From: Macrostomum lignano
Lineage: Eukaryota
Length of the DNA stretch: 64,000 nucleotides
Assembly (NCBI GenBank): GCA_002269645.1
Contig: NIVC01002146.1
Coordinates: 136,668 to 200,667 of the forward strand
Reading direction: 5' to 3'
Within the stretch, counting starts at the first letter, position 1, and every line of letters starts with the position of its first letter. Both the position numbers and the translations under genes were made by a program. Positions 1 through 64,000 of the stretch are shown here, one piece after another. The notes under the pieces were generated by a model, which ran no database searches, was not told where the DNA came from, and worked only from the letters and a program-made list of their open reading frames with translations.

Positions 1-2
1 TG

Positions 3-1349
3 GTGACGCAGCGCAGCCACCGCGGTGCTAACCTGCACGTGACGTACGACCTGACCGAGTACGACCTGGTCTGCGGGGGTCGCCGAGACCGGAGCCCCCT
101 GCTCATGCTGACTCTATTGCCCACTAGTCGAGTCGACGCGCTCGTCAAATCCGGTCTCACTGAAAAGCCGTTGCTGCGGCAGTGGGGGCGGCGGGCAAGA
201 CGCGACCTCCTACCACTAAACACCGCCCGCACTGTCCTGTTTGCCATCCTGACGCTGCTAGTGAGCCCGCTGACGCCATTCTTCCCATTCATCGCCACGA
301 TGGTGCAGTACGGCTCCGAGGTGCACGACGGGTTCTACGCCTACGCTGGGTATGTAAACAGCACCCTGCTAAACAAAACAGGAAATGACAGTGGCGTTGG
401 CAGCGAAATCTTAAAAGACTTCTGCCGAGGTCAATACGTGCTGGACTTCTTGCGCGATCCCAACTACAAGGGTTTGGAGGTCGTGAAGACGTCACCAATC
501 TTTTGGTTCCAAACTTTGACAAGAGCCGACCTCGTGAATCAGGGGCCCAATAACAGGATTATTGTAGGCGTGCTGCTGGTCTTGCAGCTAGCCGCCATCT
601 TCTTTAGCAGCCTGGAGGCAATGCGGTTCAATGGACAGACCTGGTTGCAGAAGCATACAGGCGACAGCTACGTTCAATGTCGCTTCTATCAGTTTGCCTA
701 CAACCTGGCCTTTCTATGCGGCATATTGCACCTGGCCTTCACACTGCCTATCGATAGTCAATTGGACTGCACTGCTTGGCTCACGATGAATTCACCGAAC
801 CTGACGCTCTGGTGGTTCACCACGATCTCCGAGACCGCTGCCGTCCTGTACATCTACTTCTCTATGGTGTCACTGATGGAGGCCTTTGAGATGATCGGCG
901 AACGAGTCGCCTTCCTCAACATCTGCTTCCGGAAAATGTGCTCCAGATTCCTGAGAGTTCTACCGCTATTCTTCATCTGGGCCTACATTGTGTTCGGCAC
1001 GGTCATGTACATGGTTGACTTCGAGAATTCAGAGTTCAAGTCGGCGGCTTATGTGTACTATTCACCGCTGCGAATTCTGCTCAACATGGCCAACCTGCCG
1101 GCCAGGCCCTCCACCGCCATCCTGCACACCCTGTTCGTGCTGGTTGTGTCAATCAACATCACCAACTTCCTCATTGCTATTGTGTCCAACGAGTTTGACG
1201 TGGCTGACCGGCACTTCCGCCTGCTGTACAGCCTCACGAAGCTCAACTACCTTCTGCTTACCTGGCGTCGCTATGGCAGCTTGCTCCGACTGACCCACCG
1301 CGGGCCAAGGAAGCTGGTGATTGACACGGTGAGGCTGCAGCTGGATTGA
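3..1349 (+). CDS. TRPV-like cation channel, C-terminal/transmembrane part (5' end outside window, no introns in this part)
   Basis: 448-codon open frame from the window edge. 'YDLTEYD' resembles the TRPV YDLTEID motif. Six hydrophobic segments, an S4-S5 linker 'IGERVAFLNICFRKMCSRFL', a pore-like segment and an S6/TRP-box-like 'NITNFLIAIVSNEF'. Confidence 0.7.
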   Translation: MTQRSHRGANLHVTYDLTEYDLVCGGRRDRSPLLMLTLLPTSRVDALVKSGLTEKPLLRQWGRRARRDLLPLNTARTVLFAILTLLVSPLTPFFPFIATMVQYGSEVHDGFYAYAGYVNSTLLNKTGNDSGVGSEILKDFCRGQYVLDFLRDPNYKGLEVVKTSPIFWFQTLTRADLVNQGPNNRIIVGVLLVLQLAAIFFSSLEAMRFNGQTWLQKHTGDSYVQCRFYQFAYNLAFLCGILHLAFTLPIDSQLDCTAWLTMNSPNLTLWWFTTISETAAVLYIYFSMVSLMEAFEMIGERVAFLNICFRKMCSRFLRVLPLFFIWAYIVFGTVMYMVDFENSEFKSAAYVYYSPLRILLNMANLPARPSTAILHTLFVLVVSINITNFLIAIVSNEFDVADRHFRLLYSLTKLNYLLLTWRRYGSLLRLTHRGPRKLVIDTVRLQLD

Positions 1350-2147
1350 ATTTGGACGAGTCGGTTGACCACATTGCAAAGTGTACAGTCGCTATCTTGC
1401 GTGTAGAAAGATTTTTTTCTGACAATATCGCTCACATAATTTTTGCTAATCCATGTACTATATGTTCTTCTATCATATCTATTTATAGCTATCCTACTTT
1501 TTATTAATGATTACAAGCTATCCTGAATGATTTCGTTTATTCGAATCCAACGATATTATTCATAATGTGCTTAGGAACCGACTCTCGAAATGTGAAAAAC
1601 TCAAGTAAATAAATACCGTATGCTGCAATTATTGCAGTCTTAGCCTGTAGCAGCAATATCGGCTACTACGAGTGTTGTATGTGCCTACAAGTAGAAAATA
1701 AAAAAATGGTTTTCTTGGCGTGAATAATTAACAAAAAAATTTCTTGCGCTTTAATCACGTGTTTCTCCCTGCAACGCAAGGTCTATCTGCATTGATATTT
1801 GACAGAAAATGTAGACTTCACAAAAGCTTTTAGCACCCATACATTGAAGACAATATGGCAAAATACTTTAGTGACCTGCGCTCGGATATGTATATACTTT
1901 AATGTTATAATCTAGAAAATACTTCAATGTGCCGAACGCTTCTTGAAGAACGTTACAGTCAGAAATAATGTGAAATGAATACGTTCAGATGAGTAGTATG
2001 GACGGCTGTACTTCAACACTTACGAGTATTCAGCAGGTACGAGTAGGAAGACGATCTGAACCCACAGGGAAAATAATCTCAGTCATTAAGGTTTGCCACA
2101 AGGCAGGCGGCTCTCACACTCCATGCTGCCGAAGGCTCCAGCGAGTG

Positions 2148-2761
2148 CTAAGAGAAGCTGCCGAAGGTCATTTCGTCGCTGGAGGCCGAAATCTGCCGCT
2201 CGCTGTCGTCGTCGAAGACCTTACTGACTCCGCGGCCGTCCGGGCCGAGGCCCGAGCTGGCGTAGAACTGGGGAAACTTGTCGTCGAACATCCGGCAGCA
2301 TTTCTCCAGGCTGTGCAGGTCCGGCGCCCTGACGGTGATCCGGCGGAGGGCGATGGAGGCGGCGGCCGTGCGGATTGGCTGCGGGTCCAGCAGGATCTCC
2401 GATTCGCAGGCGCGGGCGATGGCCTCGACGCGCCGGTCGGAGGCGTGGCAGAAGGCGCGCATGTTGGCGCGGGTCTCCGGCACCCGGAAGCTGTACTGGT
2501 AGATCGGCTGCAGCGGCGTGCTGGCCGAGGCCGCCAGGGTGGCGGCGCCCTCGTCGTAAAGCGCCATCGACGCCAAGGTCGATCTGTCGGTGTCACCGTC
2601 CGCTACGTCGCCGAATTCGTCGGCGCTGAGGCAGCGTCGCCGGCTGTTGCACTGGTTGCGCTCTGTTGGAGACGGGGCGATGCGGCAGGAGGAGGCTGCA
2701 ATGCAGAGAAGAGTTGCGAATCCGGCATTGGCCTGAGCACGCGGAACTTGGCTTTGCACTG
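2148..2761 (-). CDS. Exon 2 of uncharacterised gene; compact alpha/beta domain (YSFRVPETRANMRAFC...LEKCCRMFDDKFP)
   Basis: Acceptor TCAG|CA at 2762/2761 (tandem CAG also at 2759, same frame); 103-nt GT-AG intron 2762-2864; stop TAG 2148-2150; GC-rich coding-like composition. Confidence 0.6.
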
Positions 2762-2864
2762 CTGACATTCATACTCAGCATAGTGAGGACAAGATTAGGG
2801 TTAATTAAGGCGTACAAAAACCTCAATTGGTTCACCCAAAACTATTTGAACCAGTTGCAAGTAC

Positions 2865-3300
2865 CGTCCATCCTTGTGCGCACATCCGGGTCCTGCGGTC
2901 CGCTGGTCTGCCCAGCCATTTCGTGCAGCGGACTCGAAGGCTCCACCGCGACAGTGGCGTCGCCGCCACCTACTGCCTCCTTCCAGCTGCGCTGGCTCGG
3001 CTGCCAGACCGTCTCGCCGTGTCTCGCGTCGTCTCGACTGCTGAGGCGCAGGGCTCGGAGTCGCTGAGGGTTCACCAGCGGCTTCAGGGCTGGCAACTCC
3101 GACCATCGGGCCTCGGACTCCGGCACGGAGCAGCTGGTGCTTTGGCCACAGCTGTGCGAGCAGCTGCTTCCGGAGCTGACGCTGCTGGTGCGACTTTTGG
3201 GTCGGGGCAGCGAGGCCGGCTCCGCTTCCTGGGGCTTTGTGCCGACACTGCCTGTGGCGTTGGCTGCGACTGAGCTCTTTGTTCTGCTGGATGGATTCAT
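2865..3300 (-). CDS. Exon 1 of uncharacterised two-exon gene (Ser-rich, low-complexity N-terminus)
   Basis: ORF from ATG 3300; donor G|GTACTT at 2865/2864 (phase 1) joins in frame to exon 2; spliced CDS 1050 nt (349 aa). Confidence 0.6.
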
Positions 3301-3710
3301 CTTTGTGCTACAAAAACTTTCTTTTCGAGTCTATTAAAAACTATATGGTTAAAAATTAGGTATTAAATGCTTATTGCAAATCCTTTAATAGACACTTACA
3401 ATTTCTACAGCTTATAGAACTTTAAGTCTCGGATCTTCCAGTTTACAACCCCGTGCCCAACTGAACCATAGAATACAAAGCCAACTTCTCTATTTCGAGA
3501 AACATGAAGATCCTCAGAGAATAAAGAAGTGTGGCACAATGCAGTAATCTCTGGATTCTCTTGTTCATGCTAATCAGCATTAGGAATATAAAGCCATTTT
3601 CCGCCCGTCGAACTACCAAACAACCCCCCCCCCCGAAAAGTTTTGCTGCGCGGAAGCGAAACAGCCGCGCAGGCGCATGAGAAATTCAAGAACACGGGCT
3701 AGCTGGTCGC

Positions 3711-4772
3711 CATCATAAACCCGAAAAATCACAACTCCGAAAGCGCTTTCCATCATAAACCCGAAATATCACAAACCCGAAATATCAACAACAACAACAA
3801 CAGAGTACGCTGTCAGTTCGCAAAAGCAGCGTCAGATGGCGCGCTTCGAAGCTTGGGCGCGAACAAAGGCCGCACCGCCGGCAGAGTCCGGGGCGCCGGC
3901 GTCAGCCAGCAGAAAGTCGACGTAGCGCCGAGTCCTCGCCTGTCCCCGCCGGTAGGGTGCCTGCAACGTAAGTAGCAGCACCTCCTGCACCGGCTCCGGA
4001 CAGTAGGCCTCGGCGCGGATGACGTGGCCTGCCAGCTGGAGTCGCCGACGGCGCAGCAGATCGCTACGACGGGCCAGGCCGGCGCGATGATAGAGCGCCG
4101 TGTTGGTGACTCGCTCGTTGCCGATCTTGAAGACGGCGCGCAGCAGGCCAGCGTGCGCCGCGTCGACTTGAGCCTCGAGCGAGTCTGTCAGCGTCCAGGT
4201 CTCGGCGTTGTATAACAGGACGGTCTCGATCACCGCCTGGAACAGCGCCGCCCTCTGGCGGTCCGGTAGGGCCTCGGACTGCAGGACTGACCTTATAGAA
4301 CGAAAGGCAGCCCAGGCAAGTCCTCGGCGAAGCCGCAGATCCTCGCGGACGTCGGGAACCAGACCGCCAAGGTAGACGAACTGCTGACATCTTGGAAGCT
4401 CACTCGCCTGTCCGTCAGCCCGAAATATCACAAACCCGAAATATCATAACTCCAAAAAACAAAATAGCAACACCCATCATAAACCCGAAACATCATAAAC
4501 CAGAAAAATCACAACTCCGAAAACCAAAATAGTGTTGACATTGCTAGAACTTTCGGAGTTATGATATTTCGGGTTTGTGATATTTCGGGTTTACATGTAT
4601 GATGGGCAATGCTATTTTTGTTTTCGGAGTTGCGATTTTTCGGGTTTATGATAGTTCGGGTTTATGATGTGTGTTGCTATTAATTTCGGAGTTATGATAT
4701 TTCGGGGTTGTGATATTTCGGGTTTATGATCGAAAGCGCTTTTCGGAGTTGTGATTTTTCGGGTTTGTGATG
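3711..4772. mobile_element. Foldback/MITE-like element with ~60-bp terminal inverted repeats and internal subrepeats (interrupted by an RTE fragment)
   Basis: Left 'catcataaacccgaaaaatcacaactccgaaagcgcttt' is the near-perfect reverse complement of the right end ending 4772; repeated 'aacccgaaatatca'/'aactccgaaa' subunits. Confidence 0.7.
3788..4418 (-). mobile_element. 5'-truncated RTE-clade non-LTR retrotransposon
   Basis: ORF 3832-4431 has 'FVYLG', 'VLLYNAETWTL' and 'RRRRLQLAGHV', typical of the RTE RT C-terminus; (TTG)n 3' tail; 12-bp TSD CCCGAAATATCA at 3776-3787 and 4419-4430. Confidence 0.85.
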
Positions 4773-5409
4773 CCCCCCCCCGGGCTCTTTGTTATATATA
4801 TATATATTAGGACGCAGAGAGGAGGCCCCTTGCGCGCATGCGCTCGCAGAACAGGCGGGAGGGGCAGGCAGCAGCAGCCTGAGGGGTCAGCTCAAGCGCC
4901 TGCAAATCAGCGATGAGGCAGTCCGTTAGAGTGGCAGTGCGGGCCTGGCCGCGGCGCAATTGCTCTCTTTGTTGCGCATCTTCTAAAACGAGAATCAAGT
5001 CGTTTTATCTCTGGACCGTCGAGATATTCGACGATTCTGCCAGAAAGTCGGATTTTTCCAACGCTACTGTATTCATGCAATATACCCATGTGCGCCAATC
5101 GGCACTCCGCCTCGGTGCAGCCTTGCCAAGCCTCCAAATTTCATCAGCACGTCGATCACATGTGCTTGTATATCAGCTCTGACTTCTTTGGTCATTGGCC
5201 TTCACCCAAGGCGGAGCTTCTGGACCTTCAGCAAGCGACACCAGATTATTATATACTGTATGGACACCCTAGCTGTTTCGAATTTCTCTAGTTTCGCTGA
5301 TCAAACCTCGACAGTGAGCAAACCTCAGCTGCTGGACAGCCTCAGCTTCTCTCTCTCTCTGTATGTAGCATTTCCGTCATCACCCCGACGCCGTCGGCAC
5401 CTTCAACAG

Positions 5410-5429
5410 ATGGCATCGAATCCCCCTTG
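5410..5429 (+). CDS. TCERG1: Probable first coding exon of TCERG1 (MASNPP-W)
   Basis: ATG GCA TCG AAT CCC CCT TG|GTAGTT; the phase-2 donor matches the phase-2 acceptor at 14192 (TG+G = Trp), giving MASNPPWPPLGG. The donor is non-optimal and the intron spans the gap. Confidence 0.45.
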
Positions 5430-5733
5430 GTAGTTCCTTATAGGGTGGCTATTTGTCGGTCAGTATAGAATGGTAAGGTCACTGATCGCGCCTCCTTTTG
5501 ATTTCAGTAAGCCTTTTAGCTTAAATTGCTCTACTGTTAAAAACGAAAGTTTTGACCTCAAGTTTGTTGGACGGCAAGTTGTTAGGCCACCAGTTAAAAA
5601 ATTTTTTTTTCTTGCCCCTATATATTTATATAAAAACTGCATCAATCAGCGTTATTTTAAACCTATAGCAATAGTAGCAACAGAGTTCGAGAGCTACACA
5701 ATAGCAAAAAATCAGAGAATCATATTTGGCGAG

Positions 5734-6273
5734 NNNNNNNNNNNNNNNNNNNNNNNNNNNNNNNNNNNNNNNNNNNNNNNNNNNNNNNNNNNNNNNNNNN
5801 NNNNNNNNNNNNNNNNNNNNNNNNNNNNNNNNNNNNNNNNNNNNNNNNNNNNNNNNNNNNNNNNNNNNNNNNNNNNNNNNNNNNNNNNNNNNNNNNNNNN
5901 NNNNNNNNNNNNNNNNNNNNNNNNNNNNNNNNNNNNNNNNNNNNNNNNNNNNNNNNNNNNNNNNNNNNNNNNNNNNNNNNNNNNNNNNNNNNNNNNNNNN
6001 NNNNNNNNNNNNNNNNNNNNNNNNNNNNNNNNNNNNNNNNNNNNNNNNNNNNNNNNNNNNNNNNNNNNNNNNNNNNNNNNNNNNNNNNNNNNNNNNNNNN
6101 NNNNNNNNNNNNNNNNNNNNNNNNNNNNNNNNNNNNNNNNNNNNNNNNNNNNNNNNNNNNNNNNNNNNNNNNNNNNNNNNNNNNNNNNNNNNNNNNNNNN
6201 NNNNNNNNNNNNNNNNNNNNNNNNNNNNNNNNNNNNNNNNNNNNNNNNNNNNNNNNNNNNNNNNNNNNNNNNN
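5734..6273. other. Assembly gap (540 N)
   Basis: Run of N. Confidence 1.
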
Positions 6274-7463
6274 TCCTCAGACTCCACAATCTGCAAAGGT
6301 AGTATGCAGCTCACTATGCAGCTCAGTAAGCGACTGTTGGCCTCTTTTTGTGAAACATCTAGATTAGAGCAACTGAAACACTAGAACAAGCTGAGCTGTT
6401 AAGCCTGTTGCACTTTTTGGCAAGGGCTTGGACTTGGACCAGTAGCTCTTGGAGAAGGACTGGCCCTTGGTGCCAATGCCAATGATGGCAAAGGTGAAAC
6501 TGCTGATACTAATGCACTTGCACTAGCAGATGATGATGATGATTGCAACATAGAAATCTGGTTGGAACTTGGTATTTTCATAGCAAGATGTAGTCTTGGA
6601 AGCAGATTGAGACTCAGACTCAGTAGCTGGTAGACCACTAGTGCAGGTTGGATCAGGACCAGAAGAAGCTGATCACTTTTTTGTAGTGTAGGTTCAACCA
6701 GACTTAAGAGTCTTCAAACTGTATTATTTATATTAAGAAAAGAAAAGGATAGCTCAATGATTGATAATGAATTAAATAAATTACTTACTTAAGTGATAAG
6801 TCAATGCTAAGAAATTAAGAATATTACAAATATATTTCTGTTTAGTCTTTACTTTATATACTAGATTTCTAGTTTATGTGTAGTTCTGCTCTAAATATTA
6901 AGTTTATTTGTGTATGTTTTTTTACTTCTCATCTCAATATTTATTTTATTTACTACTTGTTATTATTTATAGGTAAATTTGTAATCTAGAAATTAGAATA
7001 TATATTTATTTCAGTTTGACTCATGACTGACTCAATTTGAGTCATGACTCATAATTAAAAATTCATTGCTTATTAAATATAATATATGACATTAGTTTAT
7101 TCTTAATCTTAATTAATAATTAGTATAATTTATAAATAAACTAGTAGTAACTAATAAGCCTTAGTCTTTGACTCCTTAGAAAATTAGTTAGAGTAAAGAC
7201 ATAGGTTGTAGAGTAAGAGTATGTATAGAGCAAGAAATTCTAGAATCAACCTATTACCTAACCTACAGCTACAAAAAGCAAAAAGGCTAATGCAAAGCAA
7301 ACAGAAAGAGTTTAAACAAAAATACTATACTACTGAAAAAAAGAGCATAGACAAGAAGCAAAACTTACCTCAGACATTGCTCTCTTCCTTAGACCTTCCT
7401 CTAACCAAGACTGTTTTAGGCAAGCATAATTGACAAACAAAAACAGGGCAAGCTGTTTGACTT

Positions 7464-7834
7464 CTTCTTCTTCATATTTGGGTCATGGACATTATAGCTG
7501 TAGCTAATAGGACTGGGTGCTTAGCACCATACAGCCGGGTTGCTGACTCCGCATGGGCGGACAGTAGAAGACAGAATCCAATTTGTGGCCTGCGGCGGGT
7601 GGCCAGAGAGTGTGGGGACCCAAATCCTGGTGCGCAGGGCTCCTCCACAGACCGACTTACACTGTAAAAACTGCCATCTACCACCAACCCAGCAGTGGGG
7701 GACAACTCTCCCAGGTGGCATACCTGGAGGTGAGACCAATTTGTCACCCCAGGCATGTACAGGGATGCACAAAGCTCCTGCCACATTGGCGGAGTGTCCA
7801 GGGGCGCAACATGGACGCTGGTCTTGTGCCACCC
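7464..7834 (-). mobile_element. Short 5'-truncated non-LTR retroelement fragment
   Basis: GC-rich insert in AT-rich DNA, (GAA)n tail on minus strand, 12-bp TSD GCTGTTTGACTT at 7452-7463 and 7835-7846. Confidence 0.65.
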
Positions 7835-10800
7835 GCTGTTTGACTTGTTGACATTGCTGCAGCTGCAGCCCCTTTCTTTGACTGCTTAGAGTTTGAGGAA
7901 GAACTAGAATAGACATTCTTATTCTTTACTTCCCATTTTTGAAAAACAAAATACTTTTTAATATGAGGAGAAGGATTAGGGTTTTGATTCTGCAATTCTT
8001 GTGCTTCATCATTGTCATCAGTGACTTCAATTATGTGAGTGTCAGCAACAGCATCAGCATTGGTATTCAAATTCTTGGACTTAATAGAATCTGACTCTGT
8101 TTCTGACATGATGACAATTGACAATGAGTTGATGACAATGTCATAAATCAATGAATCACAATTTATTCATGTATCAAATCAAATCAAATCAGATCACAAT
8201 GATGATCAGCTGGCTGAGTGGCCTGTATGGCTGTATGCTGTATTATTTTATATTATTAGTTATTAACTTATTACTTATTATTATTATTAATAATTTTTTA
8301 ATTACAAAATAGCCTAAAGAAAGGAAAGCAAAACTGCAAAAGCCTACATAGTAATTCAGTAAATTCCTGTAAATTCTAAATACTATTATGTTACGTACAT
8401 TAAAAAAGATTTTAAAAGTTAAAATCAGTAAAACAAAATTGTTTAGAAGACTGAGAACCCTAAAAAACAATGTAAAAGAAAATTTGTTGCCTAAAATTTA
8501 GCAAATTTCAATTTTAGCAAATTTGAGCTAAATGTAATGGCACTTTTGTAGCATATGTTAAGTTATTCAATTTAGCAATATTAGCGAATTTCAAAAATCA
8601 TAGCGGTGCTATATTCAAATTTAGCACCCGCTATGCCCATCACTGTTAAGAGCATGTAATATATATCCAAAAATTTAGGCACACATAGGCTTTGCAGTTT
8701 ATATGGTAAATAGAAAAAATTAATAATAAGTTTATATATCGTAATTTCTTGACAAATATTTAAATAGACAATTCAAATAAACAAGTCCTCTTTTTAACAA
8801 GGATGCTCAATGCAGGCTTTATTTTAGCCATCTTTTTACACATTTGTAAGCTTTATTTTGATAGAAAAAAATTAATTTATTTAATTATAGAAAAATCTAA
8901 AAAACTACAGTTTAGGAACACAAAAGTTTATAGTATTACAACTCTGCTTTAAGTTTAAAGGGAATTTTCTAATTTTTTATAAAGATCTTTTTGAATAGAG
9001 AATAATTTCTATACCTCTATGCCTATTTTAGCAACAATGATATGTTTCACACATATAGTATAGTGCTTCCTCTAAGGAGATTTTTTGTTTAAAACATTAT
9101 TGTATATTTCCTATTCAACTCTAAGTCAAAAAAAGACTCCTGCTTTTGCTAAAAATATTTGCTTGTTGTTAGTTAAATTTCAAGGGAAAGCTTTTGCATG
9201 CTCTTGCTTTTAATTGACATTGCAAGTGCTCCTAATCAACATTTAATTTAGAAAAAATTGCACTTGAAATGTGTCTACAATGGAATTTTAAAGGCCTGAA
9301 TAATAGTTCATGGATCTTTTGTTGCAATATAGTGCTGAATAGTTTTCTTTGAGTCCTAAATACCAATTACAATTTTTATGCATTTCCTAACTTTAAAATA
9401 AGGCTTTTAGCACTTAAAATGATTGGAAAGTTTTGTTGATACTTAAAAGTATCAAAGCAAAGCAAAAGCAAAGTCAAAGCAAACTATCAAGGTATAACAT
9501 GAGTCAAAGTTATTAAACAAAACAATGGCAATAAAGTAAGAAAAAATACAGTGTGCTAGTTCTCTTAATTTTTTTCAATTGTCTTAGCTATTGATCTATA
9601 GATAGCACTCTGCATATGCTAGCATTAATAGATAAAGGCCAGCAAGACTTATGATACCAAAATAGACACAATGGGCAGTCAATCTACATTAAAGAAATAT
9701 TAAAAGTTTGACCTTTTGTGAGCAATAACATATATGCACAACTGCTAGCCGATCTGGCCCAGCCTGGCCCAGCCTAAAGAATAGACATAGTACTAATTAG
9801 ATGACGAGGCATTTAGCCCTTAAAAGATAGTCATAGTTACTCTGCTGGCCGTTTACCCAAAATTGCGTTAGGTTTCTTTCACAGGTAAGTCGCATTATTG
9901 GTCAAAAAGTAAGTCGCATGGCCAGTGTAAATCAGGGGGGTTGCGCAAGTATAATTAAGAATATAGTAAAATTTGTTAACCTTATCCAATCTATTTCTGT
10001 ATCCCTCCTAGGTGGCTCCTCAAGTCCACAAAGCTTGCAGTAAGGTTAGATTGTTTCTTTGCAAAAGTTTTTAAGAGCCAATCTGATTAGCTGGCATGCA
10101 GCCTATAGTTTCTTTTGCAAAGTATTATTCAGAATAGTGCATTTTTAAAAAGCATTGACCAAAAAGGCAGATATGCCACAAGAATAGAAGTCTTTTTCTT
10201 GTTATATATCAAGTGTAAAATGCTGACCTAGTAAATTGGCTAAATTGAAGCTGCCCAAAGAGGCCCAAAAGATAAAAGCTAAAAAGTTTTATGTGCTTCA
10301 ACAATGTAAACCATAGGACTAATGCACTCATACTAATCAACAGAAGATTGACTGTTAAAACTTATTTGAATTTATTCTTATACTATATTGCAATTTGATG
10401 CCTAGTAGATAAGCTTAGTCAGTCTAGATAATAGGCCTTTTTCAATGAGAAATCCATGGCCAGGAGCCAAAAGTGATTAGTGGCTAGAATCAAAACTAGT
10501 ATAGTAGAAATTTGAGTAAATTTGTCTTTAATTTGAATAATTCAGTTTGATTTGTGCTGCAATAAGAAGTTTTTTAGTATCTGTTATCAAGGCAGACATT
10601 TCTTCCTAAAAAGTAGGTTGTTGGATTTTAAAAATGCTATCAGCAGTGTTACTAGAATTTGACAGTTCAAATAGGGCCAGAAGGTCACTCTGCAGCATTA
10701 CTACTCCATTTTTTCCATTTACTACAATAGCCAAATAGTCATAAATAACCTTTGTTTAATTGGATATAGAGGCTTGTCTCTCTACAATAGAGACAGTAAT

Positions 10801-10949
10801 CTGTTTATAGAATTTTTATAATAGTACATGTATAAAAATAATAAATTCTGATACCAAATAATCTAGCAAATTTTGCTCATATAAGGATGTCAATTGGTTG
10901 TCTATAAAATGTCTTAATGTTAAAACTGGATTTGAAGCACAGCTAGATA

Positions 10950-12150
10950 GGTAGTGAGTTTCAAAGCCTTTTTTCAGTGGCAGCTACAACATGAGTGGCT
11001 GGCACTGACAAAAGCTGCTATAGATAACATGCTACAATTGGGAAGTCTTGTAGATGACTTTGGTTTGGGTAGTTCAAGAATATTTTGTATATTTTCTTCC
11101 TTAGTGCTCTTTTGCACCCTTTTCAATATCCTTATTAAGTCTGTTTGATATACAAAACTGAAGATTTGACTTATGTATTGCAAAATATTTGCTTCTTTGA
11201 TCTTTCCATATATGAATTTGGCATTTTTGACTGCAAACTATGCTAGTAAGCTTTAATTATGAATCCAAAAATACCTAACTCTAGTTATAGGCCTCCCATA
11301 GTAGAAGATAAAGTGTAAGTACTATTACTTTGGTGGAACCTGCAAGTTGTCTCAAAATTGGAGTGTTGGAGGCTTTGATCCTTGAGTATACTAGAGACTT
11401 TTTATTTTTATTATAGTAAAGCCAATTATTGTAAGTCAAACTATGATATTTTCAAATCATTTTCTTTTAAAATTTTTATAATAATACCTGTTATGATCAA
11501 AACACTTATAATTATAGCTTTTTATTGTAACTTTATTTTCTGGATTTGGATAATGCCTGATATTTTTAAATAGAATGCATCTGATGACAACTCTGATAAA
11601 AAAATAGTTGGCCACATGAGTCCATAGATTAAGAAAAACATCTTAAGAGCAAAAAAAGAACATTGACTTTGCAAATAAAGTCTTGGAGGAACAAATTCAA
11701 GGGAGGCTTCCCATTTTGGTCCATTTTGGCCCATAGAAAGTAGAAATAGAAAAAACTGCTTACATCTGCCAAACTGCACTAAGATTGGCCAAAATTCAAC
11801 TAAGCTTTTCCATAGGGGCAGGCCATCAACATTGACCTTAAATAAAAGTTGCACCTCACCAGTATGAGACTTATTACCTAACAAGAAATTTTGAAAGGCA
11901 TAGTGCAGATTATTGGACAAAGAAAAGTAGATATAGTTGCCATTTCACATTGCTTTGACTTGTGGATGCTTGTAGAGCAAGCAAAGGGTATCATTGAAAT
12001 GCACAATATGTTGTTGGGACTTCTATACCAAACCTAGCAAGAAGTTGAAGAAGGAAGATAATTGCAGAGCAGGCAAGGGTTGAAGAGAAAAAAGTGTGCA
12101 TAACTCTGGAAATATGCTACCATTTCTTGGTTGTACACTACTAGCAGCAC
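10950..12150 (-). pseudogene. Decayed CMC/EnSpm(CACTA)-like transposase
   Basis: Across frames: 'LLQLLARFGIEVP', 'GNYIYFSL', 'VNVDGLPLWKSLVEFWPIL', 'STFYG', 'FLQDFI', 'LELGIF', in the order expected for this transposase group; many stops and frameshifts; boundaries approximate. Confidence 0.6.
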
Positions 12151-12239
12151 AACCATTAGAAAAAGTAGGCTTGGCTAATTGTTCTTCAATATTAACAATA
12201 GTCTTGTCTGCAACACATGCAGCATCCTAGTCTGCAATA

Positions 12240-13190
12240 CTTGTGGCATCCTCATCCACAATACCTGTGGCATCCTTATCCACAATACCTGTGGCTTCCT
12301 CATCCACAATACCTGTGGCATCCTCATCCACAATACCTGTGGCTTCCTCATCCACAATACCTGTGGCTTCCTCATCCACAATACCTGTGGCTTCCTCATC
12401 CACAATACCTGTGGCATCCTCATCCACAATACCTGTGGCTTCCTCATCCACAATACCTGTGGCTTCCTCATCCACAATACTTGTGGCATCCTCATCCACA
12501 ATACCTGTGGCTTCCTCATCCACAATACCTGTGGCTTCCTCATCCACAATACTTGTGGCATCCTCATCCACAATACCTGTGGCTTCCTCATCCACAATAC
12601 CTGTGGCTTCCTCATCCACAATACCTGTGGCATCCTCATCCACAATACCTGTGGCATCCTCATCCACAATACCTGTGGCTTCCTCATCCACAATACCTGT
12701 GGCATCCTCATCCACAATACCTGTGGCATCCTCATCCACAATACCTGTGGCATCCTCATCCACAATACTTGTGGCATCCTCATCCACAATACCTGTGGCT
12801 TCCTCATCCACAATACCTGTGGCTTCCTCATCCACAATACTTGTGGCTTCCTCATCCACAATACCTGTGGCATCCTCATCCACAATACCTGTGGCTTCCT
12901 CATCCACAATACCTGTGGCATCCTCATCCACAATACCTGTGGCTTCCTCATCCACAATACCTGTGGCTTCCTCATCCACAATACCTGTGGCTTCCTCATC
13001 CACAATACCTGTGGCTTCCTCATCCACAATACCTGTGGCTTCCTCATCCACAATACCTGTGGCTTCCTCATCCACAATACTTGTGGCATCCTCATCCACA
13101 ATACCTGTGGCTTCCTCATCCACAATACCTGTGGCATCCTCATCCACAATACCTGTGGCATCCTCATCCACAATACCTGTGGCATCTTTG
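12240..13190. repeat. 21-bp minisatellite (CCTCATCCACAATACCTGTGG[A/T]T), ~45 copies
   Basis: Direct inspection; stop-free in five frames because of unit composition. Confidence 0.95.
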
Positions 13191-14191
13191 TCCTAAAAAT
13201 GGCTGCTTCCAAATTGCTTAAATCATAGTCCTCCTTAGGCAGAAAGAGCTTACCAAGAAAAGACGCCACACTGCAAAACTGATATGCATGGCAAAGATGG
13301 CAAAGGACATTCCAGCTTGAGATCTAAGCAGGTGTTGACTGGTATTCTAGATGTGACAGTTTAAAAGCCCAACTCATGCAAACTTTAGGATTGCCATTAG
13401 TTTTAGCGCCATCAGTGATGAAATGATCTAAAGGCTTGTGTCAAAAATGCTTTTTTGGATCAGGAAGTCTTTCAACATATTCAATTTCATGCAGCATGGG
13501 TTCAATTGGCCACTTTTTATATGTCTTATGCTGTGCTAAATGATCCCAATAAGTCTAACGATTGATAGTCATCTTCACACTAAAAAAATGATTGCATACT
13601 GTTTGACTCCATCAGAAGTAGCCATTACAATTGTCTTCCAAGATGGATTCTCCTTTTGGTATTTTTATTTTGTTTCATTCCAATCAATGCATGTCTTTTG
13701 ATACAATTTTAAATGTCTTGTCACTTATGAAGAACACTAGTAGGAATTTGCATTGTTCAAATTGAATGAACATCTAAAATAAGAAATAATGCATGAATTA
13801 GACTTTAGACAACATGTTGTTTTTTTGGCTTATAATTTATACGGATATTTGTTTGGCCCTTTTACTCCCTCTTACATAAATCTTTTAATTCCCACTTAAA
13901 AACTTTTCTTTCTCCCATTCATATAGTCTTCTCCCCTTTCTACCACTTCTATAGTTTTATCTTCTATATCTGCATGTCTAATTTATATCTACTATTCTCC
14001 AATACCTGTCTTTCCTTCTGCTAGAATCTTAGCTAAACTGACTACTTAGATGGGCAATCCTTTTAGGTTATAAGTTAATTCTTAATTCAAAGATAAAATC
14101 CACTTGCTAGGCTGTAAATTATTCAGCAACAGCCATTTAGCCTCCTATTTTGCTTTCATGTATTTTTCATAAATTTATTTTGATCTGGCAG

Positions 14192-15215
14192 GCCGCCCCT
14201 AGGCGGACCAGGCGGTTCCTTTGGTCCAGCGCCTCTGCGTCCGCCGCCGATGCAGCAGCAGCAGCAGCAGCAGCAGAGCTTCCGCGGTCCTCCGCCTAGA
14301 GGTCCTCCACCGCGGGGACCGCCGCCTAACAGCGCCGGAATCCGTAGTGGCGGCGGCAGCGGGGGCGGAGGTGGCGGAGGAGGCAGCCTGCCGCCTATGC
14401 TTCGCGGCCAGCCGCCTCCTGGCTGGCGGCCTCCGATAAGTGGCCCGCCGCCATCGCCGCAGCAGCAGCGCGGCGCTCCCCCGCCGCTTGGCGGCCTGAG
14501 CGGATCCCGGCCGATGCCACCGGGCGGGGTTGGGCCTCCGCAGCAGCAGCAGCAGCAGCCTCGCCCTCCAATGCCAGGCCAGGGTGGCTCCGGCCAGCAG
14601 CAGCAGTCGGGGATGCCACCAGCGCCGCCAAACCTTAGCGTGCCGCCGCCCGGCATGCCGACAGACCGGTCCGGGATGCCGCCTCCGCCCGGCTTCATGC
14701 CCTCCGGCCCGCCGCCGCCCACGCCAGTCTCTATGGTTGGCGGCGGCTCCGGGGGGCCGCCCGGCCAGCATGCCATGCAGCAGCCGCCGCCGCACATGGC
14801 CTCGCCTATGGGTCTGCGCGGGGCCCCGCCGCCCGGCATGCCACCGCATCGGCAGCAGGCGCCGCCGCAGCATTTGATGCCGAATCAGAATTCCTCCTCA
14901 TCCGGGATGATGCGGCCGCCTATGCCGCACATGATGGGCGGCCCGATGCAGCAGCAGCAGCAGCCTCATCCGCAGCATCTCGGCCCTCCCGGCTACGGAA
15001 TGCCGCCGCCGTCGTTTGGTGGCCCGCCGCCGCCTCATCTGATGGGCCCGCCGCCCAACTCCATGATGGGCGGCGCCCCGCCGCCGCCGCCTCCGCCGCC
15101 GCCAGAGAATGTGTGGGTTGAGAACTGCACGCCGGAAGGAAAGCCGTACTTTTATCATCTGCGCAGCCGCGAGACTCGCTGGGAACGGCCTGAAGGGGCT
15201 CGGATTATGACTCAG
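14192..15215 (+). CDS. TCERG1: TCERG1 exon (Pro/Gln/Gly-rich region + WW1)
   Basis: Acceptor ctggcag|G, donor CAG|GTAGGC; WW1 '[27 protein letters not shown]'. Confidence 0.9.
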
Positions 15216-16584
15216 GTAGGCATGACTGCTCCGATAGCAACCAGACCATGTAAGCTGGCAGACAGATTTAAATACGAGGGGTGATCAAAAAGTTCTGCAA
15301 CCTCTTGTTATAGCTTTTAATTATAGAATCGGCAAAAGCCAAAAACTTACACATATGCGGCTATATCTGTTTGCTATATTAATATGCATTTTTGGCTTCC
15401 AAATATGCTCCAGTCAAATTTCAAAGCCATATATTTTCCATGTGTTTTCAGTAGCTGATGGAAACATCAAAAGACAGCGTTCGCTTCTATATCTTTATGT
15501 GCATGTAACTTGGTTGCAAAGTGACTGAGATTCACACCGATCTGGTGAATGTTTTAGCTAACTCTGCTCCATCATTTGACACGGTTGCCCGCTGGCTGCG
15601 CCATTTCTTGGAAGGCTGGCACAGCTTCAACGCTGAACCGAGGTCTGGCCGACCCCGCACATCCGTGACCGAAGATGTCGTGGCCCATGCCAATGCAATA
15701 ATTCATGAGTATTGGAGCATTACGCTAAGATTCCTTGCCTATGAGCTTAGTGTCAGCTATGGAAGTGCTCATAACATCATGCATGAGCAACTGGGCCGCA
15801 CAAAGACCTGCGCTCGGTGGGTACCCCATCTTCTCACTCCGGAGCAGCAAGCAGAGAGGGTGCGCATCTGTCGCTTGTGGGTGCAAATGTTTGAGCCCCA
15901 CGGCCCACGACGACTGTCGGATGTCATCACAGGAGAAGAATGTTGGATCTCCTTCTTTTACCATGAAGGATAAGCAGTTTAACATGGTCTGGCTGGCAGA
16001 AGATGAGCCCGAGGCCCAAGGTGCTGAAGACCGGATTCCGCAGTCGGAAGCGGATATTCACCATTTTTTCAACTCTCAGGGTGTTGTATCGGTAAACATC
16101 CTTCCAGCGGGTGCCACAGTGACTGCCAGGTACTACACAGACACTGTTCTGCCAGGCGTGCTGCAGGAGCGGCAGGAACGTGCGCGAACCAGACATAGAC
16201 CTCGACTCCTGCTGCACCATGACAATGCGGATCAAATCCGTCATTTCTGGGAGGCCGTTTTCACACATACAAGACCTTGACCAAGCGGTACATTCAGCTC
16301 TATCGGGTATACCAACTTCGGAGTACCATGACTGCTTTCAGACATGGTGCATACGCATTGCGATGGTGCATAGATAGTGGTGGAAAGTACTTTGAGAGAA
16401 TGTGACACTGATTAGACGCCGTGGTTGCTGTAACACTGAGTTGTGAGGTCACTTGCAGAACTTTTTGATCACCCCTCGTATGCAATAGGAATGTAGGTAA
16501 CCGATTAGTAAGATGATTAGTAAGATGAAAGCGTATAGCCAAATCGTGAGGTGGTCAGACAGATCTGCTGATAATAGTCATGTG

Positions 16585-16650
<66 letters not shown>

Positions 16651-19600
16651 GAGACGCTGCACCATTTTTCAGGCGGAGGTCGACGCTGTAGCCGAAGGCG
16701 CCCCTCCAGGCGCGGCGGCTGGCGGCCCCATGTCTGCCGGAGGGTCGGCCGTCCGATCCGGCATGCCGCCGGCGACTTCGGCTCCGCCTCTGTTCGGCAT
16801 GTCCGGCGGGCTGCTAACCATGAGCCAGCAACAGCAGCAGCAGCCGCCGCCGCCCAACGGTCCCGCCAAGCCGCCAGAAGTGGCCGAATGGGCCGAGTAC
16901 CGGGCGGACGATGGCCGGCCATATTATCACAACCTGCGCACCAGCGAGACCGTCTGGGAGAAGCCGGCCCCGCTGCTAGCCTGGGAGGCCGGCGGCAAGC
17001 CGCCTGCGCCAGCCGCGGCACCGCCGCCTATTATGAAAGAGACTCAGGCGGCGGCTTCCTTGACGGCGGCCAAAGATGGAGCAGTTCCGACCAGCGTTGC
17101 CACGACTGGCGTCAGTCAGCAGGTGGCGGAGGTGGACAAGCGACAAGCGGCTGCTCAGTCTCAGCAGCAGCAGCAGGACAAGTCCCGGCCCGTGAAGAGC
17201 CAGCCGGTGCCCGGCACCCCCTGGTGTGTTGTTTGGACAGGCGACGATCGGGTGTTCTTCTTCAATCCATCCAAGCGGCTGTCGCTGTGGGACCGGCCGG
17301 AGGAGCTGGTTGGCGTCAAGGAGGTCGAAAAAATTCTCGGCAAAGGCGCGGCAGCGGAGAAACGCGCGGCCGGCAAATCGGCCACCGGCGCGTCGGCAGC
17401 TAAAAAAAAGAAAGTCTCTTCTGCTAAGCTTGATACAAAAAAGAAGAAGACCGCCGACGGCCAGAAGAAGAAGAAAAGAAAGCGCAGCGGCTCGGACGAC
17501 GACGATGACGATGAAGAAGACGGCGAATACGACGAGTCCGGCACCGACGAGGACGGCGACGATTCCAATGACGACGACGACGATGACGATGACGAGGATC
17601 GAAGAAAGGCGAAGCGGCGCCGCCGGGCCGCTGCCGAGAAGAAGCGGCAGCAGCTGCAGAAGAAGCGACGCCGAGACAGCGGCAGCAGCGGCTCTAATCA
17701 GGATGACGACGACGAGGACGACGATGAGGACAAAGAAGACAAGGAGGACGAGGAGAACGAGGACCTCGGCGAAGATGACGATGACGACAAGCCGCTGCTG
17801 GAGCGGGACAAGATTGAGCCGGGAAAGGTAAACGCGTTCGAGGCGGAGGTGCAGGCGGCGCGGGAGCGGGCCAGCCTGCCGTTGGACGCCCGGATGCAGC
17901 AGTTCCGGGAGATGCTGGCGGAGAAGCAGGTGTCAGCTTTCAGCACTTGGGACAAAGAGCTGCACAAGATCGTGTTTGACCCGCGCTATCTGCTGCTGCC
18001 CAGCAAGGAGCGCAAGCTGGTGTTCGACCAGTACATGAAGGAGAGGGCCGAGGAGGAGCGGCTGGAGAAGAACAGGAAGCTGAGGGAGAAGAAGGAGGCC
18101 TACAAAGCGCTGCTCGAGGAGGCTAAAGTTAGCGCCAAGTGAGTAGCGGATTAGTTTAGTTTATTAGTGATTTAAGGTAAAGGCCATTGTTCTAACTTTT
18201 TAAAAAGGTATATGGAAAATGCCTTCCGTAAAATGCCTTTGTAAATATCAAAGTCGTTTTCGCACTACCAAAGTTGGCCAATTTATTAGCAGACTCAAAT
18301 CCAGTGTTTCACGCATCCTATCTGTACAGGTGTCGTTTTCAAAACTTATTCTGTTGAACAGAACCTTGCTTACATTGAAAAAACGAAGACACAAACACTG
18401 TTGCGAGAGTGAGAAAGTAGATCACTGTAAGAATATTGGTCGGTGCCAGTCAGACTTTTGACTAAAAATACTTGAATCGATGTACATAAAAACACAAACC
18501 TAGTCTCAGTGGGGGCCCATCACAAGCTCGAAAAATCACATCGTCGAAAAGTTTAGCAACCACCATCACAAGCTCGAAAAGTCACATCGTCGAAAAGTAG
18601 GGTTACGGTTTAGGGTTAGGTTAGGGGTTAGGGTTAGGTTAGGGGTTAGGGTTAGTGTCTTAGGGTTAGGGTTCAGGGTTAGGTTAGGGTTAGAGTTGGT
18701 GCCTTAGGATTAGGGTTAGAGCTAGAGATGGTGGTTGCTAAATCAGTTTTCGACGATGTGACTTTTCGAGCTAGAGATGGTGGTTGCTAAATCAGTTTTC
18801 GACGATGTGACTTTTCGAGCTAGAGATGGTGGTTGCTAAATCAGTTTTCGACGATGTGACTTTTCGAGCTAGAGATGGTGGTTGCTAAATCAGTTTTCGA
18901 CGATGTGACTTTTCGAGCTAGAGATGGTGGTTGCTAAATCAGTTTTCGACGATGTGACTTTTCGAGCTAGAGATGGTGGTTGCTAAATCAGTTTTCGACG
19001 ATGTGACTTTTCGAGCTAGAGATGGTGGTTGCTAAATCAGTTTTCGACGATGTGACTTTTCGAGCTAGAGATGGTGGTTGCTAAATCAGTTTTCGACGAT
19101 GTGACTTTTCGAGCTTGTGACTTTTCAAGCTTGTGATGGTGGTTGCTAAATCAGTTTTCGACGATGTGACTTTTCGAGCTAGAGATGGTGGTTGCTAAAT
19201 CAGTTTTCGACGATGTGACTTTTCGAGCTAGAGATGGTGGTTGCTAAATCAGTTTTCGACGATGTGACTTTTCGAGCTTGTGACTTTTCAAGCTTGTGAT
19301 GGTGGTTGCTAAATCAGTTTTCGACGATGTGACTTTTCGAGCTTGTGATGGAACCCTGTTTACGACGATGTGATTTTTCGAGCTTATGATGGCGACCCGT
19401 CTCAGTGCTCAACTGCAAAATTGCTTTAAACTGTTCTTGCTTGAGTCCAATTTATTTATTAATAGTTTAATCAACAGCCAGTCGCCCTGCAGATGACTAA
19501 CCCGTTGAAAACTTTACCGTGCTTAGGAGAGTCGCAAAAAAGTCGTCCTAAATTCGTGTTAGCGCTTAACTTTCTACCAACTCTAGTAGACTCGATCGAT

Positions 19601-22600
19601 AAAGTGACGCAGATGCACTTTAGACGCAACTCAGTGATTCCACAGCGACTCTACGACCCCAGAGTCAGTTGCGTCGCCCCAGAGTCGCAGACAATAAAAC
19701 GCCTTAGTTTGACTCCTAGGCGACTTTTTGACGACTTTTTGGCGACTTGTAGTTGTAACGCGACGTCACGTCGTTTTAGAGTCGTCTAAAGTTCTTTCCT
19801 ATTTAATGTTACCTGCAACGAATCTTGGGCGACGCAAGAGACTCTGGGACGCTACTTGGCCTCGAAACCCCTCCAAAATAACACCTATTTTGATAACACC
19901 AATAATCTTTCTAATGCTTTTAAAGGCAGATTCTATCCCTCTGAGTTAAGTTACTTCTTCATCTGTAAATGATCTTTGGTTTTCTATTATTGGTTTCATT
20001 TAGTGCCTATATTATCGCCAACTTGCAGAACCACGTTCCAGGACTTCTCGGCCAGATGGGGCAAAGACGACCGGTTCAAGGGCATCGAAAAGGCTCGCGA
20101 ACGGGAGCTGCTGTTTCACGATTACATCACGGAGGATTTGAAGAAACAGGAGAGGGAGGAGAGGCAGCGTGAGAAGGAAAAGGTGAGTCCAAATTATTGG
20201 GATAAGTTTTGTGCATTCTTAACAAACAATTTCCATGTCTGCTTGGCATAATTAACTAAGGTTTAGTGATAGTTATATGGAAGAATATGTTTGTATTCGT
20301 GTCTGGATTGCCCGGGCCTAGCTGTCAGGGAGTTGGGTCTATCTGGACTTTTGTAGAGTGGGTGGGTGTTTGAAGGAGTAGGGTGGGTATTTAAAGGAGT
20401 GGGGTGGGTGTTTGAAGGAGTGGGGTGGGTGTTTGAAGGAGTGGGTAGGTGTTTGAAGGAGTGGGTAGGTGTTTGAAGGAGTGCGTGGGTGTTTGAAGGA
20501 GGGGGTGGGTGTTTGAAAGAGTGGGGTGGGTGTTTGAAGGAGTGGGGTGGGTGTTTGAAGGAGTGGGGTGGGTGTTTGAAGGAGTGGTTGGGTGTTTGAA
20601 GGAGTGGTTGGGTGTTTGAAGGAGTGGAGTAGATGTTTTAAAGAGTGGGGTGGGTGTTTGAAGAGTGGGGTGGGTGTTTGAAGAGTGGGGTGGGTGTTTG
20701 AAGGAGTGGTTGGGTGTTTGAAGGAGTGGTTGGGTGTTTGAAGGAGTGGTTGGGTGTTTGAAGGAGTGGTTGGGTGTTTGAAGGAGTGGTTGGGTGTTTG
20801 AAGGAGTGGTTGGGTGTTTGAAGGAGTGGTTGGGTGTTTGAAGGAGTGGTTGGGTGTTTGAAGGAGTGGTTGGGTGTTTGAAGGAGTGGTTGGGTGTTTG
20901 AAGGAGTGGTTGGGTGTTTGAAGGAGTGGTTGGGTGTTTGAAGGAGTGGTTGGGTGTTTGAAGGAGTGGTTGGGTGTTTGAAGGAGTGGTTGGGTGTTTG
21001 AAGGAGTGGAGTAGATGTTTTAAAGAGTGGGGTGGGTGTTTGAAGAGTGGGGTGGGTGTTTGAAGAGTGGAGTGGGTGTTTGAAGGAGTGGTTGGGTGTT
21101 TGAAGGAGTGGAGTAGATGTTTTAAAGAGTGGGGTGGGTGTTTGAAGAGTGGAGTGGGTGTTTGAAGAAGTGGTTGGGTGTTTAAAAGAGTGAGGGGTGT
21201 TTGGATGTATGAGGAGAGGATTGGGATGTCTAGAAATGAGTGGCGTGTCTAGATAGAATAGTGGATGTCTAGAGAGAGGAGTGGCGTGTCTAGATAGAAG
21301 AGTGGGTTGTCTGGAGAGAGAGAAGTGGGGTGTTCGGAGAGTGGAGTGAGATGTCTGGAGAGAGAGGAGTGGGGTGTCTGGAGAGAGGAGTGAGGTGTCT
21401 GGAGAGAGGAGTGAGATGTCTGGAGAGAGAGGAGTGGGGTGTCTGGCGAGAGGAGTGAGGTGTCTGGAGAGAGAGGAGTGGGGTGTCTGGAGTAAGAGGA
21501 GTGAGGTGTCTGGAGAGAGAGGAGTGAGGTGTCTGGAGAGAGAGGAGTGAGGTGTCTGGAGAGAGAGGAGTGGAGTGTCTGGAGAGAGGAGTGAGGTGTC
21601 TGGAGAGAGATGAGTGGGGTGTCTGGAGAGAGAGGAGTGGGGTGTCTGGAGAGAGGAGTGAGGTGTCTGGAGAGAGAGGAGTGGGATATCTGGAGAAAGT
21701 TAAGCGAGTAGTTCGCAGTGCGAATTGGTTTCTGAAATCTCATTATGCGCCGAAGCTTGACGCGCCTGTCTCAAGTAAATGACGCTCAAACACCAAAGCT
21801 AGCCGAAGAATTTAATGAATAATCTATATTGTTCCTATGCACATCGAACTGCGTAGTCGCATGTGCCACTCCATTGGCTATCCTTAGTAGTAAATGTGTC
21901 ACATTTTACTGATTGCTATGTTCTGTTTGTTCACAGCGAATATTTCTGTCGCTTGAACTAACTGTATTGATTTTTTCGTTACAACAAGTTTATTGCTTTT
22001 TACACACAAGCTTCAACAACTCGCGTATTAATAAATTAATGGATTCATGAGTCGAGGAACTGTGGAAAAATATTTAACTTAGTGTACTATCATGAGCATT
22101 CGTTTGCTAATTGAATTTCTGTAGTACTGTTTCTATTTCATGAGTGCATAAGTAGTAAAGACAGGATAATTTTATTTGAGACTTATTAGGTAATTTAAGA
22201 GAACAGGTTAGTAATAAATTGTATATTAGAATTGCATATATTCATTACCAGAGCTGGAATACTGACTACTTTTACTAGGCTAATTTTTCAGTCCGTATTT
22301 TTTCTACTAAGAGGAATTCACCACACAGTTTTATTTGCACTACATGTACTACTACAATGCCGGCACGCGAAATTCCAGAATGCTGTCCTAATATTGTGCG
22401 GGCATTCATAAGCATCGAGATATTTAATGGCTCTTTCATGGCAGGATTTTTCCCTAGGTACGAAAATGCCAACCAGTTATTAGGATAACTTGATGGGCCA
22501 CTTGATGCATATCATTGCTTAGTGTAAAATAGCTTCTCTACTTCAGTTCAGTAGCAAGGAAGAATTTGTAAGCTTTTTATGAAAAGAAAGACTACTGACT

Positions 22601-25600
22601 TGCAGACGTAAGGAACTCGCTATTGGTGCGCAGTTATAAATGTACATTAGCTAGCGCTACTGAAATGTACATGGCAGGCAGATTTAGACTAGAACACCAA
22701 GGAAGGCAATAAAAACTGGGCGGCGGGGCGGGGGTAGAGATTTTTAGGGTTCAGCTGGGAGGGCCAATAAACGAGCCTTTGTGTGTGTACATGGCAGATT
22801 GGGCCTAAGGGTTAAGAGGGCTATTAAATGTGTCTCTATAGTATTCTAGGCTGTAAGCCCCGAGAAAGATTAAAAACAAGGCAAGCCAGGGGTCAATAAA
22901 CGAGTCGTTCCCTAAAGTACATTAAAAATGTTTCTATTTGACTTTCTACTGAACTGAAAGTAGCTTACACAGAAATTTGTTAAAATATATAGTATCTGTT
23001 GTTCCAATCCAATTTGGCAACATCCGTTATATGACTTGCGTAGATTTGCTTTAGATTTGTAACATTATAAATTATAACGCATACGATACTTAGAGAATTT
23101 TACGCTATTCGTCATTTCCCACAAAGTCCCACATGAGCAGCTTAGATAGATTTTATTAATTCAGTTATCGAACTCTTATAGGTATAATAGTTAGGACATT
23201 CCAATCTCGTAACAATCAAACGAGTCAGTTTTATTAATCAAACAAACAAATAATTCAATTACTTACTTACGTGAGAGAAAAAAACAAGCAGATTACAGAA
23301 TTTATCCATCACATTAATGCTTTTATTTGCTTCTTTTATCAAGTGCTAGTAGTATGTACATCATATTCTATTTTGGTTGATTATTTGAATTCTTGTACCG
23401 TGCGTTCGTGACCCATGCCATACGCGCTCCTTGCTCCGACTGTTAAACTAAGCGAAACTAATAGCACCGCAGCTTCTCATTTGTCGCATTCCGACCCACC
23501 CTGTCTCTTTCTCTTTCTATCCAATCGCTAATATTATTGCTCACCCGTGACGGACGAACGGCAGACATCTATGGCGCCATTGCTTGACACTGCCGAAGAG
23601 TGAAAGATGAGAAAATCAAGGTTTGTGCCACGAATCTGTCTGCATTGCAATTCTAAGGGGCAAGAATTGGAAGTCCTGTGTTAGCATTTTACCTTTCGGG
23701 CTGCAAGCAAGCCCGGTTGAGACTTCGGAGGATCAATAAGTTTTGCTCGATTGTTCGCTTCTCTAATTCCCCTTCCAGTACTGAAGTACTAAGTTATTTG
23801 TCTCGCATTCTGAGTACTGTTTTTGAATAAAAGCCCTTTTTTAACAAAACAAATAGGCTATAAACCAGCAAATGTGAATGTACTCCTATGTCAAGTAATG
23901 TGTACACTGCGCGTCATTCAATTTTTTATTGAGTGATATTCAATGTACATTGCGTGTCGTGCAATATACACTGCGCGACAATGTACATCAGTGTCAATCA
24001 GTGTACATTGCGTGTCAATCAATGTACAGGCATATAATATTTCGTATAGTACCGTATGTACTTAAAATAAAATTAATTATTCTTAACTTTGACAATTTTA
24101 CTGTAAAATAGATATATTCTGTTTAATTTTGTGTGCACAGGTTGTTATTAAAACTTTTAATAATCGCCTGTCTGTGCTATTTCTGTGTTTGCGCGTGCCT
24201 GGCTGCAGAGGATGAGGTACTTTAATCTTCGGTCGGGTGGCTTGATTGATATTTATATCGAGTGCCCATACTGACAACTTGTCACTCTCGTGTTTTGCAA
24301 TCTACTTGAAATGTTGCCATTGATTGTTCTACTGTTAGTTTTGCATATTTAATAATGAAATTTATTTAATTTTTATAGGTAGATCAATCTAATTTAGGTC
24401 CTGATCATTCTGATAGTTAATAATTGCTTATATTTTCATATTTCGTTAACCAGTCATACCATACCAGTCTCAGGTTATGTCTACCATTCTTCAGGTTATG
24501 TCTACCATTCTTCAGGTTATGTCTACCATTCTTCAGGTTATGTCTACCATTCTTCAGGTTATGTCTGCCATTCTTCAGGGTATGTCTGCCATTCTTCAGG
24601 TTATGTCTGCCATTCTTCAGGTTATGTCTACCATTCTTCAGGTTATGTCTGCCATTCTTCAGGGTATGTCTGCCATTCTTCAGGGTATGTCTACCATTCT
24701 TCAGGGTATGTCTGCCATTCTTCAGGTTATGTCTGCCATTCTTCAGGTTATGTCTACCATTCTTCAGGTTATGTCTACCATTCTTCAGGTTATGTCTGCC
24801 ATTCTTCAGGGTATGTCTGCCATTCTTCAGGTTATGTCTGCCATTCTTCAGGTTATGTCTGCCATTCTTCAGGTTATGTCTGCCATTCTTCAGGTTATGT
24901 CTACCATTCTTCAGGTTATGTCGACCATTCTTCATGTTATGTCTACCATTCTTCAGGTTATGTCTGCCATTCTTCAGGTTATGTCTGCCATTCTTCAGGT
25001 TATGTCTACCATTCTTCAGGTTATGTCTACCATTCTTCAGGTTATGTCTACCATTCTTCAGGTTATGTCTGCCATTCTTCAGGTTATGTCTACCATTCTT
25101 CAGGTTATGTCTACCATTCTTCAGGTTATGTCTGCCATTCTTCAGGTTATGTCTGCCATTCTTCAGGTTATGTCTACCATTCTTCAGGTTATGTCTACCA
25201 TTCTTCAGGTTATGTCTACCATTCTTCAGGTTATGTCTGCCATTCTTCAGGGTATGTCTGCCATTCTTCAGGTTATGTCTGCCATTCTTCAGGTTATGTC
25301 TACCATTCTTCAGGTTATGTCTACCATTCTTCAGGGTATGTCTGCCATTCTTCAGGGTATGTCTGCCATTCTTCAGGTTATGTCTGCCATTCTTCAGGTT
25401 ATGTCTACCATTCTTCAGGTTATGTCTACCATTCTTCAGGGTATGTCTGCCATTCTTCAGGGTATGTCTGCCATTCTTCAGGTTATGTCTGCCATTCTTC
25501 AGGTTATGTCTACCATTCTTCAGGTTATGTCTACCATTTTTCAGGTTATGTCTACGATTCTTCAGAATGTGCCTTACCATTCTTCACGTTGGATGTCTGC

Positions 25601-27296
25601 CTTTGCTATTAATTTATGTCTTATGAGTATGTAGTTAACCTTATTGATATTTTATTTTTAATATTTTCTCCTTAAAAGTTCGAATCTATTTTCACGACAG
25701 CAAAGTAAATAATAAGTATTATGAAGTATAGTTACGGAGTTCTCGCTAAAAGTATTAAAACTCATTTGAGCCGAAAACAACGCTCAAGTTTTTATAGTAA
25801 TTTGTTCTTAATGTAAAAGTTCGTTAAAGTTCATTTGTTTGACCAAAAGTTTTTTTTGAGAAAAAATTCGCGAAAGTGTCTCAGACATTTGGGCCAGTTA
25901 ATAGTTATATATTTTGTACCTGATTCGGCAATCATGGGCTCCGGTTTTTGCTTGCGCGCGGTCTCGTTTGCACTTTTAAATTAATTAATTGACTACTAAA
26001 GGCTTACTAGTGCTATCTTGTGGCTATTTATACTTTACTTAGCCCCTTATGCAAGATTGATAATTTCTTAGCGCACCTGCTTTTGTGTAGTTAATTAACT
26101 CACAAGAACCTGTTCTTGATCGATTGACCAATCGCATGCCTGGTGCCTAAATGACTAGCTTGCGGCAGCTTGCTGCAGCTTGCCATGATCAATAGCTTGT
26201 TTTATTGTTTTCCTTCATGCTCTATTTATTGGTTCTCGGCTGATTCATTCGGCTGTATTGGTAAGCCAGGGACCTCTGGATACAGCTGGACTGGAAGCAG
26301 GCCCGCACCCATCATGAACTATACTAGTGACCCCTGGAGCTGGACTGGAAGCGGACCCGCGCCATCCTGAACTCTACCAGGGACCTCTAGGTAGAGTTGG
26401 ACCGGAAGCAGGCCCGCACCCATCCTGAACTCTACCAGGGACCTCTTGGTAGAGTTGGACCGGAAGCAGGCCCGCACCCATCCTGAACTCTACCAGGGAC
26501 CTCTTGGTAGAGTTGGACCGGAAGCAGGCCCGCACCCATCCTGAACTCTACCAGGGACCTCTAGGTAGAGTTGGACCGGAAGCAGGCCCGCACCCATCAT
26601 GAACTATACTAGTGACCCCTGGAGCTGGACTGGAAGCAGGCCCGCACCCATCCTGAACTCTACCAGGGACCTCTGGATACAGCTGGACTGGAAGCAGCGG
26701 ACCCGCGCCTATCCTGAACTCTACCAGGGACCTCTAGATAGAGGTGGACTGGAAGTGACAGACCCGCGCCTATCCTGAACTCTGCCAGGGACCTCTGGAT
26801 AGAGCTGGACTGGAAGCGGAATCTTACGGCCGAATCTCAGCTAGAACTAGAATAGAGTGCCTGCTTTCAGTTCTGGCTTGTTCTTAGTCACTAGGCTAAT
26901 TCAACCATGACTTGAATTGAAGCCACAGATAGAAAGCAAAATTTACATTGTAGCTACTAACTAAAGTGAGTAGCTGGACTGGATAGCGTGACCAGAAAAG
27001 AAGTGTATTGTAATATTGCAAAAGCCGTTGGAATTATTCAACTGTGGGAAGACAGGCAGCGTCCCTACTCAGTAGTGAAGCACTGCACCTCATTTAATTT
27101 TAGTCTTGGCCTGCCAATAAGTTTGCCGCGTTTACAGATTTAATTTGCACGCTAATACGTTTTATTTAGAATTTGACGACTGCCTGTTGGTTGATATTAA
27201 TATCGTTTGAACTGCGAGCGTGATTAACAGCTGGCTATCAATTGAGTTTTCGTCTTTTTGTCATTCTATGATAATTATCATATTATTACGTATAAC

Positions 27297-27339
<43 letters not shown>

Positions 27340-27753
27340 TAACTTGACGCCCTCCAAGGCCTGGGCGTGTGTTTTTCTTTTGTACACTTCTTTTAAGTGC
27401 CAAATAATTTCTTGTTGTGGACCTCACCTCGCGCACTAATCCGAATTTAATCACCCGATCCTTCCCAAATCTCGGGAGCCGTTTTGCACGTAGCGCACTG
27501 GGGGGGGGACAGATTTGTCATCATCAATGCCGAATTTATAGTTAACTGTATTATTTTACCTGCTCTAGTCAGATGTCAATCTGATTTATTACTGACGTTT
27601 GTCTTCTGATGCCTTTATTGTATTCGTACGCGCTTCAGTCTTAGCATTTCTTGCTTCAGCAACAACTCAGTGTCGCTGCTGCTGCTAGTGGAAAAGTTTA
27701 ATGCTTTTATTATTGATATCAAAGTGACTAATGATGCTTTAATTAACTAGCGA

Positions 27754-27787
<34 letters not shown>

Positions 27788-27807
27788 CCTGTCTGTCTGT
27801 CTGTCCC

Positions 27808-27839
<32 letters not shown>

Positions 27840-27873
27840 CCTGTCTGTCTGTCCCTGTCTGTCTGTCTGTCCC

Positions 27874-27933
<60 letters not shown>

Positions 27934-27997
27934 CCTGTCTGTCTGTCCCTGTCTGTCTGTCTTTCTGTCTGTCTGTCCCTGTCTGTCTGTCTGTCCC

Positions 27998-28045
<48 letters not shown>

Positions 28046-28061
28046 CCTGTCTGTCTGTCCC

Positions 28062-28117
<56 letters not shown>

Positions 28118-28228
28118 CCTGTCTGTCTGTCCCTGTCTGTCTGTCTGTCTGTGTCTGTCTGCCTGTCTGTCTGTCTGTCTGCCTGTCTGTCTGTCTGTCT
28201 GTGTCTGTCTGTCTGTCTGTCTCTCTGC

Positions 28229-28267
<39 letters not shown>

Positions 28268-28325
28268 GTCTGTCTGTCTCTCTGCTGTCTGTCTTTCTGT
28301 CTGTCTGTCTGTCTGTGTGTCTGAC

Positions 28326-28357
<32 letters not shown>

Positions 28358-31300
28358 CGCCTGCCTGTCTGTCTCTCTGACAGACTGTCTGACTGTTTGT
28401 GAGCCTCTATGACTTCTATCAGTTTCTATCTTTCATTAACTCAGTAAAAATGCAAAGTTTTAAAATCGTTTTGCCATTTTTCTGCACACAATATTATCTT
28501 AACGATTCAAATTGCTACAAAAGACAAGTGTGGCAAATTTGCTAGCCAAAACTCGTCCCTTGTTTTCATGCCGTGACCCAGAAGTCAGGTCGCTACTCTT
28601 CGCATTGAGACAAAAATAATGATATATTGAATTATGTTACGTCACCAATGCAGCAATACTCTCGTAACAAAGTTTTGTATTATTTATTAAACTGCCGAAA
28701 TCATAAACTAGTTTGTAATGACAATTAGCCAGGAATGCAGGACCCAGCCTAGAATCTGCTAGTCGCATACAGTGCACGCATTGATTATTGATACAGTTTC
28801 AGGGAGATTATCATCACGAAAGTTGCTTTCACTTCAGGCAAAGAAAATCGACTTGTTTGTTGCGTTTTTTTCATTTTTCCAGTTTCTTAATTATGATGTG
28901 CGATTAATAAAAAAATGCAAGTTATTTACTTTTCATTTGTATCCCCAATCCAGGTGTCTGTTTCGAAGAGTTAAGTACATTAGTGTGCTCTTTCCCTAGC
29001 AGATCATCGACCAGTTGTATTTTTAGTATTAAGAGCCAGTCAGTTTTTATGGTATATTTAATACATAAGAATGATTGGTTTATCTGCAGACTTTATAGTC
29101 GCTATCAAATATTCGTGCTAGATGTCTATGCAAATTATTTTGTTTCAAAACAATGACCTAAAATTATCTATAATTTTTCTTTAAAATGAACGAACTGGGG
29201 AACTGAGAGGGTGTAGCATTTTTTAACTCAGGCCATGTACATTCAGGACTCATTCTTACACCCTCCATATCGGCGGGCGCTCCGTCCTCCGGTCCACCGC
29301 TCCCGTTTTAGGCGAAGTCAGACTTCCTCAAGCTGCTGAAGGAGCAGTCGGGCCTCAGTCGGTCGTCGCGTTGGAGCGAGGTCCGCAAGACCATCGACTC
29401 AGATCCGCGCTACCGGGCAGTGGAGAGCAGCTCAAGGCGGGAGGACTACTTCAAGGATTACATCAAAGGATTAGATAGTGTGAGCTCATCAATCTGTTTG
29501 AGAATTTGTTTCTTTGAGAAGGCTTGTGTCTGGACTGGGGTCCTAGATGGCCACTACCGCTGTTTAGTTGGGTTAGATAAGTGGGTGAAGGTAGGTAGAT
29601 AATGTGAGGTAGATAAGCAGGTGAGGTAGCTTAGCAGGTGAGGTAGATAAGCAGGTTAGGTAGATAAGCAGGTGAGGTAGCTAAGCAGGTGAGGTAGATA
29701 AGAAGGTGAGGTAGATAAGCAAGTGAGGTAGATAAGCAGGTGAGGTAGATAAGCAGGTGAGGTATTGCATAAATAAGCAGGTGAGGTAGATAAGCAGGTG
29801 AGGTAGATAAGCAGGTTAGGTAGATAAGCAGGTGAGGTAGCTAAGCAGGTTAGGTAGCTAAGCAGGTTAGGTAGATAAGCAGGTGAGATAGATAAGCAGG
29901 TGAGGTAGATAAGCAGGTGAGGTAGATAAGCAAGTGAGGTAGAAAAGCAGGTGAGGTAGATAAGCAGGTGAGGTAGCTAAGCAGGTGAGGTAGCTAAGCA
30001 GGTTAGGTAGATAAGCAGGTGAGGTAGATAAGCAGGTGAGGTAGATAAGCAAGTGAGGTAGATAAGCAGGTGAGGTAGATAAGCAGGTGAGGTAGATAAG
30101 CAGGTGAGGTAGATAAGCAAGTGAGGTAGATAAGCAGGTGAGGTAGATAAGCAGGTGAGGTAGATAAGCAGGTGATTTAGATAAGCAAGTGAGGTAGATA
30201 AGCAGGTGAGGTAGATAAGCAGGTGAGGTAGATAAGCAGGTGAGGTAGATAAGCAGGTGAGGTAGATAAGCGAGGTAGGATAGATAATCTAGGTAAGCAG
30301 AGGAGCCAGTTAAGGTAGGTGGATAATCCGATCCCAATCCTCTATCCTCTATCCTTCATCAGAAGAGCGACCGGCACCACGGTCACCGCGGTGAAGCTTT
30401 AGAGAAGTCCAGCGCTGGTGATACCAGCACCAAAGATGGTCAACAGAGCGGCGAGCCTGCCGCTGGCGCCTCGGCCGCCGCTTCAGATGACGAAGCCGAC
30501 AATGAGGAAGCCGAAGACGAGGAGACTCGGCGCGTTCGGGAGCGCCGCGAGCGCCAAGAGGCCAGCATTAGGGAGCGCCAGAAGGCCGTCAAAGAGGAGA
30601 TGGCGTCTATTCTGCGCGAGCGGGACAAGGTAAACATGTCTAGCTGATGTTCTCCTCGGGTTCGTATATATTTAATATATAAGCCGTTAGGTAGAGATGT
30701 GAGGAGATGGGGAAGATAGGGGAGAAAATGGGAAAGGTAAGGACAGGATGGGGAAGCTGAAGGAGAGGATGGGGAAGCTGATGGAGAGGATGGGGAAGAT
30801 GAGGGAGATGATGGGGAACATAAGGGAGAGGATGGGGAACATGAGGGAGAGGATGAGGAACATGAGGGAGAGGATGTGGAAGAAGGGAGGGTGGGGGAGT
30901 AGAAGGGAAAGATAAGGGAGAGGATATGGAAGGGTATTGAAAAGATAGAGGAGAGGGTGAGGGAGGGGATGGAAAGATGGGGAGAGGGTGGGAAAGATGG
31001 GGGAGAGGATGGGAAAGATGGGGGAGAGGGTGGGGAAGATGGGGGAGAGGGTCTGGAAGATGGGGAAGAGGGTGGGGAAGATGGGGAAGAGGATGGGAAA
31101 GATGGGGGAGGGGATGGGAAAGATGGGGAGGATGGGAAAGATGGGGGAGAGGGTGGGGAAGATGGGGGAGAGGGTGGGGAAGATGGGGGAGAGGATGGGA
31201 AAGATGGGGGAGGGGATGGGAAAGATGGGGGAGAGGGTGGGGAAGATGGGGGAGAGGATGGGAAAGATGGGGGAGGGGATGGGAAAGATGGGGAGAGGGT

Positions 31301-33092
31301 GGGGAAGATGGGGGAAGAGGATGGGAAAGATGGGGGAGAGGGTGGGGAAGATGGGGGAGAGGATGGGAAGATAGGAAGGATGGGGGAAGAGGATGGGAGA
31401 TGTTGGGGAGAGAGTGAGAATGTGGAAAAATTATTCAGTTAGTAAGAGATAATGAGGATCTCCTTGCGGTTATTAATAAAATTTATAGAAGCATATACAT
31501 TATTTACTCACTAAATTGTCTTGTTTCACATCCCTAAACAAAGGAGCGCGACGCTCATAAGCACACGGAAGCTGCCGACATGTTCCGCGCCCTGCTCTCC
31601 GACATGGTGCGCCACCCCGATGCTACCTGGCGTGAAGTGAAAAAAGCGCTGCGCCGTGACACCCGCTGGCAGGCGTGCGAAGCCCTCAGCCGGGACGAAA
31701 AGGCGGCCATCTTTGACGATCATTTGAAGACTCTTATTGGCAAAAGCAAAGAGATGTTCCACCGCCTCCTAGACGAGACCGACGGCATCGGGTTGGACAT
31801 CACCTGGCACCAGGTGAAGCAATGCATTTGCGTGGCCTGAGAGCAAAGCAAAGCAAAATATTAAAGCTTTGATGTGCTTCGTATCTTAGTCAGTTAGCCC
31901 GAAACAAGCACTCCAGTTTTCTTCTGATAAGCTGTTTTAGTTTATCACAATGTTTATTAAGTAGTAATGTACGTTTTGCCTCATTGCCTGTTAATCTGCA
32001 ACAGAGGCAAATAAATTACTGTTGGATTAACCAATATGTACTTTTGTAGCTACTGTTTTCACTACTGTAGTGAAACAAAGTTTTACTCGTTTGAATACAA
32101 AAACAAATTATAGTTTATTAAAAACCATACTAAAAAGCGTCATGATAATCGCTAGAGTCATTGCAAACAACTCACTAGGATTCTAATCACAGGAGTAGCG
32201 ACTCCTGTGACTTTTTAACGACTCAAACCACTGTAATGCGACGGAGTGGCAATTGTTGAGTCACGAGCGCATCACGCGCGATTTGCGGAATCGTAAAAGA
32301 GTCTCGAAAAGTCGTCCAAGACTCAAATGGACTAAAGATTCGTTATAAATGCAAAATGCGATTCCAATATTCATTAAGTGGCGCAGATGCACTTTAGACG
32401 CAACTCTGTGATTCTACAACGATTTTAGCACGTCTTAAACACGACTCTGCGGCCCCACAGTCATCATAGAAGCGCCCTAGAGTCACGGACAATAAAACGC
32501 CTCAAATTGACCCTTAGACGACTATTTGACGACTTTTTGGCGTCTTGTACTGTGACGTCGCGTCGTTTTAGAGTTGTCTAGAGTCACATTACCTATTTTA
32601 CCTGTTACTGGTAACGATTCTCGGGCAACGCAAGTGACCCTGGGACGCTTCTTGATCTGGGCACCGTCTGATCTGAGTGCCCAAAGCCCTCGCCTGCGAA
32701 GTAGGCAGCTAAATAAACCATATTAATTTCATTGACAGGCCCGCCGGCTCATACGCGACGATCCGCGCTACAAGCGATTCTCCAGCAGCGAAAAGAAACG
32801 CGAGCGCGAGTTCAACGCCTGGCTGGAAGGCCGGCTAGATCGAGCCCGCCAGGAGCTCCGCCGCCTCCTAGACGAGTGCAAGTTCATCACGCACGAGACC
32901 GGGCGGCGCTACGAGGAGAGCGAAACGGTCCGCCGCGACCTGACCTCAGCTCTGGCCAAGGACCGGCGCTACCTGGTGTTCGAGCCGCTGCCCGCCCAGC
33001 GGGATCGCATCATTCTGGACTATTTGCGCGAGTGCGAGGCCAAGGGACCGCCGCCGCCGCCTACGGCTAGCGAGCCAGGCAAGCGAAAGTAA
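14192..33092 (+). CDS. TCERG1: Transcription elongation regulator 1 (CA150) orthologue, multi-exon
   Basis: Pro/Gln-rich N-terminus, three WW domains (incl. '[22 protein letters not shown]'), FF repeats, C-terminus '[11 protein letters not shown]'. Exons 14192-15215, 16673-18138, 20029-20182, 29312-29479, 30363-30629, 31544-31813, 32739-33092 all join in frame via GT-AG introns. Confidence 0.95.
15275..16478 (+). mobile_element. Mariner DNA transposon, defective, in a TCERG1 intron
   Basis: 26-bp TIR CGAGGGGTGATCAAAAAGTTCTGCAA, TA TSDs at 15273-74 and 16479-80; transposase remnants 'WVPHLLT', 'VITGEECW', 'LHHDNA'; frameshifts and loss of the YSPDL segment. Confidence 0.93.
16585..16650. repeat. 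(GACA)n microsatellite just upstream of a TCERG1 acceptor
   Basis: Direct inspection. Confidence 0.95.
16673..18138 (+). CDS. TCERG1: TCERG1 exon (WW2, WW3, basic/acidic insert, FF1)
   Basis: Acceptor tttttcag|GCG, donor AA|GTGAGT; '[29 protein letters not shown]'. Confidence 0.93.
18599..18720 (+). repeat. Degenerate interstitial (TTAGGG)n
   Basis: TTAGGG/TTAGG/TTAGGGG units. Confidence 0.85.
18719..19345. repeat. 49-bp tandem repeat (GAGCTAGAGATGGTGGTTGCTAAATCAGTTTTCGACGATGTGACTTTTC), ~12 copies
   Basis: Period 49 (18721 to 18770), near-identical units. Confidence 0.95.
19600..19860. repeat. Dispersed repeat, copy 1 (related copy at ~32380-32650)
   Basis: Shared 'cgcagatgcactttagacgcaactc', 'gacaataaaacgcct', 'gacgactttttggcg', 'ctgggacgct'. 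Confidence 0.7.
20029..20182 (+). CDS. TCERG1: TCERG1 exon (FF2)
   Basis: ttgcag|A ... AAG|GTGAGT; '[29 protein letters not shown]'. Confidence 0.9.
20350..21190. repeat. ~20-bp G/T-rich minisatellite (GGAGTGGTTGGGTGTTTGAA)
   Basis: Direct inspection. Confidence 0.92.
21200..21700. repeat. ~21-23-bp GA-rich minisatellite (GGAGAGAGAGGAGTGAGGTGTCT)
   Basis: Direct inspection; grades out of the preceding array. Confidence 0.9.
22486..22975. mobile_element. MITE copy, related (inverted) to 36548-36974
   Basis: Shares 'taact(t/a)gatgggccact', 'ttcagttcagtag', 'ggcaataaaaa..gcggcggg', 'ctactgaactgaaagtagcttacac'. Confidence 0.6.
24469..25563. repeat. 21-bp minisatellite (TCTTCAGG[T/G]TATGTCT[A/G]CCAT), ~52 copies
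   Basis: Direct inspection; two variable positions. Confidence 0.95.
26270..26820. repeat. 58-bp tandem repeat, ~9 copies
   Basis: Period 58 (26380 to 26438); unit GGGACCTCTAGGTAGAGTTGGACCGGAAGCAGGCCCGCACCCATCCTGAACTCTACCA. Confidence 0.9.
27301..27338. repeat. (TA)n microsatellite
   Basis: Direct inspection. Confidence 0.95.
27755..28390. repeat. Long interrupted (CTGT)n microsatellite
   Basis: Direct inspection. Confidence 0.95.
29312..29479 (+). CDS. TCERG1: TCERG1 exon (FF3)
   Basis: gttttag|GCG ... AGT|GTGAGC; 'SDFLKLLKE...[18 protein letters not shown]'. Confidence 0.9.
29602..30290. repeat. 17-bp minisatellite (GTGAGGTAGATAAGCAG), ~40 copies
   Basis: Direct inspection. Confidence 0.95.
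30363..30629 (+). CDS. TCERG1: TCERG1 exon (linker)
   Basis: ttcatcag|AAG ... AAG|GTAAAC; '[15 protein letters not shown]'. Confidence 0.85.
30700..31410. repeat. G/A-rich minisatellite (~21-bp GATGGGGGAGAGGGTGGGGAA)
   Basis: Direct inspection; almost no C on the + strand. Confidence 0.92.
31544..31813 (+). CDS. TCERG1: TCERG1 exon (FF4 and start of FF5)
   Basis: aacaaag|GAG ... CAG|GTGAAG; '[29 protein letters not shown]'. Confidence 0.9.
32380..32650. repeat. Dispersed repeat, copy 2 (related to ~19600-19860)
   Basis: Same shared motifs in the same orientation. Confidence 0.7.
32739..33092 (+). CDS. TCERG1: TCERG1 last coding exon (end of FF5, FF6)
   Basis: ttgacag|GCC; '[12 protein letters not shown]...DRRYLVF...[15 protein letters not shown]'; TAA 33090-33092. 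Confidence 0.92.
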   Translation, partial: ARRLIRDDPRYKRFSSSEKKREREFNAWLEGRLDRARQELRRLLDECKFITHETGRRYEESETVRRDLTSALAKDRRYLVFEPLPAQRDRIILDYLRECEAKGPPPPPTASEPGKRK

Positions 33093-34682
33093 CCGGAAGT
33101 AGCCGGAAGTGGCCGGATATCTTTAGTATAGCGGATATTCGATCTGTAAAATGTCACCCATCCTGTCATCGTGTCTTATAGCGCAGATCTGTCTAATACT
33201 CGTACTAGATGATGAACCACTCCAGGTTTTCGATTTTTTCCCAAACTCGGTACCAAAACCCGACCCTGAACCCCAGACACCCCTAGGAACAAGCAACCAC
33301 AGTAAAATCATATTTCTCCGAGGTTGTGCTGACTTTTCATCTCCAAGATGTCACTTCATCAGAGAAAGACGCTAATGGCGTCTGCTTTAATACTGAAGTA
33401 TAAATAGGAGACAGGAAAACTATAGTGTTTTTTTTGGAGAAATAATATGTTTAAGTGGCAAGCTCTCAACATTACCAGATTATATTATCGACACCACAAT
33501 TTGCAGATCGAAATTCGCTTCTTTTTTTTGTTTCACTCGCCATAATTTAAATCTGTGACCTGATGCTACTGTTAGTAGCACTGTCGATTGCATCAAGTTT
33601 TCGGTCAAATATATTGTGTAAAACTGGGCATAAGCTGTTGCTAAGCAAGACCAATGATAGCTGAATTGATTGCATCTTTTTGTTCTCCCCTCCCTTGTCT
33701 CGTTTATGTATCTTTTCTGATGAATAGCTTAATAATACATATTCCATTTGTGTCCGTATTACCAGTTTCTTCAATTGTCATTCTTTGCCTCCCCTGTGTA
33801 GAATTTTTAAACTGTTTCCTAGGCATCCACAGTTGTTGTCAGCGACGTTTATTAAATTATTATTGTTATATAGCTAATTTACATTCTGGCCTATGCTATT
33901 TTATTGTATGTTTTTGCCCCCCATGCGCTTAGTCAGTAGCATGTAACGCATAGTGTTGCCTGCAATTCATTATTAAGCTAATTACCGTACCAATTTGACC
34001 TGCTTATCCAATTGTCCCGTTACTGACGCTTAGCAGCAACCTTTTGCTCGTGTTTTTTTATATTGTAATAAACTATATCCATTGGAATTATGTTCCTTAT
34101 TGTGTGAACGGTAACGGTTTCTGCGTTCCTTCTTTTAAGTTTAGTAGCTCGGAGGGTTTGCAAAACTTTTTTCGGGGACCCAACTCTCACCTATTGCTAG
34201 CCAGTTTCCCCTCTACTTAAAAAACTTAACTACAGAATACTCCTAATAGTAGTGTAAATTGAAAGTTGCAACTTTTTATTCCTACTTTAACCCATGGGCT
34301 TCGTTATAAATCAAATTCTTTAAATTCTTATAATCAACGAAATCCAGCGAGGAATAAAGAAGTCACTTCGCTTCCATATCTCCTGTGTTCCCTGATCTGC
34401 AAGAGAAGGGGGCGGAGGACGGCAGCAAGGCCTTTTCATTTCTGAGCAGTCGCTCAACAGACTAAGCAATAGGAGCGCATTTTACACAGCTTTCCACGCG
34501 AACTGTTAGCTGCTTAGTAAATAATAGACGGAAAATTAGGATTTTTTTATGATAGGGCCCTATGTCTGCTATTCCAGTCTTTCAATAGCGAACAGGCCGA
34601 GCTCGGCAATCCGTTTTTGCCCAGTCGGCGACTTGCCCGCAGCCCTCCGCCAGCAGCGACGCCGACGGCGGTTGAGGGCGCG

Positions 34683-36465
34683 ATGGCGCCGCTAGCGTCT
34701 TCGCAGCCGCACGACTTTGTAAAATCGACTGACAGTGACGGAGATGCGGTCTGTAGCAAGCCTTTGACGGTGAGAGTTTTTGTTAGTGTATGTTGGATGT
34801 TGGATTAATGCTTTTAATTGTGACAGTATTTATCATGGTTTTATTTGTACTTTGTAGGCTCCTGCAGTGACTATTTCGGAACCGGAAGTGGAGGCAAAAA
34901 TCGAGTCACGGCTTGATACGAAATCGAATTCGGTAGCAAATCCGGAGAATGTATCGGCAGGACTGGAAGTAGCGCCTGAAATTCCGAAAGAAGCAGAGCT
35001 AGAAGCGGCGCCAGAAGTTCCACAGGAAGAGGAACCTGAAGTTCCGCCGGATGTTCCACAGGAAGAGGAACCTGAAGTTCCGCCGGATGTTCCACAGGAA
35101 GAGGAACCTGAAGTTCCGCCGGATGTTCCACAGGAAGAGGAACCTGAAGTTCCGCCGGATGTTCCACAGGAAGAGGAACCGGAAGTTTCGCCGGATGTTC
35201 CACAGGAAGCGAAACTGGAAAGGACGCCGGAATCGGGAAGAAAAAACGAGGAAAATTCTGCTGATTCCTTGACGACAGCTAACCCGATTGCTGTCCAGGC
35301 TGCCACCCAGGGCGACCCGGAGCTGCACCGGCGGCTGCTGGAAGCCGAGGCCCAGGTTGCGCGCCTGGTTGAAGAGAACGGTCGCCTGCGATTCGATGTG
35401 GACTGCTCACACCTGGTGTTCGGCGAATTCGACCGCTGCCTGCGCAGGCTCAACGAGCAGAAGCTGACAGGCGATCGACAGGTTGAAGGCATTCTTAGGG
35501 AGAAGATTCAGGTAAGATATTCTCATCCATGTTTTCTGCATGTTTGGTATATGAGGATAAGCGGTTTTATATTATGCCGCTCTGTCGCATGGCAGGCTCT
35601 CGAGGATCTCCGATCGATGGAGGCGGCATTCACCGAGTTGCATAGGCGCTTCGAACGGTCAAAACTGGTTGTTGAGGCTCTGCGAAATAAGGAGGCTGCA
35701 CTTAATCGGTGTGCGAGCGAGTGTCAGGTTAGTAAATGTGCAGGGATGTGCCGATATGCCAGTGAGAGGGGCGATGCTGGTGAGCAGGGAGAGGAGATGC
35801 CAGTGAGAGAGGGGAGATGGCAGTGAAAGTGGAGAAGCCAGTGAGAGAGGGGAGAAGCCAGTGAGAGGGGAGGTGCTAGTGAGCAGGGAGAGGAGATGCC
35901 AGTGAGAGGGGAGATGCCAGTGAGCAGGGGAGGAGATGCCAGGAAGAGGGAACGGAACTGTCATACGTTAAGACCGGGATGGATCAAATAGGTTTTCTGT
36001 GAGATAGATGGCAAGCAAGGAAGAACGAGAAAGCAACCCATCATCTAAGAACCATTTTCTCGTAAAATTTTTGACACAATCAATAAAGTAAATGGTAGCA
36101 TGGTAGTCTGAAAGATAGTTAATAAACATATGTAGAGCACTGCATCAACGTCGACGACGTTAATTGTTTAAACAAAGCCAACACCTGACCTCACCTGACA
36201 GACTCGCCTCGCGCGCAACGAGCAGCGCTATCACGATTTGAAGGCGCTCGCCGAGACCCGGCTGGAGGCGGCCAGCCGTTACTTGGCTGAGCAGCGCCGC
36301 GCCGCCGACGCTGACGTGGCCCGGCTGCAGGCGGTGCTGCGCAAGGCGGAGCTGCGAACTCACAATCTGCAGGCTGAGCTCGACCAGCGGGTGCGGGAGA
36401 ATGCCGAGCTCACGAGCATCTGCGATGAGCTCATTCGTCAGGTGGGACAGGATAGTGACGCCTGA
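34683..36465 (+). CDS. TACC: TACC-domain (transforming acidic coiled-coil) protein, 4 exons, ~378 aa; start codon uncertain
   Basis: Exons 34683-34769, 34858-35511, 35596-35727, 36202-36465 join in phase 0 via GT-AG introns. 'DLRSMEAAFTELHRRFE', 'EQRYHDLKALAETRL' and 'ENAELTSICDELI' match the TACC coiled coil; acidic 12-aa repeat EVPPDVPQEEEP. Confidence 0.85.
35760..35945. repeat. Purine-rich short tandem repeat in last TACC intron
   Basis: 'ccagtgagagggg', 'ggagatg' units. Confidence 0.75.
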
Positions 36466-36547
36466 CTTTGTCTGCCTGTCACCGTGTAAAATAGTGTAAA
36501 ATAACTCCCAGTTCTGAGCCTGTTTCAGTTGATACCACAGATACTAG

Positions 36548-36974
36548 AATAACTAGATGGCCCACTCAGCACATTTGCGTGTAAGCTACTTTCAGTTCAG
36601 TAGTAAGTTAAAGTGAAGCGTTTTAATGTATTTTTAAAGACATGGCTCATTTATTGGCTCTTACCCCCAGATTAAAACCTTCCAACCGCGCCTTTCCACA
36701 CTACCCCCGCCCCGCCGCAATTTTTATTGCCTTTCTCGGAATTCAAGCCTAAAGCTGCCATGTACATTTCAGTGGGCTAATGTACAGTATTACTGCTAAA
36801 CCAATCAGCAAGCTGTTTAAGCCCGCAAGCTTGGTCGAACTTGGTAAGCTTATGAAAGTCATTTCAGCTGCCTTTATTCTTATAAAATAGCTTATGTATT
36901 CTTCTTTGCTACTGAACTGAAAGTAGAAAGCTGTTTTACTGACTATATATGCCTGAGTGGCCCATCTAGTTATT
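36548..36974. mobile_element. MITE with terminal inverted repeats
   Basis: AATAACTAGATGGCCCACTCAG ... CTGAGTGGCCCATCTAGTTATT, plus inner inverted 'ctactttcagttcagtag'/'ctactgaactgaaagtag'. Confidence 0.7.
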
Positions 36975-37696
36975 TTAGAATCTGTGATTGATACTTTGCT
37001 AGCTATTGGTTTCTTCTGAGCTGAGCTGCTGAGCTGCAGTTTCACACATTTTTATTTTATCATTTTCATTTTTATCAATAATCATTCTATAATTTGTCCT
37101 AACTATTCTTGTGTTACACATTCCGCATGCAGTTTGCTTTTGCAAGCCCGTGCATTATTGGGTGATATTGCGTGCAGGTCTTTTGCCTCTGATCTATTTG
37201 TTGGAAAACTTTTAAATGTTACTTTTTGCACACAGCTTATTGTAGAATGCGTCTGTGCAACCGAACTCTTTGTTTTGTCTTCTATTGTCTAAATCTGTAC
37301 GTTAAGCAGCTGATCGTGGCAATTGGTCTTTTGTCTTTATTTTCCTCTTAGTCTTGCTGCTGGTTCCGGTGCAATCACCTTCTGTTTTATAATTGTCCGA
37401 TATCTTCTGTTCTTATCGCTAAACCAATTTGTGTTCAACATTTCCTAGTGCCTTGCGCAGTTAGGAATAGTCACATTATTGTTAGTCAGTTTTTGGCGAA
37501 AATATATTTGCTTTTTTGTAATTGAATAAAACCTAAACGCTTTTAGAGTTTTTTGAATATCAAATCATGAACTGGAATCTCGACCTCTGTGGTCAAAATG
37601 AAAATTTATTAAATGTTTTCAGATAGGCTCCTTATAAGACTGCTTTTTTTCAGCAACACCATCGAGCACAAGCAACGTGTAGAAAACAAGCTTCTA

Positions 37697-39002
37697 CGAG
37701 GGATACTCCAAAAGTTTTGCAATTCAACCACTTGCGCAAGTCGCACAATCTTCAAAACCAACTCTCTGTACAATAAACATGTACATAGTCCCCACCTCAA
37801 TTTTCAAGTGAATTCATACATATACGCCTGCTCAGCCCCCAGTCAAAGTCAGAGACTCCTTAACTGTACAGCTGCAGCCATGGAATTGAATCGTGAGCAG
37901 AATCGGCTACTAATTTGGTACTGCCACAAGCGAAAGCTCACGGCGCTTGAGACTCATGCCGAGCTACTAGCAACATTGGAGGCTCAAGCGCCGTCATATG
38001 CTACGGTTACACGCTGGTACCGCGAGTTCCAGGCCGGCAGGACCAGCTTTTCTGACGACCCCCGGCCCGGGAGACCTCCGACAGCAGCGACGGAGGAAAA
38101 CATCGCTGCAGTGCAGGAGCCGATTCATCAGGATCCGCGAATCACCACGGACATGCTAGCTATGAATGTCGGCATTGGATCGGCAGCGGTCGATACGATT
38201 CTACACGATCACCTGAGAGTCAGGAAGCTTTGTGCCCGATGGATACCCCACATCCTGACAGATGCTCAGAAACAGGCCCGCAGGGAGTTCTGTCAGTTTC
38301 TCATCGATCGATATGAGCACGGGAGCCATCAGCGCCGCTCTGAGGTCATCACTGGTGATGAGACGTTTCTCTATCATTTTGACGTCGAGACAAAGCGCAG
38401 CAGTGCAGAGTGGGTGCCGAAAGGTGGTCAACGACCCCTGAAAGCAAGGCGGTCCCGGTCCCAGGGCAAGCGGATGTTTGCCATCTTCTTCGACTCACAA
38501 GGCGTGGTGGCGATGGTGAAGCTGGAGGGTCAAGCTACAGTCACTGCTCGATGGTACACTGAAGAGTGCTTGCCAGTCGTGATCGACAGCGTGACCCAGA
38601 GGGCGCCAAGGACGGGAATGCGAGGGCAGAAACTTCACCATGACAACGCCCCCGCCCACACGGCTGCTGCAACTCGAGCGTTCCTGGACCAAGAGGGCAT
38701 TTCAACACTACCACACCCGCCCTACTCACCAGACCTCGCCCCTGCGACTTCTGGCTCTTTCCAGAAATCAAAAAGTCGCTTAGGGGGCACAGGTTTCAGT
38801 CCGACGAGGAGCTGGAGCAGGCGGCGAAGGAGGCGATTGACGGCATCCCAATTGAAGACTTCCAGGGCTTGATGAACAAGTGGCTCGGACGACGCACAAG
38901 TGTTTGCAGTTCCGGGGAGCCTACTTTGAAGGATTGTAATAGAAAAGTTTGGCAAAATTAACTTTAAATAGTTGAATTGCAAAACTTTTAGAGTATCCCT
39001 CG
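37697..39002 (+). mobile_element. Full-length mariner (DD34D) transposon
   Basis: 32-bp TIR CGAGGGATACTC[C/T]AAAAGTTTTGCAATTCAAC (1 mismatch), TA TSDs at 37695-96 and 39003-04, 1306 bp. Confidence 0.95.
37880..38939 (+). pseudogene. Mariner transposase with two apparent 1-nt deletions near the 3' end
   Basis: ATG 37880 'MELNREQNR'; WIPHILT, TGDET, HDNA, YSPDLAP; +1 C at ~38740 restores PCDF with 34-residue D-D spacing; second shift at ~38895 restores 'KCLQFRGAYFEGL*'. Confidence 0.9.
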
Positions 39003-39159
39003 TACCTCTATAAGGTAGTATTTTCAGGATTTTTTTAACAGTGAAGACGAACACTTTGCTACAGATACATCGGCCATACTCGTACATATACGCTCGTACA
39101 TCCCATTGGGATGAGAATTGTGTTGTGGGCAAATCTTGCGATAAAACTCAATAAGTCTC

Positions 39160-41190
39160 CATTAGGGAATACAAAATCCCGAGTTTTGCCAATCCCGGGA
39201 TTCTCGGGATCGGGATATCCCGGAGATGGAGAGCTGGTAGCCTAGGTTGTGGTCCGATGGCAAGGTCCAACTCCAACTGTTCTAATCCCAACTACGATCA
39301 AGGAGTTTTGAAGGTATAGGGACTTACTAATACAAAATCGAGAGTTTTGCCAATCCCGGGATTCTCGGGATCGGGATATCCCGGACTTTGCCAATCCCGG
39401 GATCCCGACAAATTGGGCCGGGATCCCGGGATTTAAAAAGTTTAATCTTTGTTGATGCAACTTTGGTTTACGAAGCCATCTAATCTGATTTTATAGGGCT
39501 TTCAAAATAAAGTAGAACAAAACAAAATATTTTGCTAACAAGAAACTGACAATGAGCTCTGAATTTGGAGTGTGATGTACGAACTGGCATAGTAGACGTT
39601 CTTTTTTACATGCCAGGATCAGCTCAGGAAAATCCCACTTTAATGTGATGTCAACTGAGGATTGGGGAATGATAGCTTACAGAGCTATGGCCCGAGGCAC
39701 TGTTCCAATCCCAACTACGGCCAAGGAGTTTTGAAGGTACGGACTGCTTAAAGTACATGTAGTTCTGCCACCACCCCTAAGCTGGGAATCTAAAAGGTGT
39801 CCTGACAGTGCTGAGAATGAGGTCTTTTGCATAGGGGGCAGGGGCTTCTGATCTGCGCAAGGTCGAGGCCCCCTGATTTTACGCTCGTAGCTGGGTTTGA
39901 GATAGAGGGGGGGGGGTTCAAATCAACAATGATTTGATTCCCGTCTGGCAAGCTATAGCGCTGCATGTGATCGGAGACAATGAAGAATTGGCCTCTATTG
40001 CTTTAGGCTCTGTGCACAGGTTTTAGAATAACAATAAGTACATTAGTCTGCGAGTAACATTCACACACTTGCATAACTCGTATGTACATTTTTACACCTG
40101 AAATCTCCTTCGATATGCCAATGCTAACAGCTTCAGTTTTGTATCCCTGTAGCCCTAGCCTTCTCACTAGCCTGCATGTTTAAAAGATTAATAAATCAAA
40201 GCAGGCCGACTCGGTTATGATTATGAATTATGATTTTCACCTGACAGTAGCTCAGCTGCAGATACTATACTACTCGAGAATGAATGATTGAATTATTGCA
40301 AACCGGGATTGGGATCCCGATGGTCGATACCGGGATTTTCGAATCCCAGACAAGTGTGATCCCGGTAGAATCCCGGGATGAAATTTATGAAGCTTATGAA
40401 ATTTCGAGCTTATGAAAGCAACCCGGATAAGGGAATACAATCCCGGGATCCCGAAATCCCGGGATTAGGTCCAAATCCCGGGCCGGGATTTCGATTATGC
40501 CTGAGGGTTGCTTTCACAAGCTCGAAATTTCACAACCTCGAAACCAGTTACTTTCATAAGCTCGAAATTTCATAAGTTCAAAATTTCACAACCTCGAAAA
40601 CCATTCTAGCAGCCCACTTTCACAAACCCGAAACTTCACAAGCTCGAAATTTCATATCCTCGAAAATTATCCGCGAAGTCGGCTGCTAAAATGGTTTTCG
40701 AGGTTGTGAAATTTCGAGCTTGTGAAGCGGCCCCCCTTATCCCGGCCCGGGATCCCACGGGATCGAAAATGTTTCTGATTTTTTTGGTGTAATTTTGGTT
40801 TACGCAGCCATCTAACATGATTTTAAAGGGCTTTCAATGATAAAGGTAGAACAGAAAAAAATATTTTGCAAGCGCAATGAGCTCTGAATTGATGTGTGAT
40901 GTACGGGCTGGCGTAATAGACGTGCTTTTTTACATGCCAGTTTCAGCTCAGGAAAATCACACTTGAATTTGATGTCAACTGGGGATTGGGGAATGATAGC
41001 TTACAGAGCTATGGCCCGAGGTACTGATACCAGGGTAGAAGGGTATCAGACCTCACCCTCCCAGGGGCACCCGCCACCCGCCCTAGATGGAGAATTGGTA
41101 GCTTCGGTTGTGGGTGGTCCAATCGCAAGGTCCCACTATTCTAATCCCAACTTCATGTGGATGTGGCCAAGGAGTTTCGAAGGTAGGGAG
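39160..41190. repeat. Cluster of non-autonomous DNA-transposon-like fragments with ATCCCGGGAT motifs and diverged internal duplications
   Basis: 'tagggaatacaaaatcccg' and many 'atcccgggat' palindromes; 39462-39740 resembles 40795-41190; 39228-39320 resembles 41085-41190. Confidence 0.55.
40505..40733. mobile_element. Small foldback element related to those at 3711 and 18511
   Basis: Inverted ends 'ttcacaagctcgaaatttcacaacctcgaaaacca' / 'tggttttcgaggttgtgaaatttcgagcttgtgaa'. Confidence 0.7.
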
Positions 41191-43103
41191 CTAGTAGAAT
41201 GAATGACCTCAACCTCGATTTTCTATTTTCTGCTGTAAGCCTGTAACATGTGTGTGTAATGTAAGCAAAGAGAGTAGCGGAATGGGCGACCCTCGCCTCC
41301 CCGCTGTGTCTACGGACCACCCTGCAGCTAAAGCAAAGAGAGAATTTGATTAGTTTCATTTTCAAGCTTTTGGATTCTAGAAAAAAGCTCCAGAGGTCAG
41401 CTCTTGAGGAGATGCTAAGTTTAAGGCATCCATTAAATAGTTCAGAGTGTCCGTCTGACTTATTTTCATTTGTAAAAATGGAAGCTCTTACTCGTACGAT
41501 ATAGCTTCAGTGAAATTGGTTAACTCTCCGTGCAGACGCCTTATCAACTTTACAACTCCCGCAAGTCTTAAACTGTCTTTCTTTCCCTCTCTGTCCCTTT
41601 GATCTGATTGGCTGGGACTGGCCCCGTGTTTTATTGTGTTTAATGGCTTTCAAGGCCACCCGGCCGGCTTTTTCAACAAACGCGCACCCCCAACCCCCTT
41701 CAATTCTTGCATTCAAAGTCAGCATGCAGTGTATTTTATCAGCCCCCCCCTCGATTTCGGTTACAATTATCGATCGACTTTCTGCCTGCCTTATCTCTTG
41801 GTGGGGTTGGTTTGGTAGGCCGCGCCAGTCAGCCAATAAAAGATTTGAGACCATAATAAAGGCTGCTGCATGCTTTAATGAATACCGACTCTTGCCAATT
41901 TCGTGATGGCCTTCGGCCATTTACGTGCAAGATGGCATCGCGAACACATCTTTCCCTATCCTTCAGTAGATAATCCTTGCATTCTGCAGGCAGAAATCTT
42001 CGAGGTCACTACAAATCTGGTGAGAATACTGGATTAGTGCTGATTTGCATTTTATATTTTGTGCATTTTTATTTTATTAAATTAGTCATTTCAAGCCATG
42101 GAAAAGTACAGTAGGTACGCAGCAATAATTTAACGCAGCAAAGTAGGACTTTGCCGGTCAGTGCTACTTTAGATCTGATTATGTTAACCATGACTCCAAG
42201 CCTTTTGCCTATATATAGTAATACTAATGTAATAGAATATACAATATAGGGATTATAGTAGTACTATATATTCAAATGTTTTGAATATCCTAAGCAAGTT
42301 CTAGGGCTACGATTCCTACGAATCAAGGTCTTTTGAGTTAGTTTTAGGGAAATGTAGTTTACATTACAACAGAGCCAGAACAGAAGCAGAAGCAAACGGT
42401 TTTTATTTAATAAATTTTACCTGAAATACAGACAATTCCAGATGTAATTCTTTTTTAATGTTTTTATCTATACTGGCCTATATCTTCGAGATATCTATGT
42501 GTATATGGCGAAATCCAAAAACGTGGGATAAAACGGTAAAACAAATCTGCGGACATTCGATGGAAAGTAATGTATCTAAAAAAGGTTTTTGAAAGATAGA
42601 TAGGTCTTTAGAAAATAGTTCTGGATAAAAACTATTGTTTTCATGCTTTATATTGTTGAATAAATAAGAAAAAACCACAAAAAAGCATTTTGAAAGTCCG
42701 AGTTGACCGATTTGCAATTTTTTGTTTCACTTTTTTTCATTATTAAACAATTAATTTTAAGACTTGTAGGCCTTAGAGAAGGCTAATTTTTTTACTACTT
42801 ACAAAACAGAAAGTAATCTGTGTTTTACTTTTTATTCAATTCAAAAAGATGAAGTATTTCTAAGGATTTCAAAGTTTTTCTAAAACCATATAAACTCGCA
42901 AAAATTCATACTAATATAAAGTGCAAAGTTTGCCAGCAAACATCTTTTTCTAAAAGTAAATATATCGCTAATTCCTTGTTGCAAAATAATCTTTAAGTTG
43001 TTTTCTTTCATTTAAATATCAACTTGCATAGTATTAGTATTTGTAATATGCCTATATTTAGACTTAAAAATTTTGGGTAAAAAATGGTACCACAAAATGT
43101 GAA

Positions 43104-43800
43104 CCCGGCATCCAAATCAGATGCTTACTGTATGCTCATTAAGCGACGAAGAACAATGAAATTACACTAAAACATGTATCATCGCGGCGTGTATGCAGGA
43201 AAAAAAGAATTTTCCAAATCGCTTCAGTAGAAGCTGAGTAAAATGCAATTTTCCAATCCTTATGGGAATTCCAATGTGTTACCCGGCTTCCAAATCAGAT
43301 GCTTACTGTATGCTTATTAAGCGACGAAGAACAATGAAATTACACTAAAACATGTATCATCGCGGCGTGTATGCAGGAAAAAAAGAATTTTCCAAATCGC
43401 TTCAGTAGAAGCTGAGTAAAATGCAATTTTCCAATCCTTATGGGAATTCCAATGTGTTACCCGGCTTCCAAATCAGATGCTTACTGTATGCTTATTAAGC
43501 GACGAAGAACAATGAAATTACACTAAAACATGTATCATCGCGGCGTGTATGCAGGAAAAAAAGAATTTTCCAAATCGCTTCAGTAGAAGCTGAGTAAAAT
43601 GCAATTTTCCAATCCTTATGGGAATTCCAATGTGTTACCCGGCTTCCAAATCAGATGCTTACTGTATGCTTATTAAGCGACGAAGAACAATGAAATTACA
43701 CTAAAACATGTATCATCGCGGCGTGTATGCAGGAAAAAAAGAATTTTCCAAATCGCTTTAGTAGAAGCTGAGTAAAATGCAATTTTCCGATCCTTACGGG
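43104..43800. repeat. 178-bp tandem repeat, ~4 near-identical copies
   Basis: Unit starts at 43104, 43282, 43460, 43638. Confidence 0.95.
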
Positions 43801-44419
43801 AATTTGTATGTTTAAATAATAAACTTACGTTGAATACAATTTATTGCAAACGAACTCTATAAAATACACGTTGTCAAGAGTAACGAAAGTGATAAACAAA
43901 TAAAACCTTAAAATAATGTTAAATATGTTGTAGAATTATAGAGTGTAACATTATAAGATAGTTAAAGTTAATAAAATACATTATTATAGCTTTTCAATCA
44001 TTTTCATTAGACTCATTTTAGGTCGTAATTAAACTTACCGTTTTAACAAATCATTTTATTAAAAATAAAGCTATACGAAAATAATTTGTGCTTTAATAGA
44101 CTTTTTTACTTTTTAAAAACTTGAATAAATTTATTTTATAGCTTTATTGCTTTCAAATTGCCAAAAAACGAATTTTCATAAAACTTGCCCCCGATTTTTG
44201 GATTTCCCCATAGTCGATTTTGTATTCTACTAACTACTTCTATACCACATGCTACTATGCTACTGCTACTATCTATAATGTGAACTCTACTTTATACCTG
44301 CACCTTCTGCCTAGAGAAGATTGCTTGGAGATCACAAAGTGAAAAATTGGGTGGGTAGCAAATTTTCCAAATTTGAAATTATACTTTCAAAAGCTGGCAA
44401 AATGGCAACCCGACCAAAA

Positions 44420-45700
44420 ATAAGTTTTCCATTTATAAAGTAACGGTGGCAACAGTGCCACAATTCCCGTCGTTCTTGGCCTCCACCCTATCCTCACAGC
44501 GGAGGCCAGTCAGCTGATACGAGCCGTGGAGACCAAGGTGGAGGGTTGAGCCATGCGGGAGCTGTCCATCCGAGGGTGACGGTGGCCTTGGTTGTACCCT
44601 TGTGGTACACGATACCACTTGCATCAACATTCAGGTGCCGCTTGAGCAGAAGCTGCCGTAGCTGCTCCCTGGACTTGATTGCGCTAGCTTCTCAGTATCA
44701 ATTCAATCCTCTCAGTATCAATCTTCTCGGTACCTATAGTCGTATAGAATGTAATAATACAAATCAAGAATTTTAGCCATTTAGAAAAGGCTTTCTTGAG
44801 CTTTTTTTCCCAGTCAAGAGACAATCGACCATACGAGCTAGTATGGGGGAGTTATCACAGCATTCTATTGTTTAGTTTTAGATTGGTTGCGGCGCGGAGC
44901 GCTGGAAACTTTCTCCAAAACAAACGATTGACTATCCAGCTAATACAACCAAGCAGATACCCATTATTAGACCCAAGAGTTTTTGTTAAAGCGCACACTT
45001 GGTGAAAAGGGATCAAGTGCTACACAGTAAAAGCGCGGTGCAGGAGGAATTTGATGAACCCAACTTTCAAGTTAGCCACCACGGCATCAAAGTATAAAAG
45101 CAGCCTAGTGAACGCGGTAGACTTAACTGGCGACTCTGTCCGGAGCAGTCAACCTCTGTCCAGAAAAGGAAGCTTCTTTTATCCACCCTCAACTGTGAAC
45201 TTTTGATGGCCTCAAAAAATTCCGAATGGTCTTTCTAATTCCCAAACATGGCAAACGTGTCATCCACGTAGTGCTTGTAAAACAGCGATTCACATGATAT
45301 TTTTGACCTCTTTTCTTCCCATGAGCATGTACAGATAGCAAGAGTAGGGAATTACGGGCTACCAATGGCACAGCCATCGATTTGGCAGTTATATTAGTTC
45401 TCAAACATATAAATCCCAGAAACGGCCAATCCTATCTTTCTTAAAAATACAAATCTAGAGTAGTCAGAGGATCACATTGGTAGATCTAGTCGGAGAAAAG
45501 ATCGATAGCACATTTAACAGTGATGTTGGTAAACAGATATGCCACAAACTAAACACTAAATCACTCCCATTGCCATTCCCATGACCAATATATTTCATAA
45601 ATTCTCTGTTCGATCTCAGAATAATTCTGAGCAACCTTCTAAGGCGGTGCTGTGACAAATAAAAAAATAAGCCTGTAGAGAGCCTTTGCACTGAGCCGAA
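44420..45700 (-). mobile_element. Decayed Penelope-like retroelement (RT + GIY-YIG endonuclease)
   Basis: In order on minus strand: 'AYLFTNI', 'QIDGCAIGSP', 'YKHYVDDTF', 'KVGFIKFLLHRA', 'NNGY', then 'SGIVYH...SRMAQ'; many stops and frameshifts. Confidence 0.75.
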
Positions 45701-47149
45701 CACTGCTGCAGAGGACGGAAAATGCTGACAGACCTTAGGATTAGGATAGAGAAGGGGAGGGGTGTTTCACGCCGTAAAAATTAACACTGTATTGCTTCCA
45801 CTAAAGCAGTTAAGTGGCAGTTGTACAAATTTAAGTGCTTGATGCACGTACTGCACGAGTACAACACTGTCGCAATGTGATGTATGCGCGTTCCACTTCG
45901 TATTGTGGCGCGTCGTCCAACGTCAGCCAGAAGAAAAACGACGACAGCAAGTTGAAATGCTGTGCGCACATGTCGGGGAACACCATCGGACCGTTCAGTA
46001 GAAATCTGGCTTCCAGCTCTTGACCCCCCGAGATAACCGAGGTCGCGCAGATTCCGTGGTAGTCTCTGTACCGCGCCCCTCGGAATGCGGATCAAGGCAG
46101 TCGTCAGAGCGTCGGCGAGTTAAATAGATCCTTGTGGATATAGATTAACTGCATTTTGGCCGCAGTTTTTCTGATTGCAAATAAATCGGGAACGACTAAT
46201 AGGCAGAATTCACTCATAAACCTGCACTCGAATCTCCCCCTTAAGTGAGCTGCGTGAGCTTCCACTTGACAGGTAGGTCCCTTGCACAGCTGAAGGAGCC
46301 ACTACGGTGGGGTTGGTGTTAAAATATGGGGATTTTTACTACAAGCTTATGTGCGGTTGCTGGCAGCCACGCTCTGTAGCTAGGGCGACATCTTCACCAA
46401 CGGGAACAGTATACGGATGTAATATTTGTCGCACCATGGACACCGTTAGTGTTCGACACCGATTGCCTAAGTCCACTGTAGTGCGTCCATCATGAATTGC
46501 ATTAGACGAATAGGAGATACGCTGCAGAATTCAGCTTTTTGTCTACTGCACCAGTAGCCGCATGTCACCACGCGGTTAGATTTTAGGCGGTCCGGTAGTT
46601 CCACCACGTACAGGTGGACAGATTTTCAATAGGGCTTGCAATATTATAATAGTAGTACCTACGAGTACTGATAGCTGATCGCGGAACTATAATATTTAGT
46701 TATAGTTACAGAACAGGCGTGAGGACGCGCTGCCCTTTAGTGATACGGTACGGTAGCACAGTCCTGGCAATTCCAAAGGAGGAACACAGAAAAGGCAGCG
46801 CTTACCGGTCGAGTCACGTGATTTCGCTTTTCTTAGTGTTGGCCACAAAGTTCGTCCTTTTATTTCTTTACTTCTACAATTTAGTAACGTTTAGAAGGAA
46901 TATACTCAAATGTACTCGAAACTAAAAAATTAAGTATTTTGGGATGGTACTCACCGTTCTTCCGCATGGGCTGCCACCGCTGCGCAGAAAGTTTGTGCTT
47001 TATGCATTTTGTTTTATTGTACTAATAGAAATAACAATATATAGGTAGTCTACTGTATATTATTTTTTAAATATAGGCACTAAAACTAAGGTGCAGGAGT
47101 GAATAAAATAGGGCCGGGTTATGATTGTGAGTGATCGCTTCAGCAGTGA

Positions 47150-48093
47150 TTGTATCAGTTGGTTAAGGAGAGTCTGGCTTCACTGAGCCTTAAGCTTTAT
47201 TATGAAGCTAAAGCTTATCATTGTTTAGAAAACTTTAATTGCACGTCAGAGTTAAAGCTTCCTAAAGTGACGGAGCCTGAAAACTGCTCAAAGTCAAAGA
47301 GTTAGTCAACCAGAGTCAATTTGGCAACTTTAACCTTCTCAGCACGCGTTAAGACTTCTTCAGGCTGTTGCCTGGCATTGATTACTCCAAGCACATCGAC
47401 GATCCTATAGTGAAAAAGGGCAAAGCTTTAAAGGTATTTGCACACTAACATGAGAATCACACCAAAAATGAGCAAGGATTTCTATACTGGTACACTAACA
47501 GGAGCATCAGAACTGATTCAGAACACACCATTGGCCAAGAATTCGTACGGCGTTTATGATTAACAATGTAAAACACAAGAGAAAATAACTGTCACCCCTA
47601 AACATGATTATTTTCACTCCGCGATGTTTGATATTTGACAAAAACTACTAAATCCATTAGTCGCTCACTCGTCCAATCCGGTCCATTCAAGTTGATTAAT
47701 TTTAATATACAATCATTCAAAACTACATGTAACTCGAGCTAGCGGCAAATCGTTGCTTCTACAGATGAAGCCGTTAGAATCCACGGAAACGCTTATTTCA
47801 ATTGGATTGTCTGTACACTTAAACTGTGGCTTCGCAGTATTCCAGTCCGCCGGATATGCGAACGGCTTCAGTACTATATTGCATACTTCCCAGACAGCTT
47901 GCAGGTTTTTACCGAAGACGCTGACTGGTATCTCAGATGAGTCGTCCACCCGGATGAAAGAAAACACTTGGCCCTGACCTTTCTCGTTATTATAGGTGTA
48001 AATTTCCATCAGCTTCGTCACAAGGCCAGTGATAGGCGCAGGCATTAGACCGACTTTTAGAGCAGCGATTCCAACTTTCGACTTCTTGCTCAC
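47150..48093 (-). pseudogene. RPA70-like tandem OB-fold gene remnant with a preserved intron
   Basis: 'GLVTKLMEIYTYNNEKGQGQVFSFIRVDDSSEIPVSVFG' resembles RPA1 DBD-A. After GT-AG intron 47668-47405 (phase 2), 'IVDVLGVI...LTLVD' resembles DBD-B. In-frame stops present; 3' boundary approximate. Confidence 0.65.
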
Positions 48094-49249
48094 AGTCGAC
48101 TCTAAGAGACAATTTTGCGCAACAAAAATTCAATATTTGAAATTTAGTATTAATCAAAGTTTTTTTGATAAGCTGTTGGCTCCCCAAAGGGGGGGGCGCT
48201 AATTGCTAGGATAAATTCCATAAAGCTACAATGGGTGTCTCAAATTAAAGAAATTTTGTAAGAAATAAATGGAGTTCTACGCTCGTATTTAAGTGAATTT
48301 ACCTAATACGGAATAATTCTTTCTGTATTGCGAGTTCACCCTATGCTTACTTCATCCCAGTTTAATTAGTTTACTCGTTTCTAAGAGACGGTAATACAGC
48401 AAACAGAAAAGCATGAGTGTACAAAACCAACAATGAGGTAAAAACTTACTGGTCTGACCAAATTTGTGGTTTTCGTGGTTGACGGCTGATTCCACCGGCT
48501 CATCCTCTCGTCTCGATTAGGTGGTCATCGCAGAGAATTTTTATTAGAAAAAAAGCGATATTCAGTGAAGAAAACAATGCTGCGGAAACTTCAGATTAAA
48601 TTTGTTTTTTAATAAATTCTAAACTTTTGGCCAGTTAAATAAATTTAACCCAAAAGCAATTCTATCGGGGATTAAGTAATAGATGTTCAGCACTACGAGT
48701 TTTATGGAGCATTCGCGCCATTCTAAACATTGGGTATCGTTTATTATCAATCTCATAGTATACTCATAGAGTCATAGAGTTTAGCATATGTTGTGAATTC
48801 AAGCTTAATTCTATAAGCTAATGAACTTACAACTTCTTCGAAAATTTTCGTTTAATGAAATGGAACGAGCCATGAATTCAACTAAGTCCATAGCACTAAG
48901 CTTTATTGACCCATATTTCGTTAAAGCATTTCCGGATGCAAAAATCATGCTCACTAGAATCCATCTACTAAGCTGCTCATTAAAGCTTTTTAAAAATAGG
49001 TTAAAATAGCAAGTCCAAACCTTTTTGTTTTTCAGTCTTTTTAGGATATCAATGAGAAAACTGCAAGAGCACGATAAAGTACAACGTTCTTTTTAGTTAA
49101 TACTAGCAATCTTCGCCCCCGTTGGGGGACATCTAGATAGAATCTCTATTCTCTACAAGTAACAAAAAGACAGCCAAATAAAGCCTTCACAAAGACAACA
49201 GACAAACTGCTCACATAAAGTGCAATGCAAAAAGAAATCATCTCAAGAC

Positions 49250-49426
49250 AGCAAGCATCCCCCAGATAGCAAACATCCCCCAGATTGCAAGCATCCCCCA
49301 GATAGCAAGCATCCCCCAGATAGCAAGCATCCCCCAAATAGCAAGCATCCTCCCGATAGCAAGCATCCCCCAAATAGCAAGCACCCCCAGATAGCAAGCA
49401 TCCCCCAGATAGCAAGCATCCCCAAA
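49250..49426. repeat. 18-bp tandem repeat (ATAGCAAGCATCCCCCAG), ~10 copies; resumes after 61157
   Basis: Period 18; a further partial unit 'gtaagcatccaccag' follows the MITE right end. Confidence 0.9.
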
Positions 49427-49584
49427 TATAGCATTTCCCGGTCAATTTGGTCCTAGAAGCACTCAATTTAATCCGCAATAGAGAATTCCAATTCATTCCA
49501 CCGTCACTAGAGATATGTCTATGGCCAAATATGCTGTTTCGTTCCACTCAATTTAATCCTGGGGGCACTTATTTCGCGTATTTA

Positions 49585-51782
49585 TGATGTAACCACGCTC
49601 TGGTCGCGGGATAGGGCATGGGAACTTTTTTGAAAGTGCCTCCTATCCCGTGCACCCTCTGCACAGAGCTGTCGAGACTCGGCCAGGTCTCCGACCGGGC
49701 CTGGAGACTCCCGCTCTGCTGCACCCCTCCTGCTGCCTTGGTCCCGTCTCTCCTGCCGCCACACCTGCCTTTCCGGAGCCCCTACCCCTTTCTGTACCTC
49801 CCCCTCTACCCTATCTCTTCTGTTCCCGCCCTATTCTTCCTGTACTTTCTCTACCTCCTCCCTTTTTTTGTCTCCCTCTGCACTCTTTTCCTGCGCTGTC
49901 CCCTCTTTCCCTGTGTCTACTTACAGTACTTTGTGTGCTCACCGTCTCCCCATCCCCTCTCAAACTCCCAAACGGTGACGCAAGTCGTGTGACCCCTTCT
50001 CCCCCTCGGTGACTCATCGATGACTCATCCCCCTCTCTTGCGCAACCTTTTCTCACGCTATTGTTCTCCTTCCCAAATTTCTCATGTGACACCCACCCCA
50101 CCTCCGCTTCTATTGTTCTCGTTTTTGCTTCTTTTGTTCTCTCGACCCCACCAATTATCACATTTTCTCCGATTTTCTCTTTCTTTTGTTCTCGTTTTCG
50201 CACCTAATTATCACCTTTTCTCCAATGTTTACTTTTCCATTGTTCTCAGTTTTCCCCAATTATCCCCGATTTCCAATTCCTTTGTTCTCGACCCCAGCCC
50301 TATTGTTCTCAATGTTTGCTTGCGCAACACTTTCGCGACCACCCGCTGCGCCAATTATCCCCCACCCCACCTCCGGATTGCGCAATTTCCCGATTTCTCA
50401 TGTTGCTATGCCGGTCTCATGCTTCTCATCATGACTCATTCTGACGTCATTCTGCCGGCAGCCAATCAGAGAGAGGGAGCCATGGTAACGACCTTGAGGA
50501 GGCGGCTGTGAGGTCTATAAAAGGAAGCGATTTCGGCATGAGAATACTCAACTGAGTTTATCTCTGTTCCTCTCCTCGTCCTTCTTTGGACTTGCTGTCA
50601 GATTGAGTTCTGACCCATTCGTCTATAAGACGAATCCCTGCCGGTCCGCGGTCTGTTACCGCCAAGTTATCCTTAGCTCCCCAAGTGAGCTCGCCTATCG
50701 GCCAGCGGTCTGATACCGCCCAGCATCATCAGCATCGCCTGATCTACATCAGCGCCTCGTCGCTCCAGCGCATCGCCGCTTCACCGTCTGCCTGACTGCA
50801 GCCTACAGCCGCCCTCGGTCACTCCGCCTCTCTCTCTCTCTGTGCAGCTGCCGGTAAGTTCCTACTACTAATTTGGGCTCTAATTGCCTTTGCTTATCCG
50901 GGGTTTGCCTATTTTCCATTGTCTGATTAGAGAGCTGAGCCAATTGTGATACCGTATCTTTTGCTGTATTTTACTCAATAGTGAAGCCGCCTAATTGCCT
51001 GCTTATTTGCCTAAGGGCCTAATTATTAACTATTAACTAACTTCATCATTATTCAATCTTTCACCATCATTTCACTCATGGCTTGCTAAGCCTTTCTCCC
51101 GGGGTGGCAAAGCATAAGGAAGTTTGGGTAAGCTAATGGCCTCTCCCCGTGCAAAGCCCGCCTGTGAGTGCGTGCTGCGGGGCCGCGTGTGCGTGCAGTA
51201 GAGGGATTAGCGAGTCTTGGCACAGAATGGCAGTAGGAAGGTTGCAACCCCATGCTAACGCGTCCCTTCGCCATGTTCGCCATGTTCGCCTCATACTACT
51301 CTTAGTAATCAAAGTCGCAAGTCAGCCTCGCTCACAGCCACAAAGGATCCCCTGCTGAGAAATCCTCCAGGATTGAGCCCAGAGTTCCCGATCATGCCCC
51401 AAGCAGAGTCCCTGTACTCGGCTGCATGCGTCTCCCCTGTTAGCCTAAATCCCCTGGTAACCAATCCAGGCGGGGCTCTAGCCTCGAGAGGTCTGGTAGA
51501 AAGATCCAGGTGCGCCAGGTCACATAGAGTGGTGGCAGCCACTCGGTCATACCATGACCGAGTGACCAACTATTGCACCTTGGCTACAGGTGGGGTCCAT
51601 GTGGGTCCTTGGCCCTCTGGTCACGAAGCGCTACCAAAGCTACTAATCATGTGGGCGGGACAGTCTGGTGCTGGAGGTCCGTCAGGTCATTGCCCGGTCA
51701 TAGGCAGCCTACGGTCATTGCCCCCTCTAGCCATGCGTTCGTCTCTCTACGGAGCGGACAGGCGACGAGGGCGGTTACATCA
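49585..51782 (+). repeat. 5' LTR (2198 bp)
   Basis: Direct repeat of 58661-60874; CCAAT at 50462, TATAAAAG at 50516. Confidence 0.95.
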
Positions 51783-51785
51783 AAA

Positions 51786-51803
51786 TGGTGGCAGCGGTGG
51801 GAT
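51786..51803 (+). promoter_or_regulatory. Primer-binding site complementary to tRNA-Leu 3' end
   Basis: TGGTGGCAGCGGTGGGAT, 3 nt after the LTR; complements the conserved eukaryotic tRNA-Leu end ...AUCCCACCGCUGCCACCA. Confidence 0.85.
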
Positions 51804-54152
51804 CTGGTGCAAACAGCGCTGAGTTTCGGACTGGTGGTTTAGATGTGACAAGCGCACCTGTGGCATCCCTCAGAATGGTGGCCGAAGCGCAAAGAGTGCC
51901 ATGTCTAAATCTACCAATCGTAAAAATCGCCAATCGTCATTCTCTTCTCCCATGGCGTGAGGCAACAAAATCCAAAAATATTAATGTAACTTTTCAAATT
52001 TTTCGGGCTGCGAATTCGTTCAATTCATTCGAAATTTCCAAATTCATTCATTCGCCAAAAGCCCCTGATTCAATTTAAAATTAATTTAGCCGATCAGTTT
52101 CAGCGCTAGAAAGTGTGAAGTGGTAGACGAGCGGATTTGATTACAATCAGAATAGCTACCTGGTAACGGAGTGTGTGAAGAACTGCGAAAGTGAATTTTC
52201 CGGACTCACTTTCTATTTCATGGTAATATGCTTTATTTCCCCTCCCTTTCTTTCTCTCGCCTAGCCTACAGCAGAACTGTGTGAGTGTTGAGGTGGACAG
52301 CCAGCCAGGTACGGAAGCCTCATCACGCAAGCCAGGGAAGCTGGAAGCGAAGCATTTCTTTCCTTTGTCCTACCTCTTTCTTTTACTCGGGGGAGTGTAA
52401 CAGTCGCTCTCCCTGATCGCTCAGTTAATCCTAGAAATGCGTAGAGACCGGAGCGTGTTTTGTTTGTCCATTAGAATGAACAGCTATCAAGGGCTATGGG
52501 GAACTCGCTATATATGCATAGTAAGGGAAGCAGTAGTCATGGCCTTGGAAACATTGGGGGATACCAAAGTCTCGCAGGAATGGGAATAGCGGTGTGATTG
52601 TATCTCTGTAGGGTATCAGTGTGACTCAAAAATCTCGGGCTAAAAAAAGTGTCACCTCCTATGGAATACCTGCGATCAGCCCGGACCTGAATTCTGCGGT
52701 AACCCCTGGTGCCTTCATGGCTGGGATTCGATCCCAACGTGTCTGCTGACTCTCCCCACTGTATTGCAGACCCGGTAGTAACTGCTTTGGTTGCATTTGG
52801 GCTGGTGCAGTGGCTGGAAATAGTAGATCCCATAGTATCCTATTGATAGTGGAGTTCAGTGAGTATTGGAATGGTGTACTGGAAGTCTGGTGGCCCCCAG
52901 TGATCTCGTAATGTTTCCTGCTGCATTCTCCTCCTTTAGTAATTCCTCCCCCCTGCTGTCAGTCTGATAGGGGAGGTGGGTGTGCCAATCAGCCCGACCC
53001 GGTAGAACGGCGCTCCTGCCCGACTTGTCAGCCTGGCCCAGGAAGGCGCTATTGCGCAACTCTTTTCCCCTCTGGCCACTGCAGCCCACTAAGCGCTTAG
53101 ACGCAGGGTTGCATGCAGTCCCCTAATGTAAAGCCCCGGTACATAGAGTGCCACCCCAGTGCCCCGCAAGGTCAATAAGACGGGTTGACGTCTCTGGCAA
53201 CTTGGAATAACCTAGATGGAGGTACCGCTGTCTCCTGGTAGAACCGGGCGTTCAAGTACAGTAAAGTGGAGAGGCTGACAACTGTAGGACTTTCTCCGCC
53301 ATCAGATAAAGGTCCCAAGTATGCTATTTCGAGCTGCAGCAAAGGTGGAGTATCGGAGGGGCAAGCATTTCAGGAAGATACTCACTTAGGTCTGTTTATC
53401 CTAGGAAAGCGGGCGAGAGTTTCAGGCTTGTAATCCGCCTAACCTGAAAACTTCGGGGACAGTTTAGTCTGGACTCCCGCTGCGCGCCTTCGCTCTGAAC
53501 AGAAGGGGAGGTCTTGGTTTTTGTGGATTCTGCTAGACGTAGGGGAGCTGGATTCCCGCCTTTTGTGAAGCTGCGTGTACAAGATTGGTAGTCCTGAGGT
53601 GGAAGCCCCACTGGACTCCGACGGTTTTCCGGCTGTGCAAGGGCAGTAAAGTGGGAGGACCTCCATGGGGATTGCTCCCGCCACTTGGGTTTTTGGGTCC
53701 AGGCGCCAACGCTTCTTCGTAGTGCTTTCTTAAGGAAATGGGGTCCGGCGCGCAACCCTAGGGGAGAATTTGTACAGGTGCCGTAAGTCCGTTTACGGTC
53801 GGCATTTGGGTTCCCTAGCATGGCCGCAAAATGAAGGTCAAGTCTCTCTGAATAGCCAATTTTTCCCTGTCAGGATGTGCCATAGACAACTGGTAGTGGT
53901 AGCCGCAGTTTGAGTCAGTGTGCTTTGCCGAGTGAAGCCGTTAGGACTGCCTAAATGGAATTATGTGGAGCCACCCGTTTTTCAATTTGTTTTCTTCGAC
54001 GCCGCAAGTATGTGGGTTTTGTCTGTGTTTGTGTGTGTGTGAGTGTGTTTGTGTGTTTCGGATCAACTTTTCGGTCTTTACCTGTAGTTGCCCCGGTTTT
54101 CTTTTCTTTTCCTTCCCGGTGGTGGGTACTCCCCCAGCTATCCGGCATTCAC

Positions 54153-55457
54153 ATGTCACGGGCGCGTGGAGATAGGGTCGTAGAAGCTGTGTGCGCAGAC
54201 GCCCCTGGTCAACCACCCTCGGCCGCTGACACCCCAGCAGTTGCCGCCCCCGCAGCCGCAATGGCCGCAGCCGCTGGTAACCAGGTCCCTCAGCCTCCAG
54301 AAGCAGTAGTAGTTGAGGAACCAGATGAAGGAGTAGCAGCTCCCGCTCCCAATCAGGGTGGCGCAGCAGCCGCCGCTGCTCCCCCGGACGCAGCCCAGAA
54401 TCCTCCTCAGGCAGTCCCGCAGCTAGGAGACTTAGTTGCCGCTATAGCCAATGCGTTTAACCAGCTAAACATGGGCCAAGACGCCCAGAGGCCGAAAATC
54501 TACGTAGAAAAGTTCTCTCCCGGCGAACACTGTTTTGTGCAATGGGTAGAGAGAATGATCTACAAGCTGGACGCGGAGAGAACTGTAGGAGATCAGGCTA
54601 GGAAGCAGGTGCTCATCTCGCACCTCCCAGGTGAATTTCAGAACTTAGCCTTAGGATTGGACGGGCAATTGCCCTTTGAGCAGTTCGTATCTAGATTAGG
54701 AGAGCAGTTGGGCGAGGCCAACACTGATCTGGCTAAGAGAAATAAGCTGAAGAATCTGAGCCAGAAACCCGGCCAATCACATAGTGCTTTTGCTGCTATG
54801 ATAAGATCTCAGATAACGGCCATGTTTCCTCAGATTCAGGGTGAGCAGAGAGAACAAGAAATCGTGTACACCTACTTGGAACACGCTAAGCTCCCCCGCC
54901 AGGTCAGACAAGATCTGTTGAGCCGTCGCTGGCAGACAATTGAGCAGGTGTTAGAACAGCAGCAAGCCCTGTTAGAAGCCGCAGACTTAGCCGGGAAATG
55001 GGACAGTAGTGGCCCGCCCAGGTCTGAGTCCCGCACCGAAGTCCGTCTGCAACCTCAGCAGCCACCCAGGCCCCCTCGCAAGTGGGTCAGGATGGTGAAC
55101 CAGGAAGCTGACGAGACGGAGGAGGACGGTGACGGCCTATCAGAGATGCAAGAGAGGTTGGGCGCGCTAGAGCAAACGCAAAAGGATCTGCGCAACCAGC
55201 TGGTGCAGCTCAATGAAACTATGAAGGCGACAGCAGAGTCTGTTGCCCAGCTGCCCCAGCAGATGAGGCCCCCTCGCCCCGCCACTCCCAACAGGAACTG
55301 GAGGCAGGGGCAGGGCGGCTCTAATAGCAGTAGGAACTGGCGCCAACCCCAGCCCCCGCCGCTTGCAATTCAGGAGGCGCCCACGCCGCCGGCGCCGGGT
55401 GTGCAGCAGCAGCAATTGCAGCTTCGTGCGCCACTGATCGCCATAGGCAAGATTTAG
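54153..55457 (+). CDS. Gag (retrotransposon capsid-like); probably extends to ~55593 if two 1-nt deletions are corrected
   Basis: Ala/Pro-rich N-terminus, capsid-like 'KFSPGEHCFVQWVERM...LKNLSQKPGQSHSAFAAMI', then a coiled coil; ATG 54153 follows a strong acceptor. Confidence 0.8.
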   Translation: MSRARGDRVVEAVCADAPGQPPSAADTPAVAAPAAAMAAAAGNQVPQPPEAVVVEEPDEGVAAPAPNQGGAAAAAAPPDAAQNPPQAVPQLGDLVAAIANAFNQLNMGQDAQRPKIYVEKFSPGEHCFVQWVERMIYKLDAERTVGDQARKQVLISHLPGEFQNLALGLDGQLPFEQFVSRLGEQLGEANTDLAKRNKLKNLSQKPGQSHSAFAAMIRSQITAMFPQIQGEQREQEIVYTYLEHAKLPRQVRQDLLSRRWQTIEQVLEQQQALLEAADLAGKWDSSGPPRSESRTEVRLQPQQPPRPPRKWVRMVNQEADETEEDGDGLSEMQERLGALEQTQKDLRNQLVQLNETMKATAESVAQLPQQMRPPRPATPNRNWRQGQGGSNSSRNWRQPQPPPLAIQEAPTPPAPGVQQQQLQLRAPLIAIGKI

Positions 55458-55574
55458 AGGAGTGGGGCAGAGATATGTTAGACGAGGCTACCAGGGAGAG
55501 GCAGGAGAGGCTCGCCCAGCTGCGCGCGCAAGCTCTGATGCCTCCTCCTTCCACGCCTGAAGAGCCCCGGGTTC

Positions 55575-55637
55575 GGGAAACCCGTGGGAGGGCTGAATGG
55601 CCCGGCCCGAACTCAGCCCCGTTCCCTCTCTAGGGCC
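55575..55637 (+). promoter_or_regulatory. Putative -1 programmed ribosomal frameshift signal (GGGAAAC + pseudoknot)
   Basis: Slippery heptamer 55575-81; stem GGGCTGA (55590-96)/TCAGCCC (55613-19); loop GGCCC can pair with GGGCC (55633-37); the -1 frame is the protease frame. Confidence 0.7.
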
Positions 55638-56099
55638 CAGCTTAACCTGCCACGTCCGCCCAGCAAGAAGTTTAGATTTGAGAAGGTACCCGATTTCTAT
55701 CAGCCAAGACCAGCTAGAGGACAACGCGGGAGAGATATTGTTGTAGAGTTGCCAATTGAGAATGTTCCCACCCGCCTCCTGGTAGATGGGGGCAGTGCGC
55801 TGTCTTTGCTAACAGTCAAAGACTTTACTAAAATTACCGGACAGAGTGTGGAGGCCCTGGAGCCCCCATGTGTGAAGGCCGTGTCCTACACGGGCAATGA
55901 ATTAGAGATGCTAGGCCAGGCCACCCTCACAGCAGTTATTGGGCTAGAAGAGGTGAGAATCCTCTTTCTGGTCGTTGGCAATTCAGCAGCAGTTTCCCTC
56001 CTGGGTAGTGCTTTTCTAGCCAGTACGCATGCTATCATAGACTATCGAACAGAAAAGGTTTACTTGCTAGGTGTGAGTCTCCCATTCGACCCCCGCTGA
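55584..56099 (+). CDS. Retropepsin-like aspartic protease domain
   Basis: 'VELPIENVPTRLLVDGGSALSLL' and 'SLLGSAFL...AIIDY'; active site reads DGG rather than D(T/S)G; stop TGA 56097-99. Confidence 0.8.
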   Translation: MGGLNGPARTQPRSLSRAQLNLPRPPSKKFRFEKVPDFYQPRPARGQRGRDIVVELPIENVPTRLLVDGGSALSLLTVKDFTKITGQSVEALEPPCVKAVSYTGNELEMLGQATLTAVIGLEEVRILFLVVGNSAAVSLLGSAFLASTHAIIDYRTEKVYLLGVSLPFDPR

Positions 56100-58643
56100 G
56101 TAACAGATCGGTAGCTAGCCAGTGATTGCTTAATTCCCCCCCCCGATTCGCGTGTCGAAATTTTGCTCGTGTTGCCCCGTTGGAGACCGCTTTTCGCGTA
56201 TTTACGTATGCCCTCTATTACTCGAATTTATGTTGTGACCTCGTGCTCGTTGGTGTTGTTTAAATATCTAAGATTTTAGCTCGAAAATTAGGCCCGTACA
56301 GTATGCGTTAATTCCCTATCAGTAAATATTAACTTGGAAACTAGTAAAATTTCTATGGGTCTGCTCCACAGGAGGTCCTGCCCCGCTGTTTAAGATTTTC
56401 TGGGAACAATGGAAGTCTGGGACCGTAGGAAATTAGCACCTTTAGGTCTGATTTCGTGTGTTTGTTCACACTTTGTGAAAGTCCGATTTTGGGAAACTTT
56501 TAATTGGTTTCGATGAGGCAATAGGGGGGGCATTCAATGTAATTAAGTTTATCAGGCAAATGGGGCAGCAATTAGTTTAGAGTAGGCCAGTGGTTTAGTC
56601 AATGTAAAGTCAGGTAAGTAATTAAAGTCAAGTTATGGGGACAGATAGTTCAGAATTAGTAAGTAAGCATTAAGAACCACCAGCATCAGCAGTTGGGAAG
56701 CCGCAGAAATAGCTCCAAGAGCAGTAGCCAGTGCATTGTGAGACCGGCTATTAGGGCCGTCGACAGCACGACCAAATGCCAGGAGCCGTCGGTCTCCACC
56801 ACAGGGGTTGGCAAGGGCTGTGGAGCGGCAGCCACGGGCGTCACCGCGGCGACCGGCGGCGGAGCGTGCGCTCGGGCTGACAACGGCGGTGGTACCGGAT
56901 GCCAACCGGCCCCGGACGCTGGTTCGCTGGCGGCCCGGCGGTCGCATGGCCCGGGAGCCGCGGCGCCTATGCACCAGATGGCGCAGCCGGCCCAGAATCA
57001 GAGGGGGCGTCCGGCTCTGAATGGCTGTCTTCGGGCGCTTCGTAGTCGGACTCCTCTTCAAGGATGGGCTCGGCTACTAGCGGCCGGAATCCTGAAAATG
57101 AGAATTTAAGGGATGAAATAGAAGTAGGGAACTAGCCGGGTATTAGGATGTAGATAGATGGGGATTTTAACTTTATGGCGTGTGGTAGTGGCCTTCCTGG
57201 GGGTTTCTTCCTTTCTTCATTCCCTCTCCTTCCCTTGAGCTCTAGGTGATCAAGTAGTGGTAGCCTTCTTCCCGCCTTCTTTTAATGATACACCTCTAAG
57301 TGATGGCAGTTTTTCGTCTTCCTCTCCTCTGGTAGAAGGGCAAATGGTGGCAGTTTCCCCGGGCAATCCACTCTAAGTGGTGACGGGTTCCCTCTTTCTC
57401 TTCCCTGTTAATGTACAATTGGTGGCAGTTTTCCCTAGCAACCTCTCTCAAAATGGTGGCTGATCCTCCTTTTCTTTTCTTTGGTAATGCGCCAAGATGG
57501 TGGTAGGTTCCCCTTTCTCTTTTATAATAGTACATCAAACTGGTGGCAGTCAAATTAATGATTAATTCCTCTTTCGAATTCTTTCGGCTGTTAAGTTTAT
57601 GAGGGTCTCGGAGGCATGGATGAGAACTGCGTGCGCGTGGCGTTGAAGGAAGAAATCGAAGGGAGTTGGGCCGCATCATCATTTATCCTCCGGAGTCTAA
57701 TCTCCCAAATCCCTCTTCTATTCATATTATTAAATATTGTTTTCTAATATGCATTTTACTAATAATATACGAGTCTTGTTGTGTCATTATCAAATTCATA
57801 AAAATGTCTGTGTTGGCTCTCACTCTTTACCGTAAGAAAGACATATATTATTACTGCAATTGGCTCAGTTTAAATGAAAGGCATGGCGAGTGGGTAGATT
57901 TCGTTTAACGTATAGGCGAAAGGAAATCAGGTTGGTGATGGGACTTACCGAGTAGTTGTATAGTTTGGAAAATCGCGCTGAGTGCCTTGGTTGGAAACTG
58001 CGACTCCGTGTAGGTTGCAGGCAGCCGGCTCCCGTTATCAGTGGCGCCTTTTATACAGTGGCCAGCGCACGGCGCGGCGCCTCCCAGCCTACAACCGATC
58101 GCCCCGAAGCCCTCTGACTGGCTGAAGCGGGGTCCGAGCCTTCAAGGACGCTAGGCCTCCGTGCGGTTGAACTCCCGGCGAAATTAGCTTATTAATTTAC
58201 TGCGCTGCATTAGTATTTTTCCCCTGTGTAATCGTCATTCTCCCCGAGGCTCTGCCCTTGGCTGTGTGCTAGCAACCCTTCCCCCCTTCTTTTTCCCCAC
58301 TTCCCTCACCCTTCCCCGTTTCCTCTCTTTCCCAGCTGCGCTTCTATCCAATTATGATAATTTATTGTTGACAATTCGCTATTTTTCTCCCTACTATTGC
58401 GCTGTCTGTGTTTCCCCCCTCCCACTTTAGCCACAGCAACAGTTGAAATTTTTGAAATTCTGTATTGCACTCCAACCTATGTATCTCGTGTTGTGAATTT
58501 ATTGCTATCCCCTCTATTTTATCGCCTTTTTCCATTCCCGCTCGCGGTTTGTTAATTCTGTGATTTCACGTTCGGTTGAGATCCCGCTCCCGTCTGTGTG
58601 GTTCCATGTTGGGCAGTGATGATGACGGAACCAGTTCCGTCAC

Positions 58644-58660
58644 AAAAGGCAGTGGGGGTG
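58644..58660 (+). promoter_or_regulatory. Polypurine tract
   Basis: AAAAGGCAGTGGGGGTG directly before the 3' LTR. Confidence 0.75.
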
Positions 58661-60874
58661 TGATGTAACCACGCTCTGGTCGCGGGATAGGGCATGGGAA
58701 CTTTTTCGAAAGTGCCTCCTATCCCGTGCACCCTCTGCACAGAGCTGTCGAGACTCGGCCAGGTCTCCGACCGGGCCTGGAGACTCCCGCTCTGCTGCAC
58801 CCCTCCTGCTGCCTTGGTCCCGTCTCTCCTGCCGCCACACCTGCCTTTCCGGAGCCCCTACCCCTTTCTGTACCTCCCCCTCTACCCTATCTCTTCTGTT
58901 CCCGCCCTATTCTTCCTGTACTTTCTCTACCTCCTCCCTTTTTTGTCTCCCTCTGCACTCTTTTCCTGCGCTGTCCCCTCTTTCCCTGTGTCTACTTACA
59001 GTACTTTGTGTGCTCACCGTCTCCCCATCCCCTCTCAAACTCCCAAACGGTGACGCAAGTCGTGTGACCCCTTCTCCCCCTCGGTGACTCATCGATGACT
59101 CATCCCCCTCTCTTGCGCAACCTTTTCTCACGCTATTGTTCTCCTTCCCAAATTTCTCATGTGACACCCACCCCACCTCCGCTTCTATTGTTCTCGTTTT
59201 TGCTTCTTTTGTTCTCTCGACCCCCACCAATTATCACATTTTCTCCGATTTTCTCTTTCTTTTGTTCTCGTTTTCGCACCTAATTATCACCTTTTCTCCA
59301 ATGTTTACTTTTCCATTGTTCTCAGTTTTCCCCAATTATCCCCGATTTCCAATTCCTTTGTTCTCGACCCCAGCCCTATTGTTCTCAATGTTTGCTTGCG
59401 CAACACTTTCGCGACCACCCGCTGCGCCAATTATCCCCCACCCCACCTCCGGATTGCGCAATTTCCCGATTTCTCATGTTGCTATGCCGGTCTCATGCTT
59501 CTCATCATGACTCATTCTGACGTCATTCTGCCGGCAGCCAATCAGAGAGAGGGAGCCATGGTAACGACCTTGAGGAGGCGGCTGTGAGGTCTATAAAAGG
59601 AAGCGATTTCGGCATGAGAATACTCAACTGAGTTTATCTCTGTTCCTCTCCTCGTCCTTCTTTGGACTTGCTGTCAGATTGAGTTCTGACCCATTCGTCT
59701 ATAAGACGAATCCCTGCCGGTCCGCGGTCTGTTACCGCCAAGTTATCCTTAGCTCCCCAAGTGAGCTCGCCTATCGGCCAGCGGTCTGATACCGCCCAGC
59801 ATCATCAGCATCGCCTGATCTACATCAGCGCCTCGTCGCTCCAGCGCATCGCCGCTTCACCGTCTGCCTGACTGCAGCCTACAGCCGCCCTCGGTCACTC
59901 CGCCTCTCTCTCTCTCTGTGCAGCTGCCGGTAAGTTCCTACTACTAATTTGTGCTCTAATTGCCTTTGCTTATCCGGGGTTTGCCTATTTTCCATTGTCT
60001 GATTAGAGAGCTGAGCCAATTGTGATACCGTATCTTTTGCTGTATTTTACTCAATAGTGAAGCCGCCTAATTGCCTGCTTATTTGCCTAAGGGCCTAATT
60101 ATTAACTATTAACTAACTTCATCATTATTCAATCTTTCACCATCATTTCACTCATGGCTTGCTAAGCCTTTCTCCCGGGGTGGCAAAGCATAAGGAAGTT
60201 TGGGTAAGCTAATGGCCTCTCCCGTGCAAAGCCCGCCTGTGAGTGCGTGCTGCGGGCCGCGTGTGCGTGCAGTAGAGGGATTAGCGAGTCTTGGCACAGA
60301 ATGGCAGTAGGAAGGTTGCAACCCCATGCTAACGCGTCCCTTCGCCCTGAGCAATCTAAACTGTAGACAGTACATGTTCGCCTCATACTACTCTTAGTAA
60401 TCAAAGTCGCAAGTCAGCCTCGCTCACAGCCACAAAGGATCCCCTGCTGAGAAATCCTCCAGGATTGAGCCCAGAGTTCCCGATCATGCCCCAAGCAGAG
60501 TCCCTGTACTCGGCTGCATGCGTCTCCCCTGTTAGCCTAAATCCCCTGGTAACCAATCCAGGCGGGGCTCTAGCCTCGAGAGGTCTGGTAGAAAGATCCA
60601 GGTGCGCCAGGTCACATAGAGTGGTGGCAGCCACTCGGTCATACCATGACCGAGTGACCAACTATTGCACCTTGGCTACAGGTGGGGTCCATGTGGGTCC
60701 TTGGCCCTCTGGTCACGAAGCGCTACCAAAGCTACTAATCATGTGGGCGGGACAGTCTGGTGCTGGAGGTCCGTCAGGTCATTGCCCGGTCATAGGCAGC
60801 CTACGGTCATTGCCCCCTCTAGCCATGCGTTCGTCTCTCTACGGAGCGGACAGGCGACGAGGGCGGTTACATCA
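58661..60874 (+). repeat. 3' LTR (2214 bp)
   Basis: Direct repeat of 49585-51782. Confidence 0.95.
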
Positions 60875-61269
60875 TTTATTTTAAAAGCCGTTAATAAGCA
60901 AGAATGAGTGACTCGGAAAGTAGCGCCAGTTTCTGAACAACTTAATGCTTACAAATCAATGCGTCAATCTCTTTTCTTTAAAAGTAATAGCTTTTAAAAT
61001 AAATACGCGAAATAAGTGCCCCCAGGATTAAATTGAGTGGAACGAAACAGCATACTTGGCCATAGACATATCTCTAGTGACGGCGGAATGAATTGGAATT
61101 CTCTATTGCGGATTAAATTGAGTGCTTCTAGGACCAAATTGACCGGGAAAAGCTATAGTAAGCATCCACCAGACAATAAGTAGCTAGTGCAACAATTTCC
61201 TTAGCTCTATAGTGGCTCCTTTAAAATTGGCATGACGCTTACTTTTACGTTTAAAATTGTGTATCTTTT

Positions 61270-61605
61270 ATGTTTGACCTGGTGGCTCTTTTATGTTTGA
61301 CATAGTGGCTCTTTAATGCTTGACATGGTGGCTCTTTTATGTTTGACATAGTGGCTCTTTAGTGTTTGACATGGTGGCTCTTTAATGTTTGACATGGTGG
61401 CTCTTTATTGTTCGACATGGTGGCTCTTTAATGTTTAACATAGTGGCTCTTTAGTGTTTGACATGGTGGCTCTTTAATGTTCGACATGATGGCTCTTTAA
61501 TGTTTGACATGGTGGCTCTTTAATGTTCGACATGGTGGTCCTTTTATGTTTGACATGGTGGCTCTTTTATGTTTGACATGATGGCTCTTTAATGTTTGAC
61601 ATTGT
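61270..61605. repeat. 23-bp tandem repeat (GTTTGACATGGTGGCTCTTTAAT), ~14 copies
   Basis: Direct inspection. Confidence 0.92.
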
Positions 61606-61662
61606 GCTTTTTGTGTTTAGCATTTTGTGTTTTTAAGGTGTTTTAATAAAAAAAATCTTTTT

Positions 61663-61725
61663 GCACTACTAAGATTCGAACCCAGGTCGCTGCATTAGCA
61701 GTCCAGTCTGTTCGCATCTATGCTA
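61663..61725 (-). pseudogene. tRNA-derived (Ser-GCT-like) fragment or SINE head
   Basis: Minus strand TAGCATAGATG (A-box-like), GACTGCTAAT (anticodon-arm-like), GGGTTCGAATC (B box); no complete cloverleaf. Confidence 0.4.
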
Positions 61726-63089
61726 TCTCTTGTCAATTGGAAAACATGAATTGTGGCCCTTATAATTCAATTCTTACAGCAAGTCAGTGAGAGTAGAAAG
61801 TTATGACATAATCAATTTCTCAGTCAGCCAGTATCAGTCTCAATGTAAGTTAGCAATATTATTACGCAATTTTAATCAAGTTGTGTGTGCATTTCTTCGG
61901 CACTCTTTTCAACTTGTTGTGATGCAATCTTTATCAGAATTGGAATTCAGTCAGTCAGGTTTTTATCTAGCATTCTTACAATGCATTTCAAGTCGAAAAT
62001 TTTGCTTGACATTGCAAATAAACATGTTTTTCGAATATTTAATCTCTTTAGAATTGAGCAATTTCTTAGCCAAGATGCATGTACCGTCCCAAGAAAAATT
62101 TCTGATCGAATGGTGCAAGTTTGAAGAAAATCGGTTGAGCCATTTTTTCTGAAATCTATCGCATTGCTACAGACAACTCATTTTTAGTATATGGGATTTA
62201 TGTAGGGCATAATATGTTTAAAACCTTTTTTGTACTTTTAAATACTTTAAACTAGGACTTAAAAATTACTTGAGAAAATGTTAGTTCCTTTCCCAAGGTC
62301 AATTTAATACTCGCCCTCGACTCTGCTCTGCTTATCGTAGAATTGACAAAAATGTCAAAACGTTCAGTGAATCTATTCAGCTTCGTATTATCCTACAGTT
62401 CATACTTGGATTACAACAATCGGGCTCTACGGTCATGTAGTGTGATAACATACTGTTCTGTGTAGGAGAGCATCTAGTGACGCTCGGCATATGCAAGTAT
62501 CCAATGGTACACGTACATGTACAGTCATTCGTAGTAATGACATGCTATGGTGGAATTAAATAATACTTTAAATATTTAATGCCATTATAATATTCTGTTC
62601 GCAAAATTCTGTACTGGGGCATAAGTGGTTAAAAATCTAAAAAATTGAAATGAAATCTGTCATGGATTTCATCAAAGATCGGTATTGGTGTCATGTGCAG
62701 CCAGTGATGCACTTCTACCTGCGAACAGCCGAGGCTTATCATTTGGGCGTACTCTTGGACTTGACAACCATGAATAGCGAGAATGTCGCCGACAGACCAG
62801 TTTTTTCACCTGCGCAGAACTGGCCCAAAAAGTGCAGGACACAGACGACCAGACTTATCAACAATAGTAACTTTTGCCAAATGGACGAGCTTTCCGGAAC
62901 CATTTTGCACTTCCTTTGGCTTCTCAACTGCAGAAATAATGCCACAAACGTCAACGTCAACGAACGAACAACAGTGTTTTAGGTAATATAATTAACTTTA
63001 ATTTGTGCCACAGAAAACACGGCTGGTGCTTTTTTGCCGAACGCGCTTAATAACTAAGTAAATCGCGAGTACAGACAGTTTTAATCATG

Positions 63090-63850
63090 CCGCCCTGCTG
63101 GTGCTGGTGCTTTCTTTCTTTCTGCTTCAGGGCGCGCCCGAGCCGGAAGACGGCGATAATGGCGGGGTGCTAGAGGCACCCCATACTGCGCAGGAGCTCG
63201 ATGACCGCGGCCGGTTCTCCAAGTTCTCGAATGGAATTCCGCGTTAGGCTCGGTGGCGGTCGCCTCTTGGGCAGCGGAGGACGACGTGGTCGGCGCTGTC
63301 CACCTCGCCGCAGTCGGGCACAGGGGGACGCGTCGATGCCGAGCCGGTGCGAGTTTTCTTGTCGATCATGCTGGCGCCCGCGCGCAGCTGGTTAATCAGG
63401 ACCTGCAGTTTCCGCGGCAGGCCCAGAGGCAGGCTCTAGAAAGGGCCGACTGCTGCGGTTCCAGGACGCTCTGGTGGCGTCCATCTGGATCGGGGCATGG
63501 CCTAGGTCGAGGTTTGCTGCCCTGGCCGCTGCCTGGTTGGCAGCCTCGTTGCCGGTTATACCGCAGTGGGCCGGGACCCAGCAGAAGCCGGTCCTGGTAC
63601 CTAGCTCGGTCAGGTTCAGGATGAGCTGCCAGCAGTCGGCTGCCACTGAGTCCCTCTGCCTAAGTGGCCCGGCGCTCAGGGCCGTGATGGCGCTCAGGCT
63701 GTCGGTGGCGATGGTGGTACTGCTTCTGCTTGTGCTGCTGCTGCTCCTGTTGCTGTGCGTAGTACTGGCGGACGGCCTCGCATCGCGCCACCCGGTGCCC
63801 CCTACCGCAGAAGTAGCATGTTACGGCTACGAAAGAAGGCAAATATAGTG
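63090..63850 (-). mobile_element. Internally deleted I/R1-like non-LTR retrotransposon (ORF1 zinc knuckle + RNase H + C-terminal Zn finger)
   Basis: 'CYFCGRGHRVARC'; 'IATDSLSAITAL...FCWVPAHCGITGNEAANQAA' (RNase H); 'DCGEVDSADHVVLRCP'; frameshifted. Confidence 0.75.
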
Positions 63851-64000
63851 GAATTGTCAGTTTTATAATTCTACACACTCGTATTAGACTATTCGTCTAC
63901 AGTAGCTAGTGATTTTTTTTCATTCGTTCATTTATTTTATTTCTTTTACTGAAGGTTTATTCATTAAAAACAATGCTAAGCTTGCTTTCTTTGCCTTAAA

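Follow-up and report, generated by a model that had tools for sequence, protein, structure and literature searches.

Organisation of the locus

The 64-kb stretch of Macrostomum lignano DNA analysed here (the window) carries an 11.3-kb element of the Ty3/gypsy type, flanked by paired long terminal repeats (LTRs) and a target-site duplication (TSD), in which two open reading frames are recognisable, gag and a protease (Table 1). Registers are given throughout as the codon start position modulo three. The 18-mer resembling a primer-binding site (PBS) presumably corresponds to tRNA-Leu, the window itself being without a tRNA. No second internal copy of the element occurs in the window, and no Rfam match was obtained across 49400-61200. 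The window also holds intron-split TCERG1-like exons (WW_TCERG1, E 1e-31, and FF domains), a TACC_C match, a mariner transposase and many tandem arrays.

Table 1. Positions of the features of the element within the window
Feature	Position	Strand	Remarks
Target-site duplication TTTA	49581-49584 and 60875-60878	+	flanks the LTRs
5' LTR	49585-51782	+	2198 bp, TG...CA ends
TATA-like box	~50515	+	in 5' LTR
Splice-donor-like site	50854	+	strong; in 5' LTR
PBS-like 18-mer	51786-51803	+	begins TGG, 3 nt past 5' LTR
gag ORF	54261-55457	+	register 0; stop-free from 53955; ATG at 54261 likely, in good context
Capsid-like core of gag	~54420-54980	+
Coiled stretch of gag	55113-55260	+	predicted
Frame of helical peptide TDRHRQ...PEE	55334-55633	+	register 2, open; closes at TAG 55631-33
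Break 1	55429-55455	+	coding signal shifts from register 0 to 2; the 12 best change points differ by at most 1.2 nats in likelihood
Coding-like helical peptide (TDRH...PEE)	55433-55564	+	register 2
Protease ORF	55539-56099	+	register 0, retropepsin type; ends in a stop, no pol beyond
Short piece RAPGSGNPWEG, then stop	55561-55596	+	register 1, open only here
Break 2 (inferred)	55561-55575	+	register 2 to 1; required for use of the heptamer
Slippery heptamer G GGA AAC	55575-55581	+	GGA codon in register 1; a -1 slip leads to protease register 0
Spacer	55582-55589	+	8 nt
Stem 1	55590-55619	+	7 Watson-Crick bp; GGGCTGA 55590-96 with TCAGCCC 55613-19, 16-nt loop
Register-1 stop TGA	55594-55596	+	inside the 5' strand of stem 1
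Stem 2 (possible)	55599-55637	+	5 G-C bp; loop GGCCC 55599-603 or 55604-608 with GGGCC 55633-37
Purine-rich tract	58643-58660	+	precedes 3' LTR
3' LTR	58661-60874	+	2214 bp; 98.8% identical to 5' LTR

The gag product matches PNMA and retrotransposon-gag clusters (Atlas 0.93), which are rich in molluscs. A phmmer search of 1.84 billion representatives returned four distant capsid matches (23-29% identity, best E 9.6e-8), all carrying PNMA or Retrotrans_gag domains; none of the four aligns past residue 299 of the 398-residue query, and thus none covers the junction with the protease. BLASTP against a named Macrostomum protein gave 28% identity across 236 aa, and the match to Pfam PNMA reached only E 0.044. 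A CCHC knuckle was absent by regular expression, and the capsid core found no match in the PDB. Searches for siblings or homologues with a near-length gag query, a shorter gag query and a longer protease query gave none at E<=0.001. As neither a sibling copy nor a close homologue was found, the joined gag frame discussed below is unseen in any relative and comparison confirms nothing about the junction.

The protease is recognised through ASPRV1 in the PDB (E 1.1e-7) and through retropepsin clusters (Atlas 0.95), with a match to Pfam gag-asp_proteas (E 0.023) under the cut-off. Its catalytic motif reads D-G-G, as opposed to D-S-G in ASPRV1 and the expected pattern D-[ST]-G; D-G-G occurs in some plant gypsy proteases. 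The single-sequence fold of the protease has a low pLDDT (33). The enzyme may be active. The sole methionine of this reading frame lies downstream of the catalytic aspartate.

With regard to classification, several features expected of Metaviridae are present: LTRs with TG...CA ends, a TSD, and a PBS and polypurine tract by sequence likeness, together with a gypsy-type gag and a retropepsin, every match to which is distant. The order reverse transcriptase (RT)-RNase H-integrase and an RT phylogeny are lacking, the element being without a pol match. Among 92 stop-free frames of at least 35 aa in the 5' and 3' internal regions, none matched RT, RNase H, integrase or env families, in agreement with the earlier proposal that the element makes Gag and Gag-protease only. 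A single sub-threshold match among these frames was to an unrelated family. With the named Macrostomum protein as query, tblastn found no match in the window at E<=1, gag included; this search is too insensitive as a test for pol, since even gag escaped it. The best explanation is a non-autonomous LTR retrotransposon of the Ty3/gypsy type (Metaviridae-like), inserted recently and coding for Gag and an aspartic protease only.

Reading frames between gag and the protease

Gag and the protease natively share register 0 and are separated by stops at 55455, 55479 and 55536, the first of these being the gag stop itself (TAG 55455-57). The helical-looking frame that the original prediction had described beyond this stop is present, and register 2 shows a clear coding bias there. 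Three-periodic models of orders 0, 1 and 2 were trained either on the gag and protease of the element or on an unrelated host exon, and over the coding-like segment they favoured register 2 over the other registers by 11.0, 11.8 and 29.7 nats (element-trained) and by 15.2, 20.4 and 19.0 nats (host-trained). The element-trained models called 10/11, 10/11 and 11/11 held-out blocks correctly, while the register-2 margin was reached by 0, 0, 1 and 0 of 202 non-coding control tiles and by 3, 9, 14 and 2 of 2,000 base shuffles. The bias wanes beyond ~55580. A single-sequence model predicts the register-2 peptide as one helix (residues 2-34, pLDDT 89), which is weak evidence for coding; against Pfam the peptide scores no better than E 0.055, and it does not match the named Macrostomum protein.

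At least one break of register is therefore well supported by this bias past the gag stop. Break 1 falls in no run of four or more identical bases. Break 2 would follow from the cassette itself; its interval is bounded by a register-1 stop (55558-60) and by the heptamer, and the likelihood is flat throughout. Two missing C's had been named as the cause, with their positions, and these are not derivable from the sequence, each break being free to lie anywhere in its interval. In terms of change-point composition, a route through register 1 scores at best 18.8 versus 19.0 when register 2 switches directly to 0; composition is thus blind to the register-1 step, and the two paths are not separable by it. 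For a joined frame, two independent breaks are needed inside ~145 nt. In the copy as assembled, ribosomes would halt at 55457 and never reach the signal downstream, because the two register breaks sit just upstream of it.

A slippery heptamer and its downstream stems

The only XXXYYYZ heptamer within 55000-56099 is the GGGAAAC at the junction, a sequence placed among the most shifty heptamers, in the high-efficiency X XXY YYZ class (PMC5009743). As originally predicted, a -1 slip from its GGA codon enters the protease frame, which is open across the heptamer, and both the destination of the slip and the upstream openness of the protease register hold without any assumed break. The zero register of the heptamer shuts 13 nt downstream of it. 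The accompanying claim that the heptamer lies in the zero frame of gag holds only once two breaks are assumed: as assembled, no upstream reading frame delivers ribosomes in that frame.

The stem GGGCTGA/TCAGCCC and the loop able to pair with GGGCC were likewise found as described. A stable structure is expected 5-9 nt downstream of a slippery site, and here a 7-bp stem begins after 8 nt, with a pairing probability that depends on context (0.83 for stem 1 when 55582-55645 is folded, 0.03-0.15 in longer, nested-only folds). Stem 2 would leave 9 or 4 nt between the helices and a 13-nt long loop, the whole pseudoknot spanning 48 nt. The earlier description as an H-type pseudoknot is thus tenable in a loose sense, the interhelix distance falling within a generous range of 0-10 nt (PMC3835772), and not for the compact form, which spans <35 nt with 0-1 nt between helices. 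A nested hairpin competes with stem 2, and as a nested fold 55582-55650 does not outperform shuffled sequence (z 0.43, with 136/200 shuffles equally good).

The probability of such an arrangement arising by chance was assessed on 55458-55740, shuffled 20,000 times with dinucleotide content kept. A heptamer of any kind occurred in 3,679 of these shuffles and one with a -1 slip into the protease register in 1,292; adding stems of at least 5 and 4 bp left 81 (lax), stems of at least 7 and 5 bp left 3 (strict), and a top-class heptamer with strict stems was found in none. The figure of 81/20,000 is the safer one, since the strict thresholds were set after the site was seen. With the heptamer held fixed, stems of 7 and 5 bp appeared in 16/5,000 downstream shuffles, and 4/493 natural heptamers across the window, the junction heptamer included, have a comparable two-stem fold. 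In a scan of stem energies that allowed G-U pairs and used the loose ranges of PMC3835772, the two-stem sum at the junction (-29.9 kcal/mol) ranked first among 29 heptamers on the + strand of the element, the next reaching -17.2; this value was attained by 8/2,000 shuffles and, counting the junction itself, by 6/2,223 starts sampled across the element. The cassette of heptamer and stems is real and beyond chance, and the predicted -1 cassette of the SRV-1/PEG10 type between gag and protease is supported. Weighing the support from shuffles against the unremarkable nested fold and the wide interhelix gap, the heptamer and stem 1 are taken to be real, stem 2 being a possibility. Hairpins have been reported to stand in for the SRV-1 pseudoknot (PMC3203594).

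Origin of the register breaks

The original prediction attributed the breaks to sequencing errors or recent mutations, and one-base slips of this kind are plausible, although the exact bases proposed are not recovered. The two LTRs differ by four one-base run lengths, two isolated substitutions and one complex event of ~26 nt, which looks like a true, biological mutation. If one-base indels are taken to make up 10-20% of natural changes (an assumed share), the probability that 4/6 differences concern run length is 0.001-0.017, and run-length changes of one base are over-represented in the LTR pair. At the rate seen in the LTRs, 1.0-1.7 slips are expected over gag and the protease, with a probability of 0.26-0.50 for two or more. 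The mariner copy at 37886-38940 (Mos1, E 4e-39) contains two register switches, both in the same direction, one just past YSPDLAP and the other near 38885-95; its register-1 piece alone gives no Mos1 match. The host TCERG1-like exons have no switches in 2,447 nt, where the rate in the LTRs would predict 2.2 (P 0.11); selection would explain this, as would more accurate polishing of unique sequence. Flanking 159-bp arms show three substitutions and no indels. These two observations speak against assembly error, as do the complex LTR event and the absence of a long run at break 1.

Homopolymer errors are a known source of false frameshifts in nanopore assemblies, and in one nanopore study polishing yielded more insertions than deletions (10.1101/866020). 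Given this observation, the direction of a slip is not diagnostic of error. Assembly error is moderately favoured over real decay as the origin of the two breaks, a leaning that derives from the four run-length differences versus two isolated substitutions in the LTRs.

Expression of the protease and alternative readings

It is probable that the family to which this element belongs makes Gag and Gag-protease via -1 slippage, and that the present copy has acquired two one-step register breaks. In a working member, gag would read on through the helical register-2 peptide up to G GGA AAC, where the majority of ribosomes would go on to the TGA in stem 1, terminate and yield free Gag. A smaller share would pause at the stem or pseudoknot 8 nt downstream and slip by -1, adding a linker of ~45 residues and the protease, and the small size of this share would set a high ratio of Gag to protease. 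Since the element is without pol, it would have to borrow RT and integrase, presumably supplied by an autonomous partner that mobilises it in trans. Shifting takes place at GGGAAAC in PEG10, PNMA3, PNMA5 and Rtl3 (PMC11299033) and in SRV-1 (PMC5175198). Among animal retroelements pol has been reported in the -1 frame in 28/51 cases and in the +1 frame in 2/51 (PMC5009743), a bias with which the proposed slip agrees. By analogy, the cassette would work like the -1 signals of PEG10 and SRV-1, the label of compact H-type pseudoknot not being applied; in the present copy it is not regarded as functioning, since in the assembled sequence no reading frame from gag leads into it. No other simple route leads to the protease. 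Read-through of stop codons was rejected on account of the three stops in register 0 and re-initiation for want of a methionine ahead of the catalytic aspartate; slips of +1 or -2 by a ribosome arriving at the GGGAAAC run in register 2 were rejected by eye, owing to first-position mismatches.

Four other readings of the junction have been weighed. A more parsimonious account assumes one break only: gag, whose register 2 is open up to 55633, would run to TAG 55631-33, and a natural +1 shift somewhere in 55539-55633 would lead into the protease, with the heptamer and stems incidental. The marginally higher score of the direct switch (19.0 vs 18.8) agrees with this; however, a cassette expected by chance at between 1 in 250 and 1 in 7,000 is left unexplained, the register-2 bias fades before that frame closes, no Ty1/Ty3-like +1 site is visible by eye, and +1 shifts are uncommon in the animal elements surveyed (PMC5009743), which makes the account improbable. 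The same low probability is given to a family with a single gag-protease reading frame, as in the wheat element Sabrina_SA, in which this copy has suffered two compensating, opposite breaks and the cassette is chance or relic. Single GAG-Pro frames are known (PMC9744471), gag and protease do share their native register here, and composition permits the reading to go straight back to register 0 near 55565-55583, but this account also requires two breaks and has no explanation for the cassette statistics.

The remaining readings take the assembled sequence to be correct. Should it represent the true state of the family, Gag would end at 55457 and the protease could be spliced on, from a GT donor at 55082 in gag to the pyrimidine-rich AG at 55632-33. 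The acceptor-like site at 55633 and the phase-matched GT are both present and further splice-like sites occur in the element, yet the donor is weak (2.5 vs 6.5 for the LTR donor, with generic weights), 24 acceptor-like sites in 4.4 kb pass the same filter, and the coding bias of register 2 is left unexplained, as is the cassette; splicing is considered rather less probable again. Least probable of all is use of the sequence as it stands, by successive programmed shifts (register 0 to 2 to 1 to 0) or by polymerase slippage carrying some ribosomes past the three stops. Its three steps would add up to a whole codon and connect segments that do look coding, but no XXXYYYZ heptamer is found at the first two steps and, each step being rare, their frequencies would multiply in the final yield. 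An equally slight chance is given to a correct assembly in which the arrangement is family-wide, with ribosomes shifting back three times by way of two brief intermediate frames and a classical heptamer only at the last shift; if so, one junction would give rise to three nested products, namely Gag, Gag plus helix, and Gag-protease. Slippage at the heptamer in a family whose present copy is broken remains the preferred reading.

Significance and comparison with known systems

As the mechanism is a textbook one, the cassette alone is unsurprising; what is new is its setting in a young, pol-less LTR element. Henriques et al. have described an extant proxy for the PEG10 clade without the frameshift that its ancestor almost certainly had (PMC11011659). 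If slippage in the present family is real, the plan of capsid, -1 slip and protease would not depend on domestication and could occur in a non-autonomous element that is still mobile, an implication judged about as likely as not. No description of a mobile element with only gag and protease and a -1 signal was found in the literature covered, most subscription papers and Repbase-type records lying outside that scope. In practical terms, one-base slips in repeats can conceal recoding signals from annotation.

PEG10 and Rtl3 resemble the element in having GGGAAAC with a structure a few nt downstream and a capsid-protease fusion reached by a -1 slip (PMC11011659, PMC11299033). In PEG10 the gag stop likewise lies inside the stimulator, in loop 1 (PMC13622457) rather than in stem 1 as here. 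These are, however, domesticated, immobile mammalian genes without LTRs, whereas the element has two 2.2-kb LTRs and a TSD, a gag nearer to PNMA-type clusters and without a CCHC knuckle, and a present copy that is broken; slippage in its family is predicted. PNMA3 and PNMA5 combine a PNMA-like gag with GGGAAAC (PMC11299033), PNMA3 shifting at ~20% with an H-type pseudoknot (PMC5009743); their -1 frame has no known domain (PMC5009743, PMC11011659), while that of the element encodes a retropepsin.

The gag-pro site of SRV-1 shares G GGA AAC, a similar spacer (7 nt versus 8 nt in the element) and two G-C-rich stems totalling 12 bp, with a stem energy of -33.7 kcal/mol against -29.9 for the element, sums that are similar, not identical, in method. 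According to PMC3835772, betaretroviral gag-pro pseudoknots span <35 nt and, except in MMTV, have no interhelix loop, unlike the 48 nt and 4-9 nt of the element. SRV-1, being a retrovirus, also possesses pol and env. Among plant elements, the TR-GAG group also consists of non-autonomous LTR elements retaining gag (PMC4350172). Its members are <4 kb long, carry a copia-type gag and were selected for absence of the protease (PMC4350172), and the element, at 11.3 kb with a gypsy-type gag and a protease, falls outside the group. A further counterpart is the semi-autonomous gypsy element RLG_Sabrina_SA of wheat, an LTR element with GAG and protease and without RT and integrase, for which borrowing of these two enzymes has been proposed (PMC9744471). 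It differs as a plant element with one intact GAG-Pro reading frame, for which no frameshift is described in the portion of text examined (PMC9744471), whereas in the Macrostomum element gag and protease would be joined by a -1 slip.

Candidate transcription and splice signals in the LTR element

The layout of signals at the 5' end of the Ty3/gypsy-type element (Table) suggests, as read from the sequence, a spliced gag mRNA that would start from the TATA-like box of the LTR and join the donor-like site to acceptor-like sites upstream of the gag ATG, thereby skipping the primer-binding-site-like 18-mer (PBS) and a 2.4-kb leader. On the plus strand of this leader, the tile at 52687-52851 carries a coding-like signal and contains a hydrophobic stretch. 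No Pfam match was obtained for the tile, and its coding-like signal may be due to chance.

A possible antisense unit occupies the minus strand of the element's 3' region (56690-58056). Its coding-like frames differ in register from one another and lack a clear start codon, with no Pfam matches having been detected for them.

Table. Coordinates of gene and signal features in the window.
Feature	Position	Strand	Location or remark
TCERG1-like gene	14184-18142		WW and FF domains
ORF with 36-bp EEPEVPPDVPQE-type repeats	34858-35826		repeats followed by TACC_C match (E 4e-8)
TATA-like box	about 50515		element 5' LTR
Donor-like site, strong	50854		element 5' LTR
Acceptor-like sites	54087 and others		upstream of gag ATG
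TATA-like box	near 58050-56	minus	candidate antisense unit
Donor-like site	57949	minus	candidate antisense unit
Acceptor-like site	near 57095	minus	candidate antisense unit; coding-like frames follow
Acidic stretch, coding-like frame	57090-56975	minus	candidate antisense unit
Ala/Pro stretch and hydrophobic 19-mer, coding-like	within 56689-56997	minus	candidate antisense unit

Flanks of the element and other features of the window

Inverted arms of 159 bp, 98% complementary, lie on both sides of the LTR element (49427-49585 and 60999-61157). They apparently belong to a foldback or MITE-like element, one arm of which took up the LTR element at its inner end. The LTR pair shows a complex difference, where a short tandem duplication in the 5' LTR (51273-51280) is replaced in the 3' LTR by different sequence of about 26 bases (60347-60372); this looks like a repair scar.

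A mariner-like transposase at 37886-38940 (Mos1 match, E 4e-39) has no premature stops and two register switches near the C-terminus, in the same direction as those at the gag-protease boundary. An intron of the TCERG1-like gene holds what we take to be a decayed mariner-like insert (about 15300-16450), its motifs having been recognised by eye.

The active-site motif of the element's protease (55797-55805) reads D-G-G, whereas that of ASPRV1 is D-S-G.

Follow-up and report, generated by a model that had tools for sequence, protein, structure and literature searches.

Non-autonomous LTR elements of the TR-GAG type, which occur in plants, have LTRs, a primer-binding site (PBS), a polypurine tract (PPT) and gag, with or without a protease, and have neither reverse transcriptase (RT) nor integrase; to our knowledge, an antisense spliced gene is no part of their definition. 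Antisense genes of the aORF-3R class are represented in plants by gene23 of Grande and by those of RIRE2 and Retand, with a fungal case in Boty, and the aORF-3R and Boty products studied are nuclear or bear TRP28 (excerpts of PMC7264820 and PMC11963269). The antisense gene of HIV-1 has its start in the 3' LTR, under a promoter without a TATA box, and its product, ASP, is a hydrophobic, membrane-associated protein of about 190 aa that bears proline motifs and is of recent origin (PMC10186651, in the part available). The sORF2 proteins have a central helix, an N-terminal ectodomain, usually an MGxxxS/T motif, and a polybasic cytoplasmic tail (PMC11952523, in part). The function of antisense accessory genes of LTR elements is an open question, and a 2020 review recommends looking for antisense and spliced transcripts (PMC7264820, in part).

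To date, layouts of this kind are known chiefly from plants, fungi and retroviruses, and the locus reported here likely extends them to an animal, in a spliced and predicted membrane-type form. It lies within the window, by which we mean the whole 64,000-nt stretch analyzed (Macrostomum lignano NIVC01002146.1:136668-200667), in which all coordinates are counted. We give a probability of about 0.5 to the reading that an antisense unit joins an exon starting at 57091 to an ATG exon missing from this copy, and that the predicted product is a tail-anchored accessory adaptor of 215 residues.

The LTR element

The antisense unit sits within a Ty3/gypsy-type LTR element of 11.3 kb, with the following features.

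49581-49584 (left) and 60875-60878 (right), no strand: target-site duplication TTTA
49585-51782, plus strand: 5' LTR, 2,198 nt, ends TGATGTAAC...GTTACATCA
51786-51803, plus strand: PBS, TGGTGGCAGCGGTGGGAT
54156-55457, plus strand: gag, with a PNMA/Retrotrans_gag-type capsid region, by the domains of relatives
55539-56099, plus strand: aspartic-protease-like ORF, motif LVDGGSA, weak match to PF13975
58644-58658, plus strand: PPT
58661-60874, plus strand: 3' LTR, 2,214 nt

The paired LTRs with TG...CA ends, the target-site duplication, the PBS and the PPT are the structural marks of a Ty3/gypsy LTR retrotransposon, and the insertion is young, since the two LTRs differ by just 7 substitutions and 5 gap events. 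We take TGGTGGCAGCGGTGGGAT to match the 3' end of tRNA-Leu; the 64-kb window contains no tRNA genes. Gag is recognized through four relatives (E values 1.5e-7 to 3e-4) that bear PF14893/PF03732, with 26% identity across 181 aa to one of them (P0002); two relatives have a CCHC knuckle, which is absent from the gag frame. A word search with gag gave no match among 8000 candidates, and neither did an exact look-up of six window proteins. The protease ORF matches PF13975 weakly, at an E value of 0.023 that falls under the cut-off, so that of the gypsy-type pair Gag is identified by its relatives' domains and the protease weakly. No RT, RNase H or integrase was found in the six frames of the element. 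The protease frame stops at 56099, contigs from sequencing runs continue unbroken over 55269-57575, and a segment of 1.9 kb missing from the window (see below) is too short to hold RT, RNase H and integrase together. The element is thus a non-autonomous Ty3/gypsy derivative that has gag and protease and is without RT and integrase.

Near 55433 and 55564, the length of the window differs from all four of the runs compared, and the breaks between gag and protease are therefore probably assembly errors. The protease motif at 55778-55795 (plus strand) reads DGG. The usual motif of aspartic proteases is D[ST]G, and the enzyme may be inactive. A long pyrimidine tract lies at 54100-54156 (plus strand), with a CAG ending at 54137, 18 nt 5' of the gag ATG, which makes a spliced gag mRNA without the PBS possible. 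The interval between PBS and gag (51783-54155) is unusually long, at 2.4 kb, and holds no long ORF; on the minus strand, the acceptor TTTTCAG/G at 53450 and two donors, at 53385 and 52209, might serve additional antisense exons. On the sense side, TATAAAAG lies within the LTR at 50516 and is followed by the donor GGTAAGT, at 50853, an arrangement that echoes the antisense layout described below. Unlike the heat-induced M. lignano LTR families, which are RT-based and have heat-shock elements in their LTRs (PMC12801592, in part), this LTR has no three-unit GAA/TTC match to the canonical heat-shock element.

Over 56068-56207 and 56295-56423, both DNA- and RNA-labelled runs contain related families that are 86 to 89% identical to the element and diverge from it beyond these stretches, so that further RT-less relatives and a conserved cis element are possible. 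A 159-nt inverted repeat, 98% complementary, flanks the element (49427-49585 and 60999-61157), and the insertion was therefore into a palindromic or foldback element. The rest of the window contains a host gene and a mariner-like transposase frame (14184-18142 and 37613-38872, plus strand) as well as many long tandem arrays; the host gene, with its WW/FF repeats, is presumably TCERG1-like.

Promoter and splice motifs on the antisense strand

57949-58055, minus strand: candidate antisense promoter TATAAAAG (58055-58048), ATG-free leader and donor CG/GTAAGT (by motif)
57092-57148, minus strand: splice acceptor with branch-like CCTAAT and pyrimidine tract (by motif, a 28-letter loose end and forks in run contigs)

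A preliminary description of this DNA, made from one copy, had placed an antisense gene of two exons here, and each of its motifs is where it was drawn: the TATA box, the leader without ATG, the donor (ACTCG/GTAAGT at 57949/57948) and the acceptor (...CATTTTCAG/G at 57092/57091, after CCTAAT and a pyrimidine tract). The GC-rich block that it placed downstream of the acceptor is likewise present, with 68% GC against 42% on either side. In dinucleotide shuffles of 58660-56100, the TATA box with donor recurred in 11 of 2000 and the acceptor in 22 of 2000, and all three together in none of the 2000, by criteria that were set post hoc, when the motifs had already been seen. Pairs of a TATA box followed by GGTRAGT number three in the whole window, namely those of the two LTRs and the antisense candidate. 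The leader is open, in phase with the acidic frame of the GC-rich block, and level-best as minus-strand coding by the frame score described below. One run contig (X1) departs from the element at 58060, five bases upstream of the antisense TATA box; its loose end has no match in the window at 3 mismatches, and the contig is a variant without the antisense promoter context.

Run contigs at the acceptor and across the missing segment

The stretch is present in 20 of 24 listed runs, which come from 8 studies; run types are guesses, and none is on record as RNA. We compared four runs from four studies as contigs, which are strandless; X1, X12 and X17 are guessed to be RNA and X10 is guessed to be DNA. 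A contig of X17 departs from the window precisely at 57092 with 28 other letters, and X12 and X17 both fork at 57063/57092; X10 is unbroken over 55269-57575, and X1 passes 57092 without a fork. Depth in X17 falls at the acceptor from 48.4 to 25.3, or by about half, a step that we count as consistent only, because depth is unfit for ranking. The 28 letters are not the leader of the preliminary description and have no match in the window at 3 mismatches; in the frame of the acidic peptide they read LTGLAGRSD. The acceptor 57092/57091 is used, by a junction contig in one probable RNA run and a fork in a second, with none in the DNA-labelled run, and as the AG lies on the minus strand, the spliced RNA would be antisense. 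A deletion in DNA as the source of the junction was rejected because of the exact AG/G position and its absence from one DNA-labelled run (n = 1).

The exon upstream of this junction lies in a segment that the window does not have.

57729-57776, no strand: site lacking about 1,880 nt that are present in the runs, within which lie an ATG exon (about 245 nt) and its donor (run contigs)

In X1 a single contig bridges the missing segment, placing 1,956 letters from 57729 to 57842; in X10, X12 and X17 matching loose letters flank it on both sides. The two X17 contigs that enter the segment sum to the X1 length if they fork about 415 nt into it (444+1466-30+76=1956), and in X12 the contig has precisely 28 letters more (1494-1466=28). 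Since the lengths close exactly, the geometry is that of a splice junction with one shared base per side and with the donor in the missing segment; the intron between that donor and 57091 measures about 1,050 nt. The antisense spliced unit that the preliminary description had proposed is thus borne out by the junction contig and the forks, and its passing mention of additional middle exons fits the ATG exon of the missing segment. Its intron 57948-57092 is not confirmed as drawn; the exon joined at 57092 is one that the window does not contain.

Among the listed pieces of the four runs, none has the window's version of 57730-57775. A shorter form without the segment occurs in X1, X10 and X17 (joint 57613 to 57754), and the long and the short form each show 10 to 11 small gaps against the window around 57754-57929, which makes it probable that the assembly is unpolished or chimeric at 57730-57930; a genuine deletion in this copy is possible. 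The runs do not share a frame break of the window near 56971: X1, X10 and X17 differ from it in length there, and the X12 contig has one gap within the stretch. The run rows listed contain one substitution in the last exon. Holes in X1 and X17 over 53900-54540 and differences in depth between gag and the 3' part were excluded from the argument.

Annotated records of the antisense gene

56686-57091, minus strand: last antisense coding exon, about 135 codons, ending with the stop 56688-56686 and interrupted in this copy by a frame break near 56971 (contig, records, frame scores and fold)
56633-56724, minus strand: alternative-frame hydrophobic tail ALGAIS...NYLSP, which ends 3 of 13 records and is not in the main frame

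Searches with the window piece 56970-56689 and an alignment gathered 13 records, all from M. lignano and from several loci; records 100% identical to the antisense peptide came from this species only. In 10 of the 13, an upstream exon ending in GRSD is joined to the exon at 57091, with three residue differences in one of them, and the residues before the junction are the LTGLAGRSD of X17. The break near 56971 is read across in 10 of the 13. The stop at 56686 ends seven records and the ALGAIS...NYL frame three, and some records break frame or terminate elsewhere. The preliminary description had read its acidic, Pro/Ala-rich and hydrophobic peptides in shifting frames; they do lie in three frames of the window, but the first two share one frame in 10 of 13 records and the third is separate, and a single protein running through all three was for this reason rejected. 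The unit lies between the position of pol and the 3' LTR, as aORF-3R genes do, and the 13 records from several loci and the continuous contigs in four runs would suit its presence in many copies.

Residues 1 to 80 of the records have no match in the window. A comparison by eye of records that read the start of this exon in other frames (P0005, P0011 and P0013 against P0012) points to a pyrimidine tract ending in CAG, four bases 5' of the ATG, and the junction residues of P0016 (PAA45901.1, BOX15_Mlig001352g23), DGK, would fit an intron starting with GTAA. Taken together, the tract and the donor indicate an ATG exon of about 245 nt with its own acceptor, which could receive the donor at 57949 or a spliced leader. 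Trans-splicing accounts for 38.8% of M. lignano genes (PMC5730564, in part); here a spliced leader would presumably leave only a short tip, which assemblers would remove.

The contigs of X12 and X17 are unbroken across 57949 and across the putative acceptor before the ATG, so the first intron was not seen, and none of the joints and loose ends listed for the four runs falls at 57949. This bears on the direct 57949 to 57091 join of the preliminary description, which could be the original or an alternative form carried by short copies, with a non-ATG start in the leader, the long form having arisen when a segment of sense ORF entered the intron. The short form in X1, X10 and X17 (joint 57613 to 57754) would suit such a history, as would a leader that is open, in phase with the acidic frame and level-best in its minus-strand coding score. 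The join itself occurs in one record of 13, P0009, a chimeric model of 1204 aa; there is no ATG, the rows listed show neither a fork nor a loose end at 57949, and we consider this history highly improbable.

P0009 and two further records, P0006 and P0008, which among them bear ephrin-like, myotubularin and RRM names, contain spliced-in exons of the LTR element and are obvious annotation chimeras with host genes; some M. lignano "host" gene models are, in other words, exons of an LTR element. The UniRef names US8A, GPS, BON, LigA, ORF3 and Senescence were discarded as automatic labels without Pfam support.

Such chimeras speak for the view that nothing here is functional: cryptic splicing of read-through or convergent transcripts would tie an exon that is decayed or captured to the back of a sense ORF, and annotation pipelines would have made gene models of the result. 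The junction is direct in only one of three probable RNA runs, indirect in one and absent from one, and purine-rich sense codons would yield antisense pyrimidine tracts by chance. Against it stand the depth step of about one half in X17, a promoter, a donor and an acceptor, all near consensus, that none of 2000 shuffles brought together, and the retention of the block in a young multi-copy family despite loss of RT and integrase. The annotation behind P0016 drew on stranded RNA-seq and transcript mapping and dropped antisense models five-fold weaker than the opposite strand (PMC5730564, in part), a filter that this transcript-based model survived. An absence of function is in our judgment improbable.

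The predicted antisense protein

The predicted product is about 215 residues long and starts with MSTL; an Arg-rich start is followed by a Ser/Ala-rich stretch, an acidic EEESDYE patch, a Pro/Ala linker and a hydrophobic end. In a single-sequence AlphaFold2 model of P0012 (mean pLDDT 56, pTM 0.25), the chain is disordered save for a helix at 184-214, with pLDDT of 88 to 98. The best 19-residue window has a Kyte-Doolittle (KD) value of 2.02 and a summed Hessa-scale value of 0.03; since the alternative frame is about equally hydrophobic (KD 1.98 over 19 residues), hydrophobicity alone is weak evidence. A single helix at the extreme C terminus and no signal peptide are, as predicted, the layout of a tail-anchored protein. 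P0010, P0012 and P0016 gave no Pfam match at E values up to 1, TRP28 (PF04195) and related DNA-binding domains included, and none was found for the antisense pieces of the window. No relatives were found outside M. lignano, the Atlas gave no usable match, and scans of metagenome and viral contigs gave no match to the antisense protein. For the membrane-anchored accessory protein of the preliminary description, the single C-terminal hydrophobic helix is retained as a prediction, a profile search adds no Pfam family, and manufacture and function we infer.

Conservation is patchy. Between the diverged record P0010 and P0012, 13 of 35 linker residues differ, compared with 2 of 37 at the C terminus, both conservative (Fisher p 0.001 against the linker), and 0 of 10 in the acidic core. 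P0010 is a mosaic, with 1 of 80 residues different in the ATG exon, and is locally out of frame; counted up to the last difference, the C-terminal figure is 2 of 17, for which P is 0.25 at 11% and 0.04 at 18% DNA divergence. This one mosaic record suggests selection on the antisense protein.

Membership in two known groups was rejected. The antisense orientation, the hydrophilic N terminus and the disordered model rule out env, which is a sense gene with a signal peptide and a folded ectodomain. The start MSTL, the placement of the helix at 184-214 of 215, and the lack of a polybasic tail and a myristoylation motif rule out sORF2/FAST.

A probable sense-strand ORF behind the ATG exon

The 80 residues of the ATG exon include no Tyr, His or Gln, so the plus-strand frame that shares its third codon positions cannot hold a stop there, and the loose letters of X17 are open in that frame. 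With a frame score trained on eight coding stretches of the window and calibrated by leaving one out, the joint score of the ATG exon on two frames (from P0012 and P0011) is +33.8 bits in favor of plus-strand coding; margins of at least 20 bits occurred in 55 of 100 shadows but in just 4 of 100 windows of true coding sequence. The last exon scores in the opposite sense, with plus-strand alternatives at -3.8 to -20.8 bits and one tie at +0.5, and for each of its two window pieces the claimed frame, read as minus-strand coding, has the best score or ties for it. Since the composition of the ATG exon is shadow-like, a sense ORF is likely present in the missing segment, where a third gene usually lies, and by these scores the antisense ATG exon probably overlies it. 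The preliminary description had held that the gene was apparently not the usual sense-strand env. This is true of the antisense gene itself; the statement is weakened by the probable sense ORF, though nothing marks that ORF as env-like.

The shadow-like ATG exon also favors a reading in which the spliced antisense transcript acts as RNA, pairing or interfering with the sense genomic and third-ORF RNA and feeding small-RNA silencing, while the 215-codon frame is a by-product of the GC-rich block and of the wobble-sharing frame behind the sense ORF. An unseen first intron would leave a long leader with upstream ATGs, and the antisense protein is without homologues. There are precedents in the non-coding antisense RNAs of Drosophila micropia (PMC7264820, in part) and in the non-coding roles of retroviral antisense RNAs (PMC10186651, in part). 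A by-product would leave unexplained that, across the junction, the frame stays open all the way from an ATG after an acceptor-like tract to a single C-terminal helix, and the minus-strand coding score of the last exon and the patchy conservation of P0010 also count against it. We regard an RNA role in place of a protein as possible, though somewhat unlikely; roles at the RNA and protein levels are compatible and can coexist.

A model for the antisense unit

The reading that we prefer, an antisense gene with its ATG exon in the missing segment, would work as follows. Transcription would begin antisense at the internal TATA box (58055), and the 5' part would be lost, through cis-splicing that uses the donor at 57949 or through trans-splicing of a spliced leader to an acceptor four bases 5' of the ATG, after which the intron of about 1,050 nt would be spliced out into 57091. 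A candidate poly(A) signal, ATTAAA, lies at 56504. The product would be a disordered cytosolic body tethered to the membrane by one C-terminal helix. It might work through short motifs, as retroviral accessory proteins do, and would most plausibly tether or route Gag particles or host trafficking factors; this role as an adaptor is proposed by analogy only. It is likely that the ATG exon was gained through overprinting behind the sense-strand ORF.

A bolder version, which we hold doubtful, is that of an RT-less element with a module coded in both directions, in which a sense third ORF and an overprinted antisense tail-anchored protein would anchor or route Gag without Env. If true, a gene birth like that of HIV ASP would be visible in progress, in a multi-copy family that is young and belongs to a tractable stem-cell model animal. 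That the antisense gene has been kept though RT and integrase were lost suggests a role for it, in cis or for the host. Transgenesis exists in M. lignano (PMC5730564, in part), which makes localization and knock-down practical.

Comparison with known systems

In the open-licence literature, we found neither a protein-coding, spliced, membrane-type antisense gene in an animal Ty3/gypsy element nor any mention of Mlig001352. The published survey of M. lignano LTR elements starts from the RT domain (PMC12801592, in part) and would therefore miss an RT-less family; the words "antisense" and "non-autonomous" do not occur in its available text, and the Mlig001352 gene id and the LTR end motif are absent from five of its supplements as available.

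In its LTRs, PBS, PPT, gag and protease, and in having no RT or integrase, the M. lignano element is like the TR-GAG type. Its antisense unit resembles the plant aORF-3R genes in orientation, in position between that of pol and the PPT, in an internal promoter of its own (here a candidate), in a probable occurrence in many copies and in having no database homologue. Unlike these, it has an animal host, lacks RT and integrase, is spliced, is predicted to be membrane-anchored rather than nuclear and has no TRP28 or other Pfam domain. The brtn gene of fungal Boty-like Ty3/gypsy elements (Boty in PMC7264820, in part) is also an antisense extra gene at an equal position; the M. lignano gene encodes a hydrophobic tail and no Cys cluster, and it differs in belonging to an animal, non-autonomous element.

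Among animal elements, Drosophila micropia (PMC7264820, in part) is likewise of the Ty3/gypsy type and has an antisense promoter, as M. lignano may have; its antisense RNAs are non-coding, whereas an annotated, spliced frame of 215 codons is present here. The sORF2/FAST-like proteins of the Drosophila MDG1 group are, as this one is predicted to be, small membrane accessory proteins of an env-less Ty3/gypsy element (PMC11952523, in part), but the helix in M. lignano is terminal, there is no MGxxxS/T motif or polybasic tail, and the gene is antisense and spliced.

HIV-1 ASP and HTLV HBZ/APH are antisense accessory genes that overlap a sense gene, as the M. lignano unit would if its probable sense ORF is real. 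The candidate promoter differs from that of HIV-1 in being internal and having a TATA box, there is one predicted C-terminal helix and not two, and no sequence similarity is claimed. With these differences, HIV-1 ASP is the closest working analogy for what this antisense gene may be.
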